Source of the DNA: Methanotrichaceae archaeon
Lineage (GTDB): Archaea > Halobacteriota > Methanosarcinia > Methanotrichales > Methanotrichaceae
DNA: 64,000 nucleotides
Direction of reading: 5' to 3'
NCBI GenBank assembly: GCA_963803145.1
Contig: CAWDLW010000015.1
Coordinates: 361,733 to 425,732 of the forward strand
Shown here one piece after another: positions 1 to 64,000 of the stretch. The position numbers and the translations under genes were made by a program. The notes under the pieces are model-generated. The model was not told the DNA's origin. It worked only from the letters and a program-made list of their open reading frames with translations, and did not search any database. The first letter of the stretch is position 1. The number at the start of each line of letters is the position of its first letter.

Positions 1-429
1 GACCCCTTTGCCTCTAATAAAGTCACAAGTGTCTTCTTTTGCACCGTCAAGACTTATTTGTATATTATCTATTTTACTTTTTTTAAGCTTGGTGACAATA
101 GTCTCGTCTATTAAAGTGCCGTTGCTCAATATATTTTTTCTTATTTCTGGAAATTTTTGGTTACAATAGTCCAATAAATTGAAGAACTCATCCCCAAGAA
201 TAAATGGCTCTCCTCCTGTAAAGGCAATCTTCGGAACTTTTTTTATTTTTTTACAGAATTTTGCGAAATCTGATATTATCTTTTTTTTCCGATCAAAATT
301 AGTTTCTGTTCCTATATATTCTAAATTCTGATAACAATGTTTACACTTAAGATTACATTTATCAGTAAGATGCCATTGTAAGATAAATGCCTGTTGAAAC
401 TGGTTTTGCTTTTCAAAATTATGGTTCAT
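1..429 (-). CDS. Radical SAM protein, PqqE/SkfB-like peptide-maturase type (5' part; runs off the window)
   Basis: Not in ORF track. Manual translation from ATG at 429 (GGTGA RBS upstream): MNHNFEKQNQFQQAFILQWHLTDKCNLKCKHCYQ...IAFTGGEPF...ILSNGTLID...IQISLDGAKEDTCDFIRGKGV; CxxxCxxC, GGEP and SLDG motifs. Confidence 0.93.
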   Translation of the reverse strand, partial: MNHNFEKQNQFQQAFILQWHLTDKCNLKCKHCYQNLEYIGTETNFDRKKKIISDFAKFCKKIKKVPKIAFTGGEPFILGDEFFNLLDYCNQKFPEIRKNILSNGTLIDETIVTKLKKSKIDNIQISLDGAKEDTCDFIRGKGV

Positions 430-559
430 TCGGTCTCACCTAATTTAAATAAGACATATTTATTCATGCCACGAATAATTAAAGGTTCTCTATTCACAAT
501 TCAATCATTACAAAGAGATTGTTTTATTAAACTTTTCCTAACTATAGAGGATTCGCATG

Positions 560-870
560 AGAACCACTTCATCGACACCGCGTAAGGAGCATGTCAGCCA
601 CATGCACCCGATCATTCTTCCTGATTTCATAGCCACCCCCGTTAAAGGAGGTCTATCCTGAAGTTATAAGCATCTCTGGCGTGTGGAATTGGTCGGTGAC
701 GATACAAATATCTTGTCTCTCGATGGATTGATCCAATTCGCTTGTAAGCACTTTGAGGAAAACGAATGGCAATCAATAATAAGGCAGCGCTCAAAATTGT
801 TCCAATATTTTTTGCACTTATTCTCTAAGCGCCTCATTATACGGCCTGAAGCAGGTGGCACGCATTTCAT
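560..870 (-). pseudogene. Degraded fragment resembling N-formylglutamate amidohydrolase
   Basis: Fragments CLIIDCHSFS and, in another frame, RQDICIVTDQFHTP; boundaries approximate. Confidence 0.4.
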
Positions 871-889
871 CCTTTTAATATGAAAATGA

Positions 890-1700
890 TTTGATCCATA
901 TCTATGCAGTTTCCGCTTTTGCCACGAATATCCAGCCTTTTCAAGTTATCTCAATATCGATCGCGCTCGCTTCTTCAAGACTCTTTCGCAAATTGCTTCA
1001 GTTCCTATTATCATGATAAGGCTCACCTTTATTGAGGACAAAATAGATATCGATCAGTATACGATGCGCTATGGCAACAAGAGCCCTTATTTGCCACTCC
1101 TTCTGGCAATATTGTCGTAGCAGTGGATTCAACCTGCGTAAAGGTCACGAGAAAGGAGAATAGGTAGGAGAGAAACATGGTACTGAGCCCAGAGGTTAGA
1201 TCAAGTTACATATCGCTGTTGATATTGAGACGAAGAAACCAATATCTTTCGAGATCACTGATGAGAGAACGCCTGACGTAAGATGGTCAGGCCTCAACTG
1301 AATGGCGTATTGATGAAGGATTCTATAATGGATACTGGCTATGATACTGAAGTCGTATTTAAATTTATAAAGGAGTGACATTGGCTAATATCAACGTCAG
1401 AAAGAATGCTATTGTTAAGGCGGGTACTGAGATGGCTGAGTCAGTTCTGGAATTAAAGAAATATGGATATGGTAGCTGGAAAAAGATTCAAAAATATAGC
1501 AAGAGATGGGCAGCAGAAAGCTTCTTTTCTGTGATCAAAAGAATCTTTGGAAAAACTGTTAGATCTAACTCTTTAGAAGACATGATAATGTAAGTAGCAG
1601 GCGGATAGCGCCTTTTAATATAATATTATCATGGTTAGATATTGAAATTTATTCATTAAATACATTATCGTATATCAATAATTATTCAATTATCCAACAC
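890..1700 (+). mobile_element. IS5-family transposase relic with stops and frameshifts
   Basis: Fragments IVVAVDSTCVKVT, IKLHIAVDIETKK, YSKRWAAESFFSVIKRIFG; boundaries approximate. Confidence 0.75.
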
Positions 1701-1815
1701 AGTGTGGTATATGAAGTCAACGGTTTCGGGACTCTACAATTTAGGAATTCTCAAGCGAAATATTCATTAATACAGACAACGAAAGTACAAAGGTTATAAT
1801 TATTGGAGATTAAAA

Positions 1816-1917
1816 ATGAAATATGAAAAACCTGAAATCACGGAGCTAGAACTAAATGACGAAATAGATGATGATGAAATAAGCATAAATTGCGAAGGGT
1901 GCGGATGTGGAACTTAG
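1816..1917 (+). CDS. Putative RiPP precursor peptide, 33 aa: MKYEKPEITELELNDEIDDDEISINCEGCGCGT
   Basis: Below ORF-track cutoff; GGAG RBS upstream; YxxP leader motif, acidic linker, Cys/Gly-rich C-terminus; just upstream of a PqqD/RRE gene. Confidence 0.8.
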   Translation: MKYEKPEITELELNDEIDDDEISINCEGCGCGT

Positions 1918-2056
1918 TCAAATGGCGGCGATGCGCCCCACTGCAAGCAGCGGAGCATGCAAGGCACTGCCGCATAATTCACAGTTGGCTAACTGATCCC
2001 ACCTACGTTGGATGAGAATGCTCTTTTATCCAAGCCACACCAAGCTGTAGGGTATT
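1916..2056 (-). mobile_element. Non-autonomous IS200/IS605-type mini-element (~140 bp)
   Basis: Both ends are degenerate reverse complements of the two hairpin ends of the IS200 element at 3156-3763; no ORF inside. Confidence 0.7.
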
Positions 2057-2104
2057 ACTTTTAAAATAAAATGCGAAAAACCTGAAATTAAGGAATAGGG
2101 ACAT

Positions 2105-2356
2105 ATGGAAATTTCCAGGTCGATTAAGATGGTTAGGCGACTTGATAAAATACTACTATATTCGTCAGAGGAAGGAGATTTATTCCAGATAAATGAAATA
2201 GGCGCTTTTATTTTAGAAAAAATAAGAACGGGGAAAAATGAGAGAGAAATAGTTTTAGAACTGGAAAAAGAAACATATGAAAAAGAGGATAGAATAAAAG
2301 AGGATGTAAAAGAGTTTTTAGGAATCCTTAAAGAAAAAGGCATAATAAATGATTGA
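2105..2356 (+). CDS. PqqD family protein / RiPP recognition element (RRE)
   Basis: 83 aa; LFQINEIGAFILE...IVLELEKETYE...DVKEFLGILKEKGII pattern typical of PqqD. Confidence 0.9.
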   Translation: MEISRSIKMVRRLDKILLYSSEEGDLFQINEIGAFILEKIRTGKNEREIVLELEKETYEKEDRIKEDVKEFLGILKEKGIIND

Positions 2357-3155
2357 TAGTAGATTAATTGGTATTCTTGATAGAGATGTATTAATTCTTA
2401 TAAAAATTTTGAAGAGGATGCAAAAGGTAGGTATAGAAAATTCACGGCAAACACAAGTTGCAGGTGCATTATTGAAATTGGGTCTGGATAAAGAGGATGA
2501 ATCTCTACAAAAAGTCCTTCAGGTATCCATACAAAGAACCGAGGAAAATAAAATCTCTGATATGAGCGAAGCAATAAATTGTCTGAAATTGTTTTCCTTT
2601 TATAAAAGATGTTTTGAAACAAGTGTAACGAAACTAGTAAATATTATTGTAGATTGTTTGAATGATGATGGAGGATTGGGGAAATTCAAAGGAGATAGAA
2701 GTAGAATTCCCATTTGTTGGAGTTTATTAGAATCTTTTTACTACCTCAACAAGGAGGAAGATAATAATATTGTAGAAATTATTAATTGCATGGAAAGAGA
2801 GTGGTCGAATGATATGAAATTCGGTGGATTAAGCTATAAATGTGCTGGAATACTAATTGCAGCCAATTACTATCCCCTATTTGATAATGAATTTATTGAG
2901 AAATCATTGAATTGGTTAATAAATGATCAATCCGAAGATGGTGGATGGAGTGCCAAGAAAGGTTTTTCTGTTGGTTCAGTTCCGTCTTATACTGGATTAG
3001 CATTGCGGGCACTAACAAACTATGGAAAAAGCGATGAAGTTGAAAATACAATTTCACATGGAATAGGTTGGCTAATAGCAACAAGGCAAAGGGGTTTATG
3101 GAAAGAACATCCGATAGAAAGAGCATTAATAGAAGTAGATTTGTTTTTATTTTAA
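2349..3155 (+). CDS. Prenyltransferase/squalene-oxidase repeat (alpha/alpha toroid) protein
   Basis: QW-type repeats LNDDGGLG and WLINDQSEDGGW, TGLALRAL, GIGWLIA; start overlaps the PqqD stop. Confidence 0.8.
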   Translation: MIDSRLIGILDRDVLILIKILKRMQKVGIENSRQTQVAGALLKLGLDKEDESLQKVLQVSIQRTEENKISDMSEAINCLKLFSFYKRCFETSVTKLVNIIVDCLNDDGGLGKFKGDRSRIPICWSLLESFYYLNKEEDNNIVEIINCMEREWSNDMKFGGLSYKCAGILIAANYYPLFDNEFIEKSLNWLINDQSEDGGWSAKKGFSVGSVPSYTGLALRALTNYGKSDEVENTISHGIGWLIATRQRGLWKEHPIERALIEVDLFLF

Positions 3156-3763
3156 CGAATACCCCACAGCTTGCTGTGGGGATGGCAAACTAACAGGGGA
3201 TTAATAAGGTATTTAGTTCTAGCAGGCGCTATCTGAATTAATGCTGGAATTGCGGCATGCAAGCCATTGTGTTTACAGAATCAGATATCATATGGTGCTT
3301 TGTGTAAAATATAGAAAGAAATTACTTATCGATCAGGAAAGGATAGACCTTTTTAAGAATGTATGTATTGAGATTGGTGAAAGATATTGTTTTGAATTTG
3401 ATGCTATTGGGACAGATGGAGACCATGTCCACGTTTTTGTTGGATCAGCGCCAAAATATGCGCCATCTAAGGTTATGCAAGTTATAAAAAGTATAACTGC
3501 AAGGCAAATTTTCAGAGCCTTTCCTGAAATCAGAAAACAACTTTGGGGTGGAGAGTTTTGGAGTGATGGTGGCTATATTGGTACCGTAGGTGAGGGTATA
3601 ACTGCTGAAATTATAAGAAATTATATTGAAAGGCAAGGATCGATTGAGGAGAAAGAAAGCTATAATCAAATGAAGCTGTTTGAATTTGAATAAGCGGGGC
3701 TATTGCGGCGGCGCCTCGCATGCCCCGCAGCTTGCTGCGCGGGTGCGCCGCCGCAGTTTGACT
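3156..3763 (+). mobile_element. IS200/IS605-family element (TnpA only)
   Basis: Subterminal hairpins ccccacagcttgctgtgggg (3162) and ccccgcagcttgctgcgcggg (3723) flank tnpA. Confidence 0.9.
3241..3693 (+). CDS. tnpA: IS200 Y1 (HUH) transposase
   Basis: YHMVLCVKYR, DHVHVFV (HUH), LWGGEFWSDGGY, IRNYIERQ. Confidence 0.95.
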   Translation: MLELRHASHCVYRIRYHMVLCVKYRKKLLIDQERIDLFKNVCIEIGERYCFEFDAIGTDGDHVHVFVGSAPKYAPSKVMQVIKSITARQIFRAFPEIRKQLWGGEFWSDGGYIGTVGEGITAEIIRNYIERQGSIEEKESYNQMKLFEFE

Positions 3764-3819
3764 CAATCAAATTTCATCCCAGCATAATAATAACATTTAA
3801 TACGAATTATTATTATAGT

Positions 3820-4584
3820 CTATTCAGTCTTCCACCAATCTCGATTTCCTGCAATCGCATCAGTTAGAAATTTCTTATGTCTTTCAATTTCTTCATAGAT
3901 TTCTCCATTCTTACAAATGAGGCCATGTCCTGGTACTAATATTTCGATCTTCATCTCTTTTAATTTTTCAAGCGATCGTATCCATAGTTCCCACAATTTA
4001 TGGTTTCCGAAACGCAATGTAGGTAAATATTTTGAGTAAATCAAATCGCCTACATAAATTACTCTCTCTTCAGGCATATAAACCGAAATATTAGTATCAG
4101 TATGTCCAGGCGTCAGAATTAGTTCCACTTCGATTCCACCTACACTTAATGATGTATCTTTTTCGATAAATTTATCTGGATTACAAACGATAGTCTTAGC
4201 AAAAAATTTTTCTATTTTCTTGGAGTCCTTCTGCTCTTTGAATCCTGATGAGAGTATATCGTTCATCCGGTTAATCATCGATTCCATATTCATATGTTTA
4301 TTATAAGCAATCATATTATATGCAATAATTTCGGCTCCGATTTCTTTGAAAATTGAATTGCCAAGCGTGTGATCAAAATGGAGTTCAGTATTGATCAAAT
4401 ACTTTATTTTATTCTGGGGTGCACTTACCTTAGCGTAACCTAAAATTGTTTGAGCTGATAGATAATTAAATGCGGAGTCGATAATCAATGTCTCTCCATC
4501 GCCTGTTATAAATCCGGCATTTACACTGAAACCAGTTTCATGAGCCAAACCAGTTACCGCAAAACAATGTCTACTAAGTTCCAT
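3820..4584 (-). CDS. MBL-fold metallo-hydrolase (cyclase-like)
   Basis: NTELHFDHTLGN (variant HxHxDH), TPGHT, GDL, LVPGHG. Confidence 0.9.
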   Translation of the reverse strand: MELSRHCFAVTGLAHETGFSVNAGFITGDGETLIIDSAFNYLSAQTILGYAKVSAPQNKIKYLINTELHFDHTLGNSIFKEIGAEIIAYNMIAYNKHMNMESMINRMNDILSSGFKEQKDSKKIEKFFAKTIVCNPDKFIEKDTSLSVGGIEVELILTPGHTDTNISVYMPEERVIYVGDLIYSKYLPTLRFGNHKLWELWIRSLEKLKEMKIEILVPGHGLICKNGEIYEEIERHKKFLTDAIAGNRDWWKTE

Positions 4585-4719
4585 AATTTGGTCTCCTTGC
4601 GGATTTAGAGATTAAATGATAGGATTACTATTAACTCTTGCTATTGAGCAGCTAATCCAATGTCGCTAATCACGTCGATATTATCCATTTTCCTTTAATT
4701 ATATCTTATATTGATTATT

Positions 4720-5130
4720 TTTTGCCAGTTTCCGCTAGTCTAGAGACATCCGAGGCAAAGATATTTCCAACACAAATTTGGAGACAGTGTCTCTAGCCCT
4801 TCTAGTCGAAACGCCCTGTAGATATGATTCTGCTATTGCAATTCTCAAAGACTTTTTATTCGGGATGATCAATCGGGTATGTGCGATTGGACGGGAAGCG
4901 CGCGAAATTGTGGCTTACTCAGAATTACTTCTCAGTGAAGGATCTGGAGGGATCTCTTTCTGGTGCCATTACGTCGCGTTCTCCTTCTGCCAGAATGTTC
5001 ATAGGGTTGGCCTGAATCTGGTTCAATGCCTCCTGTTGCATCACTTTATTCAAGAACCAAGTAATCAGATTCTTCATCCTATTACTACGATCAACAAGGC
5101 AATCTTCTGCTAAATCCTCAATATCATGGT
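4720..5130 (-). pseudogene. IS256-family transposase relic
   Basis: Reverse-strand fragments WFLNKVMQQEA, RRNGTRKRSL, AIAESYLQGVSTRR broken by stops and frameshifts; boundaries approximate. Confidence 0.7.
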
Positions 5131-5305
5131 TCAGTGTCCTTCCGTTATGTCCAATGGCCCAGGGGATACAGGGAGATATTATCTAGTTATCCTACCACTA
5201 ATTTACAGCAAAGTGGTACGCTGCCAGAATTGTTGACATTCAGAGTGGCAATTCATAGACGCCATACACGACCTAATGACGAGGGAAAAGAGAAACCTTT
5301 ATTTA

Positions 5306-6388
5306 TAGTTAATCATTGAGCTTATTGCCCTATAGATACATTTAATAATTAATGCGTGAAAATACATAGGCATGGGTAGAAAACCTATAATAATTAGGCA
5401 TATATCAAAGATAGACCTTGATAAATTATATAAAAAAGAGACTGATCTAAGGATTAAGGAACGGTTATTGGCAATAATACATTTATATGAAGGGAAAAAC
5501 GTATATGAGGTAGCTGATATTTTAAAAAGGGGCGAGAGGACAATAAAATATTGGTTAAGCAGATGGAATAATCAAGGCTATAATGGATTGACACCAAAGA
5601 ATAGAAATGGCAAAAAGCCAAAGATGTCTCTTGATGAATGGGATAGAGTTATTAAAGAAATTGAAGACAAAGGAATGACGATAAAAGACGTATTAAAATA
5701 TGTAAGGGATACAAGAGGTATAGATTTTTCATATAAATATGGCTGGCGAATTTTAAGAGTAGTGAAAAAAGTTAAGTATGGGAAACCATACATCAGAAAT
5801 GAAAAGAGGCCTGCAGATGCAGAAAGTTTTTTAAAAAAGGATAAAATCAGTGCTGACCACTGTTACTGATCCTGTTATAGGATTTCTTGATGAAAGCTCT
5901 TTACAACAGCGCCCTAATACACGTAGAGTCTTAAACACTCATTTAATAAATTATAAACCTGGAAAGGTTAGATCAAGAACTATTTTTGGATTTATAGCAT
6001 TAAATGGCAATGATGAGGTTATGGTTTCCAACTCCTCTAAGAAGGAAGCGTTGATGGCATTTGCTCAAAATATAAGAAATAATAATATTATGAGGCCAAT
6101 TTGTATACTTTTAGATAATGCTAGAATTCATTTGGCCAAGAAATTTAGAAAACTAGCTGAGGAAATCGATATTCACTTAATTTATAATATCCCCTATTCA
6201 CCAGATTTGAATCCTATAGAATTCGGTTGGAAGGATTTCAAAAGAGAGATCGCCAAATACACTGATTTCGATGAAGCTATTATAGCTAGCCAAGATTGCG
6301 CTTTAGAAATATTTTATTCCAAAAAGGATGGATATTCAAAGTCCTGGGTGGAGCGATTTCTTAGTGCAAAAAGCTAGGAGATTAACTA
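5306..6388 (+). mobile_element. IS630-family element (copy A1), 1083 bp, TA target duplication
   Basis: Ends TAGTTAATC...GATTAACTA flanked by TA; orfA 5372-5869 (HTH) and orfB 5850-6377 (FLDES, LDNARIH, YSPDLNPIE). Confidence 0.95.
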
Positions 6389-6422
6389 TAATAACGACAG
6401 GGCAAGTACCCTTAGATGAGAT

Positions 6423-6902
6423 ATGGTCGACGATAATGTGGCTGATACGAAGATATATCTTGAATTGGATGATGAACTTAAAAACGTTCTAGAAGATAAC
6501 GAACTAGATATTTCCGATTTACTGCAAAACGAGGGAATTGAAGCAGTTGTCAAGCCAGGGACGGCACCGTACCAGACAGAAGATAATGATGCCAGAGATA
6601 AGGAACCAATTTCGATCATTATAGCCTGTAGTATTGCGATAGTTCCTATAGTATGGGCTATCTCCAAAGGATTAAGTACATTGTACAATAATAAGCCCAT
6701 AGTTGAAAAAATTAGCGAACTTGTGGAGTTAAGGGACGCGAATGATAACATATTGATGAATAAAGACGGAAATCCAATTTTTAAAAAAATAGAAAGGTAT
6801 GTGATACTTCAACCTAAATTAGAAGAAAAGCTGGAGATTAAGGCAACGTTTGATCTTAGAAATGGAATCGTCATCCAAATCAGTTCAGAAACGAAAAGCT
6901 AA
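6423..6902 (+). CDS. Small membrane protein, EACC1-like architecture (tentative)
   Basis: 159 aa with one central hydrophobic segment (PISIIIACSIAIVPIVWAIS); first gene of the caspase operon. Confidence 0.6.
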   Translation: MVDDNVADTKIYLELDDELKNVLEDNELDISDLLQNEGIEAVVKPGTAPYQTEDNDARDKEPISIIIACSIAIVPIVWAISKGLSTLYNNKPIVEKISELVELRDANDNILMNKDGNPIFKKIERYVILQPKLEEKLEIKATFDLRNGIVIQISSETKS

Positions 6903-6935
6903 CTGCGTAGTGATCCAGTTTAGAGTTTAATTAAG

Positions 6936-8147
6936 GTGGCTGCAATGGCTTATAAGGCATTTATCATTGGTATTAACACACTAGGCTTGAAATATTGTGA
7001 TAGAGATGCAGATCTGATGAAATATGCCCTCTCAAAACGCGGCTATAATGTAAATGTAATAAATAAAGAAGCGAAAAAGTATGATATCATGCCGAAATAT
7101 ATCGATATATTGGGAGATTGCCGAATAGTAGATACCTTAATTTTCTTTTTTTCAGGTCATGGCAAACCCATTGGGCGCGAACTTTTTTTATTTACCAAGG
7201 GAGATGGTTCGGACGAATTAAACAAGATTCCAATTAGTGAGATTTTGGGGCCTTTGGAACGGTGCGCCGCCAAAAACAAACTTGTAATCTTAGATTGTTG
7301 CCGGGCAGGAAGACTAAATGGTAGTGGTGAGTGGAATTGTCCTGAACCGGGGGATTTCTATCGCATTCTTGTTGCTGCGAATCCTCTAGAAAAGGCCAAA
7401 GAGATCGATGATTTGCGAGCAAGTTTTTTAACGCATAAAATTCATTCAGCACTTACAAATCCTCCCGAAGCTATCTTGGACAAAGGAAAAATTCGAATAA
7501 ACAACCTTTCTGATTGGCTACGTAAGCAGGCGGACTTACATAATGTGTCATCATTGATAAAAGTCCCCCGACCATATCTGATTGGAGCCGATAGGGCGGA
7601 TTTTGAGATCTGCATTCTTGAAAAGTCACTTATCGAGCCAATGGAAGGCAAAACCATAATCAATGATAGGCAATTGATTGATGAAATAAGAGAATGGAAA
7701 GTGATTCATACAAAATCGCAATCCCTTCAAGATCATCTAGCCGAAATGATTCGACATCTTCATATATCCCGATTTGAACCCTTTGGTTCAAAGGGTTTTA
7801 ATAATTCAATGCAAAGCGCGGAAAATGAATGGATACGATGCGCTTCTTATTTTAAAGAGATACTGGAGGATGTTAAGGGATTTCGCTACATTGCGGCGAA
7901 TGAGGCAGTTCTACAGTGTTTACCATACGCTACAGAACCATCTATTAAACCTATATTGGATCGGATTAGAATAGCAAAGAGCCCTGAAGACGCTTTAGAT
8001 ATCCAACGACTGATAGTCGATATTAAACAAGTTATAGATGAAATGCTTCATGTAGCTGATAAACAAATTGTCTTATTAGTTGATAAGCTAGCAATTAAAT
8101 CATCGTCCGAAACGATTGAGGCAAATCATGTCGTTACAGAAGCTTGA
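6936..8147 (+). CDS. Caspase-family (peptidase C14) protein with uncharacterised C-terminal helical domain
   Basis: AFIIGIN, FFFSGHG (catalytic His), VILDCCRAG (catalytic Cys). Confidence 0.9.
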   Translation: MAAMAYKAFIIGINTLGLKYCDRDADLMKYALSKRGYNVNVINKEAKKYDIMPKYIDILGDCRIVDTLIFFFSGHGKPIGRELFLFTKGDGSDELNKIPISEILGPLERCAAKNKLVILDCCRAGRLNGSGEWNCPEPGDFYRILVAANPLEKAKEIDDLRASFLTHKIHSALTNPPEAILDKGKIRINNLSDWLRKQADLHNVSSLIKVPRPYLIGADRADFEICILEKSLIEPMEGKTIINDRQLIDEIREWKVIHTKSQSLQDHLAEMIRHLHISRFEPFGSKGFNNSMQSAENEWIRCASYFKEILEDVKGFRYIAANEAVLQCLPYATEPSIKPILDRIRIAKSPEDALDIQRLIVDIKQVIDEMLHVADKQIVLLVDKLAIKSSSETIEANHVVTEA

Positions 8148-11100
8148 AAGTAATTATAGAAATTTTTTGAACTCATATAAATCTGAGAAACAGCTGGACA
8201 TCCTTGAAGCTAAGAATCTTCTTAATACTTTTCGACAATCTGGCGAATTTATCAGCAGCCCAGAGGAAAGAGAGATTTTATCTGTATGGTGCAGGACAAT
8301 TGCAGACATAATCTTTGAGAATACAGGGGAATATCTTCCTGTGAGAATCTTTCCTTTAGATAACATCACAATATCATCTGAACCTGCCTCGATCCCCCTC
8401 CCTCGCCAGATACCTCCACCGCCAGCTGACTTTAAAGGCCGTAAGGACGAAATCATAAATATCCTATTATGCTTCGATAAGGTAAGACCCATCATCGGTC
8501 TGCGTGGTATGGCTGGCGTTGGCAAGACTGCACTAGCACTTGTTTTGGCAGAGAGGCTAAAAGACCGTTTTCCTGATGGGAATCTCTTTCTAAACCTGCA
8601 AGGAACGACTAGTAATCCCCTTAGAGCAGCTGATGCTATGGCCCAAGTCATCCATTCGTATTACCCAACTAAACGCCTGCCAGAGAGAGAAGACGAGTTG
8701 CGTGGGCTATATCTCTCAGTTCTGTCTGACAAACGAGTACTGCTTTTATTAGACAATGCGAAGAATAGAGAGCAGGTTGAGCCGTTGTTGCCTCCTTCAA
8801 GCTGCGCCGTTTTAATCACCTCAAGAAATAAATTTTCTTTGCCAGGCTTAACGGCACGAGATCTGGATGTTTTGAGTTCTGCAGAAGCTCGTGAACTGCT
8901 CCTCGAAATCGCCGGACGGATTGGCGATCGATCTGACAATTTGGCAAATCTTTGCGGAAATCTTCCCCTGGCCCTTCGAAATGCTGCAAGCGTCTTGGCC
9001 GAGAGGGGAGACATAGATGTGGCTGATTACGAACGCTGCCTAAGTGACAAAAAGATGAGGCTAGATCTAGTATATGCTTCATTCAGTTTGACTTACGATC
9101 TTTTGTCTCCAGTGAAAAAGAAGCATTGGTGTCGTCTTTCGGTCTTTCCGCAAGACTTTGACCTAAAAGGTGGAACAGCAGTTTTGAAGATGGCTCTTGA
9201 ACCATCTGCTAAGGTATTGAGCGACTTAGTTAAATGTAGTCTCGTGGATTTTATTCGCCCCGTAGATTCCGGAGAGGGACGTTACAAGCTGCATGACTTG
9301 GCTCGCCTTTTCGCTGAATCACGCCTGGAATCCAAGGAGCGTGACGATGCTGAGCATTGCCATGCTAAGTATTACTTGATAATGCTCTCTTCTGCGGAAA
9401 CTCTCTACAATAAGGGCGGGGAAAATGTCATGGAAGGGCTGAAAATTCTCGATCGAGAATGGGCGAATGTGCAGGCCGGACAGGCATTTGCCGTAAAAAA
9501 TGCCAAAAAAAATGCGGATGCAGCTGCCCTCTGCATTGAATACGCTGATCCAGTGGGTATCCTTTCATTGCGATTGCATCCCAACGATCTAATTCACTGG
9601 CTTGAGGTTTCTTTGGATGCAGCTAAGCAATTAAAAAGATCAGCTCAAGAAGGCATCATTCTAACGAAGATAGGATATACCTACTTCCAACTGGGCAAGG
9701 TTCAAGAGGCAATCCATCTCCATGAGAAGGCACTGACTATAAGCCGCAAGATCGGTGCCAGACGAGGTGAAGGAACCGTTCTGGGAAACCTGGGACAGGC
9801 CTATGCTGCTCTGGGCGAGACACGGAAGGTCATCGAATATTCTGAACACGCGCTGGCCATCGACCGTGAAATCGGAAACAAAAAAGGGGAAGATATCCGC
9901 TTGGGCAATCTGGGCTGTGCTTATTATGATTTAGGCGAGATGCATAAGGCCATCGAGTACTACGAGCAGGCGCTGACCATCGACCACGAGATTGGAGACA
10001 GAAGGAGCGAAGGAAAGCATCTGGGCGATATGGGATTGGCTTATGCCAGTCTGGGAAAGACTCGCGAAGCCATCGAGTACTACAAGCAGGCCTTGAATAT
10101 TGCTTGCGAGCTCGGCGACCTAAGGACTAAAGGAAGACACATGGGCAATTTGGGCGGTGCTTATTACGATCTAGGCTATATTCGTAAAGCGATCGAGCAC
10201 TATGAGCAGGCGCTGGCCATCAGCCGCGAGATCGGGAACCCATGGATTGAAGGAGAAAATCTATGTAATTTAGGGAATGCCTATGCTGCCTTAGAGGATA
10301 CTAACAAGGCAATTATAGTTAATCCACGTAATTTTTACCTCATAGATACCCTTAAATAATTAATATACGATATAGCCGTTCATGGGCAGGAAACCTGTAA
10401 TTGTAAGACATATCTCGAAGGTAGAATTAGATCAATTGTATAAAGATGAGAGAAACATAAGAATTAAAGAACGGCTACTAGCGATAATACATTTATACGA
10501 AGGAAAGAATGTATATATAGTAGCTGATATTCTTAAACGAAGTGAAAAGACAATAAAGAATTGGCTAAGCGATTGGAACAAACAAGGATATGATGGATTG
10601 ATACCACAGAATAGAAACGGCAAAGAACCAATGATATCTTTTGATGAATGGGATAAAATTATCGAAGAGATTGAGGACAAAGGAATGACTATAAAAGAGG
10701 TAATAAAATATGCAAAAGACACAAGAGGCGTAGAATATTCGTATAAAGGTGGTTGGAAGATTTTAAGATCAATAAAGAAAGTCAAATATGGTAAACCATA
10801 TATTAGAAATAATAAGAGGCCTGTTAATGCAGAAAGTTTTCTAAAAAAAGGATAGATTCAGTAATAACAACAGTCAAAGAACCTATTATTGGATTCCTTG
10901 ATGAAAGCTCTTTGCAACAGCGACCTAATACACGCAGGGTTTTAAACACCCATATGCTAAATTATCAACCTGGAAAAGTTAGGTCTAGAACTGTTTTTGG
11001 GTTCATTGCATTGAATGGAAATGATGAAGTTATGGTCTCTCACTCATCCAAGAAAGAAGATTTAATGATCTTCGCCCAAAAATTGAGAAGTAACAATATT

Positions 11101-11732
11101 ATGAGACCAATATGTATTGTCCTAGATAATGCTAGAATACATCTAGCTAAGAAGTTTAGGGCATTAGCCCACGAACTTGATATCCATTTAATATATAACG
11201 TGCCATATTCCCCTGATTTAAATCCTATAGAGTTCGGTTGGAAGGATTTTAAAAGAGAGATATCAAAATATACTGATTTTGATGAAGCTATTGAGGATGC
11301 CCAAGATTGCGCTTTACAAATATTTTATTCCAATAAAGATGGATACTCTAAGTCTTGGATAAAGCAGTTTATAAGGTAAAAAGTTGGGAGAATGACTATA
11401 AATACTATGAGCAGTCGCTTGGGATTGTTCGCATGATCGGGGATCGAAAGAATGAGGGCAATGCTCTTTGTAACCTTGGAAAGGTCTATGCCGCCCTTGA
11501 CGAAGTCTGCAAAGCGATCGAGCACTACGAGCAATCGTTAGAGATCTTTCGCCGGATCGAATACTGCCGAGGAGAAGGTGATGCCCTATTCAACATGAGC
11601 TTAGCGCATGAAAAGATTGGCCATCGACAGGAGGCAATCAATCATGCGAAGGAAGCACTAAGAATTTTCGAGCAGATCGAAAGTCCATATTCTGAGAAAG
11701 CGCGGCAAAAGTTGGCGGAATGGAAAGGATAA
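8128..11732 (+). pseudogene. STAND NTPase (NB-ARC) with TPR repeats, interrupted by IS630
   Basis: Walker A GMAGVGKT, Walker B LLLLDNA, ITSR, GNLPLAL, LHDL, many TPRs; removing 10316-11400 rejoins ...KAIKYYEQSLG in frame (about 839 aa). Confidence 0.9.
10316..11398 (+). mobile_element. IS630-family element (diverged relative of A1), 1083 bp
   Basis: TA duplication at 10314-15 and 11399-400; orfA 10382-10855, orfB to 11379; -1 junction at an A7 run. Confidence 0.95.
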
Positions 11733-12220
11733 TAATATTTATCCGTAAAATGCTTTGAAGTCTCCATCAAATGATTAAATGGTAAAGTGAGATTACTCGT
11801 TAAAGTGAGACTATAGTGTTTCCTGGGACTTTTTGCCCGATAGAATAAGCAATAAACGAGCTGATCGCGGAAAAGATTAGGACATTCATGAGTCTCAGAA
11901 TAGGGCTTATGCCCGAAGTATGTAAAACGTGATTTACCATCGCAGCCATAATTAATCCTGATATAGGCAGTGAAGGCTGTGCATGAGTTGAGACAATAAG
12001 ATCTCGAGATAATTAAACTAATTGCGAATATTACGGCAAGAATCGAAATCGGCTTGGCTCCAGGATCTTGGCTCTGCAACAAACAAACCTTGTGGTTGAA
12101 TCTTGTTCGTTAGGCAGCAATAAAACAAAACTAAATTCACCATAAAGCTCACAAAGGGGACAAAACGTTCTGTAACTCTGTCCGAAGGCAACAAGACCTC
12201 TGTGGCCCTAGCTAACTCAT

Positions 12221-13036
12221 TTAAATCAATCTCTCCGCCCCAGCATACACATAAAGATTCGGGCTCCTAACGAAGCCCACCAGAGTCATCCCAATCTTTT
12301 CCGCCAGTTCCACGCCTGAGTTCATTGGCGCGCTTCTGCTCACCAATATTGGAAACCCCGAACGTGCTGCTTTGGCAACCATGACCCCCGACAGTCGTCC
12401 GCTGGTGATCAGAGCACACTTGGATAGATCTGTCCCGGAAAGAAAGGCCGCTCCTACAGTCTTGTCCACGGAGCTTGACCTGCTGACATCCTCGCAGGAG
12501 GCGATAATATTCCCTTCGCTATCGCAAATAATCGATGTGTGCGTGGCGCCAGTCCTTCGCCAGATCTTGGCTCGCTCATTGAGCTGATCCACGGCCCTTA
12601 GAAGTGCATCGACTTTTATCCTGATTTCGGAGACAACCGGCTTCAGATCCTGTAAAGATGAGCTTCCAACGCTGCAGCACTGATGCCCCTTCCAGGGTGC
12701 TGCTTTGCCGTCCCTGGTTTCACAGATCAAAGCTCCCATATCTTCCTTGAGGGAGACTATATCCTGGAAGCTTTCCACAATTCCCTCGCCGACTAGGAAG
12801 CCCACTGCCATTTCCTTAAGCTGATCCGGGAGGGCAGGGATAGCGGTTATACAGCTGCCATTGAGGATTATGTTCACGACCTCTTCCACGGCCACATCAG
12901 CATCAATCTCGCTTCTCTTCCCATCCGAGATCTCCAAACACCTTCTTGAGCGAAATGTCGGATGAGGGTCCAGATGCTCTTCCTTCCAGTGGGTTTCCGG
13001 CTCAGTTATCCTGCTCGCATGCCAGCTATCTCTCAT
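12221..13036 (-). CDS. fdhD: Formate dehydrogenase accessory sulfurtransferase
   Basis: VAVEE, AVGFLVGEGI, TGATH, EDVSR, TSGRLS, SRSAP; follows fdhA. Confidence 0.92.
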   Translation of the reverse strand: MRDSWHASRITEPETHWKEEHLDPHPTFRSRRCLEISDGKRSEIDADVAVEEVVNIILNGSCITAIPALPDQLKEMAVGFLVGEGIVESFQDIVSLKEDMGALICETRDGKAAPWKGHQCCSVGSSSLQDLKPVVSEIRIKVDALLRAVDQLNERAKIWRRTGATHTSIICDSEGNIIASCEDVSRSSSVDKTVGAAFLSGTDLSKCALITSGRLSGVMVAKAARSGFPILVSRSAPMNSGVELAEKIGMTLVGFVRSPNLYVYAGAERLI

Positions 13037-13054
13037 CTTTGGGCTCCTTCAAAC

Positions 13055-15094
13055 TCAGGACAGCGCTTCTATCCTGCAAGCTGCAACCTTGTATTCCGGA
13101 ATTTTGGCGACAGGGTCCAGAGCATCTGAAGTAAGTATATTCGTGCCCTGCCAGTGGAATGGCATGAAGGCCACTCCCGGGTTCACCTTGTCCGATACCC
13201 TGGCTCTGGCCTCGGTTCTGCCTCGCTTTGTTTTTACGGATACCATATCCCCCTCGCGGATATTCAGCTTAGCAGCATCGTCTAGATTTATCTCGATATA
13301 GAGCTCGGAGTCTCTCTCAAGAAGAGAAGGACTACGTTTGGTCATCGAACCGCCGCAATAGTGAAGGACAATTCGTCCTGTAGTGAGCAAGAGGGGATAC
13401 TCCGGACTCGTCACTTCCCCTGGGGTTTTGTTCTCCACTGTTGCCACCCTAGCCTTTCCGTCAGGGGTAGAAAATCTCTCTTTGTGAAGGATATCAGTTC
13501 CAGGATGCTTCTCGTCTGGACAGGGCCACCGGAGTCCACCGATTTTTGAGATCCTCTCCTTGGTCATGCCGCCATATTGCGGGACGAAGCGGTTGATCTC
13601 TGATAGAACCTCTGCTGCATTGTTGTAGTTGAAATTAAGCCCAAGCCGATTGGCAATCTGGCAGATTATCCATAGACCCTCTTTCGCCTCTCCAATGGGT
13701 GGAACTGCCTTATCGATCCACTGTACACGGCGTTCCATGGATGTGTAGCTTCCGTCCTTCTCAGCCCAGGCTGCTGCAGGAAGTACGACATCTGCAAGCC
13801 TGGCCGTGGCCGTCATGAATATCTCCTGCACCACGAAAAAGTCCAGGCTCTCCAAGGCTGCCTTGGTCTTGGTGATATTGGCATCGCATATCACCGGGTC
13901 CTCGCCGATGATGTACAGAGCTTTAAGAGATCCATTCAGCGCAGCATCATTCATCTCTGTCGAGGTCAGCCCAGGTCCCAGAGGCAGATCTGGCATATTC
14001 CAGGCGGATTTGAAATATTCAATAGTCGCTGGATCGGAGGCCCTCTTATAGCCGGGATAGAATTCGGGCATGCCTCCCATATCGCAGTTGCCCTGGACGT
14101 TGTTCTGGCCGCGCATGGGCCACACACCTGCCCCGGGACGCCCGATCTGGCCACAGAGCAATGCCAGAGTGGCACATGATTTGACGTTGTCCGTGCCACA
14201 TACATGCTGGGTGATTCCCATTGAGTAGAGAAGGGCGGAGGCAGAAGACTTGGCATAGGCTCTAGCTGCCCTGACGATATCTCCTTCAGGCACTCCCGTT
14301 TTCTCAGACGCCTCCTTTAATGTGAATCCCTCGAGGCTTTTTTGCAGGCTATCAAAGCCCTCAGTACGCGAGGCGATGAACTTGCTATCTGCCAGACCTT
14401 CATCCACTATGACCTTCATCATTCCCCTGATAAGGTCTATATCCGAGCCAGGGCGGATGCGGAGGTGGATATCCGACATCCAGGAGGTCGATGTGATTCT
14501 GGGATCGGCTACTATTATTATTGCGCCTTTATCCCTAGCCCTCTGTGCCCATCGTGATACGATAGGATGAGCCTCTGTAAAGTTTGTGCCGATGGCAAAG
14601 ATGCATCGTGAATTTTCAAGATCCAGAAGGTTATTGGTCATGGCGCCGGTTCCAAGAACTGCACCCAGGCCAACAACTGTTGGAGAATGGCAGAGCCTGG
14701 CACAATTATCTACATTGGGTGAGCCCAATTCACGAGCCATCTTCTCCATGAGGTAGTTTTCCTCGTTGTTGCACCTGGACGACGCCAGAAAACCAAGGCT
14801 TTTCGGGCCATATTTTTTGATATTCCTGGCTATACCCGCAGCAACGAGATTGAGCGCCTCATCCCAGGATATACGTACGAAATCCTCGCCGACCCTCTTC
14901 ATAGGGTAGCGCAGCCGATCCTCATGGTTCAGGACCTCAAGGACGGCGTTCCCCTTGGGGCAGAGAGCACCCTCACATGTGGGATGGTCAGTCATATACT
15001 CGATGCCTACAGCCCTGTCCTTCTCCACCACCAGGTAGAGACCGCAGCCAACAGCACAGTAGGGGCACAGGGAGGGAACTAGCTTTGTTGACAT
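13055..15094 (-). CDS. fdhA: Formate dehydrogenase alpha subunit (Mo/W-bisPGD, Cys-type)
   Basis: CPYCAVGC...CPKG cluster motif, NCARLCHSP active site, RGQNNVQG, PEYKVAAC. Confidence 0.95.
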   Translation of the reverse strand: MSTKLVPSLCPYCAVGCGLYLVVEKDRAVGIEYMTDHPTCEGALCPKGNAVLEVLNHEDRLRYPMKRVGEDFVRISWDEALNLVAAGIARNIKKYGPKSLGFLASSRCNNEENYLMEKMARELGSPNVDNCARLCHSPTVVGLGAVLGTGAMTNNLLDLENSRCIFAIGTNFTEAHPIVSRWAQRARDKGAIIIVADPRITSTSWMSDIHLRIRPGSDIDLIRGMMKVIVDEGLADSKFIASRTEGFDSLQKSLEGFTLKEASEKTGVPEGDIVRAARAYAKSSASALLYSMGITQHVCGTDNVKSCATLALLCGQIGRPGAGVWPMRGQNNVQGNCDMGGMPEFYPGYKRASDPATIEYFKSAWNMPDLPLGPGLTSTEMNDAALNGSLKALYIIGEDPVICDANITKTKAALESLDFFVVQEIFMTATARLADVVLPAAAWAEKDGSYTSMERRVQWIDKAVPPIGEAKEGLWIICQIANRLGLNFNYNNAAEVLSEINRFVPQYGGMTKERISKIGGLRWPCPDEKHPGTDILHKERFSTPDGKARVATVENKTPGEVTSPEYPLLLTTGRIVLHYCGGSMTKRSPSLLERDSELYIEINLDDAAKLNIREGDMVSVKTKRGRTEARARVSDKVNPGVAFMPFHWQGTNILTSDALDPVAKIPEYKVAACRIEALS

Positions 15095-15798
15095 TCAAGA
15101 CTCCTTTCTAGAAGCGATTTGCTTTCTAACGATTCGCGTTCTAACGATTCACATTCTAACGATTTGCTCTCTAGCGATTCACTTTCTAATGATTCGGGTT
15201 CTAACCTGGTGTTATTGTTATCTGATTTATGTGTCTCAGAGCATGCCTGGCAAAGCCGCTCTTCTTCTCTCTGGATGAAGCTTTCACCGCATTCTCTACA
15301 AAGAGCAATCTGCTTCCTTGGTTTCTCTGGAACCTCCAGCTCCAGAAGCTCCCAAGTGTAAACGCTTTCTCCAGCCTCCAGAAGAAAGGAAACTGCTTCA
15401 GGGTGAGGTACTTTACAGGTCTTCATGAACCATGCATGGAGCCTAGGGTATCGAGCAGTCTTGGCCGGGTCCAGCATTATCCTTACAGCTTTTACCCGGC
15501 TTCCTGCAGGTCCGCGTTTACTGATGGTGGCTGCCATCTTTCCATGGTCCTTGATCTTCATTCCTTTGTTGCCTATAGTGCAGCCGGCTAGAATCTGAAA
15601 AGGATCGGGCAGACAATTGTAAGTCTCACAGGTTACAAAAAGCCTATCTCCATCCATTATATCCAGAAGCCTTTGAGCAATATTCAGCATCTGGATGCCT
15701 ACAAAGGCTCCTGTGCTTAGATAACCATGGAAGGGTGCGACCTTCTCAATCTGAGAACGCATCCTTGGATCAGCGATTTTCCCTAGAATCTCCTCCAT
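15079..15798 (-). CDS. fmdE: FmdE family protein with Zn finger and repetitive C-terminal tail
   Basis: FHGYLSTG, CLPDPFQ, GCTIGNKG, CRECGE...CQAC. Confidence 0.88.
   Translation of the reverse strand: MEEILGKIADPRMRSQIEKVAPFHGYLSTGAFVGIQMLNIAQRLLDIMDGDRLFVTCETYNCLPDPFQILAGCTIGNKGMKIKDHGKMAATISKRGPAGSRVKAVRIMLDPAKTARYPRLHAWFMKTCKVPHPEAVSFLLEAGESVYTWELLELEVPEKPRKQIALCRECGESFIQREEERLCQACSETHKSDNNNTRLEPESLESESLESKSLECESLERESLESKSLLERSLECQQS
15108..15205. repeat. 15-bp tandem repeat, about 6 copies (tctaacgattcnnnt), encoding ESLES-like pentapeptides
   Basis: Units tctaacgattcgcgt, tctaacgattcacat, tctaacgatttgctc, tctagcgattcactt, tctaatgattcgggt. Confidence 0.9.
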
Positions 15799-16004
15799 GT
15801 AAAATCCTCTTGCCCTGGTCTATGCTACCGTATTGGTTAAGAATTTTTGCATAGCCACTAACTTAAAGCGCAAAAGGTATGCACTCGTGTTAACTCGAAA
15901 GATCTCGACTCACAGGGATCATGTGGATACACATATGAACTGCATCATGAACTGTATCTTGGTTATTAAATGCGCTTCATCTCTATAAGCCAGAAAAAAA
16001 GCGG

Positions 16005-17081
16005 TTAAAAACCGTTCCTCCTCAGCTTTATTTTGCCTACCTTTTCGATCGCTTTGACATTCACGCCATCCCAGGCTTCGATGAACCCCATCTCTTCGGC
16101 TATTTTGAACAAACCCATGCCTTCGGGAGTCCTTATGATAACCGTGCTCATGCCGGGTGCGCTTCCGATGCTGCCAGCGGATACATCTGATAGCTTCGCC
16201 GTAAAATCATCGCAGGTCTTACAGCCAGGCTTGACGCAATTCCCGAGTTCTGCCAGAGGAATGGTCTTTTGGCATCCATCACGTAAGGTTACGACCATCA
16301 TGCCCTCAGCAGCAACCATCTTATCGATACGCCATGATGGAACATCAAGGCGTCTAGTAATCTCGGATATCAATGAATCATCAAACGCTTCGAAGCAGAA
16401 AAGACCTATAAGGAACCGTACTTTTTGCGTAAGCTTTATAGCATGCTCATTGGATGATTTCCTGAGAAGTCCTACAGCCCTGATTGTACAGGGCGTTCCA
16501 ACAAGCGCTATGTTCTTCGCCTTCGATTCCTTGATTGCTTCCAGAACGGCATTGCTCGTATACTTGCTTCCGGTACACTTTACTAGCCCTTTTGCGTCGC
16601 ATACAACGCGCGGCTGCGCCTTCTGTGTCCACCGATCAACGCCCATGACCAGTGTGCAGTCCACCAGCTCCTCATCCAGCGCAGCGGTCAGCAGTGCTGT
16701 AACTGCACCACCGTTCTGGTAGCGTCCATTACTTGTCTTAGACCTCACGTTCTTAATTTCGAGGTAAGGCCCGACGATCTCAGAAGAGACTATATTCTTT
16801 ATGTTTACAGGCAGACGGGGGCATATATCAAGGCATGCCTTGCAGTCCACACAGGGCGCAACCTGAATTGGTCTATTCAGCTTCGAGTCGTATGTAAGCG
16901 CATCGGCCGGGCACACAGCGATACAGCCTCTGCAGCCAGCACAAATATTCTTCAGCCATACATCCTTCTCGAGCTCCTGATAAGGCAGAAGCGCCGTCTC
17001 ATTTGTTTCGTTATCCAGCATTTGAAGCACCGTCAGATATGATTCATTATGACTCATTTCCTCACGCAGAAGGAATCGCAC
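16005..17081 (-). CDS. Coenzyme F420 hydrogenase/dehydrogenase beta subunit (FrhB/FdhB family)
   Basis: Two ferredoxin CxxCxxCxxxCP motifs, QNGGAVTALL, GSKY, VGTPC, IGLFC, CKTCDDFTA. Confidence 0.9.
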   Translation of the reverse strand: MRFLLREEMSHNESYLTVLQMLDNETNETALLPYQELEKDVWLKNICAGCRGCIAVCPADALTYDSKLNRPIQVAPCVDCKACLDICPRLPVNIKNIVSSEIVGPYLEIKNVRSKTSNGRYQNGGAVTALLTAALDEELVDCTLVMGVDRWTQKAQPRVVCDAKGLVKCTGSKYTSNAVLEAIKESKAKNIALVGTPCTIRAVGLLRKSSNEHAIKLTQKVRFLIGLFCFEAFDDSLISEITRRLDVPSWRIDKMVAAEGMMVVTLRDGCQKTIPLAELGNCVKPGCKTCDDFTAKLSDVSAGSIGSAPGMSTVIIRTPEGMGLFKIAEEMGFIEAWDGVNVKAIEKVGKIKLRRNGF

Positions 17082-17757
17082 CCCAACTCATAACATCATC
17101 CGCTACGCCAGACATTGAAATCTTTCCTCTCTCAAGTAAGCAGGCTTTGTCCCCGATGCAGGCCACGTCTCTCAAATCGTGGGTGACGATAATGCTCGGA
17201 ACTCCACATGCATGAATTCTCTCCCTGAGCTCCTTTCTCATAGCTGCTTGTTTTCTAACATCTAGAGCGGACAGCGGCTCATCCAGCAGGAAGAGGTCGG
17301 GCTCAATTATGAGTGCCCGAGCAAGAGCCACCCGCTGCTTCTGGCCTCCAGAGATTCTCATGGCTTTGGCCTTTCTAATCTCCCACAGACCCGCTGCCTC
17401 CAGATGGTCCTTCACAATGCATTCGATCTCCTTTTGGGGTATCTTGCGGGTTCGAAGGCCGAATGCCACGTTATCATAGACGCTCATATGGGGAAACAAT
17501 GCGTAGCTTTGGAAGACATAACCTATATTTCTCATCTCCGGGCTGATGTTGATCTTGAAGCTTGAATCAAAGAGGGATCTTCCATCAAGCGTTATCCTGC
17601 CAGCATTCGGACTCACAAGTCCTGCTATCAAGTTCAGAAGAGTGGTCTTTCCGCAGCCATTATCCCCCACCATCATAAGGATCTCCCCTTTTTCAACCTC
17701 TAGGGTTACTTCAAGATCGAAATCCCTCAGCGTTCTCTTGACATCAACTTCTAGCAT
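17062..17757 (-). CDS. modC: Molybdate ABC transporter ATP-binding protein
   Basis: GDNGCGKT, ISGGQKQR, LLDEP; in operon with modAB. Confidence 0.9.
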   Translation of the reverse strand: MLEVDVKRTLRDFDLEVTLEVEKGEILMMVGDNGCGKTTLLNLIAGLVSPNAGRITLDGRSLFDSSFKINISPEMRNIGYVFQSYALFPHMSVYDNVAFGLRTRKIPQKEIECIVKDHLEAAGLWEIRKAKAMRISGGQKQRVALARALIIEPDLFLLDEPLSALDVRKQAAMRKELRERIHACGVPSIIVTHDLRDVACIGDKACLLERGKISMSGVADDVMSWGAIPSA

Positions 17758-18634
17758 TTTTGTACATCCTTCGGGTGAGCGTTTTTACTACGACGATTAC
17801 CAGGAAGGATATGACGACCAATATAAGGGCCAGACATAGTGATATATCCAAATCACCCTGCATAGCTGTGTAAATAGCAAGGGGCATAGTTTGGGTTCTT
17901 CCCTGGAAGTTGCCGGCAAACATGATAGTGGCTCCGAACTCGCCTAAAGAACGAGCAAAGGCCATAATAGCGCCTGAGATGAGGCCGTTTCCGGCTATAG
18001 GAAGGATGACATGGAAGAATGTGTAGATCCTGGAAGCCCCCAAAGTGCGTGCTGCATTCTCAAATGACCTGTCGATGTCCTCAAAGCTGATCCTAGCCTG
18101 GCGGATGTAAAACGGAGAGGAGACAAATACCTGCGCAATGATCACCGCCACTGTTGTGAAGGCGATGCTTATTCCGAAAGTATTCAGGTAATGCCCCAAA
18201 ATGCCCATCCGTCCGAATGCCATAAGGAGCGCAATGCCTGCTACAGCTGGGGGCATGATCACCGGCAGATCGATCAGGGAATCGGCTATTTCTTTGCCGA
18301 AATAATGGAAGCGAGCGCTGACGTAGGCGACAGGCGTGCCTATCAGAACCACAATCGTTGTGGTCAGTGTCGAGGTCATCAAACTGAGCTTCAGAGCATC
18401 CATCACCACTGGGTCGTTTAAAGATCGAAGCGTTGTATCAATAGGGCTCTTGATGAAAAGCGAGGCTATTGGCAGGGCTATGAAAGCTGTAGCTATGATC
18501 AGCAAGAATGCTATGCCTAACTTCAATGCTGTATCTTTAGCCCGGGCAGAAGTGCTGGCTATATCTTGATTTCGTGCCTGAAGCTGTTTTCGGAGCCCAA
18601 TGAGATGGCTTAATTTAGCTTGATTCGAGGCCAT
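17744..18634 (-). CDS. modB: Molybdate ABC transporter permease
   Basis: DLPVIMPPAVAGIALL, ENAARTLGA, FARSLGEFGAT. Confidence 0.92.
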   Translation of the reverse strand: MASNQAKLSHLIGLRKQLQARNQDIASTSARAKDTALKLGIAFLLIIATAFIALPIASLFIKSPIDTTLRSLNDPVVMDALKLSLMTSTLTTTIVVLIGTPVAYVSARFHYFGKEIADSLIDLPVIMPPAVAGIALLMAFGRMGILGHYLNTFGISIAFTTVAVIIAQVFVSSPFYIRQARISFEDIDRSFENAARTLGASRIYTFFHVILPIAGNGLISGAIMAFARSLGEFGATIMFAGNFQGRTQTMPLAIYTAMQGDLDISLCLALILVVISFLVIVVVKTLTRRMYKNARS

Positions 18635-18753
18635 AACTCCTTAAAGATCAAAGTTCAACCGTGGTCCAATTTCGGTGGTTTCTGATGGATGAAGGCCGGA
18701 GACTCATCCGGATCTCCGGCCTTGCCTTACAAGGCGAATGCCGATGAAGTGGC

Positions 18754-19605
18754 TCAGGCTGCAGCTTTAGATGCGGTAACATTACCGGTTACATTTGTCG
18801 GTACAGCATTGCCTTCGACTGGCGAAAAGCCATACCTCTTCATGATAGCAGTTCCCTTATCGGACTTCACCAGATCAATGAACTTCTTTGCCTCAGCAGG
18901 ATACTTGGACTGCTTTAATATGCCTATCGGATACTCGGCAATGACATTATATTTGTCAGGGATATCAATCTTGTCGACCTTGGCAGACAGGTTTTCAGTT
19001 ATATCGGACACATAGGCAAAGCCCACATCCGCCTCTCCTAAAGCCACTTTGGTCACTACATAATTCACGTTGGTCTCTTGAGAGATTATGTTGGCCATAA
19101 CCTTTTTCTTATAATCCTGTCCGTAGGCTGAATCGTTTCCCAGCTTACTTATGATCTGCATGGCATAATCGCCAACCGGCACGTCCTTAGTACCTATTAC
19201 GATCTTGATTCCGGGTTTGGCTAGATCAGTGAGGTTATGGATATTCGCCGGATTGTCCTTTGGGATAATCAGTGCCAGCTTATTCCTGGTGAAGATGGAA
19301 ATGCTGCTGTTATTCATAAGCCCCTCGGCTTTTAACGCATTCATCTGTTTCGTGTTGGCAGAGACTAAGATATCTGCATAAGCCCCATTCTCGATTTGAG
19401 TACGCAACACCTGTGAGCCGTCAAAGTTGAAGACCGCATTGATATTTGTCTCATTTTTATATATCTGTCCTATCTCGCCGAAAGTGCCTGTCAAAGATGC
19501 AGCTGTAAAGACTGTAAGCTCCTTTGGCTGCTCTGCACAAAGGCCTGCCGATGTTGCCAGGAATAGAGCTACCAGGACCATCGTAAGTACACGTTTATCG
19601 ACCAA
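18754..19605 (-). CDS. modA: Molybdate ABC transporter substrate-binding protein
   Basis: Signal peptide, TAASL, FDGSQVLRTQIENGA, VPVGDYA, GEADVGF. Confidence 0.92.
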   Translation of the reverse strand: MVDKRVLTMVLVALFLATSAGLCAEQPKELTVFTAASLTGTFGEIGQIYKNETNINAVFNFDGSQVLRTQIENGAYADILVSANTKQMNALKAEGLMNNSSISIFTRNKLALIIPKDNPANIHNLTDLAKPGIKIVIGTKDVPVGDYAMQIISKLGNDSAYGQDYKKKVMANIISQETNVNYVVTKVALGEADVGFAYVSDITENLSAKVDKIDIPDKYNVIAEYPIGILKQSKYPAEAKKFIDLVKSDKGTAIMKRYGFSPVEGNAVPTNVTGNVTASKAAA

Positions 19606-19638
19606 GTTTTTACCTCCTTATACGCTTATCCCATCTTG

Positions 19639-19689
19639 AAGTAAGCATAAACGCTTACTTTTATATCATTATGTTAACGTATATGTTAA
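19639..19689. promoter_or_regulatory. Two inverted repeats upstream of modA (candidate operators)
   Basis: AAGTAAGC-ataaac-GCTTACTT (19639-19660) and TTAAC-gtatat-GTTAA (19674-19689). Confidence 0.4.
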
Positions 19690-19942
19690 ACCTAATAACC
19701 TTTGCGCCTAAATATGGAAAGCCGGTTCACTGCATGTATGGAGGTACTATTGCAATCTAATGCCAGGAACGTTGCAGTTTAGATAGGGGCTAGCGATAAG
19801 CTGAAATCCATAACCGAGATATCCCAGCCTTGCATGCTTCGGTAAAGGCTATACTTGCCTCGATATTGAGTACCACTCTGCCGCAACATAAGGCGATAGA
19901 TTAATATTCCCTAAAGGCAGCTTCGCCAGGCAGAGGAATTGC

Positions 19943-20362
19943 ATGAGCAATCTGTCTATGTGTTTTATCAGCGTGCTAGTTGTTATATTGAATACATCGT
20001 TAACAGTGGCCATCACCCAAGAGAACAGCAGCATGGATAAGATTAGTAATATAACATTGAATAATACCATTCTGAATAATACAACTCCAGGTAATACAAG
20101 CCTAAACACTTCGGCTACGAATAATACATCTGTTAATATAACCAAGCCTGAGAGTATTGAACCGATGAACAACACCGACGCCAATACCCCTATCAATCTC
20201 TCAACGGCTCAATCTGAACAATCCGATGATGCCGTTTTCATAATTGGCGGTAATGCCACGAGCAATATATCAACCCATAATGTGGATATTCCAACATCGC
20301 CTGCAAAAAATGCAAGCGACTTGTGGTATGTCATACAAGCCAAGCCTCACGGTATGGTTTAA
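19943..20362 (+). CDS. Secreted Asn/Thr-rich hypothetical protein
   Basis: Signal peptide, many N-x-S/T sequons, C-terminal PHG motif shared with 53334-53780. Confidence 0.7.
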   Translation: MSNLSMCFISVLVVILNTSLTVAITQENSSMDKISNITLNNTILNNTTPGNTSLNTSATNNTSVNITKPESIEPMNNTDANTPINLSTAQSEQSDDAVFIIGGNATSNISTHNVDIPTSPAKNASDLWYVIQAKPHGMV

Positions 20363-20403
20363 ATTTACCCCCAGCTTTTAGTTTTCAGAAAATTCTGAAG
20401 GAG

Positions 20404-21624
20404 CTAAGCCTCGTTAATGGTGTGAGGCACAACCAGCCTGATACATAGCCCAGATAGGATGCAGAATACGCCAAGATACGTGAATACAATGAGGAAGTTT
20501 CCTCCAGTTACATCCAATATATATCCGCTAAGCGATGGTCCGAGCAGCCCAGAAACAAAGCCATAGGCTGTGAATACCAGTCCGAATATGGCCCCAAAAT
20601 GTTTGAAGCCGAAGCAGTCATAGACCAATGGAGCTGAGACGGTAAATAAAGTACCATGTGATAGCCCCACAAAAGCTGCCAGTATAGAGCACACCATGAG
20701 ATCGCTGCTATGAGGCAAGATAAGATAGGCGCCGCCTGCCGCAAAGAAAACAATGCTCATTGTCGTGTTTCGGCCAATAACGTCTGATAGGTATCCTGAT
20801 ATCAAGCGTCCTATGCCATTGGCAATATTGAACGCTATTAGAATGAAGACTGCAGATTCTAGAGTGAACCCTCTTGATAGACCGTAGCTCGTCGAGAGCA
20901 CAACCATGGAGATAGTCGCTGCACCCTGCATCGCCCAGGTGCTCCAGAGAAACCAGAAGCTGCGAGTTCGAGTGCTTTCCCGTAGCGTTAGAGACGCTTC
21001 AGGCTCTCTGATATCCATAGCCTTCGCCCCTGAAGACAGCCTTGTCGCTGCAGGTATGATATCTGGGGCCTTAACAATATAAACGGCTCCAAGACCGGTT
21101 ATAAGCGATATGATCGCTATAGCTAGGTTCATTGTAAGATATCCGAGAGAATTCAGCATATACCCGAATAATGGCGACATAATGGCAGCCGATAATCCAA
21201 AAGTAAGGTTCACTACGCCAGATACAAGGCCCCTTTTCTGTGGATACAGCCTCTGGACTATAGTCAATGCCGGAGTATAGATAAAGCTGGATGAAGCGCC
21301 TATTATAAAAGCCCACGCATAGAGCCATACAATGCCGGATGCATAGCCGGCAATGATGGCGCTGAGGCTGCAAGTGAGAACGCCTATTGCAATCATTGCC
21401 TTGGTACCATAGCGCTCTTGCCAGTATCCTGCCAGAAACATGAAGATTCCTACAGCAGCAAGAACGAAGAATAGTATATTCCCTGTTTCTCCGCGGCCGA
21501 TGTGAAACATGCCTTGCCATGTAGGCGCCATTACTCCTGGAAAGCCGAAGATCAGGGCACCAGGCCAGAAGATGGCAATTGAGCAGCCAATAATGATTAA
21601 AATGCTGTTCTTATCTTCCGACAT
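20404..21624 (-). CDS. MFS transporter, oxalate/formate antiporter (OFA)-like
   Basis: About 12 TM segments; GYWQERYG, YPQKRGLVSG, GYLSDVIGR, FGFKHFGAIFG. Confidence 0.85.
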   Translation of the reverse strand: MSEDKNSILIIIGCSIAIFWPGALIFGFPGVMAPTWQGMFHIGRGETGNILFFVLAAVGIFMFLAGYWQERYGTKAMIAIGVLTCSLSAIIAGYASGIVWLYAWAFIIGASSSFIYTPALTIVQRLYPQKRGLVSGVVNLTFGLSAAIMSPLFGYMLNSLGYLTMNLAIAIISLITGLGAVYIVKAPDIIPAATRLSSGAKAMDIREPEASLTLRESTRTRSFWFLWSTWAMQGAATISMVVLSTSYGLSRGFTLESAVFILIAFNIANGIGRLISGYLSDVIGRNTTMSIVFFAAGGAYLILPHSSDLMVCSILAAFVGLSHGTLFTVSAPLVYDCFGFKHFGAIFGLVFTAYGFVSGLLGPSLSGYILDVTGGNFLIVFTYLGVFCILSGLCIRLVVPHTINEA

Positions 21625-21745
21625 TTATGTTGCCTTTCCATGTAATAAAGCCGATTGGATCTTCATCCCTCAGTCATAGCTAAGTATCAGATTTCTTGCC
21701 GATTAACCTCAATAGATATACTATTAAGCTTTGAATGAAAGAAGC

Positions 21746-22955
21746 GGTCGTGTATGCGCATAAAAGAAATAGTATGAAATGCATAGTATAATGACATAAT
21801 AGATGTCAGAAATTAATTTGGCCAATTATTGGTGTTGTTATGACGGTTGCTCAGATTATGGCAAGAGAGATTTAGGCAACATAGTGATAAAAGAACGTTA
21901 TGGAAAGAATGATCGAGCAATGTTGAAATGCAGGATATGTGGTCATTGTTTCAGTGAGACTCGCGGGACAATCTTTTTTGGGCTGAATACGCCTGATGAT
22001 GAAGTTCTGAAGGCTCTATCCCAGCTTGTTGAGAAAGGCAGTATTCGTGGAGTTGCAAGAGCTACAGGCTACGATAAAAATACAATCTGTCGATGGCTTA
22101 AAAGGGCTGCAAAGCATTGTCAGGAGGTAAATGAGTACTTCCTGCACGATCTTCACCTTACCCAAGTGCAGATAGACGAAATATGGACATTCTGTAAAAA
22201 AACAAAAAAATGTCAGCACACATGATCCAGATGGCGTCGGTGATGTATATAGCCTGACAGCAACGAGTGCTGAATCACGATTGCTAATTTGCCATCACGA
22301 AGGTAGTCGAACTATAGAAGACGCTATAGCTCTATTTACAGAGCTAGAACAGAAAAGAGCGATGGGTTCTCCGCTTCCTGTATTCGTATCCGATGATTGG
22401 GACGCATTTGCCAACGCACTTCTCGAAGTCTACGGCATCAAGGAGATGCTAGAATACAAAGGTATTGGAAGAAAACCTAATCCGGTGCTGGTTCCACCTC
22501 CTGATCTAAAATATGCCCAAATTGTAAAAAATAAAGCCAATGACAAAGTAGTTGGCATGTCCCAGCGAGTCGTCTATGGAGATATTAAAGAAGTGATAGA
22601 ACTGCTTTGTCAAATGTCAAAAGGACATATCCATACAGCCTATGCTGAGAGAATTAACCTCACATTCAGGAATCATCTTGCAAGGTTCATACGCAAAACC
22701 ATGAACTTCAGCAAAGATAGGCAAATACATGCTGATGTAGTTGATTTTTTCCAGGCTTGGTATAATTTTGTCAAGCCACACGATTCGCTAAAACTAGAAA
22801 TAAATCTTGATATGGAAGAGGTGGGATTCGATCCGAATCCGAAAAAATGGATATTTCAGACACCAGCTATGTTTGAATTGATTACTGATCATATTTGGAC
22901 TATGTGGGAGCTGATGACTTGGAGAGCACCGATTCAGTAGTTCTCATACACGACC
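21746..22955 (+). mobile_element. IS1-family element, 1210 bp, 8-bp TSD AAAGAAGC
   Basis: IRs GGTCGTGTATG/CATACACGACC; orfA 21803-22225 (Zn ribbon, HTH, QIDEIW), orfB to 22940 (SDDW, AERINLTFR). Confidence 0.93.
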
Positions 22956-23316
22956 AAAGAAGCAAGTCGAGGATAATCTAAGGCGCCTTAAGTTAAGCGT
23001 GAGAGATTGATTGCTCATAGACCGATTCTAGTGCCACTTCTATTTGAGTTGATCGCAGATCCTGGTAACATCAGTTAATATTTATTAAATGGTCGGATAA
23101 ATTTTCCAAAATTTGTGTCCCTGTACATTTTCGCACCTTTCACCTATACGAAAGAACCATATAGTATCTGTTTTAGGATTTATGTATCAAGCATGACTAT
23201 GATGCTGCCATTAAGAGCAGTGATTTCACCCAAGGATATCTCAGGAATTTATATAACCCAAATGTTAATATCTGGTAAAAGGCAAACGAGAAGAAGTTGC
23301 CTAAGGAGGCGGTTGA

Positions 23317-23835
23317 ATGAAGATAAAACTCATGACAATTATGCTTATGTTGTTCTGCCTTGCTGTCTCTGCGGTTGCATTATGCAGCGGCTCTGATAAG
23401 GTCCAGAGCGTAGGCGGCGACTTCGGAAGGGCATGGATAAGCAACTACCTTGCAGAGAACCCGAGACCAGCAGCTCCTAACAGCAATAATAGTAGTAGTA
23501 ATACAACATCCAATAACAAAACAGCTGATTGGGGAGGGGAGCCTAAAGGCACACCTGGTATAAACAGCGATTTAGTGAAGCCTCAAAATAATCCTGCACC
23601 CGCTACGGATTGGCTTGGAAGCAGCACAATCACTGATAGTCAATCATCTACGGCGGATACATCTCAAAATGGAGCTAAACAGACGTACTTTGCTAGCGGG
23701 ACTTTGAGTCCAGTCCATAAGATGGATGCGAGCTTCGATCAGGCCGGAGGAATGCCGGAGCCTGATGCCAATGGGCTCATAAACGGATTGCCACCGGAAT
23801 TATATGGAGCCGTTGGACCTGCCATCTATATCTAA
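23317..23835 (+). CDS. Secreted low-complexity hypothetical protein
   Basis: GGAGG RBS, signal peptide, GGDFGRAWI motif, S/N/T-rich. Confidence 0.75.
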   Translation: MKIKLMTIMLMLFCLAVSAVALCSGSDKVQSVGGDFGRAWISNYLAENPRPAAPNSNNSSSNTTSNNKTADWGGEPKGTPGINSDLVKPQNNPAPATDWLGSSTITDSQSSTADTSQNGAKQTYFASGTLSPVHKMDASFDQAGGMPEPDANGLINGLPPELYGAVGPAIYI

Positions 23836-23949
23836 AAACATTTTAGAAGCAAATCAACATGTTCCAGCCCTGCTACGGGCTTGAACGCAATGTATCCGGG
23901 ATGATCGGATACAATTATCCATTTTTTATTTATAATCGTGATTTGATTA

Positions 23950-25032
23950 TAGTTAATCATTGAGCTTATTGCCCTATAGATACATTTAATAATTAATGCG
24001 TGAAAATACATAGGCATGGGTAGAAAACCTATAATAATTAGGCATATATCAAAGATAGACCTTGATAAATTATATAAAAAAGAGACTGATCTAAGGATTA
24101 AGGAACGGTTATTGGCAATAATACATTTATATGAAGGGAAAAACGTATATGAGGTAGCTGATATTTTAAAAAGGGGCGAGAGGACAATAAAATATTGGTT
24201 AAGCAGATGGAATAATCATGGCTATAATGGATTGACACCAAAGAATAGAAATGGCAAAAAGCCAAAGATGTCTCTTGATGAATGGGATAGAGTTATTAAA
24301 GAAATTGAAGACAAAGGAATGACGATAAAAGACGTATTAAAATATGTAAGGGATACAAGAGGTATAGATTTTTCATATAAATACGGCTGGCGAATTTTAA
24401 GAGTAGTGAAAAAAGTTAAGTATGGGAAACCATACATCAGAAATGAAAAGAGGCCTGCAGATGCAGAAAGTTTTTTAAAAAAGGATAAAATCAGTGCTGA
24501 CCACTGTTACTGATCCTGTTATAGGATTTCTTGATGAAAGCTCTTTACAACAGCGCCCTAATACACGTAGAGTCTTAAACACTCATTTAATAAATTATAA
24601 ACCTGGAAAGGTTAGATCAAGAACTATTTTTGGATTTATAGCATTAAATGGCAATGATGAGGTTATGGTTTCCAACTCCTCTAAGAAGGAAGCGTTGATG
24701 GCATTTGCTCAAAATATAAGAAATAATAATATTATGAGGCCAATTTGTATACTTTTAGATAATGCTAGAATTCATTTGGCCAAGAAATTTAGAAAACTAG
24801 CTGAGGAAATCGATATTCACTTAATTTATAATATCCCCTATTCACCAGATTTGAATCCTATAGAATTCGGTTGGAAGGATTTCAAAAGAGAGATCGCCAA
24901 ATACACTGATTTCGATGAAGCTATTATAGCTAGCCAAGATTGCGCTTTAGAAATATTTTATTCCAAAAAGGATGGATATTCAAAGTCCTGGGTGGAGCGA
25001 TTTCTTAGTGCAAAAAGCTAGGAGATTAACTA
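23950..25032 (+). mobile_element. IS630-family element (copy A2, near-identical to 5306-6388)
   Basis: Same ends, TA duplication, 1083 bp; proteins differ at a single residue (Q to H). Confidence 0.95.
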
Positions 25033-25086
25033 TAGTCAAGAAAAAAGATTCCGCCAACGTGATAAAAATTTTTTATATAATTAGTC

Positions 25087-26403
25087 TTAGCGTGGTAGCG
25101 CTGTGACCTTGACCCAAGGAACGTACGCTACCCTATCGGCTGGCCCTCCATTTCGAAACCTCATATAATGTTGCCCATTAAATCCAAATATGCGTAAGAA
25201 CGTCATTTCCACGTACCATAAACCTAGCTCTTTCGCTTCGATTCGGGCATCAAATGATATTGCGCTTAATTTAATACGATCTTCTCCTGTTTCATGAGTA
25301 ATTCTATTTCGAATATATGTAAACATGTATGAACCCGATGGATATTTTTTAGCATCGGAATTAGTTTTCTGCAATTCGGTTAATGCTCTTTGCAGCTCTT
25401 TTAGCTCGCTGGGTATAGTTACAGGAATACCCATTGATGTTAGAAGATGCTCAATTTTCCTACTAGCAGGCCATTTATGGAACGCCTCTACTGTGCAAGG
25501 TTTAGAAGCGCCAGGTGCCTCCATGAGATATACCCAAGCAAGCAGTTCCAATGCAGCTTGTATTAAGATAATTGATCCTTCTACTCCGCCTGAGCCAATA
25601 TTTGCTTCGATGTACCAATGAATTGCAAGGCGTGTTGGTTCATTCCAATCCGGGTCAACCCATTTTTTCATGAAACCAATGAATGCCTCGTTAATCTTCT
25701 CGGGTTCAAAATCAAAGAACCAACTCCGAACGTCCTTCCATGGAGTTAATCTTGGTGCATCCCATACTTGCCAGCTAACCTTATCGCCATTTTGACCTAT
25801 TGGAAGTATTGGACCACACCATAAGCCCCTCACAAAAGAGAGAAAATGATATAGTGCAATTAGCTTATCAGATGCTTGATCCTTATCAAAATGTCCTTCA
25901 TCAATTCGTTTTAACATCCCTATATGTGTTAGGCCAAATCCACCTTGATCGCTGAGGTATTTGGTTAAATCGGTGATATTATCAATCGGGCTTAATATTA
26001 TGTTCCATTCATCGTTCTTTAGATTTAAGCGAATACCAGGAATACTTTTAAAGTTAGGGATATGGAACAGGACCTCATCGCATACTGATGTATTTATTAT
26101 GGTCGGTCTCCCCAACAGTTGCCCACGAATAATATAGCCACAAGATACCAAATCCACATAAGCATCACAAGATAACGGTAACTTAGCAATCTCCAGCTTA
26201 ACTTTGCCTGTATCTCCAAATATTCGATCAAGCATTTCGAATCTAATGCATGTCGAGGGTAGCCAGTTTAACTTGATAGACGCATGACCTGTAAAAACAT
26301 GTCCGGATTGTTCTAGCCGTATATCTCCATCATATAAGTTAATCAAAGCATTTGGTTCGGAAGTGGTGTATATGGTTTTCAAGGGTGGTTTATCATTTGC
26401 CAT
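25087..26403 (-). CDS. Hypothetical protein with C-terminal HEPN-like domain (ApeA-like architecture)
   Basis: Beta-rich N-terminus; helical C-terminus LAIHWYIEAN...QAALELL...YIRNRITH (RxxxxH). Confidence 0.7.
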   Translation of the reverse strand: MANDKPPLKTIYTTSEPNALINLYDGDIRLEQSGHVFTGHASIKLNWLPSTCIRFEMLDRIFGDTGKVKLEIAKLPLSCDAYVDLVSCGYIIRGQLLGRPTIINTSVCDEVLFHIPNFKSIPGIRLNLKNDEWNIILSPIDNITDLTKYLSDQGGFGLTHIGMLKRIDEGHFDKDQASDKLIALYHFLSFVRGLWCGPILPIGQNGDKVSWQVWDAPRLTPWKDVRSWFFDFEPEKINEAFIGFMKKWVDPDWNEPTRLAIHWYIEANIGSGGVEGSIILIQAALELLAWVYLMEAPGASKPCTVEAFHKWPASRKIEHLLTSMGIPVTIPSELKELQRALTELQKTNSDAKKYPSGSYMFTYIRNRITHETGEDRIKLSAISFDARIEAKELGLWYVEMTFLRIFGFNGQHYMRFRNGGPADRVAYVPWVKVTALPR

Positions 26404-26446
26404 TTAATTCCTCCCTTGGGAAATCATCTTCAAGTATTAAACGCTG

Positions 26447-27641
26447 GGTCGTGTACGAGTCTCATTGAACAGGAATCCTGAAGTCCAATAACTCTCGAAT
26501 AGTCCAAATGTGATCTGTTAGCCCTTCAGCCATAGCAGGTGTTCTCTGCATCCATCTTTTATTTTCTTGATTTATCTCCAGCCGAAGAGATTTATGAGGT
26601 TTGACAAAATTATACCAAGCTTGGAAGAAGTCCAAAGCATTAGAATGTCTCTTCAGAATTTTGCTGCAATTCATTGATTTGCGTACAAACCTTGCTAGGG
26701 AATTGCGAATCGTGAGATTAAGTCTCTCAATATAGGCAGTATTGATAGAACCGCCCGAATTTACACCAAGCAGCTCCATGACTTTCGCAGGATCGCCAAA
26801 AACTATGTCCTGAACCACTTCAATAACTCGTCCATTCTTCCTTTTCTTACAGACCCTGGCATACTTCAGGCTTGGGTAAGGAACCAATACAGGATACGGT
26901 TTTCTTCCTATTCCTGCATATTGCGGCGTTTCCAGGAAACCGTAGACACTGACCAATCCTTCCTCAAATGGGTCCCAGTTGTCAGATGTGAATACTGGAA
27001 TGGGAGAATCGATAGCTCGTCGTCTTTCCACATCCCTAAACAACTCGATTGCGTCCTCTGTGCTTCTTTCCCCCTCGAAATGGCTTATAAACAATCTGGT
27101 ATCGGTTTTAATTGCAGTTAGGGTATAGACATCTCCGTAGTCTTCAGGATCGTCTTCGGTGATATTCATTTGCTTTTTTTATATAAGACCAAATCTCATC
27201 TACCTGTATACGATCAAGATGAAGGTCCTGGAGAAAGTAATCCGTTACTTCCTCACAATGCTTACCGGCTAGATCAACCCATTTGCAGATAGTACTTCTA
27301 TCATGACCACTGGATCTTGCTATCCCGCGAATACTCCCTTTCTCTGGAATCTCGGCCAGAGTCCTGACAACCTCTTCCCATGGTGTGATCAATCCAAAAA
27401 ACGGCGTTCCTCGTTTCTCACTAAAACAATGCCCACAGGTTCTGCATTTGAGAAGCGCGATGTTGTTCTTTCCCTAGAATTCCTTCAGAACTATATTCCC
27501 TGCATCTTTCTTTCCGTAATCTGGGCAAGCTTCATGCCAGCACCAGAACTTTGACAGATCCCTTTCAGATCCCATTGCTACTCCCAAATTAGATTCTAGT
27601 GGAGTAGTATTAATATCTTTCAGTTAGTCTCGTACACGACC
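26447..27641 (-). mobile_element. IS1-family element, 8-bp TSD AAACGCTG; orfA has an in-frame TAG
   Basis: IRs GGTCGTGTACGAG; orfA starts at 27575 (MGSERDLSKFWC...) with TAG at 27474-27476; orfB 26462-27169. Confidence 0.93.
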
Positions 27642-27819
27642 AAACGCTGTATATATACTCCATTCCACTGTGATGTTGGTACTTGAAGTGGCAATCCTAG
27701 GCTACATGCTTTCAATGGTATCGGTTACTTGGGTTCAACTGCAATGTCGCTCCTTGGCAATGTCTGTATCGATACATATATAAATGTGTTAGAAATTAGA
27801 CCTTTAAACAAAAGGATGG

Positions 27820-28890
27820 ATGAATGCCTGGGTTGGGAGCATGACGAGCCTAATTACAGCGGGTACGAATAGTCTCCAAACGTTGCTTAATGCGCTTAGC
27901 GCACTGGAAACGATAGAGAATTTTAATTTCGACGAAATTTATTTATTTGATACCCCTGAAACTAGCTCAAAATCACAGGATATCCTAACGGGAATCCGGG
28001 CCACACCCAAACGCAGAAATCTACAGATAACATCTTTTGTGGTCAATGAAAATAATGCATATAAGCGCATTCCAGAGTTTATGGCGAGACATGTTCTAAA
28101 TGATACAAAGCGAATCCAAGAAGTGGTTGTCGATCTTACAACAGGTCCTAAATACATAACAAGTTTGCTTTACTCGGCAGCAAACTTTTGCCAAATTAGT
28201 AACATCTATTATTTCTTGCTAAAAGATAATGACAAGCGAAGTGTTCCATTTGATGCTCTTATCAAGCACAAAGACTACGAACATCTCCAACTTCCTCCCT
28301 TTTCCGGCAAAAGCCTTATGGCGTTAAGTTGGCGTAGTTCTCTAGATCTGATCTACTATCTCAAGGATATTGAAGTGCTCATAGAGGGATTCCCACCTGA
28401 GTCGAAAGAGTTAGCAAAGTCCGTCGATCGAACGATGCGCTCTGCTGTTAGATATTACTTTAATGAAGAGTATAAAGAAGTGCTCAGTAGCATTGGTTTA
28501 CTGCTCGAAGACTGGGTTGCACAGATATACGCAACTTGGGAAATCCAAGGCACACTTAAGGCACATATGCCCACTGATCAAAAAACTGACAGTAGGAAAC
28601 GGCCTAAAGGAAAATTGGGAGATATGAATTATGTTTTTGATGATTTACTTTATATAAAACAACCGGGCAAAACGGAAAGTTTCACTTCAGAGGAACTTCA
28701 AAGCTTTATTCCTTTAACGATGGTTGGAGATATGTTAAATATTGCTAGAAATTATCGTAATATAGTTGTTCACCCTCATTGCTACCAATATGATCGAAAT
28801 GATGCTAAAATAGCCCTAGATATTGGTTTTGCTTGCGTGAATAGATGCATGCAAGCAGGTTTACTACCTAAAATCAGGCCGATTCCATGA
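27820..28890 (+). CDS. CARF-domain protein with C-terminal HEPN RNase motif (Csm6/Csx1-like)
   Basis: N-terminal ITAGT, CARF motif VVDLTTGPKYITSLL...IYY, C-terminal YRNIVVH (RxxxxH); probable start 27841. Confidence 0.85.
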   Translation: MNAWVGSMTSLITAGTNSLQTLLNALSALETIENFNFDEIYLFDTPETSSKSQDILTGIRATPKRRNLQITSFVVNENNAYKRIPEFMARHVLNDTKRIQEVVVDLTTGPKYITSLLYSAANFCQISNIYYFLLKDNDKRSVPFDALIKHKDYEHLQLPPFSGKSLMALSWRSSLDLIYYLKDIEVLIEGFPPESKELAKSVDRTMRSAVRYYFNEEYKEVLSSIGLLLEDWVAQIYATWEIQGTLKAHMPTDQKTDSRKRPKGKLGDMNYVFDDLLYIKQPGKTESFTSEELQSFIPLTMVGDMLNIARNYRNIVVHPHCYQYDRNDAKIALDIGFACVNRCMQAGLLPKIRPIP

Positions 28891-29291
28891 CAATTTTTCT
28901 TGCACTCGACGGTGATAAAGTTGGCTCCAGGTTGGAAGCAATGATTGTGGCAGAAGATTTAGAACGAGTTGCTTCTTTCAGCCATTGTGTGGCCGAAGCA
29001 ATAAAGAAAATGACTGAATTGATCGAGCAAAACCATGGCGTAATAATCTTTGCTGGTGGTGATAACTTAATGGCAGAATTTGATGATGCGAAGAACGCTA
29101 ATTTAATAATAGATGAATTGGGTCGAGTATTACGAAACATTTTCTTTGAGGCTACTGGTTGTACTGCGTCAATTGGAATTGGCTATCGACCACGAGATAC
29201 GTTCATTGCTCTTAAGCTAGCAAAAGGCTCTGATAAAACTAAATTAGTACACCTCAATAGTATATTACATTCAACTATCTGCTACTTATAA
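28887..29291 (+). CDS. mCpol (minimal CRISPR polymerase) palm-domain nucleotide cyclase
   Basis: 134 aa; FLALDGDKVG, IFAGGDNL, TASIGIG, ALKLAK; ATGA overlap with the CARF gene. Confidence 0.88.
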   Translation: MTIFLALDGDKVGSRLEAMIVAEDLERVASFSHCVAEAIKKMTELIEQNHGVIIFAGGDNLMAEFDDAKNANLIIDELGRVLRNIFFEATGCTASIGIGYRPRDTFIALKLAKGSDKTKLVHLNSILHSTICYL

Positions 29292-29331
29292 ATGACACAT
29301 CGTAAGCTATAAAGCATTACATAGCATTGTT

Positions 29332-29548
29332 ATGAACTGGCATGACCGCATTATTGCCGACCCAAAAGTTCTGGCCGGAAAACCTGTTATCAAGGGCACC
29401 CGACTAGCGGTTGAGTTCATCCTCGACCTACTTGCAGGAGGATAGTCGGACACTAAGCTCTTGCAGAACTACCCAAGATTGACTCATGAAGATATTCAGG
29501 CATGCTTAAGTTACGCCGGCGCCCTGATAAAATCTTAAAAGGTCTTCC
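29332..29548 (+). pseudogene. DUF433 antitoxin pseudogene (two stops), followed by a few codons of a DUF5615-like toxin start
   Basis: MNWHDRIIADPKVLAGKPVIKGTRLAVEFILDLLAGG*; paralog of 30975-31193; followed by atgctgctgctggcggat. Confidence 0.85.
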
Positions 29549-29742
29549 CGATCAAGATTTTACGGGAAGAACTCTGATGCTGCTGCTGGCGGATGTAACT
29601 TGCCTTTAAAAAGCAAATCATCCACGACTCTGTCAAAACTTATATAAAATATCCTAACTATTCATTTATCTGAGATTCAATTGCTCAAGCCCTATTATGC
29701 AATATTGATATCCTAAGAGACCAATAATAATCTCAGATATTC

Positions 29743-30471
29743 ATGGCTGTATTTCTTCTCGTCCACGGCGCAATGCACGGAGGCTGGTGCTGGCGCAAGC
29801 TAGTTCGCGTTCTCCAAAAAGAGGGGCATGAGGTCTTCACACCTACTTTGACGGGCATGGGAGAGCGATCGCACCTGCTCACCAGAGAGACGGGGCTGTA
29901 CACTCATGTCGATGATCTGCTGGGAGTATTGAAGTTCGAGGATCTTTCTGATGTGATTGTTGTGGGCCACAGCTACGCGGGCCTGGTTATCACACAGCTG
30001 GCTGAGGCGGCATTTGAACGAATGCAGCACTTGATCTATCTTGCAGCTTTTGTGGCCCGGGACGGTCAGTCGCTTTTCGATGTACAGACAAAAGCAACTC
30101 AGAAGTTTTATCTGGACTGGTCGAAACGGATGGGTGAGGGCTGGCGGCTCCCGCCTTCTGAGGCCTTTCTGGCCCGCTGGGGCGTGACCAACCCTGAGGA
30201 CTTGGCCTGGGTGGCCCCGCGTCTGACCGATTTCCCCATGAAGTGCCTCTTTGATAAGCTGGACCTAAAAAGGCACGCATCAGACCGACTACCAAAGACA
30301 TACATCCATTGCACGCAAGAGCCCATGGCATCAGCGCTGAAGCCTTTTGCCGAAAATGCCAAAGCAAATGGCTGGGGATACGCTGAGATAGACTCCGGAC
30401 ATGATGTGATGGTCACAGAGCCCGAAAAGCTGGCGGAGCTTCTGTTGACAAAGGTTTTATCAGAAAAGTGA
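29743..30471 (+). CDS. Alpha/beta hydrolase (methylesterase-like)
   Basis: LVHGAMHGGWCW, GHSYAG nucleophile elbow, SGHD. Confidence 0.93.
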   Translation: MAVFLLVHGAMHGGWCWRKLVRVLQKEGHEVFTPTLTGMGERSHLLTRETGLYTHVDDLLGVLKFEDLSDVIVVGHSYAGLVITQLAEAAFERMQHLIYLAAFVARDGQSLFDVQTKATQKFYLDWSKRMGEGWRLPPSEAFLARWGVTNPEDLAWVAPRLTDFPMKCLFDKLDLKRHASDRLPKTYIHCTQEPMASALKPFAENAKANGWGYAEIDSGHDVMVTEPEKLAELLLTKVLSEK

Positions 30472-30529
30472 GGCCCGTTTCAGACGTCTGAGTTCCATAT
30501 CAATTCGAAATCGATCTCGGAAACAGATT

Positions 30530-30614
30530 TATGCAGACTGGCCTTCTCAAATTAGCGATAAGAAAGGCAGGGCTCGATGATGACGAGTTCTTGAAGCTAT
30601 TAAAGGGTGATTGA
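30530..30614 (+). pseudogene. C-terminal remnant of HicA toxin
   Basis: TGLLKLAIRKAGLDDDEFLKLLKGD* overlapping the hicB start; N-terminus missing. Confidence 0.6.
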
Positions 30615-30841
30615 TTGTGGATTATACGATTCTGATACATCAGGCGGAGGAAGGCGGCTTTTGGTCCGAGGTTCCGGCTCTTCCGGGCTGTTACTCTCAG
30701 GGTGAGACCATTGATGAGACACTGCGAAACACCAAAGAGGCTATAGAGGCATATCTGCAGGTTTTGAGAGAGGATCAGGTTTCAGCTCCTGTCGAGGAGA
30801 GCCTTTTCATAGGTAGGGTCAGAGTGGGAGCTCTTGAATGA
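30611..30841 (+). CDS. hicB: HicB family antitoxin
   Basis: EEGGFWSEVPALPGCYSQGETIDE. Confidence 0.9.
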   Translation: MIVDYTILIHQAEEGGFWSEVPALPGCYSQGETIDETLRNTKEAIEAYLQVLREDQVSAPVEESLFIGRVRVGALE

Positions 30842-30974
30842 TGATTTCCTTGGAATCTTGTCATTGTACCTGTGGATAGATCAAGCCACGGACGGTGAAG
30901 CTTTCCCGGCATACATCATCCTTTTGGCGCCTTCAGCACATGCATCTTAAAACATAAAGCGTTATGGTATTGTT

Positions 30975-31193
30975 ATGAACTGGCAAGAACGTATTATTGC
31001 TGACCCAAAGGTTCTGGCTGGAAAACCTGTTATCGATGGCACCCGCCTGGCGGTTGAGTTCATCCTTGATCTACTGGCTGGAGGATGGTCGGAAGCCGAG
31101 ATCTTGCAAAATTACCCCAGATTGACTCCTGAAGACCTCCGGGCATGCTTAAGTTACGCCAGTTCCCTGATAAAATCTGAAAAGGTCTTCTAG
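30975..31193 (+). CDS. DUF433 family antitoxin (orphan)
   Basis: DPKVLAGKPVIDGTRLAVEFIL...YPRLTPEDLRACL. Confidence 0.9.
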   Translation: MNWQERIIADPKVLAGKPVIDGTRLAVEFILDLLAGGWSEAEILQNYPRLTPEDLRACLSYASSLIKSEKVF

Positions 31194-31444
31194 CTTCAAG
31201 TGGTATTGTTCTCTTTCGCATTCTTTTATTATCGGTTGATTATGTTACTGGCATTATTATTGAAGTTATAGACTCCAGATCTGATTGGGCAGGTCATTTT
31301 TCAGTTGTGGAATCGGGGGAGATTCGCACGAGGAAATTTTAGGGACTGGATCGTTTATGATGCCCTCATTTGAATTGAAAATAATTACGGCTGAGGTATG
31401 CTGGGCATATACAGGGGTAATATTTTTATAGTGTAAAACCGCTT

Positions 31445-32785
31445 ATGACGCTGAGGGGAATAATGGCTAAAAAGTCAGGTAGGTATTTAAGCGTATTAAT
31501 GCTTCTCTGCATCTTTTGTATTGGTACAGCTGTTGCACAAAATGACGTTTACTGGGCGACGTGGGTAACAAATACAACGACAAATTCTGCCACCATCAAC
31601 TGGCATGGAGCCGCCGATGAAAAGGGCTCAATAGAATACGCCACGTCGAGCTATTATGATCAACACCATAAGTTTGACAAAACAATAGAATATCCTAAAG
31701 TGGCAGCCCAGTATCGACATGTACAGCTTACCGGCCTTGAACCGAATACATCGTACACCTACTGGGTAAGACCTTCTGGCGATGCGTCAGCGTTTGGCAA
31801 CCGCACATTCCGTACATTCCCGATTAGTGGGCCATTCACATTTATTGTAGTCGGCGACACAAGGGAAGGCATTAATTATACTGAAGCAAAACGGTTCAAG
31901 TACGTAGCAGATGCAGTCGCGAATGAATCAGATGCGCTTTTTGTCATCCATGTCGGAGATTTTGCTAGGTTTGATTATACACCTCGGTGGGCTACATTTT
32001 TCCAGTGTGCTGACAGGATGCTCTCGAAGTCCACATTTTTCCCGGTCATAGGGAACCATGAATATCATAATCGCAGCAATGAAAATCTTGATGAAGAGCA
32101 CTATATAGTTTGTCCTGAACATTGTATCCATTGCAATAACTGCGCCCCAGCTACCGATGCCGTTAATTACAAGTCGGCGTTTGATATACCATTGAACTAT
32201 TCTTTTGACTGTGCGGGTGTCAGATTTATCGTCTTGAACTCGCCGGATCCGATTTCCAATTGTTGCGATGATCCGCAGACCTCCCTGGCCCTTGCAGAGA
32301 GTCAGGCGCCCTGGCTTCAACAGCAACTGGACAATAACATGGTGGGGACATTTACCCTACATCACCATCCGATCTGGGATGCTGGAAGAACCACAATGAA
32401 CTTGGATCTAAAGCCATGGGAAAACCTGTACCATCCCTACAATATTAGCGCAAATTTCGCAGGTCATACCCACAATTACCAGAGATATAATATAAGCGGG
32501 ATACCATATTTCATAGTCGGCAATGGGGGGGCTCCGAATGATGATGTCAACAACTCTACCAAATATCCGATTGGGTTAAAGTCGGTTTTACCAATGCAAC
32601 TTGGGTATATTAAGGTCGCTGTAGATCCGGCAAATAATACGGCTACAGCATGGGAGATTACCGTCGGCAAGCTTATGTGGTGGGAAGATAACGAGACACC
32701 TCAGTTATATAATCCACCAGTCATTAATGACACAATCACATTCCCGCTTCATCATGATACATGCTCGGACATCGCCGGTCATTAA
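31445..32785 (+). CDS. Secreted purple-acid-phosphatase-like metallophosphoesterase with FN3-like domain
   Basis: Signal peptide, LTGLEPNTSY, GDTR, HVGD, GNHE, HHP, GHTHNY. Confidence 0.9.
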   Translation: MTLRGIMAKKSGRYLSVLMLLCIFCIGTAVAQNDVYWATWVTNTTTNSATINWHGAADEKGSIEYATSSYYDQHHKFDKTIEYPKVAAQYRHVQLTGLEPNTSYTYWVRPSGDASAFGNRTFRTFPISGPFTFIVVGDTREGINYTEAKRFKYVADAVANESDALFVIHVGDFARFDYTPRWATFFQCADRMLSKSTFFPVIGNHEYHNRSNENLDEEHYIVCPEHCIHCNNCAPATDAVNYKSAFDIPLNYSFDCAGVRFIVLNSPDPISNCCDDPQTSLALAESQAPWLQQQLDNNMVGTFTLHHHPIWDAGRTTMNLDLKPWENLYHPYNISANFAGHTHNYQRYNISGIPYFIVGNGGAPNDDVNNSTKYPIGLKSVLPMQLGYIKVAVDPANNTATAWEITVGKLMWWEDNETPQLYNPPVINDTITFPLHHDTCSDIAGH

Positions 32786-33120
32786 TGACACGATCACATT
32801 CCCGCTTAAGGTCAATGGAATCTATGCTTCCGCCACCAATCGCAATGCCAGCAAATTAGTAAACAAAGAGCAAATAGGGATAGGCGGCAAGCATGCGCAG
32901 GCGTACGGATCTGGGTCGGCGATGAACAAGATCACTACAGAAACCTCTCAGGTACATTGAGCACAATAATGCCCTAAATGGGCGATCTTTTATCTTTTTA
33001 TTTCTCAACTCAAGTGCCAATTCTGCAGTGGGAGCTAAGCACATACTATAATGAAAATACTTATATTTTCCAAACCCGCATTCATCAACAAGTTATTTAA
33101 AAACGATTTGAAACCAAGAG

Positions 33121-34944
33121 ATGCCAATGCAAAAGATCAAACTATTAGATGAGGACACCATAAACAAGATAGCAGCAGGCGAGGTAATCGAGCGGCCAGC
33201 CTCAGTCGTGAAGGAGCTTGTCGAAAACTCCATAGATGCGGGAGCCACCAGGATTTTGATAGAAGTGGAGGATGGCGGCAAGAGCCTTGTAAAGGTAACC
33301 GATGACGGCTGCGGCATCGATCGTGAAGACCTGTCCCTGGCCTTCCAGAAACATGCCACCTCCAAGATCTCTGGAGCCGAAGACCTTGGGAACATCTCGA
33401 CCTTGGGATTCCGGGGTGAAGCATTGGCCAGCATCGCCAGTGTGGCCAGATCAGTCGAAGTCTATACCAAAACCAGATCCGCCCTGACTGGAACCTCTCT
33501 ATTGATAGAGAATGGCAAAACAACTCAAGTCAAGGAGATCGGCTGTCCCATTGGCACCAGCATAGCTGTCAGGAACCTATTCAGCAACGTCCCGGCCAGA
33601 CGTAAGTACCTGAAGAGCGCCAGCGACGAGCTGGCCCGCATCATCGGCCTGGTCCAGGAGCTGGCAGTGATCAACTATGGAATCTCCTTCGAGCTTTTCA
33701 CAGGGAAAAGAACCATCTTCAAATCACACAAATCATCAGGCTGGGACGATGCGCTGCTGAAGATCCTGGGTTTGGAAGTGGTCAAGGGACTCATACCCTT
33801 TGAGGCAGAGATCAAAGACTGCAAGATAACCGGCTCAGCTGGAGATCCACTGACCACCAGGAGCAGTCCGGACTGGATCTACCTGTACGTGAATAACAGA
33901 TCAGTTACCTCTAAGGCTCTGCTGTCGTCACTTCGAGAAGCTTACAGGACATTGATACCTCTGGGCAAAAATCCAATAGCCGTCATATCTCTGGAGATCA
34001 GCCCAACTCTGATAGATGTGAATGTCCACCCGGCAAAGAAGGAGATCCGGTTTCTCAAGGAAGATGAAATAGCCGCCCTGCTGACAAATGCCGTGATCAA
34101 AGCTCTTCAATCGCGGTCTGAAATAAGGCCGATCTCAGGACAGAATGGGCAAAGGCCGACGGCTGCTCTGCCTGAGAATAAGGACAGGATAATAACCCAT
34201 CCAGGTGAGCAAAAAACGCTTCCTTTGGGCCAAAGCTCTGATCGTGTCGGGGTGATGCTGGCACTGGAGAAAACCCTTCAGCCGGAACAACCAATAGAGG
34301 GTGCGGTCAGTGGTACAATCGACAGCGCCAGTGGCCAGGAAGCTAAACCTGAAAAAGAACCTGAGAAACTTCCCAGGTTGAGTATTCTGGGGCAGATCCA
34401 GAAGCTGTACATAGTGGCGGAGAGCGAGGAAGGACTGATGCTGATAGACCAGCATGCGGCCGCAGAGAGGATCAGGTTCGAGATGCTGAGTGAAAAGTAC
34501 AGGACCAAAAACATCGCCCAGGAGCTGGTGGAGCCGGTGACCATCGAGCTGACACCAAAAGAGCAGGTTCAACTGGGATCCTGGCTGGAAGTGTTGAGCG
34601 ATATAGGCTTTGATATCTCTCATTTTGGAGGAGGCACCTATAATATCAGATCTGTTCCTGCAATTGGGTCGAAGCTGGAAAGCCCTCAGGCGGTGCATGA
34701 CGTTCTGAGAGATCTGTTTTCTTCAGGCAAAATTGGACCCGATTCGACCAACCGTGAAGAAATACTGAAGCTCCTGGCCTGTCGGGGCTCAATCAAGTCA
34801 GGAAAAGAGCTGACATTGGAGGAGATGAAGGAGCTCTTGAAGAAGCTTTTTGCCTGCGAGAGCCCCAGGACCTGTCCCCATGGAAGGCCGGTAGCAGTAG
34901 TCTTGGATGAGGAGGAGCTTGAGAGGCTCTTTGGAAGGAGATAG
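33121..34944 (+). CDS. mutL: DNA mismatch repair endonuclease MutL
   Basis: IAAGEVIERPASVVKELVENSIDA, GFRGEAL, DQHAAAERIRFE, ACR, CPHGRP. Confidence 0.98.
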   Translation: MPMQKIKLLDEDTINKIAAGEVIERPASVVKELVENSIDAGATRILIEVEDGGKSLVKVTDDGCGIDREDLSLAFQKHATSKISGAEDLGNISTLGFRGEALASIASVARSVEVYTKTRSALTGTSLLIENGKTTQVKEIGCPIGTSIAVRNLFSNVPARRKYLKSASDELARIIGLVQELAVINYGISFELFTGKRTIFKSHKSSGWDDALLKILGLEVVKGLIPFEAEIKDCKITGSAGDPLTTRSSPDWIYLYVNNRSVTSKALLSSLREAYRTLIPLGKNPIAVISLEISPTLIDVNVHPAKKEIRFLKEDEIAALLTNAVIKALQSRSEIRPISGQNGQRPTAALPENKDRIITHPGEQKTLPLGQSSDRVGVMLALEKTLQPEQPIEGAVSGTIDSASGQEAKPEKEPEKLPRLSILGQIQKLYIVAESEEGLMLIDQHAAAERIRFEMLSEKYRTKNIAQELVEPVTIELTPKEQVQLGSWLEVLSDIGFDISHFGGGTYNIRSVPAIGSKLESPQAVHDVLRDLFSSGKIGPDSTNREEILKLLACRGSIKSGKELTLEEMKELLKKLFACESPRTCPHGRPVAVVLDEEELERLFGRR

Positions 34945-35128
34945 CTTGTTTGAACTTTCGTGTCCCTTGTGATCTGTGCGGTTGAACCTCCGATGATGTT
35001 ATTTTTTCAAGCTGTTATCCGCAGGCGGAATCCGTAAATGGCAGCATAGTTAAGCAATTGATCGTTAGGCAATAAAATCGTTGAGTAGTAGAGTCCTTGA
35101 ACCAATTATTAGCAGCAAATACATACAC

Positions 35129-35225
35129 TTCTAGCGCACCCGCGCGTCTGGTGATCTCGCGCGCTAATGGTTAACGGGGCGCGCTCAGACGCCGCGCGGG
35201 CTTGCCCCTGACCCCTCTTCGGAGG
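35129..35225. repeat. GC-rich structured repeat, copy 1
   Basis: About 90 bp, near-identical to 37871-37968; nested stems plus terminal cctc-TTCG-gagg hairpin. Confidence 0.85.
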
Positions 35226-35428
35226 AATGTTTCAGAAAGCGATAGGCTACAAGGTTGATGAGAACAAGATGAACGAATCCCTCTTACGTTGAAGACGAAT
35301 ACTATGATTCTTTCGATGGTTGGTTTTTGATGATATCCTATGGAAGAACCTATAAGCTAAGCATCTCCATTACCACCAGATGCTATTAAGTCATATCGCT
35401 TGGATTTCAATTCATTTCTATCTAAATT

Positions 35429-36826
35429 CTGTACTCTCCAACTTTTTCATAGCTTTATATTTATAGCTATATTTTCTTTTACCATTAAAATTAATTCTTG
35501 ATACAAAATAGATTTATTTATAAAAGTATTTTACTATGTCATGATCAAATTAGTTAAGATTCCATTACAGTTAGAGCCATTTCTAAAAGAATTTAAAGAT
35601 TTATTCACCATACCGAGCTATAATTCTTTCTGTGATATGATTTCAGCACTGAGCGTATGTGATAAATCTAAGACCATCGCACACCTTAGTGATGCTATGG
35701 CAAAGGATCGAGAATGTACGAAATCACGCTCTTCCTATAATTGGTTCTTTAGTGATGCAATCTGGGATGAGAACGAAGTAGCTCAGCGCAGTGCGGATCT
35801 ATTTATAGAAGCTCTTCAGTTAAGTGCAAGCGACAAAATATTATTAATTATAGACGATACATATAATGAAAAGGAAGGGAAATGTACTGATGGCGTGGGC
35901 AAGTTTTACGATCATTGCAAAGATGACTATATTATGGGTAACAACTTTGTTACCTCAGTCCTCCAATCTAGAGGTATATTTATACCACATAAAGCAAAAA
36001 TGTATACTAAAGAGATAGACAGCAGTGAAGATTTCATGACTAAAATAGAAATCGCTTATAAAGATATCATCGAGCCCTTAAAAATACCAAAAGGCTTGAG
36101 TCTTTATGTTGTTTTCGACAGCTGGTGGTTTTCTGCTGATTTTATAACTAAATGCCTGAACTTAGGTCATCAAGTCGTTTGTGAAATTAAGTCTAATAAA
36201 AAGGTATGGATAAATAAGGATATGTCCTTCCAGGTCAGGGACTTGGCAAATCAGATTGACGAAATTTATTATAGAAGAACTGCAGTCCAAGTTCGCGGCA
36301 AGAAGAAGGTATATTATGCAATCGAAAAAGAAGTCATCTTAGATAAGATTGGCAAAGTAAAGCTAGTCATCTCAAAGAAAAAGAAAAATGGTGACGCCAA
36401 CTACTTTATTAGCACCAATTGTTCACTATCTTTGGTAGAAATCCTTTCTATTTATGAGGATAGGTGGGATATTGAGACTGCTCATAGAGAGTCAAATCAA
36501 AAATTGGGATTCAAGGATTATCAATTAAGAGGAAAACGATCAATTGAAAGATTTATTCAGATGGTTTTCTCAGTCTGGACAGCTATCGTTTTATATGAAC
36601 TCAAAAACCCACCAGTGGAAAGAAATCAACAAAATAGAACGATTGGAGATATGATAGATAGTATAAAGGCTCAAGCATTCATTGATGCCTTTATATATGT
36701 ATTACAATACTTTAATTTGCCAGTTCCTGATAGTGGTTTACTCTATCTAATCAAAGAACAGGGATATAAGATATGACTTGATATAGAATGGAGATTATAA
36801 ATTGGTGAGAAACTTGGAGAGTACAG
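35429..36826 (+). mobile_element. IS701-family element, 6-bp TSD TAAATT; transposase 35541-36776
   Basis: IRs CTGTACTCTCCAA/TTGGAGAGTACAG; LIIDDT, FDSWW, RWDIETAHRE. Confidence 0.92.
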
Positions 36827-36972
36827 TAAATTCTTCATTAATATACAATTATGTCCTCCCTTATTAAGCAGTAGACTTCCTGATTTATGGCTCGAACAAC
36901 CGTAATAGTCCACTTAACAAAAGGATGTACTTTTATAGGAAATAATGCAACATTAATTGAGCTGCAAATCAT

Positions 36973-37534
36973 ATGACATCCCCGAACCTAAGATCTGTAG
37001 TCAGCAACACCGGACCGCTGATCTCGGCTTTACAATCCGATTGCATGCATATCCTGCTACAGTTCTATGACCAAATCCATATCCCGGCTGAGGAGCTGCG
37101 TGAATATCAGAGGCATGGTGCGGGAATGGAGGTCCAGGCGCTTATGAATGCTGGCATCTTAGTAGTTCACAGGGATATAACCGCATTAGAGAACGAAGCC
37201 GCCAGAACCATTGCGCAAGAAATATCGTGCCACCATGCCACCAGAGATAAAGATCCATCTCACCATCTCCCTGAGTCGTTAGCTATAGTTCTGGTTCAAA
37301 GAAGCGAACTGGGTGCAGTTGAGCTGCTCATCGATGAATTGGCTGCAAGAGATGTTGCCCCGCAAGCGAGGAGTTCCCATAATAGGATTTCCCGGTATTC
37401 TGATTCGTGCCTGCAGGCAGGATATGATGGAACCGAAGGATGTTGAGAGTGCCCTGGAAGAATGCTCGAGTCAAGGAACTCACTACTCTCCCAAGCTTAT
37501 TAATGAGATATACCAGAAGCTGAAGAGGCCATAA
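36973..37534 (+). pseudogene. PIN-domain (DUF3368-like) protein with one frameshift
   Basis: VVSNTGPLI...LLIDELAARDVA continues as RKRGVPIIGFPGIL in another frame at a C4 run near 37358. Confidence 0.8.
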
Positions 37535-37536
37535 AA

Positions 37537-37803
37537 ATGAAAAAGAAATATGCTCCACATGAGTCTGAAGAAGATGTGCTATCAGCGGATGATGCTTTTT
37601 TGGATGCAGAGCAGTCCGAAGCCAGATGGCAAAGCTTTGAAAGAGATCAAAGGATGCATCGGCTATTGTTGGAACTACCTGAACCGGCCTTTTCCAAACT
37701 TGAGAAGTTAGCAATGCAACGCAGAAAGACAGTTTCAAATCTGGTAGAAGAGGTCATCACCAACCTAGTGGATACCTTTGCCCTCCCTGAAGATAAAGCC
37801 TGA
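37537..37803 (+). CDS. Small acidic protein with C-terminal ribbon-helix-helix-like segment (antitoxin candidate)
   Basis: LLLELPEPAFSKLEKLAMQRRKTVSNLVEEVI; starts 2 bp after the PIN gene. Confidence 0.65.
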   Translation: MKKKYAPHESEEDVLSADDAFLDAEQSEARWQSFERDQRMHRLLLELPEPAFSKLEKLAMQRRKTVSNLVEEVITNLVDTFALPEDKA

Positions 37804-37870
37804 GGAATGGATTGAGTCCAGTGTTTAGGAACATAAATTCCATGAACCTATTAGCAGGAAATCCATGCGT

Positions 37871-37968
37871 TTCTGGCGCTACCCGCGCGTCTGGAGATCT
37901 CGCGCGCTAGCTGTTAACGGGGCGCGCTCAGACGCCGCGCGGGCTTGCCCCTGACCCCGCAAGCGGGG
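37871..37968. repeat. GC-rich structured repeat, copy 2
   Basis: Matches 35129-35225; terminal hairpin ccccgc-aa-gcgggg. Confidence 0.85.
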
Positions 37969-38206
37969 AACAATTTAGCAAGGTATGTAATATCCGGTTG
38001 ACCTAACCATTTGCCATCGAGTCATAGTGCTGACTTATTATCCATCCTCATCCAATCGGCCGATGTTTTTCGTATAATCGATGTCCATCCCCTTTATCCC
38101 CTATGAAGGAATGCCAAAACATAGGGATATTACTGCAAACAATCTTTCCGCCTGGCCTACTATATAATCAGGATATACGCACCGGAGACACAGGTCATAC
38201 ATACTA

Positions 38207-39389
38207 GTGCAGCATAACACAAGTTTTTTATCCTAGCAAGTCCTTATGATCGCTAATCATGTCGAGGAAAACAATATTCGTCGTAAAATTGACAGATGAG
38301 GGTCGGGAATATCTGAACCAGTTTATTCGCCATGGAAAGGCATCTGTAAGAAGCGTGACTCGAGCCAGGACACTGCTCATGGCAGACGAAGGTTACTCCA
38401 ATAAAGATATCGTAAAGATTCTAAAAATAACCAGACCTACGGTTAACAGTACAAGGAAAAGGTACTGCCGGGAAGGTTTGGACTCTGCAATAAACGATAA
38501 ACCAAGAAGCGGCGCACCTCCAAAGATAGATGGAAGGATTGAGACACAAGTTACCCTTCTTGCCTGTTCGAAACCACCGGAAGGCAAATCGACCTGGACT
38601 CTGAAGCTTTTAGCCGATAGGCTCGTGGAAATGGAGGTAATAGAATCCATATCTACCATGACCGTTCAGAGGATCTTAAAAAAAGCGAGACCAAGCCTTG
38701 GCAGAAGGTTAGATGGTGTATTGGCGAGATAGCAAGCGATTACATCATGCATATGGAAGATGTGCTGGATCAATATGAGCAACCCTATGATCCTAAGCAT
38801 CCTTTAATCTGCATGGATGAGATGCCATGCCAATTGATAGACAACGTTTTAGTTCCTATTCCTCCTAAACCTGGAAAATCACAAAAAGTCGATTTTGAAT
38901 ATCGCCGTAATGGTACATGCTGTGTTTTCATCGCCTTTGATCCACATGCTCGTTGGAGAACAATATCTGTTGAAGAACACCGGACGAAAATTGATTATGC
39001 CCATTTTATGAAAGGGCTTTCCCAGAAATATCCTGAGGCAGAATACCTTAAAGTTGTCCAGGATAACCTTAACACTCACTCATCTGGTTCATTTTATGAA
39101 GCATTCTCGCCTGAGGAGGCGTTCCAGCTTGCCAAGAAGTTTGAGTTCCATTTTACTCCAAAGAAGGGTAGCTGGCTTAACATGGCTGAGATTGAGTTCT
39201 CGGCTCTTTCAAGGCAATGCTTGAACCGACGAATTGGCGATATCAAAACTTTAGCCAAGGAAGCGAAAGCTTGGGAACAGGATCGGAACAGGGCTAAAGT
39301 AGCTATTCGATGGAAGTTCACCAAAGCCAATGCAAGAGAGAAGTTCTGTAGGCATTACCTTAAGATAAAGAATTAATGTTATGATGTAC
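38207..39389 (+). mobile_element. IS630-family element (second subtype)
   Basis: IRs GTGCAGCATAACA/TGTTATGATGTAC flanked by TA; orfA 38259-38732, orfB to 39376 (CMDE, QDNLNTH, SWLNMAEIE); A7G -1 site. Confidence 0.93.
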
Positions 39390-40473
39390 TAGAGTCTGCC
39401 AAGCCTCCACCTAAATCAAAATACTTTTTAAGAACATAATCTACAGAACGGACAATAAAAGAAACTGGTGGTCCGGGTGTGTAGTATACGCCACGCCGTT
39501 CTCTCAACTCAGGATCGTATGCATTAAGGAATCCTTCATAGAAATGAACTATCGGATCTTCCTGTTTAGTCTTTTTTCCAAAATCTGCTAGAACCCTCTT
39601 GATGTCGGTGTTTGCCAAAATTTGGACCACGTAGTCAACATAATTCACATAGGGCTCCTCATCAAGAGCGGTTCCTGTTATAGTCTCAAAGAGCTGACGC
39701 AGAAATGGATTTGTTTTAGGGATTTCTCTTGCTGCACCAAGCCTTTGGAAGGACTCATGGCCTTTGTGGTTACATCGTGCCGCAAAGAGTCCATAAACAA
39801 TGGTCTGGGCATACATGTCAGCAAATTCATCAGTCTTCTCAGCCCGATCCATATCTGGAATTAAAACGCTGGCGAAAGCTTTCCGCAGATTCCAAAGCTG
39901 GCTGGTGGCCTTTTCAATACGGAATGCTTCCACAATTACATCCCTAATCGCGTGAGCTAGATACGCCAGGCGTTGGGAGAGCTCATTAGCGGAGGTGATA
40001 GGTTCTACTGGTTGATTAAGAAAATTCTCTAGAAGAGTAACAACGCTCTCTAATCCATTCTTGTCTTGAATAATCTTTCCATCTTTGTTCAGCCTGGCTA
40101 AGCATGCCGTTTCAAGAGGCGAATTCTTCGAATACCAGCGAAATTCTAAATAATCGGTAAGTATAAGGTTATCTAAATTTTTGAGATAACGTTCCAGTTG
40201 TTCTGACTCCTCTGCTTCGTCTAGAGATTTTCCGATGTCTTTAGCCTCAATGTGTCCAATAATTAGATTATCTTTCTTAATAATGAAATCCGGCGCTCCA
40301 CAACTAACTCGCTTCGGCTCATTGATGGCTATAATATCAGACCTGAGCGACTCTATTAATCCTTTTAATGCGGCTCTATATGTGTGCTCAGTGGCGCTTC
40401 CAGTCTCAAACTCTCTCTTTATTTTCGCCAGATATGATTTTGCCAATTCAATGGTTGCCTTGGAAGCTACCAA
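39390..40473 (-). pseudogene. N-terminal part of a type IIG/ISP-like restriction-modification enzyme, truncated at IS630
   Basis: ATEHTYR, GAPDF...HIEAK (PD-D/ExK), YEGFLNAYDPELRERRGVYYTP; no SAM-binding motif on the far side of the IS. Confidence 0.85.
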
Positions 40474-40689
40474 TTATCTATCCTCCAGTAGCTTCATTCA
40501 TCGCTTACACGAAAAAGCTTGCGGAGGATAAATCTCTTGTAGTAAATCATTTTGGCATGATTATCACAGACATTGACTATCTAAGCACTATCGATATGTT
40601 CCTGAGGTCATTCGCGATAACCCCACGATCAATCATATCATTTATCGCACTTTCAGGCTTGAAATCGTTGGCGGTAACTAGGCCGCAGC

Positions 40690-40830
40690 CACTGCCCTAA
40701 TCTGAGTCGTTTCACCTACATGCAGGCCAGGTCCAGTCAGCAGTAAGAGGATACACCTTTCCCTATCGCCCTTGGCGGCCTTCAATAGAGCATTGAACTC
40801 TGTGATGGTGAGTAATTTCTCAGGCTCCAT
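40690..40830 (-). pseudogene. Tyrosine recombinase (Xer-like) relic
   Basis: MEPEKLLTITEFNALLKAAKGDRERCILLLLTGPGLHVGE, a degenerate box I (TGLRVxE). Confidence 0.7.
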
Positions 40831-40860
40831 GCTTGCCAGGATAGCCCTCATGTTACTTCA

Positions 40861-40890
40861 AATTTCTGATTATGTCTCAAATCAGAAATT
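40861..40890. other. Perfect 11-8-11 inverted repeat, candidate recombination or operator site
   Basis: AATTTCTGATT-atgtctca-AATCAGAAATT, 30 bp upstream of the recombinase relic. Confidence 0.55.
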
Positions 40891-41207
40891 ATTATCGATA
40901 GCAGCGAGTTGATATGCCCGAAGATGCATCATGGTATGTATGGGATTATATAAAGATATCACCAAAGGTAGCAATTATGCATTTTAATTTTGGCAGTCAT
41001 TTTTATGTGAATCTACACTGGCTCTTAGGTTCTATAATCCCATGTTCTCGAGAGAGGGACCAAAACTTATTTGTATGGAAAGATGCAAATTAATGCGAAT
41101 ATAAATGATGTTTTGGCGAGGACGAAGAAATAAAAGTGCCAAATGCCTCCCATATCATCTTTCTCGCCAGACCATTTCTAAGAAAGACGACAAGAAGGGA
41201 GATAAAT

Positions 41208-41348
41208 ATGGATGAGAAAGTATTATTAAAAGCACTGTTTGTAGTTGTAGGTGTGGTGGCATTGGTCTATTGGGGAGTCCCTTTGGGAGTACTTGTATTC
41301 CTTGCCTGCGCTATTGGGCTGTATCTAACAGACAAGGGAAAACTTTGA
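41208..41348 (+). CDS. Small two-TM membrane protein
   Basis: GGAG RBS, MDEKVLLKALFVVVGVVALVYWGVPLGVLVFLACAIGLYL. Confidence 0.55.
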   Translation: MDEKVLLKALFVVVGVVALVYWGVPLGVLVFLACAIGLYLTDKGKL

Positions 41349-41705
41349 AAATGAGCCAAAGACAGAAGGCTAGCGGAGTTGTTAGGGCTACCTATATAAA
41401 TTATTTTAATTAAATCATTTAAGATCTGCACGTATTATCAACTCTTTTGAATATTATATCTCCACGCAATCATAAAATCTGGAGCGTAAAGGCACGCCTT
41501 TGAGGATCGGAAAGAGATTTATAAAATGTTTCTCTAGTTTTTGAGATCCGAAAAATGAAGAAATAATTTTACAGGTTATACATATCTATGGTGTCTGGGA
41601 TGGTTTGAAATTGCATTTATATTGTTATTGATTTGCGTAGCTAACGTTCGCGGAAATACGCCCTTTCTATGGCTTCTTTAAGCTTCTAAGAGGTATCCAG
41701 CCTAT

Positions 41706-42149
41706 TCAATAGTATCCAATCAGGTAACGATTCATGAACTGAACAATATCCTGAAGCATAGATTTTAGTGCATAGAGATATGCTCGTCTAGATAAATCCT
41801 GTTCTTGTTGTGCCATTGTATCTACTTTGTTGCTAATATCATTAATTTGAGCCTGTTGGCTAATTAGTTGTTGTTGTGTAGATGGCGGTATCGTGCTCAT
41901 TGGGGAAGAGGGGGGTAATTTCGTGCTAATTGGGGTGGACGGTCCTGAATACGCTATATTTGGTTCCGAATACCCTATACTAATTGTAGACAGCCCTTCA
42001 TCGGAAGGCGTAGAGGATGCCGGGCATTGGCCTCCATTTTGGCACGTACAACTAGGAATACCACAGCCACATGTACAATCACCTTGGGCTGTGGATAGCG
42101 ATGCTGCTATAAGACATAATATTATTGCAGCTACTTCAATAAAGCGCAA
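41706..42149 (-). CDS. Secreted protein with Cys-rich N-terminus and coiled coil
   Basis: Signal peptide, CTCGCGIPSCTCQNGGQC, S/P/T linker, Q-rich coil; GGAGG RBS. Confidence 0.75.
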   Translation of the reverse strand: MRFIEVAAIILCLIAASLSTAQGDCTCGCGIPSCTCQNGGQCPASSTPSDEGLSTISIGYSEPNIAYSGPSTPISTKLPPSSPMSTIPPSTQQQLISQQAQINDISNKVDTMAQQEQDLSRRAYLYALKSMLQDIVQFMNRYLIGYY

Positions 42150-42379
42150 TTTGTTCCCTCCTTATTTTTCCATCTTTAGTGTTAATCCCCCGTTTATTAA
42201 GATAAATACCTTGAGGTGTTAAGTGCGGGGTTTTCATTCCCCACACATATTAGCATATACAGAACCGGCATCAATAGGCCAGGTCTTAAATGGCGGCCTG
42301 ATGGTTACCAGTAAGCCTATCACAACGCTCCTTTGGCGTTAATTTTATCCTGAAGCATCAACCATAGCATTAAGATGCC

Positions 42380-42643
42380 ATGAACCCAGAGGCCATCTTG
42401 GCAGTTCTTCCTGACAACAAAGAGGATGCCCTATCCATGAAAGAGATTGCTCTCGCGTTGGGCCTGGATATTTCTTCCTATACTGCAGCGGGCAGAACAA
42501 AGCGCCAGCTTTCCAGAACCCTCAGGTCATTAATAAAATGGGGATGGGTGGGTTGCGATCGAAGACAGGGCGAGAACGGCCATAAATTCTGGCATAATGC
42601 ATACTGGAAAACAGAGCCGACAAAGCAACCAAGATCACCTTAG
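42380..42643 (+). CDS. Small winged-HTH-like protein
   Basis: ALSMKEIALALG...LSRTLRSLIKWGWV...YWK. Confidence 0.6.
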   Translation: MNPEAILAVLPDNKEDALSMKEIALALGLDISSYTAAGRTKRQLSRTLRSLIKWGWVGCDRRQGENGHKFWHNAYWKTEPTKQPRSP

Positions 42644-43047
42644 AACTTCATATCCCCTTCATAGATCTGAGCGCCCAAACTTGTTGCTTCCTCTACTGCT
42701 GCCGAGTCCTTCATGAGGAATATCCTCTCGTTCGCTATTTCTTTGGTGGCAACCGAGTTTTTCAGGATCTCAGCATATTGGGCCTTCTTCGGAAGCTTAA
42801 CCATATAGTCCTTCAGGTCCTCTACTAGGTCATAATCAAAGCCATTACGTTCGAGGAGCTTGAGGGCATTGTTTCTCGCGCCAACGCTCTTGAACTCGAA
42901 GCGATACTGGTTCTTATTGTAGTGATCCAGCAACGCTTCAAATAGCTCCCTGTTCTCGAAAAAGTACTTGAAGATCCAGAGCTTGCCTACTTTGAATAAA
43001 TTAACATGTTTGCGCTTTTCGATAACTTCAAAGGTGCTTGCGCTCAT
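42640..43047 (-). CDS. Hypothetical protein (135 aa)
   Basis: Clean ORF with protein-like composition, downstream of the TPR gene. Confidence 0.7.
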   Translation of the reverse strand: MSASTFEVIEKRKHVNLFKVGKLWIFKYFFENRELFEALLDHYNKNQYRFEFKSVGARNNALKLLERNGFDYDLVEDLKDYMVKLPKKAQYAEILKNSVATKEIANERIFLMKDSAAVEEATSLGAQIYEGDMKF

Positions 43048-43101
43048 ATGGTTTTATCCCTCAATCTCTTCTTTACGGATCTCAATTCATGGAAGCTGGG
43101 G

Positions 43102-43791
43102 TCAGCCTGTATATCCCAGCTCCTTGGCTTTGGCAAAGGCTGCATTAGCTTCTGTATTACGACCGAGAGCCTGAAGAGTAACACCTTTGCCATACCAGGC
43201 CTTCGCATACTGTGGATTAAGCTCGGTAGCCTTATCAAATGCCTGAATAGCTTCATCGTATTTGCCCTGATTACCGAGAGCAACGCCTTTGTTGTTCCAC
43301 GCTTCTACATATTGTGGATTAAACTCGATGGCCTTGTCGTAAGCCTGGAGGGCATCATCATACTTGCTCTGATGAAGAAGAGCTTCGCCTTTGTTGTTCC
43401 ATGCTTCTGCATAGCGTGGATTAAGCTCGATGGCCTTGTCGTAAGCCTGAATGGCTTCATCGTATTTGCCCTGATGATAGAGCGCAAGGCCTTTGTTATA
43501 CCATGCATCTTCATAGTTTGGACTCAGCTGGATAGCTTTATCACAAGCCTGGATGGCTTCATCGTACTTACCCTGATCATCGAGCGCAACGCCTTTGTTA
43601 CTCCAGGGATCTGGAAAGCTTGGATTAATCTCTATAGCCTTCTCATAAGCCTGAATGGCTTCATCATACTTACCTTGGCCATATAGAACATTGCCTTTAG
43701 TTAGCCAATCCTCAGCTGTCTGCTGCCCAGAAGCTGATAATAAAATTATCATGATTATCAGATATAATATGATTATTGCCTTTGCTTTCAC
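43102..43791 (-). CDS. Secreted/anchored TPR protein
   Basis: Signal peptide followed by 34-aa repeats WNNKGxALxxQGKYDEAIQAYDKAIE (102-bp DNA repeats). Confidence 0.92.
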   Translation of the reverse strand: MKAKAIIILYLIIMIILLSASGQQTAEDWLTKGNVLYGQGKYDEAIQAYEKAIEINPSFPDPWSNKGVALDDQGKYDEAIQACDKAIQLSPNYEDAWYNKGLALYHQGKYDEAIQAYDKAIELNPRYAEAWNNKGEALLHQSKYDDALQAYDKAIEFNPQYVEAWNNKGVALGNQGKYDEAIQAFDKATELNPQYAKAWYGKGVTLQALGRNTEANAAFAKAKELGYTG

Positions 43792-44029
43792 CGATAAGCT
43801 CCTCCCTTTTGCTTATACAGCGCTTATAATGATAAACATTATGATTTGAAAGCCCAAGTATTTCATTACCCCAACATAACCGATGAACTAGACGAACGTA
43901 GATCATTGAGGTCAAATAACCGAGGGAGAAATCCTGAGACTAGCGATAAAGGCTAGCCGGAGGATCCAACCATATCGAATTTTAGATCATAACACGACTC
44001 AGAGATTACAATCAATGGTAACAAATTAG

Positions 44030-44953
44030 TTACGAAGTACTCTGCGGCAACCCCATTTTTTCGAGGGCTTCTTTAGCCGCATTGCGCACACCTGAATCGT
44101 TATCCTTAAGGGCCTGAATCAATGGTGCAATTGCCCTATGATCTTGAATAGTTCCTAAAGCCATTGCGGCATTTTCTCGGTTATAGGAATCATCATCATC
44201 TTTAAGGGTCTGAGCTAATGGTTCTACGGCTCTGGTATCGTTGATCTTTTCAAGTCCACTTATAGCAAACATTCTAACAATGCTATCATTATCCTTAAGA
44301 GCCTGGATCAATGGTTCTACAGCTCTGGTATCGTTAATCTTTCCTATCGCTGATGCAAAATCCCTTTTAGAGATACCGGTTTCATATCTGAAGGCTTGGG
44401 TCAATGGTTCTATGGATCGTGGATCTTTAATATCGCCGAGAGCATCCGCTGCACATCCTCGGACTTGTGGGTCCTTGTTTTTGAGGGCCTGAATTAATGG
44501 GTCTACAGCTGGAGTCCCAATTACTCCGAGCGCCTTCACAGCATCGCCTCTGAGATTTGTATCTTTATCTTTGAAGGTCTGGATCAATGGATCTACTGCT
44601 AGTACTCCAATCCTCCCAAGAGCATCTAAAGCTGATTGCTGAACATCACTGTTATTATCTCTTAGCTCCTGAATCAATGGCTTTACAACTCGCGGGTCTT
44701 TCAGCCCTCCAAGAGACTCTATGGCATACTCTCTGACATAGAAGTCATCATCCTTAAGAGATTCTATCAAGGGTTCCACTATTCTAGAATCATTGGTTCC
44801 TACGAGCTCCCAAGCAGCATTCTCTCTAATGGTGCTATTATTATCTTTCAGATCTCGGATTAGTAAATCCACATTTTTCGATTGATCTAATCCCATAGTG
44901 GATATACATAATACCGTTAAAGCTATCGAAGTAAGTACAAGCTTAGCTATCAT
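44030..44953 (-). CDS. Secreted HEAT-repeat (PBS lyase-like) protein
   Basis: Signal peptide followed by repeats AVEPLIQALKD...VRxxAAxALG. Confidence 0.92.
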   Translation of the reverse strand: MIAKLVLTSIALTVLCISTMGLDQSKNVDLLIRDLKDNNSTIRENAAWELVGTNDSRIVEPLIESLKDDDFYVREYAIESLGGLKDPRVVKPLIQELRDNNSDVQQSALDALGRIGVLAVDPLIQTFKDKDTNLRGDAVKALGVIGTPAVDPLIQALKNKDPQVRGCAADALGDIKDPRSIEPLTQAFRYETGISKRDFASAIGKINDTRAVEPLIQALKDNDSIVRMFAISGLEKINDTRAVEPLAQTLKDDDDSYNRENAAMALGTIQDHRAIAPLIQALKDNDSGVRNAAKEALEKMGLPQSTS

Positions 44954-45216
44954 TATACCCCTCCAAACCTCTTATCAATTCGTTAGGGCAGTGTTCCATT
45001 AATGCGGTAATTTCACACACATCTGTATCCAAAAACTGTCACCCATTGTCCACCGATAAATACTTTATTCCAGTTATCCACTCTTCTAGCCCTCTCAATC
45101 GCTTATAAGATCATCGGATCAAGATGTTCCGTTCAAAAATCAATAACTACTATGTAGATGATGCCTGTTTACTTGAGCTTCAGAGATTGTTCCCAGAGAT
45201 TTGCACTAATTTTCGT

Positions 45217-45405
45217 TCAATTATCGCCTTTGGCCTTTTCGATAAGTTCTTCCATTTGCTTTTCAAACATTGGGTCCCATCGCCAACTGTCGGGACACCC
45301 TGTAGCTTCCCATCTCACAAAATCCGCTAAATCATCGATGAGAGGGCCGGAACCTTCTTCCAGGTCTTCTAATCGGGCCTCAATGCTCTTTTTCGACCTC
45401 ATCAA
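45217..45405 (-). CDS. Small protein, RLxxLE-leader array member
   Basis: KKSIEARLEDLEE N-terminus; overlaps the upstream ORF. Confidence 0.6.
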   Translation of the reverse strand: MMRSKKSIEARLEDLEEGSGPLIDDLADFVRWEATGCPDSWRWDPMFEKQMEELIEKAKGDN

Positions 45406-45538
45406 GCCACATCAATTGAATAACCTGAGCACCAGGCTCATGGCTATGTGTATCGTCGTACCAAACAAGCTCAACTTTCTCGGGTTTGTCTTGTTGCCTT
45501 TCCAGGTCCTTAATCCGCTTCTCAAGATTGTGCTTCAT
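45380..45538 (-). CDS. Small protein (52 aa), RLxxLE-leader array member
   Basis: Not in track: MKHNLEKRIKDLERQQDKPEKVELVWYDDTHSHEPGAQVIQLMWLDEVEKEH. Confidence 0.6.
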   Translation of the reverse strand: MKHNLEKRIKDLERQQDKPEKVELVWYDDTHSHEPGAQVIQLMWLDEVEKEH

Positions 45539-45655
45539 TTAACCATCGGACACGGCTTTTAGGGACCATTCGCTTAATCAAAGGGCCGTCATCCCATTGA
45601 AAAGAAAATAGTATAAGTTCTTCCTGGGTATTCTCCAGCGCTGCCAACCTCCGAT

Positions 45656-45880
45656 TTAGGTTATCTGCCTGCATCTCATGGCCTCCAGCTCAGCAAAGTA
45701 CGGCTCGTATTCCAAGTATGTCTTAACATCGGGATCGTCGGCATCCAAAGGCAGACCGGTATCCATCGCTTCGTAGATCTCCTCATATCTCGCCATGCGT
45801 GCAAAAAGATCAGAGCGAGGCAAGTGAGCTTTCGTCTTGGCTTCAAGCTTCTCAAGCCTAGTTTTAAGTGTATCTCTCAT
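45656..45880 (-). CDS. Small protein, RLxxLE-leader array member
   Basis: MRDTLKTRLEKLEAK. Confidence 0.65.
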   Translation of the reverse strand: MRDTLKTRLEKLEAKTKAHLPRSDLFARMARYEEIYEAMDTGLPLDADDPDVKTYLEYEPYFAELEAMRCRQIT

Positions 45881-45950
45881 AAATCTCTCTCAATTTGATC
45901 CCTTTGGCCTCTAGGGCTACAAGCCTGCTCAGTCTTTTGGACAGGTCCAT
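45864..45950 (-). CDS. 28-aa ORF or remnant, RLxxLE-leader array member
   Basis: Not in track: MDLSKRLSRLVALEAKGIKLREIYERYT. Confidence 0.4.
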   Translation of the reverse strand: MDLSKRLSRLVALEAKGIKLREIYERYT

Positions 45951-45975
45951 ATTTGGTCTCCAAGTCATCAGGACT

Positions 45976-46308
45976 CTACCTTCCAGCAATCGTCTCAGCT
46001 CTATCAAGCTCCACATCAGTCAGGCTTTCTACAAATGCACAGCAAGGGCAGTCCATCACGCCGTTCTGCATCAAAGCTAGAATCACGGCCTCTCTAGCTT
46101 CAGGAAACTCATGGATAGCATCGAAAACAGTTGCGGCAAGATCATAATCTCTATCATTATTGCGCCTGGCTTGAAGCTGAGCAATTAAGGCTTCCTTTGC
46201 TTTTGGATAAACATCGAGAGCTTGCACAATGGCCGTTCGAATATTGGGCCAATTATCTTCGATTTGCTCAAGGGCGTCGATTCGTTTCGTTAGGTTGTTA
46301 AGTCTCAT
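45976..46308 (-). CDS. Small protein with internal helical repeat, RLxxLE-leader array member
   Basis: NNLTKRIDALEQ; repeats AIVQALDVYPKAKEALI and TVFDAIHEFPEAREAVI. Confidence 0.65.
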   Translation of the reverse strand: MRLNNLTKRIDALEQIEDNWPNIRTAIVQALDVYPKAKEALIAQLQARRNNDRDYDLAATVFDAIHEFPEAREAVILALMQNGVMDCPCCAFVESLTDVELDRAETIAGR

Positions 46309-46568
46309 TGAGCAGTCTCATGGATAGATCCATATTTGGCCTCCAGCCCTTCCAGAAAAGTAATCTCTTCAGTAGTCAGCTTATCCCTATCGCCATCTAT
46401 TCTCTCAATAATCACGCCCAAACGGCGCAACTCATCAGTTGTACACTTAGATAGTAACTCCCTCTGCCTTCTGGCTTCCAGCTCTTCAAGAGACGGCATT
46501 TCACTTTCCAGGGCCTCCAGCCTTCGGGATAGAGCATTATGCTTCATAGATCTCCTTACAGGCTGCAA
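46305..46568 (-). CDS. Small protein, RLxxLE-leader array member
   Basis: MKHNALSRRLEALESE; ATGA-coupled to the next ORF. Confidence 0.65.
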   Translation of the reverse strand: MQPVRRSMKHNALSRRLEALESEMPSLEELEARRQRELLSKCTTDELRRLGVIIERIDGDRDKLTTEEITFLEGLEAKYGSIHETAQ

Positions 46569-46644
46569 TGACCATCTCAGTTAGGCCACTGTGATTATTA
46601 TCTGCTCTAGCCCACAGTTTGGCAAGATAGAAAAATTGCAGAAA

Positions 46645-49600
46645 TTAGCTCTGGTTTACCCTGAATTTCGGGTATTTATCCCTCTCTGTAGAGAACTCAA
46701 GCACAGGTAAATCATCAGTGTTTATTTCATTCACATCTTTAACATATTTATCGATATCTGTGGGACCTCTCCTGTAATAAGAAACTAGGAAGTCGTAGTT
46801 TCTCTTGCCAGGATCATAATGATCGTAATTATCATAGGTGAAACGGTATTCCCTTCCTGAGCATTTTATAGTCCGGTTGAAATCTTCATCTACCTTCTTG
46901 GAGGAGAGCCTTGATTTATTTAAATCCCTATTGATATCGTAATTTTTGGCAGATGCAAGTACTATCTTATCGCCGCCGAGGTCGAATTCGTAAATGTACG
47001 GAAATACGGAGTGAATGGTTTTGATTGCTATCATATAGTCATGCTCATCCATCTCGTAGCGAGGGAACCATTGTGAGAAGATCCCTCCATCACTGAGATG
47101 AGCTCTTGCCATCTCATAGAATTCCTTTGTGAAAAGGTTCGAAACTCCCGATACCCAGATGTTTGGCGGCTCAGAGATGATCACATCGTATTTCTTATCT
47201 GTCGAGAAGATGAAGTTCCTTCCATCAGCGATGATGACATTGGTCCTGGAATCATTTAGGCAATGATCGTTGTAATCTGCTAACACTGTTCTGCATGCCT
47301 CGACAACCTCCGGGTCTATCTCTACTACATCTACTGATTCGACCTCATTGTAGGTCAGGATTGAGCTCAAGCTGAATGCTCCGCCCATCCCGATATTGAG
47401 CACTCGTTTTGGGCTACTGTGTAGGGAGATCGGCAGATAGCTGAGCAGACCTTGGGTATCCATATCGAGCAGAGATGCATCGGTCTTCCCGTTATTCTTG
47501 AGCCAGACATTTATGCGGTCACGGAAAACAGTGACAACCCCATAAGGAGAGTTGGCCTCAAACAGAAGTTGTGTATTATCTCCGGGATTGTCCTGAAATA
47601 TGCCGGACTCGTTCGAATATCTGACCCCCTGGTAGTAGACTCCGTTGTACAGGTAATCAGGCTGGCAGTAAGCGATAAGGGATATACAGCTAAGAAGGAT
47701 AATTGCAGTGCAAAGCATCATAGCATCCTTTTTTCTCTTCCTGGATAGGTCGTCTGTAAAACGATAGAGGAGCGATAAAGCTATTATAATAGGACTTACG
47801 CATTTGCCGGAACTTTCTTATAATATGGAGTTTATATTAAATGAGAAATGAGCTGGAGAAAGAGGCATTGAATCCGGCTAAATGCGATGATCTAGATTAC
47901 ATTCACTTTCTAATTGCATCGATGGATGTTTTTTCCTGCACCGAAGCAGCTAGATGTCAGTTACCACGGGAAAATAATCCATCACATGATGCATTTACCC
48001 GTCTATTACAAAGACAGCCTCCTGATACGGAAGCGTTATGGGATGAGGTTAAGAAATTCATCGGCACCCAAGACTGTTTCTTAATTCTTGACGATACAAC
48101 ATTGGACAAACCCTATGCCAAAAAGATGGATTTAGTCTATCCCCTTTGGAGCGGAAAGCATCATAAAGTAGTAGAAGGAATCAATATTACTACATTGCTT
48201 TGGACGGATGGGACTCCAATAATTCCAGTTGATTTTCGAGTCTATGATAAAGATACTGATGGCAAATCAAAGAACAATCATTTTCGCGATATGTTGAGTA
48301 AAGCAAACGAACGTGGATTCAAGCCTGATTTTGTTCTTTTTGATAGCTGGTACTCTGGAATAGATAATCTCAAAGCATTAAGGAAATTCGGTTGGCATTG
48401 GTTTACTAGGTTGAAGAAAAATAGATTAGTAAATCCTGATGATACTAAGAATATACCAATTGAGGAAATAGAGATCCCACCACAAGGCAGAATTGTGCAT
48501 TTGAAGGCTTACGGTTTTATAAAAGTATTCAAGATTGTCTCCGATGATGGTGACATCGAATACTGGGCGACTGATTCATTGAAAATGAAAGAAACGAGGC
48601 GAAAAGTATTAAGTAAGCATTCTTGGAAAATCGAAGAATATCACAGAGGGATTAAACAATTCTGCGGAGTTGAGCGCTGTCAAGCAAGAAAAAGTCAGTC
48701 TCAGAGAGCACATATCTCTTTCTCTATTAGAGCATTTCTCAGATTGGAGCTAAATCGACTTATCAAGGGCATAAGTTGGTTTGAAAGTAAGCGTAGAATT
48801 ATTAGAAACGCTATTAGCACATACAGAGAATATCCCGATTTCTTATGGTTTATGGGCTCAACTGCGTAAGTCCTATATAATATAGATCGTGCCTGCGAGG
48901 ATGGATGAATAGGTGAGGCCGATGAGCGGTATAATTATGAAGCCTGATATGAACGCTCCAAAGATAGAGCCAAAGGAGTTTACTGAATAAAGCTTTCCCA
49001 AATCAGTACCGCTCTTATCTGCGGATACATATGCCGCTGATAGGAGGGAAAGTGTTGTGCCCATCAGCATTGTAGGTACCAGAATTATAGCAAAGCAGAC
49101 TAGAAACAATAGAAGCATAAAGCTGGAGTAGAGACTTGTATGGAAATAGATGTAGAGGAACCACTTTTCCATCGCAGGGAATGCTATTACCAGCAGCATG
49201 CCTGCTGTGCCTATCACCAGCTCTACAAAGGCAAGCGCTGCGAACTTATTCCTTATCTTATCGGCATATGCACTGGCAATGATGCTTCCTATTCCAAGTC
49301 CCGCCAGGAAGGTGGCAAGCACAGTTGCAAACGATTGCGTAGAGCTTCCATAAATCAGCGCTATATACCTCGTCCAGATAACTTCGAACATCAGAGCGGC
49401 GAAGCCTGATAGGAAAAATAGAACGAGTATCATATTATTTTGTGAAATCTGTGTTTTCCCTTTCGTCTCCGGTTCAGGCAATGATTCAGCTAGCGAGTCT
49501 CCCCTGAAAGCTATTAGGCATATAATGCCAAAACTGACATTGAGCACAGATGCCATGACCGATACCTGGAAAAGGCCAAATATGGCGATAAGGAAGAAGC

Positions 49601-50201
49601 CGGTCAGCAAAGCGCCAATGGCTCCTCCCAGAGTATCGAACATATATGCTGTGCCGACGCTTTTGCCCATGGCCTTAAGTTCGCTATAATATAGCTTGCC
49701 TACTGTAGGAAAAATGATGCCGATAAGGAATGTCGGCACTATCAGTATCATGAAAGAGAGAGCAAAAAGTGCTGAGTTGAACAGCATGAGGTTGCCGCTA
49801 AATAGGTTGTATATATAAAAATAAGGATGCCTCACCTGATCCAGCATAAAAAGTGTTGCAAGGCAGGACAGACCTATCAGGATCTCGATAAAGGCGAGGA
49901 AATTGTATTTCTTCTCTATTCTGTCGATTATTCTGCCTCCAGAGAGGGAACCCATCGCCAAGCCCGCCATGAATGTGGCAAGGACGGTAGTGATTGCGAA
50001 CGCAGAGGTGCCGAAGATGAATGAGAGCTCTCTTCCCCAAACGACCTCATAAACAAGAGACGAGAAGGATGTTATCAGAAGAATCACAAGCAACAGCCTG
50101 GTTCTCCAGCTTCCTTTTAAAGCGCATGATGAGGAACGGCTAAACCTGATACAAGAAGAACTTGGATCTCCCACAAACCCAAATACTCGCTCGCATCCCA
50201 A
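46645..50201 (-). pseudogene. Fused membrane-domain/spermidine synthase-like protein interrupted by IS701
   Basis: Membrane half (YEVVWGRELSFIFG) and catalytic half (VLNIGMGG, VEIDP, DGRNF, DVIISEP); removing the IS rejoins GTIYIIIALSLLY in frame. Confidence 0.9.
47790..48875 (+). mobile_element. IS701-family element, 5-bp TSD TATAA; transposase 47841-48869
   Basis: IRs TAGGACTTACGCA/TGCGTAAGTCCTA; ILDDTTLDKPY, FDSWY, WKIEEYHRGIKQ. Confidence 0.93.
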
Positions 50202-50359
50202 ATGAGCTTTCCGCCTATAATAAACCGACCAAGCCGCTTGAACTTTGCTATCAATTAATGATTGTTTTATTACATATACCCATATACCTGTGGGAAGATT
50301 TTATACAATCTTTCAGAAAGGTATTTAACTATTAAACTAAATGATTTTTGGGGTAAGTC

Positions 50360-50812
50360 ATGTTCCAAAGAATCTTGATAGCATCGGATGGATCGAAGCA
50401 CGCAGAGTTTGCAGCCAGAGTTGGTGTTGAATTAGCCAAAATGTCTGGAGGAAAGGTTACAGCAGTATATGTAGTAGATAAAGCCAGAACCATTGGTTCT
50501 ATTGGCGAATCTGGCTACGATGTTGCTCCTGATGTAGCCGACGGCACCAGGCTTGGGCTGCAGAAAGAGGGGAAAAATGCGGTTAGCTATATTGAAAATC
50601 TGGCTAAATCATCAGGCGTTAGTGTTGAATCAAAAATTTTAGTTGGGAGTCCAGCCGACGCGATCCTGAACGCATCAGAGAAAGACCTTATAGATTCAAT
50701 AGTCATAGGCAGTATAGGTCAGACAGGCATTACTAAGTTCTTGCTCGGCAGCGTTGCCGAAAAGGTAGTCCGCGGCTCTAAAATCCCTGTAATAGTAGTT
50801 CCTGGCGCATAA
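50360..50812 (+). CDS. Universal stress protein (UspA family)
   Basis: ILIASDGS, GSPADAI, IVIGSIG, LLGSVAEKVV. Confidence 0.93.
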   Translation: MFQRILIASDGSKHAEFAARVGVELAKMSGGKVTAVYVVDKARTIGSIGESGYDVAPDVADGTRLGLQKEGKNAVSYIENLAKSSGVSVESKILVGSPADAILNASEKDLIDSIVIGSIGQTGITKFLLGSVAEKVVRGSKIPVIVVPGA

Positions 50813-50870
50813 AAGCAATAGCTCAAAGATAACTGCGATAGGAGTTGTGCTAATACATTAGGTGGTGATA

Positions 50871-51149
50871 TTATCCACCCGCCACCGGTGGAAGTATCGC
50901 TACCTCATCGCCTTCGCCAAGTATAGTTCTCAAGCCCTGCAAAGACTCGATATTCTTCCTGTTTTTCATAATAATAACATACTCTCTGATATTGCCCGCC
51001 TCATCGAAGATGGCGGTTCTGAGATTCTGGTGGTTAGATATGAGGCTCTGCAGAAGATCCCCTGTCGTGGACCCTTCCTTGATTTCCATATCAAAATCCC
51101 TTCCTAGGATCTCCCTAAAGTTTGCGAACGCTCTGATGTGTACCTTCAT
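50871..51149 (-). CDS. moaD: Ubiquitin-like sulfur carrier (MoaD/SAMP family)
   Basis: FANFRE N-terminus, GDEVAILPPVAGG C-terminus. Confidence 0.9.
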   Translation of the reverse strand: MKVHIRAFANFREILGRDFDMEIKEGSTTGDLLQSLISNHQNLRTAIFDEAGNIREYVIIMKNRKNIESLQGLRTILGEGDEVAILPPVAGG

Positions 51150-51167
51150 ATTGATCTTCCAAGTGGT

Positions 51168-52268
51168 TCATAGAACCTTTTCTATATATTCTATGCCGAG
51201 ATCCTCTTCGATCTTCAGCGCCTTCTCAAGCTTGCCTTTTGTAGCAGGCTTGTGAGGTACTGCCTTGCAGCCTTCAGCAGGCATGATGGATGCATCAAAG
51301 GTTCCTATCTTCCGGGCAATCCCCTCAGCTTCCACTTTATCAAAGCCAATGAGGGGCCTGTAGATCGGCATGCTGATTGCGCTATCCAGGACAAAGAGGT
51401 TATCCAGGGTCTGCGATGCGACCTGCCCCAGGGACTCACCTGTGACAATACCTTTGGCGCCAACTTCCTTGGCGATAGACTCAGCGATACGATACATACG
51501 GCGTTTACAGATAAGACATGTATAGTTTTCCAGGTTGCTTTTTCGCATAACTTCCATAGCTCTCAGCAGGAAATCATCTTTCACTATCCTAAGCTCAATA
51601 TCCGGCTGGTATGCCTTCAACGTTTCGATCACAGCCTCAGCCTTTTTCAGGGCGCTTTCGCTGGAAAAGGACTCCAGATCTGCATAGACTGGAATTATCT
51701 TGCAGCCGCGCTTCATCACCATCCAGGCGGCCACAGGCGAATCTATGCCCCCTGAGAAAAGAGCAACCAACTTTCCCTCTACACCTAGCGGCAAGCCTCC
51801 AGCACCCTTTATCACATCGCGGTAAAGGTAGCAGTCCTTGTCCCTTATCTCCACATAAATTGTTACATCGGGATTGTCCAGGTTTACCTTCAGGTTTGTA
51901 AACTGCTCTAGGATCTTATCGGCCAGTTCTATAGTCTTCTCATGAGAGGAGAATTGATGATCTCCAACTCTGCGCAGTCTCAGTGCAAATGTCTTTGCCC
52001 TATCCAGGCCTGCTCTCATAGAGAAGTCCATAATGTATGAGTCCAGCTCCTGTAGGGAACAGCGCTCGCATTCCGAGAACGATACTATTCCGAAGACTTT
52101 CTTTAGCCTCTCTGGATCCACCGGCCCTTCCAGCCAGATTCTTCCCCAACTCTTTCTAACCTTGCATTCTGGGAGTGCCTTCTGAAGGTTGGAGATGAGC
52201 ACATCTTCCCAGCGCCTGCGTACTGGAAGGGACTTGAGCGCTATCTCGGAATACCTAAGGAGATACAT
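51168..52268 (-). CDS. thiI: tRNA 4-thiouridine synthase (THUMP + PP-loop, no rhodanese domain)
   Basis: RYSEIALKS, GGLPLG, SGGIDSPVA, CLICKR, TGESLGQVASQT. Confidence 0.95.
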   Translation of the reverse strand: MYLLRYSEIALKSLPVRRRWEDVLISNLQKALPECKVRKSWGRIWLEGPVDPERLKKVFGIVSFSECERCSLQELDSYIMDFSMRAGLDRAKTFALRLRRVGDHQFSSHEKTIELADKILEQFTNLKVNLDNPDVTIYVEIRDKDCYLYRDVIKGAGGLPLGVEGKLVALFSGGIDSPVAAWMVMKRGCKIIPVYADLESFSSESALKKAEAVIETLKAYQPDIELRIVKDDFLLRAMEVMRKSNLENYTCLICKRRMYRIAESIAKEVGAKGIVTGESLGQVASQTLDNLFVLDSAISMPIYRPLIGFDKVEAEGIARKIGTFDASIMPAEGCKAVPHKPATKGKLEKALKIEEDLGIEYIEKVL

Positions 52269-52269
52269 T

Positions 52270-53007
52270 TCAGCTCCGGATCCCGCAGTCTCTGCAAGCT
52301 ATATCTCTCTCTACATCAATGGTCTCTGTAGAGAGCTTCAGGCCATCCCATATGAGGAGCTTATTTGCAAGAAGCTCACCTATTCCTGTAAGATACTTTA
52401 TTGCCTCAGTGGCTTGAATCAGGCCAATAATCCCAGGAGTGACACCGATTACAGGAAAGGTTGCAGGAGGCGGAGCCTGGGCAAAGATACACCTCAGGCA
52501 GGCTGTCTCTCCAGGCAGCACTGTAGTGGCCTGGCCATGAAACCCATAAATGGCACCGTGGATAAATGGTATGTTCTTCGAGATAGCAATCTTATTAAGC
52601 AGGTATCTGGTGTCAAAGTTATCCATAGCATCGATGATTAAATCTGCATCTCCAACCAGGCTGGGCGCATTGTGTTCATCTAGCGTCTCTGGAATCGCCA
52701 CTATACTGATGTCGGAGTTCATTTCTCTGAGCTTTTCCTTGGCCGATAGCGCCTTGCTTTTTCCCACATCCTTCTCAAAGTAGAGTATTTGACGATTTAG
52801 GTTGCTAAGCTCCACTACATCCTTATCTATAAGAACTATTTTTCCAATGCCTGCTGCTGCCAGATAAATAGAGATAGGAGAGCCCAGGCCGCCGGCGCCT
52901 GCAATGAATACCTTCGCATCTTTGAGCTTCTCCTGGCCATCTATCCCAAAGAGCTTTATCTGCCGATCATATCTTCTGAGATCTTTGTCGGTGATCATTG
53001 TAGTCAA
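52270..53007 (-). CDS. moeB: E1-like adenylyltransferase (MoeB/ThiF/UbaA family)
   Basis: RYDRQI, GAGGLG, SNLNRQ, DNFDTR, CLRC...CRDC. Confidence 0.9.
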   Translation of the reverse strand: MTTMITDKDLRRYDRQIKLFGIDGQEKLKDAKVFIAGAGGLGSPISIYLAAAGIGKIVLIDKDVVELSNLNRQILYFEKDVGKSKALSAKEKLREMNSDISIVAIPETLDEHNAPSLVGDADLIIDAMDNFDTRYLLNKIAISKNIPFIHGAIYGFHGQATTVLPGETACLRCIFAQAPPPATFPVIGVTPGIIGLIQATEAIKYLTGIGELLANKLLIWDGLKLSTETIDVERDIACRDCGIRS

Positions 53008-53333
53008 TCATCTCCCAAGATCAGTTAAACTTTGTCTTGTCGAGCTGGGATGCATATCGCCATTAAAGCGTTCTTCTATACAATACAGCGATTTGCGGCA
53101 ACAATTGCCGTATTAACAGCTGTTACGCATAAAAAGATTATTGGGAGGATTGTTGAGCAGATTTCAGGGATGGCTTTTTCTGGCGTCAAGTGAGCAATGC
53201 ATCACTAGATAGAGGCAATATGCTGCTAAGAATATTGGTTTCTTCGGACATGGCCTGCCACACCTACACTGCATCTACGATTGAGCAGTTAGTTTAATAA
53301 TCCCTTAAACCGTCCAATGAGCTGAAGATAAAT

Positions 53334-53780
53334 ATGAATAACCGACTTATATCTCTAATAGCCCTATTAGGAATTATAGCTGTCCTAAGTATAGCGGCAG
53401 CTTCTGCCCAAGAGAATGGCGCTGCTAGATTAAATAATATTTCCCAGGAAAATGGGACTTTTAACAATACCGACATAAATCTTTCGGATATGAGTAATAA
53501 AACAATTAATGAAACTAATTTTAATCAACCTAACCCTTCAAATGGAGATGTTTTTTTAATTACTAGTAATGTGACGGCTAGGCCAATGAGCGGCATCGGG
53601 ATAAATGTCTCAGACGAAAGCCCGAGGGTTCAATTGCCCAAAAAAGCGACGTTCTTAATAAGCGGCTATACCAGGCCAAAAACAGGTGCAGTCTATGAGA
53701 ATACATCTCTACTTAACGCCGCTTCTCTTAGCCGTGGCGTTGAGGGCACACCGCATGGATATACGACGTACTACAACTAA
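53334..53780 (+). CDS. Secreted Asn-rich hypothetical protein
   Basis: Signal peptide, sequons, C-terminal GTPHG. Confidence 0.7.
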   Translation: MNNRLISLIALLGIIAVLSIAAASAQENGAARLNNISQENGTFNNTDINLSDMSNKTINETNFNQPNPSNGDVFLITSNVTARPMSGIGINVSDESPRVQLPKKATFLISGYTRPKTGAVYENTSLLNAASLSRGVEGTPHGYTTYYN

Positions 53781-54285
53781 AGTTTAATGATTCTATATGG
53801 CTTCCTAGAGCGACTGGATGGTTTGCAGAAGATGCTTGTATGTCGAATCTTAGTATGTGTTTAGCTATACCAGACTCGGTTGTTAGATGCGGGTTTCAGT
53901 TCCTAACGGAATAATATATATTAGTCTGTATTTAAATGAAATCGATATCATTGGCGTCTTGGCCCTCAAAACAACCTTTAGCAATTAGCAGCAGGAGAAG
54001 TCGTAAAAATGGCTCATGGATACTGATTATAGTGAGCTAAACACATACGAATCTTATTATCCCAGTAGGGTTTGTAGCTGTTTCATCAGCCGATTCAATG
54101 GCGGTCATATTTTCTCTAGTATTTGAGTTCGTATCTGAAATTCAAAGATCGTTTTTGAAGTGATAAATATCATTCCAGTATGCCCTGACATATCTTCGAT
54201 GATTGCCAACATTTACCGATTGACCTAATATATTTAAATTGGATCAAAGCATCCAGCTTTTAGGCATCCTGGTGAGTTGTTAAGT

Positions 54286-54414
54286 ATGACGCCTGAGGAA
54301 AAGAGCAATGAGGTTAGAGAAATAGTCTGGGAAATGAGCAGAATGACCAACAAAATTCTAATTATGGCGGTCATCCTCGTTCTTGCGATCTATTATTACT
54401 TTAGCCATCTGTAG
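54286..54414 (+). CDS. Small single-TM protein (42 aa)
   Basis: GGTGA RBS; MTPEEKSNEVREIVWEMSRMTNKILIMAVILVLAIYYYFSHL. Confidence 0.45.
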   Translation: MTPEEKSNEVREIVWEMSRMTNKILIMAVILVLAIYYYFSHL

Positions 54415-54468
54415 TTCTGTGAGTTGATGGGCTCGAACGCTTATAAAAAGAAGACGTCTGGGTTTAAA

Positions 54469-56396
54469 CCTACATTCCGCACTTTAGACTCGTGATTTCT
54501 GAATTTTCAGCTTTTAAATATCAGAAACATTTTTAAATAAATAGCTGAAATGCCATTTTTGAAGGGATGTAGCGTGGATGTGGGAGTCCAGTCGTACAAT
54601 ATAGGTCATCTTGGTATCGTAGCCGGTATTTTTGATGACCTGAAAATTGCAGAAGTAATAGATAGATCTCTACCAAAGCAAGGTTCAAAGAATCTCCCTC
54701 ATTCGATAACAACAAAAGCCATGATCCTCAATGGCTTAGGATTCACTCATCAACGGCTATACCTGTTTCCCAACTTCTTCATGACAATACCAACCGAAAG
54801 GCTTCTTGGCAAAGACATCGCTCCCTCAGCCCTCAACGATGATGTAATCGGCAGAACCCTTGATGCAATCTATGAATATGGTGCAACTGAGCTTTTCAAT
54901 GAGATCACTTTGCAGGTCATGAAAAACTTCTCATTAGGAACTCAGCTGATCCATGTCGATACAACAAACTTCAGTGTTCAGGGCAAATACGAAAATGATG
55001 CACCAGACGGCACGGATTCAATAAGAATCACGTTTGGTCATGCCAAAGATGGCAGAACGGATCTGAAGCGTTTCGTTCTCGGCTTAGTAACAAATCAGTT
55101 TGGGATACCGCTTTACACCGAGGCATTCTCTGGAAACGAGTCCGATAAGAAAAGCCTAATCGAGATGATCCAAAAAACGCAACAGGCGATCAACTTAGAC
55201 GACAAAAGTTACTGGGTCGCGGATAGCGCTTTGTTTACTGAGGATAATATCAAACTTTTGGGAACGGAAAAGAAATGGATTACTCGCGCCCCGGCAACTT
55301 TAGAAGAGATAGATAAACTTCTCAATGCTGAATTGGATTTCACTCCAGGCACCGATTCCAGATATGCCTTTTACACTGCGGATCTGAGTTATGGCGGCAT
55401 TCCTCAGCGTGCCGTTGTTGTCTGGTCGGAAGAAAAGCAAAAGAGAGACGAACAGACCTTCGACAGGATGACTCAAAAGGAGACAACCCAGGCTGAAAAA
55501 GAACTCAAAAAGCTAATGAACAAGAAGTTCGCCTGCATTCCTGATGCTGAAAACGATGCTAAGATCTGGGCATCTGCGCATCCTCATCACCTACTCAAAA
55601 ATCCAAATGTACTGCCTGTGGCAGAAAAAGTTGAAAAAAGGCGCGGTCGGCCAAAGAAAGATGAACCTATAAAGGTTAGCTTTAAAATCGATGCCCATAT
55701 TGGTCTAAACGATGATGCTCTAAACGATGACCGCAAGAAGCTCGGTCGATTCGTATTAGTCAGCAATGATACCGGTCTTGATCCTGAGGTCATGCTCAAT
55801 TATTATAAAGGGCAGCAGACTGTGGAGCGTGGGTTTCGTTTCCTGAAGGATAAGTGCTTCCACGTCTCTGAGGTTTACCTGAAGAAGGAGGAAAGAATAG
55901 AAGCGCTATGCATGATCATGGTCCTTAGTCTTCTCATTTATTCTTTCGCAGAGTGGCGGCTTAGAGAGATGCTCAAGGAAACCGGTCAGACTGTGCCTAA
56001 TCAACTTAATAAACCAACTCAGCGGCCAACTATTAGATGGGTTTTCGAGATGTTTATGGGCGTGATTCAGGCTGTTGTTACTTTTGCTGGAAAAGTCATC
56101 AAAATCAGCGTGAATCTGAACAGCATTCAGGTTACAATTCTGAGGTTGTTGGGGCGCGGATGCGAAAATTATTACGGGATGAACTGAAAGTGCGGAATGT
56201 AGGATAACTTAGTATGAACAACATTTACGTTTTGCAGCATAAATCCTTATTTCATGCAAAAAGATAAGTTAAGACGACTTGCACAAAAAACTCTGATTTT
56301 CCTATTTGCTGAATAAATTTGGATATTAAGGGTGATATGTAAATCTTGTTTAGCCTGAAAATTATTTTTGTGCTAATTGAAAGTGCGGAATGTGGG
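54469..56396 (+). mobile_element. IS1634-family element with two right ends; transposase 54550-56187
   Basis: Left IR CCTACATTCCGCACTTT; right IRs end at 56203 and 56396; TTTAAA TSD flanks the distal one; HVDTT, GHAKDGRTDLK, VADSA, YKGQQTVERGFRFLK. Confidence 0.92.
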
Positions 56397-56709
56397 TTTA
56401 AACTCTGAAGCTAAACGTTTTATTAGCGAGCTGTTGTTCATTTTGGATATATATAATTCAAGGTGATTGGTTGATAGCAATTGAAATCATTTCTCTAAAC
56501 GCGTTTTGAGCCATATTGCCTGGAACACTCAGGTGGGAAATCGGTAAACGTTTTGGCCATTTCCCTTTTAGCGCATATAACGATAAGAGAACTATCAATC
56601 TTCCGCTCCAAAAATATCCTCAGAATATACACTTAGTATATTCAGCAATGCAATCTACGAAAGAATAAACAATTATAGTACAACAGATAGAGAGATCATT
56701 ACAAAGCAA

Positions 56710-57606
56710 TTGCTGAGAGGTAGTATTATGAAGCGATGCAGAGTGCCCTTTGAATTGGTATCTGGTGTAGCTTTAGCCCTTATCCTGGCTAGCCTTCTGG
56801 TTCCAGAAGCTGTGGCGTTAAACGCAAATAATTCAGATAACTCCCCGGCCCAAGATCAATCCCCCGCAGTAAGCCAGGAGACCCTTTGGAAGTTCATCCA
56901 GGCAGAAGATGCCTTGAACTCCAACCTGACCAGAATTGATGCGGCTCTGGCCAATATTTCCTCTGACCTGTCCAAGACAGGAATTCAAGGACCGAAAGCT
57001 CAGGCGATTCTGAAGAACTTTTCCGCTGTAGATCCAGCGCAGATCGACTGTATTACCATTGGCTTGAACGGTTCCATTCTGGAGATAAAGCCTGATGAGT
57101 ATGCGTATGTGAAAGGAGAGAATATTGGCTACCAGGAGCATATCAAGGAGCTCTTCGCTACCGATCGCCCCGTGGGCATGGCGTACATAAAGACAGTGGA
57201 AGGCTTCTATGCTGTGGACTTCGCGGCCCCAGTCTTCGACGGGAAGGGATGCCTTATCGGGGCTACCACGACATTGATCAATGCCACAGAGTTTTTTGGC
57301 CGCATTCTGGCTCCGTACCAGCCAAAGAGCGGCGGAAAGATCTGGGTCATGCGGCCTGCTGACGGCCTCGTCCTCTACGATACCGATGCCAGCCAGATAG
57401 GCATGAATCTTGAGGCTCCTATGTTCAAGCAGTTCCCTGATCTGATGGCCCTGGCTGATAGGATCATGGTGGAGAGCTCAGGTTATGGGACTTATGAGTT
57501 CTATAATGATCAGCATACCCAAAAGATAAAGAAGGGGCTATACTGGACGACGATCTACCACCAGGGGGAGCCGATAAGGCTCCTGCTCACTTTGGAAATG
57601 GCTTGA
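56710..57606 (+). CDS. Secreted Cache-domain protein
   Basis: Signal peptide, IGYQEHI, VEGFYAVDFAAPV, LYDTDASQIG. Confidence 0.8.
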   Translation: MLRGSIMKRCRVPFELVSGVALALILASLLVPEAVALNANNSDNSPAQDQSPAVSQETLWKFIQAEDALNSNLTRIDAALANISSDLSKTGIQGPKAQAILKNFSAVDPAQIDCITIGLNGSILEIKPDEYAYVKGENIGYQEHIKELFATDRPVGMAYIKTVEGFYAVDFAAPVFDGKGCLIGATTTLINATEFFGRILAPYQPKSGGKIWVMRPADGLVLYDTDASQIGMNLEAPMFKQFPDLMALADRIMVESSGYGTYEFYNDQHTQKIKKGLYWTTIYHQGEPIRLLLTLEMA

Positions 57607-58442
57607 AATATTAAATCCTGGAGCTATTAAGGACTGAATAGCTGTCATGGAGGAATGAGTAATAGGCGGCAGAAGTCAACTGCCGCCCCATGAATGGGTA
57701 GCTTGTGGTAAGTTAACTAGAAGAAGTGTTCTGGATAGCAAACTTCTTCTAAGATCATCGGGATGATTGTCGCCTGAGCAATTGCAGGTTAACTAAATCA
57801 CGGCACAGCGAAAACTGCAATATAGAATTTGTAAAGTGATATCTCTACTGGAAAGCATCCTCTATAGGCTAACCACCTATAGCCAATAGGATACTCTGCC
57901 TCTTTTTCTTTTATAAAGCACTACCTGAGCTTCTTTAGCCTTTGATAATTTTAATTTAAGAAGACCATTTAACTGGTGCCTCAGCAAGATATGCCCGAGC
58001 TGCATGTGGATCGCTCCATAGCTCATCGATCCTTAGCTCAGCCATGCCCCAAATTACATCATCTACTCCGAATTCATCGTCCCTTATCTGCCACCATTCT
58101 AGACAGATATCAGCGGCCAGCTTGCAAGCATCCATGTCGGATAAATGGATGGCGGCGCAAAGCTTTTCGCCTACACACTCACCAACTGGTGCTCTGGTGC
58201 AACGATCACAGGCCATGTCGGCCCATATACGCAGTATAGCTCAAAAAGGTTATCGTGGAGAAGTTTTCGCTATATCCCTTGATCATCATTTTGTTAAACA
58301 GAAGTTGCTTGTACATCAATTTCATCCGTGCTCCAGTCATTTGAAAAAGGTAATTTATGATTAAACGTGCTGCGTGGGCGGCCTAATAAGAGCGGGATGT
58401 AGCTAGTCAGCCAACATCACAGTCTCGCTCTCTTTGGCAATC

Positions 58443-59471
58443 TCATTTAAATGCCGTATCTACCTTGATCTTGCCGTCCACGATGCTCATTTCAGTCTGG
58501 TTAATTTTGGCCTTGACATCTGCAGGTGTAGCCTCATCATAGTACTTGTTGCGCGCTATGCTTACGCCGCACTCCTTGATGCCCAAAGCCTCTGCCTGCC
58601 CAAAGGGCAATCGGCCCTCAATGTACAGCTTTAAAGCACGGTATAAGCTTTTATCCACGTTCTTCATCATAGATGTGAGTATATGCTTTGCCTGTTCAGG
58701 GTTGGTCCCCTCAATTATCAGTGCTTGGTCGGAATCAACACCAATGGCATATTTTCCTGATTCCTGAGCAGCCTTGAAGACACCCATACCTGTAGTTCCG
58801 GCTGCCTGGAAGACTATATCAGCTCCTTCTCCATACATCTCTTTGGCCAATGTCTCGCCCTTAGCCTGATCGCTCCAGTTTTCTGCGTACTGAACGAGTA
58901 TCTTAATATCAGGTCTTACGGACCTTGCGCCCTGCTCGTATCCAACAACGAAATCGTTTATTGTTGTGTCGTTTTGTCCACCAAGTATGCCGATTATACC
59001 TGATTTTGTCATCAATCCGGCATAGACACCTACGAGGTATGAGCCCTCGTTTTGCTTGTAATGGATAGAATAAACGTTGCTGTAGTTGCCGCCTGTGTAG
59101 TTAACTGAGGAATCATAGATTATGAACCTCTTATCAGGATGCTTTTGAGCAACCTCCTGCAGTAATTCCGGCATTAAAATTGTGCCTACAATCATGATAT
59201 AATAATCCTTATTGGCAGCAGCATCAAGCTTTTCCCTCCAACTGGATGCGTTGTAGCCTGCCTCAATCGTTGTCACATCAAGATTGAAATCATTTTTGGC
59301 TTCGGCTATGCCGCGCACCGCAGAATCAAAGAATGATTTATCGCCCTGAGCACCATTTATAAAGTGTATAACCTTCACAGTATTATTTTCAGGTTGATTG
59401 GGAGAACCAGAAGCGAATGATGCTGCAAATATGAGGATAATCATCCCGATAACAAATGATTTTAGTTGCAT
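58443..59471 (-). CDS. BMP family ABC transporter substrate-binding protein
   Basis: GDKSFFD, EGSYLVG, GADIVFQAAG, IGVDSDQ, TSMMKNVD. Confidence 0.92.
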   Translation of the reverse strand: MQLKSFVIGMIILIFAASFASGSPNQPENNTVKVIHFINGAQGDKSFFDSAVRGIAEAKNDFNLDVTTIEAGYNASSWREKLDAAANKDYYIMIVGTILMPELLQEVAQKHPDKRFIIYDSSVNYTGGNYSNVYSIHYKQNEGSYLVGVYAGLMTKSGIIGILGGQNDTTINDFVVGYEQGARSVRPDIKILVQYAENWSDQAKGETLAKEMYGEGADIVFQAAGTTGMGVFKAAQESGKYAIGVDSDQALIIEGTNPEQAKHILTSMMKNVDKSLYRALKLYIEGRLPFGQAEALGIKECGVSIARNKYYDEATPADVKAKINQTEMSIVDGKIKVDTAFK

Positions 59472-59732
59472 ATTGAGAAAGAGGCTTTCTGCTATTATAC
59501 TGTTTCCTTTGTCATGACAATATAAATCTTTAATAAGAAAAATATATTCATCTCAAATAGTGCTTAATTAATATTTATGCCCATGATGAAGTAGTCAGAG
59601 TAGCTGATGGGGAATAGAATATTACTGGGTATTAATGTCAGGCAAGATGTTATTATTGTCAGCATTGATACAATGAATAGAAAGAACCTCATTGTGCTTC
59701 CAATTATACTCTAACAATTATACAATAATAGC

Positions 59733-60401
59733 TTAAGGCTCAATCCATTCGACTCTTATATCTTCATCGATCTCCACAACTGCCGCATAACCTCTGCGGA
59801 GTTCTCCAACGTTTATTATTTTAGTATTCCCTATCTTGGCCTCGCCTCTGTCCTCGTGAATATGGCCGCACATAAGCAGATCGGGCTGAAACTCCTCGAT
59901 AAATCTGCGCAGTCCAAGAGAGCCTGAGATCTCACCGTTGTATATCCTATCTCTCGCGCCGCGTGGTGGCTGATGTGTCAGTACTATTTTTCGTTTTGAA
60001 CCTGAGATCTTCCCATGAAGCATTGCCAGAGACTCGTAGATCTCCTCGTTCGAATGGTAATACCTGGCAGGGTCTCCAAGCCTTTTGGGATTATTGGGCA
60101 CCATCCCGCCCATCCCGATAAAGCCATAGTCTCCATACTGGCAGGAACTGCAATGGATCATCTTAATCTTCGCATCTTTCCATATTTGTGGCACTACATC
60201 CTTATGATCCATGTTTCCTGGAACTATCAGCACTGGCGGGCCAAGCTTTGCCAGAGATTCGGCAACTGGCCGCGCCTGTTCAGGGCTACTACCATTATGG
60301 AGATCTCCACAGAAGGCGATTAGGTCGACGTTTGCTCTTAGTGAGTCAAGCATCTCAGCCCGATCATGAAGATCGGCAATGCCAAGAATCTTTATGGACA
60401 T
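59733..60401 (-). CDS. Icc-like metallophosphoesterase
   Basis: ADLH, CGD, PGNMD, THQPP, CGHIHE; start reassigned to MSIKIL. Confidence 0.9.
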   Translation of the reverse strand: MSIKILGIADLHDRAEMLDSLRANVDLIAFCGDLHNGSSPEQARPVAESLAKLGPPVLIVPGNMDHKDVVPQIWKDAKIKMIHCSSCQYGDYGFIGMGGMVPNNPKRLGDPARYYHSNEEIYESLAMLHGKISGSKRKIVLTHQPPRGARDRIYNGEISGSLGLRRFIEEFQPDLLMCGHIHEDRGEAKIGNTKIINVGELRRGYAAVVEIDEDIRVEWIEP

Positions 60402-60462
60402 AGCATCTGTTCTATGATTCATCTCTTTATTTTTAAATGTAATACCCCGGAGCTTGACATTG

Positions 60463-61266
60463 CTACTCTGAACTAGCATTAGCCGCATACCCCAGTTCCG
60501 AAGCCCTAGAAAAGATTGCATTAGCCTCAGAGAGGCGACCAGCGGCTTTAAGCGCCTCACCTTTATGGAACCATATCATCCCAGCTTTGGGATCTATCTC
60601 AATTGCTTTGCTGAAGCACTCAATAGATTCATTATATTTCCCTAAAGCAGCTAGCGCCTCTCCTTTTGTGTCCCAGGTAGCAGCTTCATTGGGATTGATT
60701 TTCAGGGATTTTTCTGCATATTCTATTGATTCATTATATTTCCCAAGATTATATAACGACCAGCCTTTATTATTCCAGGCTTTAGTATTGTTTTGGCTAA
60801 TTCTGATAGCTTCATCAAAACATTTGATGGATTCATCATATTTGCCATGATCGCTGAGAGCAATGCCCTCGTTATCCCAGGCAGCGGAATCATTTGGATT
60901 TATTCTAATGGTCTCATTAAAGCATTTAATCGCCTCATCATACCTATTTTGCCTTCTGAGTGCCTCGCCTTTGCCAAACCAAGCCGGAGCATTATTTGGA
61001 TTTATTTGGATTGATTCATTGAAGCATTTCGTGGCTTCATCGTTTTTATCCCGGGCAAGGAGGGTTATACCTTCTTTGTACCAGGTCTCAGAAACTTTTT
61101 CAGTAGCGTTTTGTGCAGCAGTTAAGCTCAAGCCATTTGAAACCCAATTATCATTCTGTTCAGCCAAGTTTGCTAGATCTATCGATTCTGAACTACCATC
61201 TTCTCCTAAAGCAAGGCATAGCGGTAAAATCAGTCCTATTAGCACAAGAACAAATTTGGTTCTCAA
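60463..61266 (-). CDS. Secreted TPR protein (paralog of 43102-43791)
   Basis: Signal peptide, TPRs, shared C-terminus EANAxFxxAxELGY. Confidence 0.9.
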   Translation of the reverse strand: MRTKFVLVLIGLILPLCLALGEDGSSESIDLANLAEQNDNWVSNGLSLTAAQNATEKVSETWYKEGITLLARDKNDEATKCFNESIQINPNNAPAWFGKGEALRRQNRYDEAIKCFNETIRINPNDSAAWDNEGIALSDHGKYDESIKCFDEAIRISQNNTKAWNNKGWSLYNLGKYNESIEYAEKSLKINPNEAATWDTKGEALAALGKYNESIECFSKAIEIDPKAGMIWFHKGEALKAAGRLSEANAIFSRASELGYAANASSE

Positions 61267-61319
61267 GATCTTCCCTCCACACGACTTATTTATATCATCT
61301 GTAAACTAGAAAAATTTTA

Positions 61320-61803
61320 CTAGACAACCTTGAGCCCGGTATCAAGCCTGGCGATCTTGCTGTATCCCAATTCGACCAATATATCCCCGAAGCTTTTGGG
61401 TACTAAGTGATGCTCAATGGCATATTTCTTGGCCTCTATGTCTGAATAACCCAGGTTGGACGCCCACATCGGAGTACAGAAATATCCTACTCCCTGATGG
61501 CTGCTGAGCGCATCAGCGTATTGCCTGTTTCCTCCAAGAGCTGCGGCTATGCAATCATCCACTCTCTGCCCTGAGAATCTTGCTATCGATATGTAAAGCG
61601 ATCGTTAGAACATCTACAACGATAATTATCTCCTCACTGGCTGCGAGCAGATGTGAGCGGTTTCTAGATCGCAGTTTTCTCGAAAGATCAAAGCAATCCG
61701 GATTATCGATAAGGATAAGGTGCCTCAGATCATGATCGTCCGATAGAACATGAGCCAGTTCATCCTCGAGCGCCTTGCAAGCTATTATTCCCAGCACCAG
61801 CAA
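61320..61803 (-). pseudogene. DUF1638-like protein, fragmented
   Basis: LGIIACKALEDE, ALH, DDCIAAALGG, YFCTPMWA in two frames. Confidence 0.6.
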
Positions 61804-61897
61804 AATTTTACCTCTTACTTAGCCATTTAATTTTTCCGATGGGCTCAGGTGATTTAGAGTAGTATATGTCTTTATACATTAAAACGAAGGGACTATT

Positions 61898-62287
61898 ATG
61901 CCGGTAGTGAAGATAAGCGTAATTGAAGGAAGGACCCAGGAAGAAAAGCATGCAGTTATGACTGCTATACATCAGGCTCTTATCAAGTCGTTCAAGATAC
62001 CTGAAAATGAAAGGAACATCAGGATTGAGGAATATAAGAAGGAGAATTACATTCTTCCTCCTGTAAGAAGTGAAAAATATACCCTGGTGGAAATAACTGC
62101 TTTTTCAGGCCGTAGTATAGATGCAAAGCGGCTCTTGTACAGGAGTATCATAGAAAACCTCAAAACGCTTGGAATAGATGCGATGGATATTTTCATAATA
62201 ATATACGAAGAGCCTCTGGAAAACTGGGGAATACGAGGCGGAATCCCTGCATGCGATCTTGATCTGGGCTTCAATATCGATGTCTGA
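61898..62287 (+). CDS. Tautomerase family protein
   Basis: N-terminal catalytic Pro (MPVVKI), GRS, EEPLENWGIRGG. Confidence 0.9.
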   Translation: MPVVKISVIEGRTQEEKHAVMTAIHQALIKSFKIPENERNIRIEEYKKENYILPPVRSEKYTLVEITAFSGRSIDAKRLLYRSIIENLKTLGIDAMDIFIIIYEEPLENWGIRGGIPACDLDLGFNIDV

Positions 62288-62608
62288 GAGCAATGTCGGA
62301 GTGTGCATATCAAGCGGGTGAAGTCATCCGACTGATTCAAAGGCATGAGCTGGGAGAACTGCTTGTAGAATTTCCTCTGATGTAAGGATATTTCCAATAT
62401 TGGAATTTGGATTAAGCAAATCAAGGAATCTTGAAGCGGTCATAGATCGATTGCGAAAAGATGGTTTTAATGTATCCATCGAAAGAGTATCCTATGAATT
62501 CCAAAAAGTATCACGGCTACATAAAGGGCCTATCAAAGCCAATTTGCCAACTTCAAAGCGCAGAGCTCATTAAAGGTGTCAATAGGGGCGTATTGGAGAT
62601 GAGGGCAT

Positions 62609-62981
62609 ATGAAGGTACTTGGGGTGATGACGAGAATTTATCTTGTTCCGGCGAACCTCGATGATGCGGTAGCATTTTACGAGACGCTCTTAGGCGTAAA
62701 ATGCGATCTGCGCTTCGAATGTGCGGAGGCAGGGCTTGAACTCGCTGGTGTAGGTCCAATGCTATTGATTGCAGGATCTGAGGAAAAACTGCATAGCTTC
62801 AGGCAGACTCAGGCCACAATCATTGTCGATTATTGTCGATTCGATCGAGGACTTCAGGAACTGGCTGCAGGAGGCTGGGGCAGTGATCTTGGAAGAGCCA
62901 AAGAATGTTCCGACAAGCCGAAACATGCGAGTACGCCATCCAGATGGCACTATAATTGAGTATGTGGAACACACTCGCTAA
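62609..62981 (+). pseudogene. VOC/glyoxalase family protein frameshifted by a 10-bp tandem duplication
   Basis: attgtcgatt twice at 62822-62841; the halves join to ...ATIIVDSIEDF...HPDGTIIEYVE. Confidence 0.85.
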
Positions 62982-63060
62982 GTACGGTCTGACTACCGCT
63001 TTCAATGAATTATCATGAAAGCTTGGATTGAAGTAATATCGATAATATTTCCGCACTATG

Positions 63061-63864
63061 TCAGGATTCATACCCGTTCTTCTGCCGCCCTAGTCTGGCT
63101 TTCCGCACCTTCGGACGTATTGCTACTTCATTAGGGAGGTCTAATGCCTCTCGGATGGCCAAAGCTAGCTTTGGACCTATTCCATTGCAGTCGTTGAGGT
63201 AGGTATCCGGTTTTTTAGGCTCCAAAGTCAGATTGAACCTTTTCAGAATGCTCCGCGACCTTGCGGGGCCGATGCCGTTTCCAATCAGCATGGACAGCCC
63301 CACGAGTTTCCGTTCGTCCTCAGCAGGACTTGGCCGAAAGCCCAACAAATCCCCTCCCTTCAGGATCTTGCGGACTCTGAGGAGCATACGTCCATAGGGA
63401 TTCTCCTTCAGTCTCCATATCCGGATATTGCAGCCCTCACAGTTGGCCTCGAAGCCCTCGATCATATCAGTATACTCTATGATCTTATCAGCGGCCTCCA
63501 GCCCGGGGAAACCTCTTGAGGAAACCGCACTAGCTACGGCGGAAGCCACATCAGAGTCTCCTCCCAGGACTATGATTATCAGTGGATCCTGAAGCTCTCG
63601 ACCTGTCAAAACCTGCTGATATAGGCGGCCTTCGGGATTGATGATCGATGCTACGTAATCGCTCTGGTGGTCGCCGGTGAAGTCTTTGAGCTCGATATTT
63701 AGAGCACGATCCATCCATTGGAAACGCAGGTCGTGCGATAGGTTCTCGACCTTCCATAAAAGGAAGTGCTTATCAGCATCGACCGATTTCACGATGCGCA
63801 TGGCTCTTAGGCGGTGAGCTTCGTTTGTATCGATAGAGACGAGGATGGGGGAAGGCTTTGCCAT
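63061..63864 (-). CDS. ERCC4/XPF-like nuclease with HhH motifs
   Basis: IDTNE...D...IELK...DYVASI...GRLYQQ; two GIGP motifs. Confidence 0.65.
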   Translation of the reverse strand: MAKPSPILVSIDTNEAHRLRAMRIVKSVDADKHFLLWKVENLSHDLRFQWMDRALNIELKDFTGDHQSDYVASIINPEGRLYQQVLTGRELQDPLIIIVLGGDSDVASAVASAVSSRGFPGLEAADKIIEYTDMIEGFEANCEGCNIRIWRLKENPYGRMLLRVRKILKGGDLLGFRPSPAEDERKLVGLSMLIGNGIGPARSRSILKRFNLTLEPKKPDTYLNDCNGIGPKLALAIREALDLPNEVAIRPKVRKARLGRQKNGYES

Positions 63865-64000
63865 TTAAACCTTCCCATGCGTCCATCCTAAGTTAAAAGT
63901 TTGCGATGTTTTTGGAAGAATAGCTATCGCAAGGCGAAGTCAGAAATTATAGTCTAACAGCCGTTCCGTATGTTCTTGCTGTCCACAAGACCAGTAGATT

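What the first reader, a model, noticed from the sequence alone, without database searches (positions are those of the whole stretch)
1..3155. Candidate archaeal RiPP cluster with a hidden 33-aa precursor, RRE and radical SAM
Seen: an unannotated ORF (1816-1917), MKYEKPEITELELNDEIDDDEISINCEGCGCGT, with an RBS, followed by a PqqD-like gene coupled to a toroid-fold enzyme. A CxxxCxxC radical SAM gene is transcribed divergently, with only relic DNA between them. Known: YxxP-type leaders are bound by PqqD/RRE domains (lasso peptides), and RRE-dependent radical SAM enzymes install Cys thioether crosslinks (sacti- and ranthipeptides). Inference: the CEGCGCGT core is the substrate of a peptide pathway I cannot assign to a described class.
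Basis: partly seen in the sequence, partly recalled or inferred. Interest (0 to 1): 0.88.

Follow-up and report, generated by a model that had tools for sequence, protein, structure and literature searches.

The report
Decayed archaeal Cys-peptide maturation cluster
The small ORF is a real precursor peptide of a rare, undescribed archaeal peptide-modification gene set (radical SAM enzyme, peptide-docking protein and a terpene-cyclase-like ring protein), but in this genome the set has been broken by jumping genes.

Summary
Window 1816-1917 encodes a 33-aa peptide, followed by a PqqD/RRE gene (2105-2356) that overlaps a 268-aa alpha/alpha-toroid gene (2349-3155). A CxxxCxxC radical SAM gene runs divergently from 429.

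Nine metagenome loci and one genome of the same phylum carry the same set. All 11 loci (window included) have PqqD and toroid. The rSAM/SPASM gene is present in all 8 loci whose contig reaches that far. Each locus has 1-3 or more tandem 27-55-aa peptides. In the 18 aligned peptides, M1, Y3, P6 and a C-terminal CxxCxC are invariant.

No curated NCBIfam model covers the rSAM or the peptides, and five literature searches found no description. The toroid is closest in fold to class II terpene cyclases but lacks their DxDD motif.

- The rSAM/SPASM gene is split by a recent IS66-like insertion with an 8-bp target duplication.
- IS debris separates it from the peptide.
- A second precursor copy survives only as a relic.
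- An IS200/605 element clips the toroid gene's 3' end.

The cluster is therefore very probably dead in this genome. The chemistry (thioether or another Cys modification; the toroid's role) is inferred, not shown. I rate it a new variant of rSAM/RRE-dependent RiPPs, of moderate to high interest.

The parts
1..429 (-). N-terminal part of the radical SAM/SPASM maturase gene (CxxxCxxC at residues 25-32). The fragment continues 140 bp left of the window and ends after 186 native codons, where an IS66-like element is inserted. The SPASM half lies about 1.7-2.2 kb left of the window (L009 12811-13341).
   Evidence: PF04055, E 2e-17; the two pieces, 8-bp duplication ACTCTTTA, terminal inverted repeats. 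TIGR04085 SPASM, 35.5 bits against 27; the pieces tile intact homologues end to end.
430..1815 (.). Expanded divergent intergenic region filled with transposase debris. The corresponding spacer is about 70-90 bp in related loci.
   Evidence: relics at 1200-1590 (+) and 1001-1144 (-); weak DDE_Tnp_1; spacer lengths in L050, L055, L056 and L057.
1816..1917 (+). Precursor peptide gene, 33 aa. Leader M-K-Y-E-K-P-E-I-T-E-L-E-L, acidic linker, core C-E-G-C-G-C-G-T. GGAG lies 10-13 nt upstream.
   Evidence: M1, Y3, P6, C26, C29 and C31 are invariant in 18 peptides; aligns with the tandem copies of L049; unique motif hit in the genome.
1916..2070 (.). Inserted repeat-like DNA between the precursor and PqqD. 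It is 73-83% similar to four other places in the genome.
2071..2098 (+). Relic of the 5' end of a second precursor copy (reads ..E-K-P-E-I-K-E-stop in one frame).
   Evidence: the leader 14-mer occurs only at 1825 and 2075 in 64 kb, with 0.05 expected..
2105..2356 (+). Stand-alone PqqD-family RiPP recognition element (83 aa), with its stop overlapping the start of the toroid gene.
   Evidence: PF05402, E 2.1e-13; alignment of 11 orthologues; present in 11 of 11 loci; weak in-silico support for binding the peptide.
2349..3155 (+). Alpha/alpha-toroid protein (268 aa, 12 helices) of a rare family. The fold is that of a class II terpene cyclase domain but there is no DxDD. The last ~13 native codons are replaced by the end of an IS200/605 element.
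   Evidence: pLDDT 93. Z 23.9 to 8paj.; 3' clipping.
3146..3764 (+). IS200/IS605-type element (Y1 transposase at 3241-3693) abutting the toroid gene. Two other 100%-identical copies are in the genome.
   Evidence: PF01797, E 2.1e-33..
3820..4584 (-). Metallo-beta-lactamase-fold gene convergent on the toroid gene. It sits in the same position in the closest relative, L049, but not in more distant loci. Membership in the system is uncertain.
   Evidence: PF00753, E 3.6e-27. L049 1725-2453.

Best explanation
This is a genuine but decaying copy of a rare, so far undescribed ribosomal-peptide maturation system of archaea.

Core components:
- One to several tandem 27-33-aa precursors. The leader is M-x-Y-[EKQ]-x-P-x-[LIF], followed by alternating hydrophobic residues. 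The core at the very C-terminus is an invariant CxxCxC.
- A stand-alone PqqD-type RRE.
- An RRE-less radical SAM/SPASM enzyme.
- A ~270-aa alpha/alpha-toroid protein whose gene is translationally coupled to the RRE gene.

Proposed mechanism (inferred):
- The RRE binds the Y-x-x-P leader as a beta-strand.
- It presents the short Cys core to the rSAM/SPASM enzyme, which modifies the cysteines. The most likely product is intramolecular thioether (sactionine or ranthionine type) links.
- It also presents the core to the toroid protein, which carries out or scaffolds a second step on the same core through a strictly conserved polar pocket.

What is shown: gene content, conserved synteny, conserved peptide motifs, folds and the insertions. 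What is inferred: binding, the order of steps and all the chemistry.

In this genome the pathway is very probably inactive:
- The rSAM/SPASM gene is cut in two by a recent IS66-like insertion.
- The promoter region is swollen with IS debris.
- Only one precursor copy and a 28-bp relic of another remain.
- An IS200/605 element has replaced the toroid gene's last codons.
For: Rarity and reality of the toroid family:
- 21 close homologues, the window's own protein included, among 5.77 billion proteins.
- 18 clusters at E<=1e-30 among 1.84 billion representatives.
- 0 of 104 other genomes of the same GTDB family.
- 1 real hit (G261) among 400 genomes sampled from the phylum.

Synteny:
- The 9 metagenome loci L049-L057 plus L079 all have PqqD directly upstream of, or overlapping, the toroid gene. 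With the window that makes 11 of 11.
- The rSAM/SPASM gene is present in all 8 loci that reach that far. L049, L052 and L053 end too early.

Peptides:
- 21 full-length small ORFs across the 11 loci, always between the rSAM gene and PqqD, or between PqqD and the toroid gene in L079.
- M1, Y3, P6, C26, C29 and C31 are invariant in the 18 aligned.
- Background for the motif is 0 hits in 630 kb of other loci and 1 hit in the 4.13-Mb genome.

The rSAM lacks an N-terminal RRE: CxxxCxxC starts at residue 15-36. It has a SPASM domain.

RRE-peptide model: ipSAE 0.53 against a best control of 0.02, partner pLDDT at least 57, runs agree in at least 92% of contacts. The tool rates this weak support. The mark was reached by 58 of 80 solved complexes and 2 of 110 mismatched pairs, but scores of 0.60 or below came from only 7 of those 80 solved complexes and from both of those mismatched pairs. 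Solved RRE-leader complexes exist, so the pass may reflect likeness.

Toroid:
- AF2 pLDDT 93 with 12 helices.
- Best matches are class II terpene cyclase domains: 8paj Z 23.9, rmsd 2.9 over 257 residues; 1gsz Z 23.4.
- Profile against SHC gives E 7.6e-16.
- 41 invariant columns are concentrated in the loops before the inner helices.
- Several of these are kept in the 27%-identical L079 variant.

Decay:
- IS66-like element with an 8-bp target duplication and inverted repeats inside the rSAM gene; three further copies at 99.15% identity or more.
- The two rSAM pieces tile their homologues at CDSL|NVS.
- Relic transposase pieces.
- Relic leader 14-mer.
- IS200/605 end replaces the toroid gene's 3' end.
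Against: - No chemistry, expression or binding has been measured.
- No RNA run was available.
- The complex prediction is only a weak pass.
- No protease or transporter is conserved in the loci examined. That fits a secreted natural product poorly and leaves leader removal unexplained.
- The rSAM's best curated matches are split between peptide maturases (ACGX system, SbtM, GeoRSP) and tetrapyrrole enzymes (NirJ, AhbD), all far below cut-off, so its reaction type is open.
- The acceptor residues typical of known thioether peptides are not conserved around the Cys motif.
- The toroid could be non-catalytic.
- The comparison rests on 10 related loci, several of them short contigs, and some are close relatives of one another (L052/L053, L050/L055).
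Confidence: 0.75

Rival explanations
1. The system makes an intracellular peptide-derived cofactor or metal-binding molecule, in the manner of PQQ or mycofactocin, rather than a secreted RiPP. The CxxCxC(xC) tail, with a His in one subtype, would end up as a redox or metal site.
For: - The architecture of stand-alone PqqD plus RRE-less rSAM/SPASM is that of PqqD/PqqE and MftB/MftC. Mycofactocin rSAM scores 129-130 bits and PqqE 101-106 bits among the matches.
- No exporter or dedicated protease is conserved.
- The peptides are very short, and paired subtypes (C-x-H-C-x-C-T and C-x-S-C-x-C-x-C-G-x) co-occur in L050, L051, L052, L053, L055 and L056.
- The hosts are anaerobic archaea with metal-rich metabolism: the Fwd operon is adjacent.
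Against: - The system is very rare and patchy: 0 of 104 genomes of the same family. It tolerates loss here, which is unlike a core cofactor.
- Multiple divergent tandem precursors are more typical of natural-product RiPPs.
- Scores to the PQQ and mycofactocin equivalogs are far below cut-off.
Confidence: 0.25
2. The toroid protein is the key catalyst and S-alkylates (for example prenylates) the C-terminal cysteines, as protein prenyltransferase beta subunits do on C-terminal CaaX or CXC motifs. The product would be a lipidated archaeal peptide, and the rSAM enzyme would add a separate modification.
For: - The Cys motif sits 1-5 residues from the C-terminus in all 18 aligned peptides.
- The toroid gives sub-threshold hits to Prenyltrans PF00432 (25.5 bits against 26.5) and weak profile hits to GGTase-I and RabGGTase beta subunits (E 0.018-0.2).
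- JGI named one homologue 'prenyltransferase beta subunit'.
- A SAM methyltransferase lies next to the set in L050 and L057. A helical-repeat protein follows the toroid gene in L050, L051 and L054.
- Archaea are rich in isoprenoid diphosphates (general knowledge).
Against: - The fold match to farnesyltransferase beta (Z 16.3, rmsd 4.1) is clearly weaker than to class II terpene cyclases (Z 23-24).
- I found no invariant Asp/Cys/His trio arranged as in the Zn site recalled for those enzymes. C165 is missing in 2 of 21 sequences.
- The helical-repeat protein gave only generic repeat-protein matches and is absent from this genome.
- The methyltransferase is in only 2 loci.
Confidence: 0.12
3. The cluster is still functional in this genome despite the insertions, for example because the toroid and RRE act alone on the peptide.
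For: The peptide, PqqD and most of the toroid ORF are intact. The clipped toroid tail is the least conserved part of the family.
Against: - The rSAM/SPASM gene is split between its radical SAM core and its SPASM domain by a 1.5-kb element.
- The rSAM is present in every related locus that can be checked (8 of 8), so it is probably essential.
- No second copy of the toroid, PqqD or peptide was found in the genome.
- Four separate mobile-element events in 5 kb indicate relaxed selection.
Confidence: 0.07
4. The 33-codon ORF is a chance open frame and the PqqD and toroid genes serve another substrate.
For: The ORF is short, in AT-rich DNA flanked by mobile-element debris.
Against: The same leader and Cys motif occur in all 10 related loci, in which the accompanying toroid proteins fall to 27% identity with the window's. 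The motif background is effectively zero. The coding sequence aligns with the tandem copies in L049 while the flanks do not.
Confidence: 0.01

Closest known systems
Sactipeptide and ranthipeptide pathways (rSAM/SPASM maturase plus RRE acting on Cys-rich precursors, e.g. PapB, CteB, AlbA), and the archaeal Crp system of Methanococcus voltae (PMC13692751; abstract and section 8 read)
   Same: A radical SAM enzyme with a SPASM domain, RRE-dependent recognition, and cysteines clustered at the C-terminal end of a ribosomal substrate. The Crp work shows that archaeal SPASM enzymes install ranthionine links.
   Different: - The RRE here is a separate protein, not fused to the enzyme.
- The maturase scores far below every curated sacti/ranthi model: PapB 75-95 bits against 340, StsB about 100 against 625.
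- The precursors are only 27-33 aa, with a CxxCxC tail and no conserved acceptor motif.
- CrpC belongs to TIGR04463 and acts on proteins of 100 aa or more.
- A terpene-cyclase-fold protein is an obligatory partner here, and I found no report of one in those pathways.
PQQ (PqqA/PqqD/PqqE) and mycofactocin (MftA/MftB/MftC) pathways
   Same: A stand-alone PqqD-family chaperone plus an RRE-less rSAM/SPASM enzyme and a very short precursor. The leader has an aromatic-x-x-Pro-x-hydrophobic start; the resemblance to the PqqA leader is recalled, not tested.
   Different: - There is no Glu/Tyr or Val-Tyr reactive pair; the conserved residues are three Cys.
- The equivalog cut-offs are not met: PqqE 67-106 bits against 381, PqqD 26.3 against 46, MftC 90-130 against 265.
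- No PqqB/C/F or MftD/E/F genes are present.
ACGX-repeat peptide system (NCBIfam TIGR04340 rSAM/SPASM, a hypothetical equivalog)
   Same: It is the best or near-best curated match of the rSAM enzyme over its full length. By its name it is a Cys-Gly-containing small-peptide system.
   Different: The scores are 178-188 bits against a cut-off of 400. None of 15 peptides matches any NCBIfam peptide model. I found no paper on that system.
Class II terpene cyclases (squalene-hopene cyclase, drimenyl diphosphate synthase, MstE, small single-domain SHC-like proteins 8paj/8pak)
   Same: A single (alpha/alpha)6 barrel, QW-like W-L-x-x-D-Q-x-x-D-G-G-W repeats, Z 21-24, and profile E 7.6e-16 to SHC residues 448-593.
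   Different: - There is no DxDD general-acid motif in the alignment.
- The conserved residues are polar and charged (E30, R33, D116, R119, Y163, K164, H254) rather than the aromatic lining recalled for cyclases.
- The genomic partners are peptide-modification genes, not isoprenoid genes.
Lasso peptide pathways
   Same: A Y-x-x-P leader motif and a small PqqD-type RRE whose gene overlaps that of the next enzyme, as with B1/B2.
   Different: - No lasso cyclase and no B2 cysteine protease is present in any locus.
- The lasso PqqD models score 22.6-33.3 bits against cut-offs of 70-80.
- The core has no acidic ring-closing residue pattern.

Membership tests
Radical SAM/SPASM peptide maturases (superfamily level) | CxxxCxxC radical SAM cluster motif and Radical_SAM domain | tested here: met
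   CNLKCKHC at residues 25-32; PF04055 E 2e-17.
Radical SAM/SPASM peptide maturases (superfamily level) | C-terminal SPASM domain with auxiliary-cluster cysteines | tested here: met
   The downstream piece L009 12811-13308 matches TIGR04085 at 35.5 bits against a cut-off of 27. Seven Cys are visible in the sequence.
Radical SAM/SPASM peptide maturases (superfamily level) | Uninterrupted gene | tested here: not met
   An IS66-like element (1.5 kb, 8-bp target duplication) separates codon 186 from the rest.
ACGX system rSAM (TIGR04340) | Score at or above the curated cut-off of 400 bits | tested here: not met
   107.2 and 77.4 bits for the two pieces; 178-188 bits for intact relatives.
PqqD / RiPP recognition element | Pfam PF05402 above the gathering score | tested here: met
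   50.8 bits against 23.4, E 2.1e-13.
PqqD / RiPP recognition element | Binds the leader of the adjacent precursor | tested here: inconclusive
   Only an in-silico weak pass: ipSAE 0.53 against a best control of 0.02. No measurement.
PQQ biosynthesis | PqqE and PqqD equivalog scores; Glu-x3-Tyr in the peptide | tested here: not met
   TIGR02109 gives 66.8 bits (piece) and 94-106 bits (intact relatives) against 381. TIGR03859 gives 26.3 bits against 46. The peptide has no such pair.
Lasso peptides | Lasso cyclase (asparagine-synthetase-like) and B2 protease next to the RRE | tested here: not met
   No such ORF or Pfam hit in the window locus or in the related loci examined. Lasso PqqD models are below cut-off.
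Lasso peptides | Y-x-x-P leader motif | tested here: met
   Y3 and P6 are invariant in 18 peptides.
Sactipeptides / ranthipeptides | Cys S to C-alpha, C-beta or C-gamma thioether cross-links in the mature peptide | not testable with these tools
   Needs mass spectrometry or NMR of the product.
Sactipeptides / ranthipeptides | Maturase reaches a curated family cut-off (PapB, StsB, AlbA, CcpM, CefB) | tested here: not met
   All are far below cut-off, for example PapB 75-95 bits against 340.
Class II terpene cyclases | (alpha/alpha)6 barrel fold with QW-type repeats | tested here: met
   pLDDT 93 with 12 helices. Z 23.9, 23.4 and 23.1 to 8paj, 1gsz and 8zg0. PF13243 at 29.7 bits against 26.1.
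Class II terpene cyclases | DxDD general-acid motif (feature recalled) | tested here: not met
   No DxDD in any of the 21 aligned sequences. The helix start that should carry it reads S-E-x-I and is not invariant.
Protein prenyltransferase beta subunits | PF00432 above the gathering score; Zn-binding Asp/Cys/His (recalled) | tested here: inconclusive
   25.5 bits against 26.5. Z 16.3 to 2zir_B. D116 and H254 are invariant, C165 is in 19 of 21. The geometry could not be checked because no coordinates were available.

The most novel reading that the evidence does not exclude
This would be a new RiPP class defined by an RRE that is translationally coupled to a class-II-terpene-cyclase/prenyltransferase-fold enzyme. 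The toroid would perform new thiol chemistry (S-alkylation/lipidation or ring formation) on a C-terminal CxxCxC core that an RRE-dependent rSAM/SPASM enzyme also modifies. The products would be archaeal two-component (C-x-H-C-x-C and C-x-S-C-x-C-x-C-G) modified peptides with no described counterpart.
Probability: 0.2. Interest if true: 0.85.

Novelty: new variant of a known kind. Interest (0 to 1): 0.6.

Why it matters
Few archaeal RiPPs are known, and radical SAM/SPASM enzymes keep producing new peptide chemistry. This work defines a compact four-part system (CxxCxC precursors, free RRE, rSAM/SPASM, terpene-cyclase-fold protein) that no curated model or searched paper covers. It also supplies intact orthologues (L050, L054, L057) that could be expressed directly.

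The obligatory toroid partner, coupled to the RRE, suggests an enzyme fold not yet linked to ribosomal peptides. Characterising it could add a new tailoring reaction.

The window copy itself is mainly useful as a dated example of a biosynthetic island being dismantled by IS66-like and IS200/605 elements.

Tried and rejected
- **Genome collection scan.** The GTDB-representative scan with the toroid profile gave 38 loci, all partial single-repeat matches (81 residues or fewer, mostly Planctomycetota). None is a family member.
- **Family and phylum scans.** 0 of 104 genomes and 1 of 400 genomes with a real hit.
- **Other PqqD genes in the phylum.** 16 genomes at E 1e-12 to 1e-7. They lack the toroid and this peptide type and belong to other systems.
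- **LanC-type cyclase idea.** No LanC chain appears among the 50 best rows of either fold search. This does not exclude a functional analogy.
- **Lanthipeptide-like route through the APH kinase.** The kinase is in only 2 loci, and Ser/Thr are not conserved in the core.
- **Expression.** No RNA holder was listed for window 1600-3200.
- **Rfam.** No hit in 1-4700 at E<=0.1.
- **Earlier scan notes.** Nothing by sequence or for this genome. A word search returned a different bacterial cassette (PqqA-like peptide, PqqD, rSAM, MenA-type membrane prenyltransferase). It shares no component family beyond PqqD and rSAM.
- **Helical-repeat gene next to the toroid in three loci.** Folded confidently (pLDDT 90) but gave only generic designed-repeat matches.
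- **Literature.** Five searches and term look-ups in PMC12710340 and PMC10288494 found no description. Their supplements, and those of PMC13692751, were not seen and could list related rSAM clusters.

Full report
**Observation**

- The ORF at 1816-1917 (+) translates to the quoted 33-aa peptide. A GGAG lies 10-13 nt upstream of its ATG.
- The gene at 2105-2356 is a PqqD-family protein (PF05402, E 2.1e-13, 50.8 bits against 23.4).
- Its stop overlaps by 8 nt the start of a 268-aa ORF at 2349-3155. That ORF matches SQHop_cyclase_C (29.7 bits against 26.1) and, just under threshold, Prenyltrans (25.5 against 26.5).
- The ORF at 1-429 (-) carries CNLKCKHC and matches Radical_SAM (E 2e-17).
- The 1386 bp between it and the peptide contain only transposase remnants.
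- No Rfam family matches positions 1-4700.

One word of the observation cannot be verified. The exact peptide is already on record as a predicted protein in the public collection, so 'unannotated' is uncertain. Five of seven related peptides I looked up are not on record.

**Extending the contig**

The window is G000:C15:361733-425732. I fetched 15 kb to its left (L009).

The radical SAM ORF ends after 189 codons. The last few of these are read from the end of an inserted element.
- The insert is 1.5 kb and encodes a 472-aa IS66-like transposase. It matches NF033517 at E 4.9e-39 and 134.5 bits, below that model's cut-off of 180.
- It is bounded by inverted repeats and an 8-bp direct duplication, ACTCTTTA.
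- Beyond it, the same frame continues into a 165-aa SPASM-domain piece (TIGR04085, 35.5 bits against 27).
- Aligned separately to intact homologues, the two pieces tile them end to end, with the junction at CDSL|NVS.
- Three further copies of the element, at 99.15% identity or more, lie elsewhere in the genome, so the insertion is recent.

Left of the SPASM piece is a formylmethanofuran dehydrogenase operon (FwdF-like, then subunits A, C, D and B). The host is therefore a methanogen-type archaeon. There is no protease or transporter there.

**Is the system real?**

The toroid protein is the most specific handle.
- It has 21 close homologues, the window's own protein included, among 5.77 billion clustered proteins.
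- It has 18 clusters at E<=1e-30 among 1.84 billion representatives.
- It has no match in the 104 other genomes of the host's GTDB family.
- It has one real match (G261, E 2e-44) among 400 genomes sampled from the phylum.
- A scan of species-representative genomes returned only partial single-repeat matches.

A metagenome scan returned nine true relatives, L049-L057 (34-84% identity over nearly the full length), among 29 loci.

The gene arrangement is the same across these nine, L079 from G261 and the window.
- PqqD lies directly upstream of, or overlapping, the toroid gene in 11 of 11 loci.
- An RRE-less rSAM/SPASM gene is present in all 8 loci whose contig reaches that far. It is divergent in most, and co-directional in L054 and L079. 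L049, L052 and L053 end too early to tell.

**The peptides**

Every related locus has one to three (L049: at least four) small ORFs. They lie between the rSAM gene and PqqD, or between PqqD and the toroid gene in L079. I counted 21 full-length peptides of 27-55 aa.

In the 18 aligned, M1, Y3, P6 and the three Cys of a C-terminal CxxCxC are invariant. Position 8 is L, I or F, and hydrophobic residues alternate after it.

A motif written from these peptides is circular for the true loci. As a measure of background, it finds 0 matches in 630 kb of unrelated fetched loci and exactly one in all six frames of the 4.13-Mb genome, the ORF in question.

The window peptide aligns at the DNA level with the tandem copies of L049, while the flanking DNA does not align.

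Three core subtypes appear:
- C-x-H-C-x-C-T
- C-x-S-C-x-C-x-C-G-x
- C-x-x-C-G-C-G-x, the window/L049 type

The first two co-occur in L050, L051, L052, L053, L055 and L056.

**Known families**
- Intact rSAM/SPASM relatives score 178-204 bits on their best NCBIfam models (ACGX-system TIGR04340 with cut-off 400; NirJ2 with cut-off 500). They score lower on SbtM, GeoRSP, mycofactocin, PqqE, PapB, StsB and AlbA.
- The PqqD protein is below every curated PqqD sub-family cut-off.
- None of 15 peptides hits any NCBIfam model at E<=10.
- The 16 other PqqD genes found in the phylum sample lack the toroid and this peptide type.

Five full-text searches found no description of such a cluster.

The nearest paper is the 2026 Crp study of Methanococcus voltae (PMC13692751; abstract and section 8 read, terms searched). 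It shows an archaeal SPASM enzyme installing ranthionine links. That enzyme belongs to TIGR04463, has a fused RRE and acts on proteins of 100 aa or more. The study excluded small peptides by design.

I did not see the supplements of that paper or of PMC10288494. They could list related enzymes.

**The toroid**

AlphaFold2, run on the 21-sequence alignment, gives a confident 12-helix alpha/alpha barrel (pLDDT 93, pTM 0.91).
- The best structural matches are class II terpene cyclase domains: 8paj Z 23.9 (rmsd 2.9 over 257 residues), SHC 1gsz Z 23.4, drimenyl diphosphate synthase Z 23.1 and MstE Z 20.9.
- Farnesyltransferase beta scores Z 16.3.
- The family profile matches SHC residues 448-593 at E 7.6e-16.
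- The DxDD acid motif that defines class II cyclases (a recalled feature) is absent from all 21 sequences.

The 41 invariant columns include E30, R33, D116, S118, R119, Y163, K164, D197, W200, S210, T215, W251, E253 and H254. They sit mostly in the loops that precede the inner helices. I infer that they line one mouth of the barrel.

Several of these (E30, R33, D116, R119, Y163, K164, W200, S210, T215, W251 and H254) are kept in the 27%-identical L079 variant. A polar, conserved pocket fits a peptide or diphosphate ligand better than a hydrocarbon. I could not inspect coordinates, so this remains inference.

**Binding test**

A PqqD (11-row alignment) plus peptide (18-row alignment) complex scored ipSAE 0.53, against 0.02 for the best of three controls. 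The partner pLDDT was at least 57 and the runs agreed in at least 92% of contacts.

The tool rates this as weak support. The mark was reached by 58 of 80 solved complexes and 2 of 110 mismatched pairs. Scores of 0.60 or below came from only 7 of those 80 solved complexes and from both of those mismatched pairs.

Because RRE-leader complexes have been solved, the pass may reflect likeness.

**How it most likely works**

Shown:
- the four conserved parts and the overlap of the RRE stop with the toroid start
- the absence of an RRE on the rSAM enzyme
- the invariant leader and Cys positions

Inferred:
- The free RRE binds the Y-x-x-P leader and serves both enzymes.
- The rSAM/SPASM enzyme modifies the cysteines. 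I put thioether cross-links at about 45%, and another Cys-directed reaction (thiooxazole-type or oxidative) at about 25%.
- The toroid performs or scaffolds a further step on the same core.

No conserved protease or exporter was seen. This keeps open a cofactor- or metal-binding-type product.

Accessory genes recur in some loci but not in the window:
- an APH-family kinase with a SAM methyltransferase in L050 and L057
- GNAT acetyltransferases within 3 kb in L050, L051, L056 and L057
- a ~190-aa helical-repeat protein after the toroid gene in L050, L051 and L054

Neither the kinase nor the repeat protein has a homologue in this genome.

**State of the window copy**

Four independent mobile-element events lie within about 5 kb:
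- the IS66-like insertion in the rSAM gene
- transposase debris that expands the normally 70-90-bp divergent spacer to 1386 bp
- repeat-like DNA at 1916-2070, followed by a 28-bp relic of a second precursor; the leader 14-mer occurs only at 1825 and 2075 in the window, with 0.05 expected
- an IS200/605 element at 3146-3764, with two other 100%-identical copies in the genome, whose end replaces the last ~13 codons of the toroid gene

The pathway is therefore very probably inactive here. The peptide, RRE and most of the toroid ORF are still intact.

**Verdict**

This is a member of a rare, uncharacterised rSAM/SPASM-RRE peptide system with an unprecedented toroid partner. I class it as a new variant of a known kind. 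Its chemistry is unknown, and the copy in this window is a decaying one.

The scan had previously noted, on other DNA, a different bacterial cassette that combines a PqqA-like peptide, PqqD, rSAM enzymes and a MenA-type prenyltransferase. It shares only the PqqD/rSAM logic.

Noticed in passing
L050 7484-7675; L051 488-666; L052 130-318; L053 about 100-278; L055 603-793; L056 249-429: Each of these loci pairs one C-x-H-C-x-C-T-type peptide with one C-x-S-C-x-C-x-C-G-x-type peptide. This suggests a two-component product or two substrates for one enzyme set. The window/L049 clade has a third type only.
   Followed up: partly
L050 4637-6378; L057 4808-6312: An APH-family kinase and a SAM-dependent methyltransferase lie directly beside the rSAM gene in two distant loci. 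The L057 methyltransferase weakly resembles the daptide RiPP methyltransferase (E 4.7e-10, below cut-off).
   Followed up: partly
L050 11374-11829; L051 3406-3888; L056 1486-1917; L057 10671-11225: GNAT acetyltransferase genes lie within about 3 kb of the toroid gene in four of the five loci with enough downstream sequence. None lies near the window copy.
   Followed up: partly
L050 8822-9370 (-); L051 1762-2364; L054 4314-4898: A conserved ~190-aa all-helical repeat protein with no Pfam family follows the toroid gene in three loci. It folds confidently (pLDDT 90) but matches only generic designed repeat proteins. It has no homologue in the window's genome.
   Followed up: yes
L009 13330-14870 (left of window); window 3146-3764: There are two active-looking insertion sequences. 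The IS66-like element has four copies at 99.15% identity or more. The IS200/605 element has three copies at 100% identity over about 617 bp.
   Followed up: yes
window 5372-6377 and 10382-11379: Two paralogous copies of a two-ORF transposase (very similar N-terminal helix-turn-helix ORF and DDE-like ORF). The second copy sits right after a long repeat-rich ORF at 8116-10359, and a repeat-rich ORF resumes at 11355-11732, which suggests another gene interrupted by an IS. Read from ORF translations only.
   Followed up: no
L091 (G146:C1) 2805-2987 (-): A different PqqD locus of the same phylum has a 60-aa ORF with a Y-S-S-P-K-L leader-like start and five Cys, near a distant rSAM gene. It may be another uncharacterised precursor family.
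   Followed up: no
L050 10239-11309 (-); L057 3604-4692 (+): A second, different radical SAM gene lies within 3 kb of the core set in both long loci.
   Followed up: no
L057 673-1431: A serine recombinase gene lies about 5 kb upstream of the set, which hints that the set travels on a mobile island. This would fit its patchy distribution.
   Followed up: no

Follow-up and report, generated by a model that had tools for sequence, protein, structure and literature searches.

The window, that is, the whole 64,000-nucleotide stretch of DNA from a Methanotrichaceae archaeon analysed in this work, carries at 2349..3155 (+) a gene for a small alpha/alpha toroid protein. Our findings favour, by a modest degree, the view that this toroid, derived from a class II terpene-cyclase domain of the squalene-hopene cyclase (SHC) type, has been recruited as an obligate part of an undescribed RiPP-type cassette working in the way proposed below. 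Besides the toroid, which is read here as an RRE-coupled new partner of the radical SAM maturase, the cassette contains a radical SAM/SPASM enzyme, a discrete RRE of the PqqD type and between one and three short precursors. Pathways that combine a radical SAM/SPASM enzyme with an RRE are a well-known route to modified peptides. Given the precursor, RRE and radical SAM genes that keep it company, the toroid seems to be a new auxiliary in the making of peptide natural products. To our knowledge, no radical SAM/SPASM plus RRE pathway has a toroid of the squalene-cyclase kind as a constant partner, and the cassette was not found in the literature searched on RiPPs in connection with squalene cyclase, prenyltransferase, PqqD, archaea, class V lanthipeptide cyclases and ACGX.

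The toroid gene and its genomic context

The toroid ORF recognized in the initial annotation encodes 268 amino acids, and its ATG (2349) does overlap, as had been noticed there, the stop of the preceding PqqD gene, by 8 nt. The latter gene (2105..2356, +) specifies an 83-amino-acid PqqD-family RRE (PqqD, E 2.1e-13), for which NCBIfam gives the lasso PqqD chaperone as the closest match, with 33.3 bits, under the cut-off of 70. The toroid ORF is a real gene, because 22 relatives were found among 5.8 billion proteins, its dN/dS value is 0.25 in the comparison with the 84%-identical metagenomic relative from locus L045 (0.13 for PqqD), and its AF2 model has a pLDDT of 94.2. As for the QxxDGGW repeats that had been read in this protein, the motif is present, but the plural was slightly generous, since only one copy is exact (Q194-S-E-D-G-G-W200) and the other is degenerate (N105-D-D-G-G-L-G111). 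Upstream of the toroid, a 33-amino-acid ORF at 1816..1917 (+) encodes the precursor (MKYEKPEITELELNDEIDDDEISINCEGCGCGT), with YxxPxI in the leader and CxxCxC as its C-terminal core; its C-terminus, INCEGCGCGT, agrees with the precursor ending in CGCGT that had been noticed in the initial annotation.

Gene context was obtained from 12 loci with a toroid family member, 10 of type 1 and 2 of type 2, besides which about 48 further single-domain relatives, more distant, are known. In all 12 loci a PqqD gene precedes the toroid gene, either immediately or with nothing but a precursor gene in between, and in the 10 type-1 loci the toroid frame, taken from its first ATG, invariably overlaps the PqqD stop, by 1 to 17 nt. 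The coupling to an RRE and a Cys-rich peptide that was first suspected in the window is thus confirmed, with PqqD and precursors beside the toroid in 12/12 loci; homologs unlinked to RRE or peptide genes, which had been named in advance as the observation that would speak against this reading, were not encountered in any of them. A radical SAM/SPASM gene accompanies the toroid in 9 of the 12 loci, the remaining 3 contigs ending before reaching it. The radical SAM enzymes fall under every NCBIfam cut-off, the best match for three of the four intact ones being the ACGX system (TIGR04340; 178-188 bits, cut-off 400); this system was not recognized in the loci, on account of these sub-threshold scores and of the precursors, none of the 4 scanned having an NCBIfam match.

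Other neighbouring genes were not retained as core members of the cassette. Those encoding an APH-type kinase (2/12 loci, L046 and L053), a methyltransferase, a GNAT protein, a second radical SAM enzyme and a helical protein of ~190 amino acids were rejected because each is limited to 2 to 4 loci. The Asn-synthase-like gene of the type-2 loci was rejected as a lasso cyclase, since its product passes the cut-off for true asparagine synthases (385.6 versus 267.1 bits) and reaches 171.7 bits in the lasso model, whose cut-off is 525. No longer protein containing the RRE was found, which is weak evidence. Family members were detected in 2 of 392 genomes of the class and in 2 of 401 genomes of the phylum, both counts including the source genome; the scan of genome contigs returned only partial matches (38-81 of the 268 residues, 29-53% identity; Planctomycetota and others) and no family member.

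The precursors, which range from 27 to 55 amino acids across the loci, are uniform in two respects: YxxP followed by x[L/I/F] occurs in the leader of all 22 (12 loci), and all 22 cores have 3 to 4 Cys with the last one at position -2 or -3. Two reports describe YxxPx[L/V/I/F/A] as the leader motif bound by discrete lasso RREs (PMC13381572; PMC12710340). Many of the cores alternate Cys with Ser/Thr, such as CSSCSCSCGS and CLHCTCT, and those of the window type, CEGCGCGT and CQRCGCGD, have no internal Ser/Thr; as possible metal ligands, the cores provide either 4 Cys or 3 Cys and a His.

A natural fusion of radical SAM enzyme and toroid also exists. P0171, a single metagenomic protein prediction of 770 amino acids seen on 2 contigs, has a radical SAM/SPASM part at residues 19-365 and, at 495-761, a toroid part 40-45% identical to the cassette toroids. 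When P0171 was folded with a mixed alignment the model had a pLDDT of 64 and a pTM of 0.48, the toroid part alone being confident; the 130-amino-acid linker is predicted, with low confidence, to be helical and is not PqqD-like (hhalign, probability 0.3%).

Fold, ancestry and conserved residues

The initial annotation had placed the protein among the alpha/alpha toroids of the squalene-cyclase/prenyltransferase superfamily, and Pfam, the AF2 model, Foldseek and VIA all support this assignment. The model is an (alpha/alpha)6 toroid of 12 helices. With Pfam, SQHop_cyclase_C passed its cut-off (E 4.4e-7; 29.7 bits, cut-off 26.1) and Prenyltrans (PF00432) just missed it (E 1.1e-5; 25.5 bits, cut-off 26.5), the latter family scoring 31.3 bits with the L046 toroid and 26.7 bits with P0171. 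Both curated squalene cyclase families failed with the window toroid, TIGR01787 by 36.7 bits against a cut-off of 322.7 and TIGR01507 by 21.5 against 431.1, and the protein atlas search retrieved unnamed small toroid clusters only.

The nearest kin of the toroid are class II terpene-cyclase domains, not farnesyltransferase beta. The PDB profile search gave SHC at E 5e-19 and GGTase/FTase beta marginally, at E about 0.01 to 1.9; the best Foldseek matches of the model were drimenyl-diphosphate synthase and SHC; and hhalign related the 70-sequence toroid family to 16 DxDD-bearing SHC-like proteins with a probability of 99.9% (E 3e-31). Terpene cyclases headed the VIA structural comparison (8paj, Z 24.1; 8zg0, Z 23.7; SHC, Z 23.6), their domains reaching Z 21.5-24.1 over 254-258 of the 268 toroid residues, and FTase beta (2zir_B) came at rank 46 with Z 16.0, an rmsd of 4.1 and 264 aligned residues. 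Comparison of a predicted model with SHC, FTase/GGTase beta and LanC had been suggested in the initial annotation, and its result is a clear match to the SHC type (Z ~24), a far weaker one to FTase beta (Z 16) and no LanC chain among the best 50 VIA matches or the Foldseek matches listed. Non-catalytic ligand binders were also matched structurally, namely transcobalamin, intrinsic factor and haptocorrin (Z 18-19.6) and complement TED domains (Z 16-18).

Class II terpene cyclases (SHC, drimenyl-diphosphate synthase, 8paj/8pak and MstE) share with our protein a homologous (alpha/alpha)6 toroid and QW-type repeats; 8paj/8pak and MstE are small single-domain cyclases, and a Tyr aligned to Y163 of the toroid occurs also in SHC according to the profile alignment. 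Unlike SHC-type cyclases, the toroid consists of a single domain of 268-285 amino acids only and, in contrast to class II cyclases in general, it is found in a peptide-maturation and not a terpenoid gene setting and carries a conserved ring of Arg, Lys, His and acidic residues.

This predicted ring emerges from the alignment of 70 toroid family sequences, on which all conservation counts are based and which are given here in the numbering of the window protein. The family is otherwise only 20-30% identical, and K164 (70/70), Y163 (69/70), R33 (68/70) and H254 (68/70), the last being the only conserved His, are near-invariant in it, together with D116 (62/70; acidic in 68/70), R119 (61/70) and position E257, acidic in 70/70. 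In the AF2 model the conserved polar residues are located at the N-termini of helices 2, 6, 8 and 12 or immediately ahead of them; this charged ring could alternatively be a structural salt-bridge network and not an active site. The DxDD motif of SHC-like proteins aligns with D71-M72-S73-E74 of the window toroid, which has Ser at the position of the middle Asp, where the family has Glu (26/70), Ser (14/70) or Val (8/70), while an acidic residue is found at position 74 in 64/70; as judged from the aligned sequences, the DxDD general acid is not kept across the family. No Cys column is conserved in the 70-sequence alignment, the best ones having Cys in 29/70 and 19/70, and this rules out a zinc site of the FTase or LanC type; the metal site sought in the initial annotation, in the form of a conserved Asp/Cys/His zinc site, is absent. 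A conserved Ser or Cys nucleophile is also absent from the alignment, the possible columns being S210 (Ser in 53/70) and T215 (64/70), the latter matched as well by Thr in the SHC-like repeat. By these residues the toroid is neither a canonical Zn prenyltransferase nor a canonical proton-initiated cyclase, nor does it appear to be a LanC.

Proposed role and alternative explanations

The linkage in 12/12 loci, the natural fusion and an invariant polar ring in place of every known catalytic motif point to a new use of the terpene-cyclase fold, either catalytic or substrate-handling. In the mechanism that we propose, the RRE would bind the lasso-like YxxPx[L/I/F] leader, and we infer that RRE and toroid, made in equal amounts from their overlapping genes, would act as a pair. 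Together with the radical SAM/SPASM enzyme, this pair would process the very short C-terminal core (CxxCxC), whose last Cys stands 2 or 3 residues away from the free C-terminal end. With this end the core may enter a predicted funnel made by the N-termini of the inner helices of the toroid, with a putative ring composed of R33, E74, D116, R119, D155, Y163, K164, H254 and E257, and there the toroid would either present the cysteines to the SPASM enzyme or perform acid/base tailoring on them. The presumed products would be triple- or quadruple-cysteine peptides of 7 to 11 residues, made by methanogens and uncultured anaerobes, for which it is tempting to speculate on roles as metal binders, cofactors or antibiotics. 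With four genes and such short precursors, the system is small enough for direct testing.

The cassette resembles several known systems. PqqD/PqqE, MftB/MftC and ranthipeptide-type systems likewise combine short precursors with a radical SAM/SPASM enzyme and a discrete RRE of the PqqD family, and the likeness extends to modified residues at the extreme precursor C-terminus, which are predicted here from the genes; other radical SAM/SPASM RiPP systems, however, function without a toroid partner, and we know of no PqqD/PqqE, MftB/MftC or ranthipeptide-type system that needs one. A methanogen SPASM enzyme has been described to put thioethers on a Cys-rich substrate (PMC13692751), and the CrpC/CrpA system of Methanococcus voltae in the same report shares with the toroid cassette the methanogen host and the Cys-rich substrate; that report makes no mention of prenyltransferase, squalene, terpene or PqqD. 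The SbtM literature, for its part, is informative solely about the reaction performed by a related radical SAM enzyme. Lasso B1/B2 pairs also present a YxxPx[L/I/F] leader, a discrete PqqD-like RRE and an overlap with the gene of the enzyme that the RRE serves, but type-1 loci encode neither a transglutaminase-like B2 protein nor a lasso cyclase. A lasso peptide pathway was rejected for these reasons and for the failure of the type-2 AsnB-like protein in the lasso model.

The zinc ligands of prenyltransferases are Asp, Cys and His, and the eukaryote-like Zn-dependent Cys prenylation put forward in the initial annotation was not supported, with terpene cyclases being closer to the toroid, no Cys column and no alpha subunit. 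Eukaryotic enzymes of this class are alpha/beta heterodimers in which a conserved Zn2+ activates the thiol, as stated in PMC13290415, an arrangement unmatched in our case, with no PPTA-repeat alpha subunit (PF01239) over cut-off in the whole genome and none among 51 neighbour proteins. The toroid would then have to be a zinc-free, alpha-less S-prenyl or isoprenoid transferase lipidating the near-C-terminal core Cys with FPP, GGPP or an archaeal isoprenoid diphosphate, which we consider unlikely. It speaks for such an activity that the superfamily includes FTase/GGTase beta, matched by 2zir_B and weakly by Pfam Prenyltrans with both the window and the L046 toroids, that the substrates of these enzymes are likewise peptides with Cys near a free C-terminus, the position of the last Cys in the 22 precursors resembling CxC or CaaX ends, and that the top Foldseek match, drimenyl-diphosphate synthase, is a diphosphate-using class II enzyme; the ring residues R33, R119, K164, Y163 and H254 could hold the diphosphate and the acidic ones Mg2+. 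Yet the toroid lacks any conserved Cys and hence an Asp/Cys/His triad, the family is far nearer to terpene cyclases than to prenyltransferase beta, whose structural rank is only 46, no polyprenyl synthase or other isoprenoid gene was found among the 51 neighbour proteins scanned, and a stand-alone lipid transferase has no need of a fusion to a radical SAM enzyme. If, against our expectation, the toroid were the first enzyme in prokaryotes to attach an isoprenoid or other lipid to a Cys by the C-terminus of a ribosomal peptide without zinc and with a single subunit, in company of a radical SAM/SPASM enzyme and an RRE, then CaaX-like lipidated mini-peptides would be produced in methanogens and uncultured relatives of theirs along a pathway that arose independently out of a terpene-cyclase scaffold. 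Somewhat less credible still is an RRE-dependent leader peptidase taking the place of the lasso B2 protease beside the B1 RRE: peptidases are not known to adopt such a fold, no peptidase family was matched, neither S210 nor T215 qualifies as a conserved nucleophile, and the natural fusion involves the radical SAM enzyme and not the RRE, although the order and overlap of the RRE and toroid genes mimic lasso B1-B2 pairs, the leader bears a lasso-type YxxPxL motif, the RRE is matched best in NCBIfam by the lasso PqqD chaperone and no dedicated protease is conserved over the 12 loci.

LanC enzymes are alpha/alpha toroids acting on RiPP cysteines, so that the toroid could be imagined as a LanC-like thia-Michael cyclase that closes lanthionine-type rings after phosphorylation and elimination of core Ser/Thr, many cores alternating Cys with these residues and two loci having APH-type kinase genes. 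We regard this as highly improbable, since Pfam LANC_like was not matched with E up to 1, no conserved Cys is available for a Cys/Cys/His zinc site, the kinase is confined to 2/12 loci, a lyase was seen in none of them, and window-type cores offer no internal Ser or Thr to such chemistry. It also seems unlikely that the toroid works outside maturation, binding the finished Cys-rich product, itself possibly a metal binder, as its carrier or for storage or self-protection. The toroid is translationally coupled in 10/10 type-1 loci to an RRE whose ligand is the leader of the still unprocessed precursor, the fusion to a radical SAM maturase points to action at the maturation stage, and the near-invariance of K164, Y163, R33 and H254 in so divergent a family is more typical of catalysis; these features weigh against the fact that every canonical catalytic motif is missing, that the core Cys (with or without His) are possible metal ligands, and that related toroids such as transcobalamin, intrinsic factor, haptocorrin and complement TED bind ligands without catalysis. 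The RRE-coupled partner of the radical SAM maturase is the reading that we retain for the toroid.

Decay of the cassette in the source genome

The cassette of the source genome is probably inactive, because an IS66 element interrupts and splits the partner radical SAM gene. The initial annotation had overlooked this split, the loss of the end of the toroid gene to an IS200/IS605 insertion and the replacement of extra precursor copies by a GC-rich insert. The N-terminal part of this enzyme occupies 1..429 (-) of the window and has the CxxxCxxC motif (Radical_SAM, 2e-17); it starts at 429 and has 46 more codons upstream of the window, which makes 189 amino acids in all (11860-12429 in the numbering of locus L002). 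In the same numbering, the IS66 transposase (NF033517, 4.9e-39) is found at 10368-11786, just outside the window, and the SPASM part of the split gene at 9811-10308, farther upstream and also outside the window. Between the radical SAM and precursor genes lies a putative DDE transposase remnant (1375..1593, +; DDE_Tnp_1, E 0.0014, sub-cut-off), in a kind of spacer that is missing from the relatives. A GC-rich insert at 1918..2059 takes the place of further precursor copies present in the L045 alignment, followed by the 5' remnant of a second precursor gene at 2060..2094 (+), recognizable by a repeat (D1) with 83% identity over 35 nt to 1810-1844.

The toroid gene itself is affected at its 3' end by an IS200/IS605 element (3156..3745, +) that is not in L045. 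The element encodes a TnpA at 3241-3693 (Y1_Tnp, 2.1e-33; NF033573, 1.1e-39) and is bounded by hairpin-like repeats (D2) at 3156-3184 and 3717-3745; its insertion removes the last ~12 toroid codons, and the window protein ends accordingly without its C-terminal ~12 residues, the displaced 3' end being found at 3747..3793 (+), where it matches the L045 gene at its 3' end. A metallo-beta-lactamase-fold gene of convergent orientation relative to the toroid lies at 3820..4584 (-; Lactamase_B, 3.6e-27); its place in the cassette is doubtful, and it was rejected as a core member because it is adjacent to the toroid only in the window and in L045, one of 10 related loci.

Gene organization and conservation of the cassette

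In the window (G000:C15:361733-425732), a 33-aa precursor ORF on the forward strand (1816-1917; MKYEKPEITELELNDEIDDDEISINCEGCGCGT) is followed by an 83-aa PqqD-type ORF encoding the RiPP recognition element, or RRE (2105-2356, +; Pfam PqqD, E 2.1e-13), and by the 268-aa toroid ORF (2349-3155, +), whose ATG lies within the final codons of the PqqD ORF, giving an 8-nt overlap; the start of a radical SAM gene occupies 1-429 of the opposite strand (Pfam Radical_SAM, E 2e-17). The toroid matches Pfam SQHop_cyclase_C (E 4.4e-7; 29.7 bits, cut-off 26.1) and, slightly under the 26.5 cut-off, Prenyltrans (E 1.1e-5; 25.5 bits), and its sequence contains QxxDGGW once in exact form (residues 194-200) and once degenerate (105-111). 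These ORFs, their overlap, domains and motifs, together with the radical SAM start, bear out the initial annotation, which had noted the toroid motifs, the overlap with PqqD and the precursor ending CGCGT. The best NCBIfam match of the RRE is the lasso PqqD chaperone, under that model's cut-off, and neither the toroid nor the precursors have a model of their own in Pfam or NCBIfam.

The toroid family is small and patchy. Searches retrieved 22 proteins among 5.8 billion; among 1.84 billion, 46 representatives fell below E 1e-30, and single-domain relatives, about 270 aa long, numbered some 70. True members occur in 2 of 392 genomes of the class and 2 of 401 of the phylum, this genome being counted in both. 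Twelve loci were readable: nine lie on metagenome contigs (L045-L053), two in genomes assigned to other families (L074 and L076), and one is that of the window. The PqqD gene adjoins the toroid gene in all 12, so that the RRE coupling proposed initially holds, and a radical SAM/SPASM gene is present in nine; contigs L045, L048 and L049 stop before its possible place. In the ten type-1 loci, the toroid frame has its first ATG ahead of the PqqD stop, and the overlap measures 1 to 17 nt; in the two type-2 loci, the precursor gene separates the PqqD and toroid genes, and an Asn-synthase-like gene comes next. Our comparison shows a conserved four-part peptide-maturation cassette with the toroid as a fixed member.

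The remaining neighbours, each found in only 1 to 4 loci, are accessory at most. These include: APH kinase and methyltransferase genes (L046 and L053), a GNAT gene (four loci), a second radical SAM gene (two loci), a metallo-beta-lactamase-fold (MBL) gene (window and L045 only) and an S66 peptidase gene (L052). Directly beside the toroid gene, three contigs encode a helical protein of ~190 aa (L046, 6819-7370, -; L047, 1762-2367, +; L050, 4314-4901, +) with 31-37% mutual identity and no Pfam or NCBIfam match, which is missing from the window. Type-2 cassettes (L074, 3082-12739; L076, 93-3187) run in the order radical SAM/SPASM, PqqD, precursor, toroid and Asn-synthase-like amidotransferase, past which L074 encodes a 592-aa unknown protein, a glycosyltransferase and an ABC transporter.

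A Y-x-x-P-x-[L/I/F] motif is present in all 22 precursor ORFs of the 12 loci. Numbered from the conserved Met, it occupies residues 3-8 of the 20 type-1 precursors; it lies about 15 residues further in in both type-2 precursors, whose pattern is ...YEKP[V/L]FE...NGGRFCVQCSSCHGC[S/R]. Two studies report that discrete lasso-peptide RREs bind YxxPx[L/V/I/F/A], a motif that a further RiPP family employs as well (PMC13381572; PMC12710340). The precursors end in a core of 7 to 13 residues with 3 or 4 Cys, the last one 2 or 3 residues from the C-terminus. Short-type cores (e.g. CLHCTCT, CSHCRCT, CAHCRCT) often adjoin long-type ones (e.g. CYSCTCNCGT, CSSCSCSCGS); the window core is of the type CEGCGCGT, and type-2 cores (FCVQCSSCHGC[S/R]) follow a GG motif. 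L046, L048, L049, L051 and L052 each pair a short-type core (CxHCxC plus 1 or 2 residues) with a long-type core (CxSCxCxCGx), an arrangement that suggests two products per cassette. The three Cys plus His, or four Cys, of these cores would suit tetrahedral metal binding.

Structure and conserved residues of the toroid

An AF2 model built from a 22-sequence alignment (pLDDT 94.2, pTM 0.92) shows twelve helices forming an (alpha/alpha)6 toroid. Among solved structures, the family profile matched squalene-hopene cyclase (SHC) at E 5e-19, whereas beta subunits of GGTase and FTase reached only E 0.012 to 1.9. Foldseek placed drimenyl-diphosphate synthase and SHC on top (E 4e-6 to 2e-5), with transcobalamin and complement thioester domains next, and the Foldseek-independent VIA scan gave 8paj (Z 24.1), 8zg0 (23.7), SHC 1gsz (23.6) and MstE (21.5), beneath which other (alpha/alpha)6 enzymes level off at Z 16-20. 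The fold originally assigned is thus the one recovered by model, profile and structure searches. A 70-sequence family alignment compared with 16 DxDD-bearing SHC-like proteins matched over residues 5-268 (99.9% probability, E 3e-31). The toroid derives from the class II terpene-cyclase domain as a single-domain branch.

In the latter comparison, the DxDD motif aligns with D71-M72-S73-E74 of the window protein; at the general-acid position in its centre, 26 of the 70 sequences have Glu, 14 Ser and 8 Val, and position 74 is acidic in 64. Conservation is concentrated in other residues: K164 (70/70), Y163 (69/70), R33 and H254 (68/70 each), D116 (62/70; acidic in 68/70) and R119 (61/70), along with the acidic positions E257 (70/70), D155 (68/70) and E30 (64/70). 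In the model these lie at, or immediately ahead of, the N-termini of helices 2, 6, 8 and 12, which are Ala- and Gly-rich, as are the inner helices of such barrels. This face presumably corresponds to the active-site face of SHC and FTase; by analogy, the conserved polar residues would lie where an active site is to be expected.

Possible roles of the toroid

Intact orthologues of the radical SAM partner (340-373 aa) consist of Radical_SAM and SPASM domains, with no N-terminal RRE. Of four intact enzymes compared with NCBIfam, three matched the ACGX-system enzyme best, scoring 178-188 bits where the cut-off is 400, with AhbD, NirJ2 and SbtM ranking closely behind; membership in the curated families was therefore rejected. 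SbtM is reported to form thio- or seleno-oxazoles at Gly-Cys motifs (PMC9204691), and a methanogen SPASM enzyme to install ranthionine thioethers on a Cys-rich protein, in a study that makes no mention of a toroid (PMC13692751). By comparison with these enzymes, either kind of reaction may take place here. Among longer relatives, the search brought up the 770-aa metagenomic protein P0171, in which a radical SAM/SPASM part (19-365; 28-30% identical to the cassette enzymes) and a toroid part (495-761; 40-45% identical) are joined by a linker of ~130 aa that is predicted, at low confidence, to be helical and is not PqqD-like. This natural fusion argues that radical SAM enzyme and toroid act together on one substrate.

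We lean towards a reading in which the RRE would hold the precursor leader, while the toroid, forming a pair with the RRE and working in association with the radical SAM enzyme, would accommodate the free C-terminus of the very short core in its polar funnel; there the cysteines may be presented to the SPASM enzyme or, instead, the toroid itself may carry out an acid/base tailoring step. The RRE-toroid pairing, the core binding site and the chemistry are what we infer.

The initial annotation had proposed a eukaryote-like prenylation of the peptide cysteines, a mechanism that fails three defining features of such enzymes. The 70-sequence alignment contains no cysteine-majority column (best C78, 29/70, and C165, 19/70) and H254 is the sole conserved histidine, so that both a farnesyltransferase-type Asp/Cys/His site and a LanC-type Cys/Cys/His site are absent. 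No PPTA-repeat protein, i.e. prenyltransferase alpha subunit, exceeds the cut-off in the whole genome, and none lies near any toroid family member among the loci scanned. In the VIA scan FTase beta (2zir_B) comes at rank 46, with Z 16.0 and rmsd 4.1; the 50 best matches listed include no LanC chain. A zinc-free S-prenyl or lipid transferase is unlikely, as is a toroid serving as product-binding carrier or immunity protein; we give still less weight to a leader peptidase depending on the adjoining RRE, and a LanC-like cyclase is the least probable of all.

Radical SAM/SPASM plus RRE pathways are a known kind of RiPP system, to which the present one adds a new, terpene-cyclase-derived partner family. 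A search of main texts, which included the ACGX system and reached few subscription journals, yielded no description of such a cassette.

Integrity of the locus and neighbouring genes

In the DNA immediately upstream of window position 1 (L002, 9811-12429), the radical SAM gene is split into a 189-aa N-terminal part and a 165-aa SPASM-bearing part by a 472-aa IS66-family transposase (NF033517, 4.9e-39). Alignment with L045, a relative 84% identical at the protein level, shows the toroid gene to be interrupted at its 3' end by an IS200/IS605 element (TnpA 3241-3693; terminal hairpin-like repeats 3156-3184 and 3717-3745), with its former final ~12 codons now at about 3747-3793; the lost tail shows little conservation, and the predicted model retains the last barrel helix in full. 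L045 carries three or more precursor copies versus one in the window, where a GC-rich insert comes next and, at 2060-2094, 35 nt remain of a second copy. The cassette as present in this genome is most likely inactive. The dN/dS values against L045 (toroid 0.25, PqqD 0.13, MBL 0.18) indicate that the three genes were under purifying selection.

Four mobile-element events fall within about 6 kb (IS66 transposase, IS200 insertion, DDE remnant and GC-rich insert). A two-ORF transposase at 5372-6377 (HTH part 5372-5869, DDE_3 part 5850-6377) resembles an IS630-type element whose reading involves a frameshift. At 6936-10359, a caspase-domain protein (Peptidase_C14, 1.1e-10) and the overlapping 747-aa NB-ARC plus TPR protein that comes after it look like a STAND/caspase conflict-system pair, and in L045 a Trypco1-domain protein lies on the far side of the MBL gene. 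Upstream of the cassette (L002, 3778-9151), ORFs resembling by eye formylmethanofuran dehydrogenase subunits and polyferredoxin are consistent with a methanogen host.

What the first reader, a model, noticed from the sequence alone, without database searches (positions are those of the whole stretch)
27820..29291. CRISPR-independent CARF-HEPN + mCpol second-messenger system in an archaeon
Seen: an ATGA-coupled pair, a CARF (DLTTGPK) + HEPN (RNIVVH) effector and a 134-aa palm domain with DGD and GGD motifs; no cas genes or array in the window. Known: mCpol is a minimal Cas10/GGDEF-related cyclase that was computationally linked to CARF effectors; in the Panoptes defence system it constitutively makes a nucleotide that keeps a membrane effector off until phage sponge proteins deplete it; in type III CRISPR, CARF-HEPN RNases are activated by cyclic oligoadenylates. 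Inference: this RNase variant is either activated by the signal or has inverted, guard-type logic. I know of no characterisation in archaea.
Basis: partly seen in the sequence, partly recalled or inferred. Interest (0 to 1): 0.85.

Follow-up and report, generated by a model that had tools for sequence, protein, structure and literature searches.

The report
Archaeal mCpol plus CARF-HEPN RNase pair
A methane-metabolising archaeon carries a small mobile two-gene unit, a nucleotide-sensing RNA-cutting enzyme coupled to a miniature signal-making enzyme, of a kind that has been catalogued by computer but never tested, so whether the signal switches the enzyme on or holds it off is still open.

Summary
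ORF A (27820-28890, 356 aa) and ORF B (28887-29291, 134 aa) overlap by ATGA.

ORF B is a clear mCpol: Pfam PF18182 E 1e-24, 87.6 bits against a cut-off of 26.4. Both catalytic Asp align to solved Panoptes mCpols.

ORF A has a CARF fold (Z 15.0). Its helical C-terminal domain carries an R-N-x3-H motif whose Arg and His are invariant in 38 relatives, and it matches the HEPN family DUF4145 profile-to-profile (93.9%).

The host is an archaeon with McrA on the same contig. Its genome shows no Cas10, RAMP or CBASS cyclase.

The pair has low GC, sits beside an IS element, and is absent from both genomes of the same genus. The effector is followed by mCpol in all five assessable places.

This is not a new kind. 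Relatives match, in the same order, the catalogued fused CARF_HEPN_mCpol model (22 of 38). A 2025 paper already notes mCpol-HEPN operons and calls the sign of regulation unknown.

My best reading is a Panoptes-like guard in which a constitutive signal holds the RNase off (about 0.45). An RNase switched on by the signal is the main rival (about 0.3).

The parts
27776..27785 (+). AT-rich ATATATAAAT element 35-44 nt upstream of the first ATG; a possible archaeal TATA-like promoter element
   Evidence: Seen by eye in the sequence. Untested. The sigma-70 and terminator scan was uninformative: 7 promoter-like sites against 6.4 expected, and 0 terminators.
27820..28890 (+). ORF A, 356 aa: soluble CARF-HEPN effector, Csm6/Csx1-like in architecture. 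An alternative start is at 27841.
   Evidence: AF2 model with pLDDT 79.4 and pTM 0.76. Top Foldseek PDB hits are Csm6 chains (6tug_A, E 6.4e-6). No transmembrane segment: maximum Kyte-Doolittle 19-residue mean is 1.26.
27835..28305 (+). CARF domain (residues about 6-162), with G15-T16 and D105-L-T-T-G109-P-K111 motifs
   Evidence: VIA-align Z 15.0, rmsd 2.8 A over 135 residues to 9jxx_C. Z 14.9 to ring nuclease 7pq3, and Z 14.5 to the Cad1 CARF domain. PADLOC CARF_m1, E 7.5e-8. D105 and G109 are invariant and K111 is at least 90% conserved in 38 relatives.
28327..28869 (+). Helical C-terminal domain (residues about 170-350), HEPN-like
   Evidence: hhalign against 28 archaeal DUF4145 sequences: 93.9% probability, E 1.6e-7 over 43 columns. 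The CARF-half control gave 0.25%. 24 of 61 family members hit Pfam DUF4145. Csm6 chains align across both domains (8pe3_A 281 residues, 6tug_F 291).
28756..28773 (+). Codons for R313-N-I-V-V-H318, the Rx4H catalytic motif of HEPN
   Evidence: R313 and H318 are invariant and N314 is at least 90% conserved in the 38-sequence alignment. In the 61-sequence alignment R is invariant and N and H are at least 90% conserved.
28887..29291 (+). ORF B, 134 aa: stand-alone minimal CRISPR polymerase (mCpol), translationally coupled to ORF A by the ATGA overlap
   Evidence: Pfam PF18182, E 1e-24 and 87.6 bits. Cas10 palm2, E 3.3e-11. NCBIfam NF033576, 62.4 bits. PDB 9nwn_B, E 2.6e-10, and OptS 9mnr_A, E 3.4e-10.
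28908..28910 (+). Codon for D8, which aligns with Asp6 of the solved mCpols
   Evidence: Alignment. Asp6 and Asp57 are named as the putative active site of KpOptS in PMC12657218. Invariant in 8 mCpols.
29055..29063 (+). Codons for G57-G58-D59 (GGDN). D59 aligns with Asp57 of the solved mCpols.
26435..27653 (-). Context: flanking IS element with IS1-like DDE ORFs, bounded by 35-nt inverted repeats. It ends 167 nt before ORF A.
   Evidence: Inverted repeat 26435-26469 / 27619-27653. Pfam DDE_Tnp_IS1.
29321..29547 (+). Context: interrupted copy of a DUF433 gene, 85% identical to 30964-31190. Synteny with a genome of the same genus resumes here.

Best explanation
This is a self-contained, horizontally acquired two-gene nucleotide-signalling module.

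Proposed mechanism: ORF B (mCpol) dimerises and makes a cyclic oligoadenylate-type nucleotide from ATP, without any infection sensor. The CARF domain of ORF A binds that nucleotide. While the ligand is bound, the HEPN RNase domain stays off. When a virus brings in an enzyme that degrades the signal (a ring nuclease or Acb1-like phosphodiesterase) or a sponge protein that soaks it up, the CARF domain empties. The RNase then cuts cellular and viral RNA and arrests the infected cell.

In short, I read it as a soluble-RNase counterpart of the Panoptes guard, and a split two-gene form of the catalogued fused CARF-HEPN-mCpol protein.

Shown here: the domain identities, intact catalytic motifs, tight coupling, conserved pairing, mobility, and absence of type III CRISPR and CBASS from this genome.

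Inferred: that a nucleotide is made, that CARF binds it, that the HEPN domain is an RNase, and above all that the ligand inhibits rather than activates.
For: Identity:
- mCpol scores 87.6 bits against a cut-off of 26.4.
- D8 and D59 align with Asp6 and Asp57 of solved OptS/mCpol, and S32 aligns with the ATP-selecting Ser30. All are invariant in 8 mCpols.
- CARF fold: Z 15.0.
- HEPN: R313 and H318 invariant, and hhalign 93.9% against 0.25% for the control.

A unit of two genes:
- The effector is followed at once by mCpol in the window and in L010, L011, L012 and G247. That is 5 of 5 assessable places and 4 distinct sequence pairs, in different surroundings. One pair is only distantly related (E 3.3e-19).
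- Relatives match the fused CARF_HEPN_mCpol model in the same N-to-C order (22 of 38). ORF B matches that model's C-terminal mCpol part, positions 352-466 of 471.

For inhibitory logic (inference):
- Neither protein has room for an infection sensor: one is 134 aa of palm domain only, the other is CARF plus HEPN only. A guard needs no separate sensor.
- Both experimentally studied mCpol systems synthesise constitutively and hold their effector off. One of them uses a CARF domain (PMC12657230 and PMC12657218 passages, PMC13577387 abstract, introduction and discussion).
- The ATGA coupling, with the effector gene first, ties mCpol synthesis to effector synthesis.
Against: - Every characterised CARF-HEPN RNase known to me (Csm6, Csx1) is switched on by its ligand. 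This is recalled knowledge, though the solved structures that top my fold search are ligand-bound Csm6.
- The genome has no Cas10, RAMP or SMODS cyclase that a guard could protect. Published Panoptes systems co-occur with CBASS in 53% of cases.
- Two members of the wider family are fused to TIR and carry no mCpol. They look like ordinary signal-activated effectors.
- Gene order here is effector then mCpol. It is the reverse in the one Panoptes-like operon I opened, on a Nostoc plasmid.
- Asn34, the second ATP-selecting residue of E. coli mCpol, is Ala here.
- No product, binding or RNase activity was or could be measured.
Confidence: 0.45

Rival explanations
1. Activation logic, as in type III CRISPR. 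mCpol is silent or slow in uninfected cells. Some infection cue switches it on: a viral protein, a change in the nucleotide pool, or release from a complex with ORF A. Its product then activates the CARF-HEPN RNase.
For: The architecture and fold are those of Csm6, whose solved ligand-bound forms are the best whole-chain matches. The family includes TIR-CARF-HEPN fusions without mCpol. The fused CARF-HEPN-mCpol form shows that the parts can work in physical contact, which would allow the cyclase to be gated. The 2025 paper states that the sign is unknown for the HEPN-linked mCpols.
Against: No sensor domain or third conserved gene is present in any of the 5 contexts. Both mCpols studied so far are constitutively active, for a structural reason given in the paper: an ordered turn replaces the regulatory loop L1 of Cas10 (PMC12657230 passages).
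Confidence: 0.3
2. A toxin-antitoxin-like addiction module. Its main role is to stabilise the mobile DNA that carries it, with the RNase as toxin and the enzymatically made nucleotide as antitoxin. It would have little or no antiviral role.
For: The pair sits between IS elements at a synteny break. It has GC 39.5% and 38.0% against 47.4 +/- 4.7% for long ORFs, and it is absent from both genomes of the same genus. Relatives are also flanked by transposases. Panoptes is itself described as toxin-antitoxin-like (PMC12657230 passage). TA genes (HicB, DUF433) lie next to it.
Against: It is biochemically the same as the guard model, so sequence cannot separate the two. Other defence-type genes lie in the same window: a caspase with an NB-ARC/TPR protein, a type IIG restriction-modification fragment, and PDC-S70.
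Confidence: 0.12
3. An inactive relic, or a non-defence housekeeping signalling pair.
For: The host has no other cyclic-oligonucleotide system. An effector-less mCpol is conserved in the core genome of another genus of the same class, so mCpol need not always mean defence.
Against: Both frames are intact and all catalytic and ligand-site motifs are kept across relatives at 41-80% identity. The patchy distribution, 2 real carriers among 392 genomes of the class, is that of accessory mobile genes.
Confidence: 0.06

Closest known systems
Fused CARF-HEPN-mCpol proteins (PADLOC-DB model PDLC01967 'CARF_HEPN_mCpol'). PMC13577387, citing the 2020 CARF census, describes these as mCpol fused to a Csx1-family ribonuclease.
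   Same: The three domains are the same and in the same N-to-C order. ORF B matches the model's mCpol part (positions 352-466 of 471, E 1.1e-16). 22 of 38 relatives of ORF A match its CARF-HEPN part collinearly from about position 1 up to position 284, with best E 7e-11. These include P0014, which is 39% identical to ORF A.
   Different: Here there are two separate genes joined only by an ATGA overlap. ORF A itself does not reach E <= 1 on that model. As far as my searches show, the fused form has not been tested experimentally either.
Type II Panoptes (mCpol + CARF-TM; cA3 keeps the effector off), PMC13577387
   Same: A stand-alone mCpol is paired with a CARF-domain effector in a two-gene operon with no CRISPR machinery. 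The proposed logic is the same.
   Different: The effector here is soluble and ends in a HEPN RNase domain instead of transmembrane helices. The gene order is reversed relative to the Nostoc plasmid example. The host is archaeal, and the product and sign of regulation are unknown.
Type I Panoptes (OptS/mCpol + OptE/2TM-beta; 2',3'-c-di-AMP), PMC12657218 and PMC12657230; structures 9mnr and 9nwn
   Same: ORF B aligns over its whole palm domain with both solved mCpols (E about 3e-10), and both active-site Asp are conserved.
   Different: The effector has no beta-barrel sensor and is not in the membrane. The motif is GGDN here against AADG in the solved enzymes. The genome has no CBASS.
Csm6/Csx1 ancillary RNases of type III CRISPR-Cas
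   Same: A CARF domain plus a helical domain carrying R-N-x3-H. Csm6 chains are the best whole-chain structural matches.
   Different: The genome has no Cas10 or Csm/Cmr. The signal source is a 134-aa mCpol encoded in the same operon. A profile search found no PDB chain by sequence below E 0.025, and the two chains listed are unrelated proteins.

Membership tests
mCpol (Pfam PF18182 / NCBIfam NF033576) | Scores above the curated cut-off of the family model | tested here: met
   87.6 bits against 26.4; 62.4 bits against 40
mCpol (Pfam PF18182 / NCBIfam NF033576) | A single minimal palm domain with no other Cas10 domains | tested here: met
   134 aa in all. The match covers residues 4-121, that is profile positions 1-112 of 114.
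mCpol (Pfam PF18182 / NCBIfam NF033576) | Catalytic Asp pair (Asp6/Asp57 of KpOptS) | tested here: met
   D8 and D59 align with them (residues named in PMC12657218). Invariant in 8 sequences.
mCpol (Pfam PF18182 / NCBIfam NF033576) | Synthesises cyclic oligonucleotides | not testable with these tools
   Needs enzyme assays
CARF superfamily | Rossmann-like CARF fold | tested here: met
   Z 15.0, rmsd 2.8 A, 135 residues to 9jxx_C. Further CARF chains, listed down to Z 11.6 at rank 50, span model residues 6-162. By sequence alone the match is below the Pfam cut-off (19.1 against 24.6 bits). PADLOC CARF_m1, E 7.5e-8.
CARF superfamily | Binds a cyclic oligoadenylate | not testable with these tools
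   Conserved G15-T16 and D105-x-T-x-G109 loops are consistent with this, but binding was not measured.
HEPN superfamily | Rx4-6H motif | tested here: met
   R313-N-I-V-V-H318. R and H are invariant in 38 relatives.
HEPN superfamily | Homology of the helical domain to an accepted HEPN family | tested here: met
   hhalign to DUF4145: 93.9%, E 1.6e-7, but over only 43 columns around the motif. The control gave 0.25%. 24 of 61 members hit DUF4145, best E 1.7e-5. DUF4145 is placed in the HEPN superfamily by PMC3710099 (passages). ORF A's own Pfam hit is weak (E 0.15).
HEPN superfamily | HEPN fold of the domain taken alone | tested here: inconclusive
   Only whole-chain Csm6 alignments are available. 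The domain-only prediction was not possible.
Panoptes (types I and II) | Stand-alone mCpol in a two-gene operon with a nucleotide-binding effector | tested here: met
Panoptes (types I and II) | Membrane effector (2TM-beta or CARF-TM) | tested here: not met
   No hydrophobic segment (maximum Kyte-Doolittle 19-residue mean 1.26). The C-terminal domain is HEPN-like.
Panoptes (types I and II) | Constitutive signal that inhibits the effector; activation when the signal is depleted | not testable with these tools
   This is the central open point
Type III CRISPR-Cas ancillary module | Cas10 and Csm/Cmr RAMP subunits in the genome | tested here: not met
   The Cas10 palm model matches only ORF B. There were 0 RAMP matches, and the controls did respond. 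Genome 99.3% complete.
Fused CARF_HEPN_mCpol (PADLOC PDLC01967) | All three domains in one polypeptide | tested here: not met
   Two ORFs with a stop codon between them. No fused close relative was found, which is weak evidence. None of the 119 profile hits I examined for extra length is an mCpol fusion: P0024 and P0067 are TIR fusions, and P0083 (420 aa) had no Pfam hit at E <= 0.01.
Fused CARF_HEPN_mCpol (PADLOC PDLC01967) | Sequence match to the model | tested here: inconclusive
   ORF B matches (59.2 bits). ORF A does not at E <= 1. 22 of 38 relatives of ORF A do.

The most novel reading that the evidence does not exclude
This would be a third, soluble-RNase type of Panoptes-like guard, and the first in archaea. 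A constitutively made cyclic oligoadenylate would hold a Csm6-like RNase off, and viral ring nucleases or sponges would set it free. [quoted passage not shown] If so, CARF-HEPN allostery can run in the inverse direction.
Probability: 0.4. Interest if true: 0.75.

Novelty: new member of a known kind. Interest (0 to 1): 0.42.

Why it matters
The 2025 Panoptes paper asks outright whether mCpol nucleotides are negative or positive regulators of the HEPN-linked effectors. My five literature searches found no experiment on any such pair.

This locus is a compact, intact candidate for that test: 1.5 kb, two genes and a soluble effector. It comes from an archaeon whose genome has no other cyclic-oligonucleotide pathway to confuse the result.

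Its close family is rare. There are 6 relatives among 5.8 billion clusters and 119 representatives among 1.84 billion, all unnamed or 'hypothetical'.

If the RNase is held off by its ligand, that would show that CARF-to-HEPN coupling can be inverted. It would also extend guard-type immunity to archaea and their viruses.

If it is ligand-activated, the open question becomes how a 134-aa cyclase senses infection.

Tried and rejected
Tools not available:
- ORF A with ORF B complex prediction.
- Protein Atlas look-up of the neighbouring 438-aa ORF.
- Fold search in the 'viral' library. I tried 'pdb_via_wide' after more than twenty other calls, as the message allowed, and it was also not accepted.

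Searches that found nothing useful:
- Sequencing runs: none was listed.
- Viral contigs with the 38-sequence alignment: 34 pattern matches, none a relative.
- Plasmids with ORF A: no match.
- Longer (fused) relatives of ORF B: 259 candidates, none at E <= 0.001, which is weak evidence.
- Genome-contig scan with ORF A: only a 31-residue match in a Paracoccaceae MAG, which I treat as chance.
- PDB sequence search with the family profile: only two unrelated chains, E 0.025 and 0.91.
- Earlier notes of this scan: nothing on this place, and the word search gave no note that bears on it.

Papers I could not read: Burroughs 2015 and Makarova 2020 are not held. What I say of them comes from passages of citing papers. 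Their text and supplementary tables, and Supplementary Table 3 of PMC12657218 (which I did not open), may already list this family or this genome.

Readings rejected:
- A type III CRISPR remnant. There is no Cas10 or RAMP anywhere in the genome.
- 'GTP cyclohydrolase III', the name one source gives to relative P0011. The GCH_III hit is below cut-off, 17.5 against 21.3 bits, while mCpol scores 87.6.
- The NCBIfam rows below cut-off for ORF A (E 0.012 and 0.19) are chance-level.
Full report
**What is there.** ORF A (27820..28890, +, 356 aa) and ORF B (28887..29291, +, 134 aa) are intact.

**ORF B is an mCpol.**
- It scores E 1e-24 and 87.6 bits on Pfam PF18182 (cut-off 26.4), E 3.3e-11 on the second Cas10 palm domain, and 62.4 bits on NCBIfam NF033576 (cut-off 40).
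- It aligns over the whole domain with the two solved Panoptes enzymes, 9nwn_B (E 2.6e-10) and OptS 9mnr_A (E 3.4e-10).
- In that alignment D8 and D59 fall on Asp6 and Asp57, which PMC12657218 names as the putative active site of KpOptS (passage). S32 falls on Ser30, one of two residues that PMC12657230 says select ATP. The other, Asn34, is Ala here (passages).
- D8, G9, D10, S32, G58 and D59 are invariant in eight mCpols of this clade, including one at 29% identity.

**ORF A is CARF plus HEPN.**
- *Sequence evidence for CARF is weak.* Card1 CARF scores E 0.0014, below cut-off, and PADLOC CARF_m1 scores E 7.5e-8.
- *The fold is clear.* The AlphaFold2 model was built on only seven sequences (pLDDT 79.4, pTM 0.76). 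Its residues 6-162 superpose on solved CARF domains at Z 15.0, rmsd 2.8 A, over 135 residues (9jxx_C). Further CARF chains follow, listed down to Z 11.6 at rank 50. The best whole-chain Foldseek matches are Csm6 proteins (6tug_A, E 6.4e-6). Only Csm6 chains align across both halves (8pe3_A 281 residues, 6tug_F 291, 5fsh_B 247).
- *The C-terminal half is helical.* R313 and H318 are invariant and N314 is at least 90% conserved in 38 relatives down to about 20% identity. The same holds in a 61-sequence alignment.
- *Family hits.* 24 of 61 members hit Pfam DUF4145 at E <= 0.1, with best E 1.7e-5. PMC3710099 places DUF4145 in the HEPN superfamily (passages).
- *My own profile-profile test.* I compared the C-terminal domain with 28 archaeal DUF4145 sequences fetched. 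It gave 93.9% probability and E 1.6e-7 over 43 columns centred on the motif. The CARF half as a control gave 0.25%.
- *Limits.* I could not fold the domain alone. The model is weakest at residues 251-270.
- *Solubility.* ORF A has no transmembrane segment.

**Host and genome.**
- The genome (4.13 Mb, 51 contigs, 99.3% complete, 6.8% contamination) has two full-length archaeal SSU rRNA genes. McrA lies on the window's own contig. The window also holds formate-dehydrogenase, F420-type and FmdE genes.
- ORF B is the only match to the mCpol model and to the Cas10 palm model. There is no RAMP match, and the controls did respond. Two Cas1 loci lie on other contigs.
- There is no SMODS cyclase and no Csa3-type CARF. 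SAVED gave nothing, but its control was silent too. Five TIR proteins exist.
- The window has no cas gene or array.

**Mobility.**
- The pair starts 167 nt after an IS element bounded by 35-nt inverted repeats (26435-27653). Another IS, 24016-25021, has 25 copies of at least 800 nt in the genome.
- GC is 39.5% (ORF A) and 38.0% (ORF B), against 47.4 +/- 4.7% for 1342 long ORFs. GC3 is 35.6% and 30.4%, against 49.8 +/- 8.1%. That puts them at the 3rd-7th percentiles.
- A 19-kb DNA query found no match to window 27221-29606 in either genome of the same genus. The downstream genes (hydrolase, HicB/DUF433, MutL) are syntenic in one of them, and synteny stops at the DUF433 copy at about 29400.

**Distribution.**
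- ORF A has 6 relatives (41-50% identity) in the 5.8-billion-cluster database. A profile finds 119 representatives at E <= 0.001, of which 88 are at <= 1e-10 and 9 at <= 1e-30, among 1.84 billion.
- Those I looked up are unnamed or 'hypothetical'. One comes from a Promethearchaeota MAG.
- In the class, 3 of 392 genomes match at E <= 0.001: G000, G247, and a weak hit in G209. None of the 2 genomes of the same genus and none of the 104 of the same family match.
- In a phylum sample, 13 of 401 match at E <= 0.001, but only G000 and G247 match over the whole length. The other eleven are partial, with E 2.7e-8 or worse.

**The pair is a unit.**
- Of 5 metagenome loci returned, 4 are true relatives and 3 have DNA downstream. 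In all 3 an mCpol gene follows within 0-2 nt or with a 1-nt overlap. L011 and L012 encode identical proteins.
- In G247, an archaeon of another family, a distant relative (E 3.3e-19, with motif RNDNSH) is likewise followed by an mCpol.
- That makes 5 of 5 assessable places and 4 distinct pairs, in different surroundings. The metagenome examples also sit next to transposases.
- mCpol is the more conserved partner: 59-80% identity against 41-50% for the effector.

**Relation to what is known.**
- ORF B matches positions 352-466 of the 471-position PADLOC model CARF_HEPN_mCpol.
- ORF A itself does not reach that model. However, 22 of 38 of its relatives do, collinearly from position 1 up to 284 (best E 7e-11). 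These include P0014, at 39% identity to ORF A.
- So the pair is best described as a split form of that fused architecture, in the same order.
- PMC12657218 (passages) says mCpol systems occur in both prokaryotic superkingdoms. It says they are 'less frequently' coupled in operons or fused to HEPN RNases, and that it 'remains to be seen' whether the nucleotides act negatively or positively there.
- Five full-text searches found no experiment on an mCpol-HEPN system.
- Burroughs 2015 and Makarova 2020 were not available to me.

**Mechanism.**
- That a nucleotide made by ORF B is read by the CARF domain and controls the RNase is a strong inference from the domains and their conserved coupling. 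I put it at about 0.85.
- The sign of regulation is not shown. I favour inhibition (guard logic) for three reasons:
  1. Neither protein has any room for an infection sensor, and no third gene is conserved.
  2. Both studied mCpol systems are constitutive, one of them with a CARF effector held off by cA3.
  3. The coupling guarantees that the cyclase is made with the effector.
- Four points count against inhibition:
  1. Known CARF-HEPN RNases are ligand-activated (recalled).
  2. This genome has nothing obvious to guard.
  3. TIR-CARF-HEPN members of the family lack mCpol.
  4. Gene order is reversed relative to a Panoptes-like operon on a Nostoc plasmid.
- I give the guard reading 0.45, activation 0.30, pure addiction module 0.12 and relic or other 0.06. 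The remainder is unassigned.

**Verdict.** The finding is real and correctly read. It is a new, archaeal, split member of a computationally known but experimentally untested kind. The interest lies in the open question it could answer, not in its architecture.

Noticed in passing
window 25087-26403 (-): A 438-aa ORF lies between two IS elements, just upstream of the pair. It has no Pfam or PADLOC match. It carries an R-N-R-I-T-H (Rx4H) stretch near its C-terminus, so it may be another HEPN-type protein.
   Followed up: partly
window 6936-10359 (+): A caspase-domain protein (Peptidase_C14) is followed by an NB-ARC plus TPR protein, with IS copies on both sides. It resembles the caspase-and-TPR conflict systems named in a figure legend of PMC12657218.
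   Followed up: no
window 36973-37446 (+) and 39379-40473 (-): A PDC-S70 candidate defence protein. Also a 364-aa fragment matching only the first 338 of 1096 positions of a type IIG restriction-methylase model (E 8e-90). It abuts an IS at 38259-39376, so it is probably truncated by that insertion.
   Followed up: no
window 29321-29547 and 30964-31190: Two copies of a DUF433 gene at 85% identity. The first is interrupted by a stop. Synteny with a genome of the same genus begins at this copy.
   Followed up: partly
L018-L025 (genomes G205-G215, another genus of the same class): A stand-alone mCpol of 150-170 aa scores 111-137 bits and carries SAGDC in place of GGDD. The copy in L025 is broken by a stop. 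It has no adjacent effector and sits next to a conserved 448-aa neighbour in 7 of the 7 loci compared. A 358-aa neighbour is on the other side in 6 of them. This looks like a core-genome, non-mobile mCpol.
   Followed up: partly
proteins P0024 (470 aa) and P0067 (497 aa): Members of the same CARF-HEPN family carry an N-terminal TIR domain (TIR_2, E 1e-27 and 2e-25) and no mCpol.
   Followed up: no
G288:C56:38093-38437 and G289:C4:121279-121575: Both genomes of the same genus have a 639-680-aa open frame that matches the mCpol model weakly (about 32 bits). These are probably Cas10 of a type III system. The window's own genome has no such frame.
   Followed up: no
window 43205-43671: A tandem repeat with a 102-nt period, 4.6 copies at 78% identity, lies inside overlapping ORFs that have no Pfam match.
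   Followed up: no
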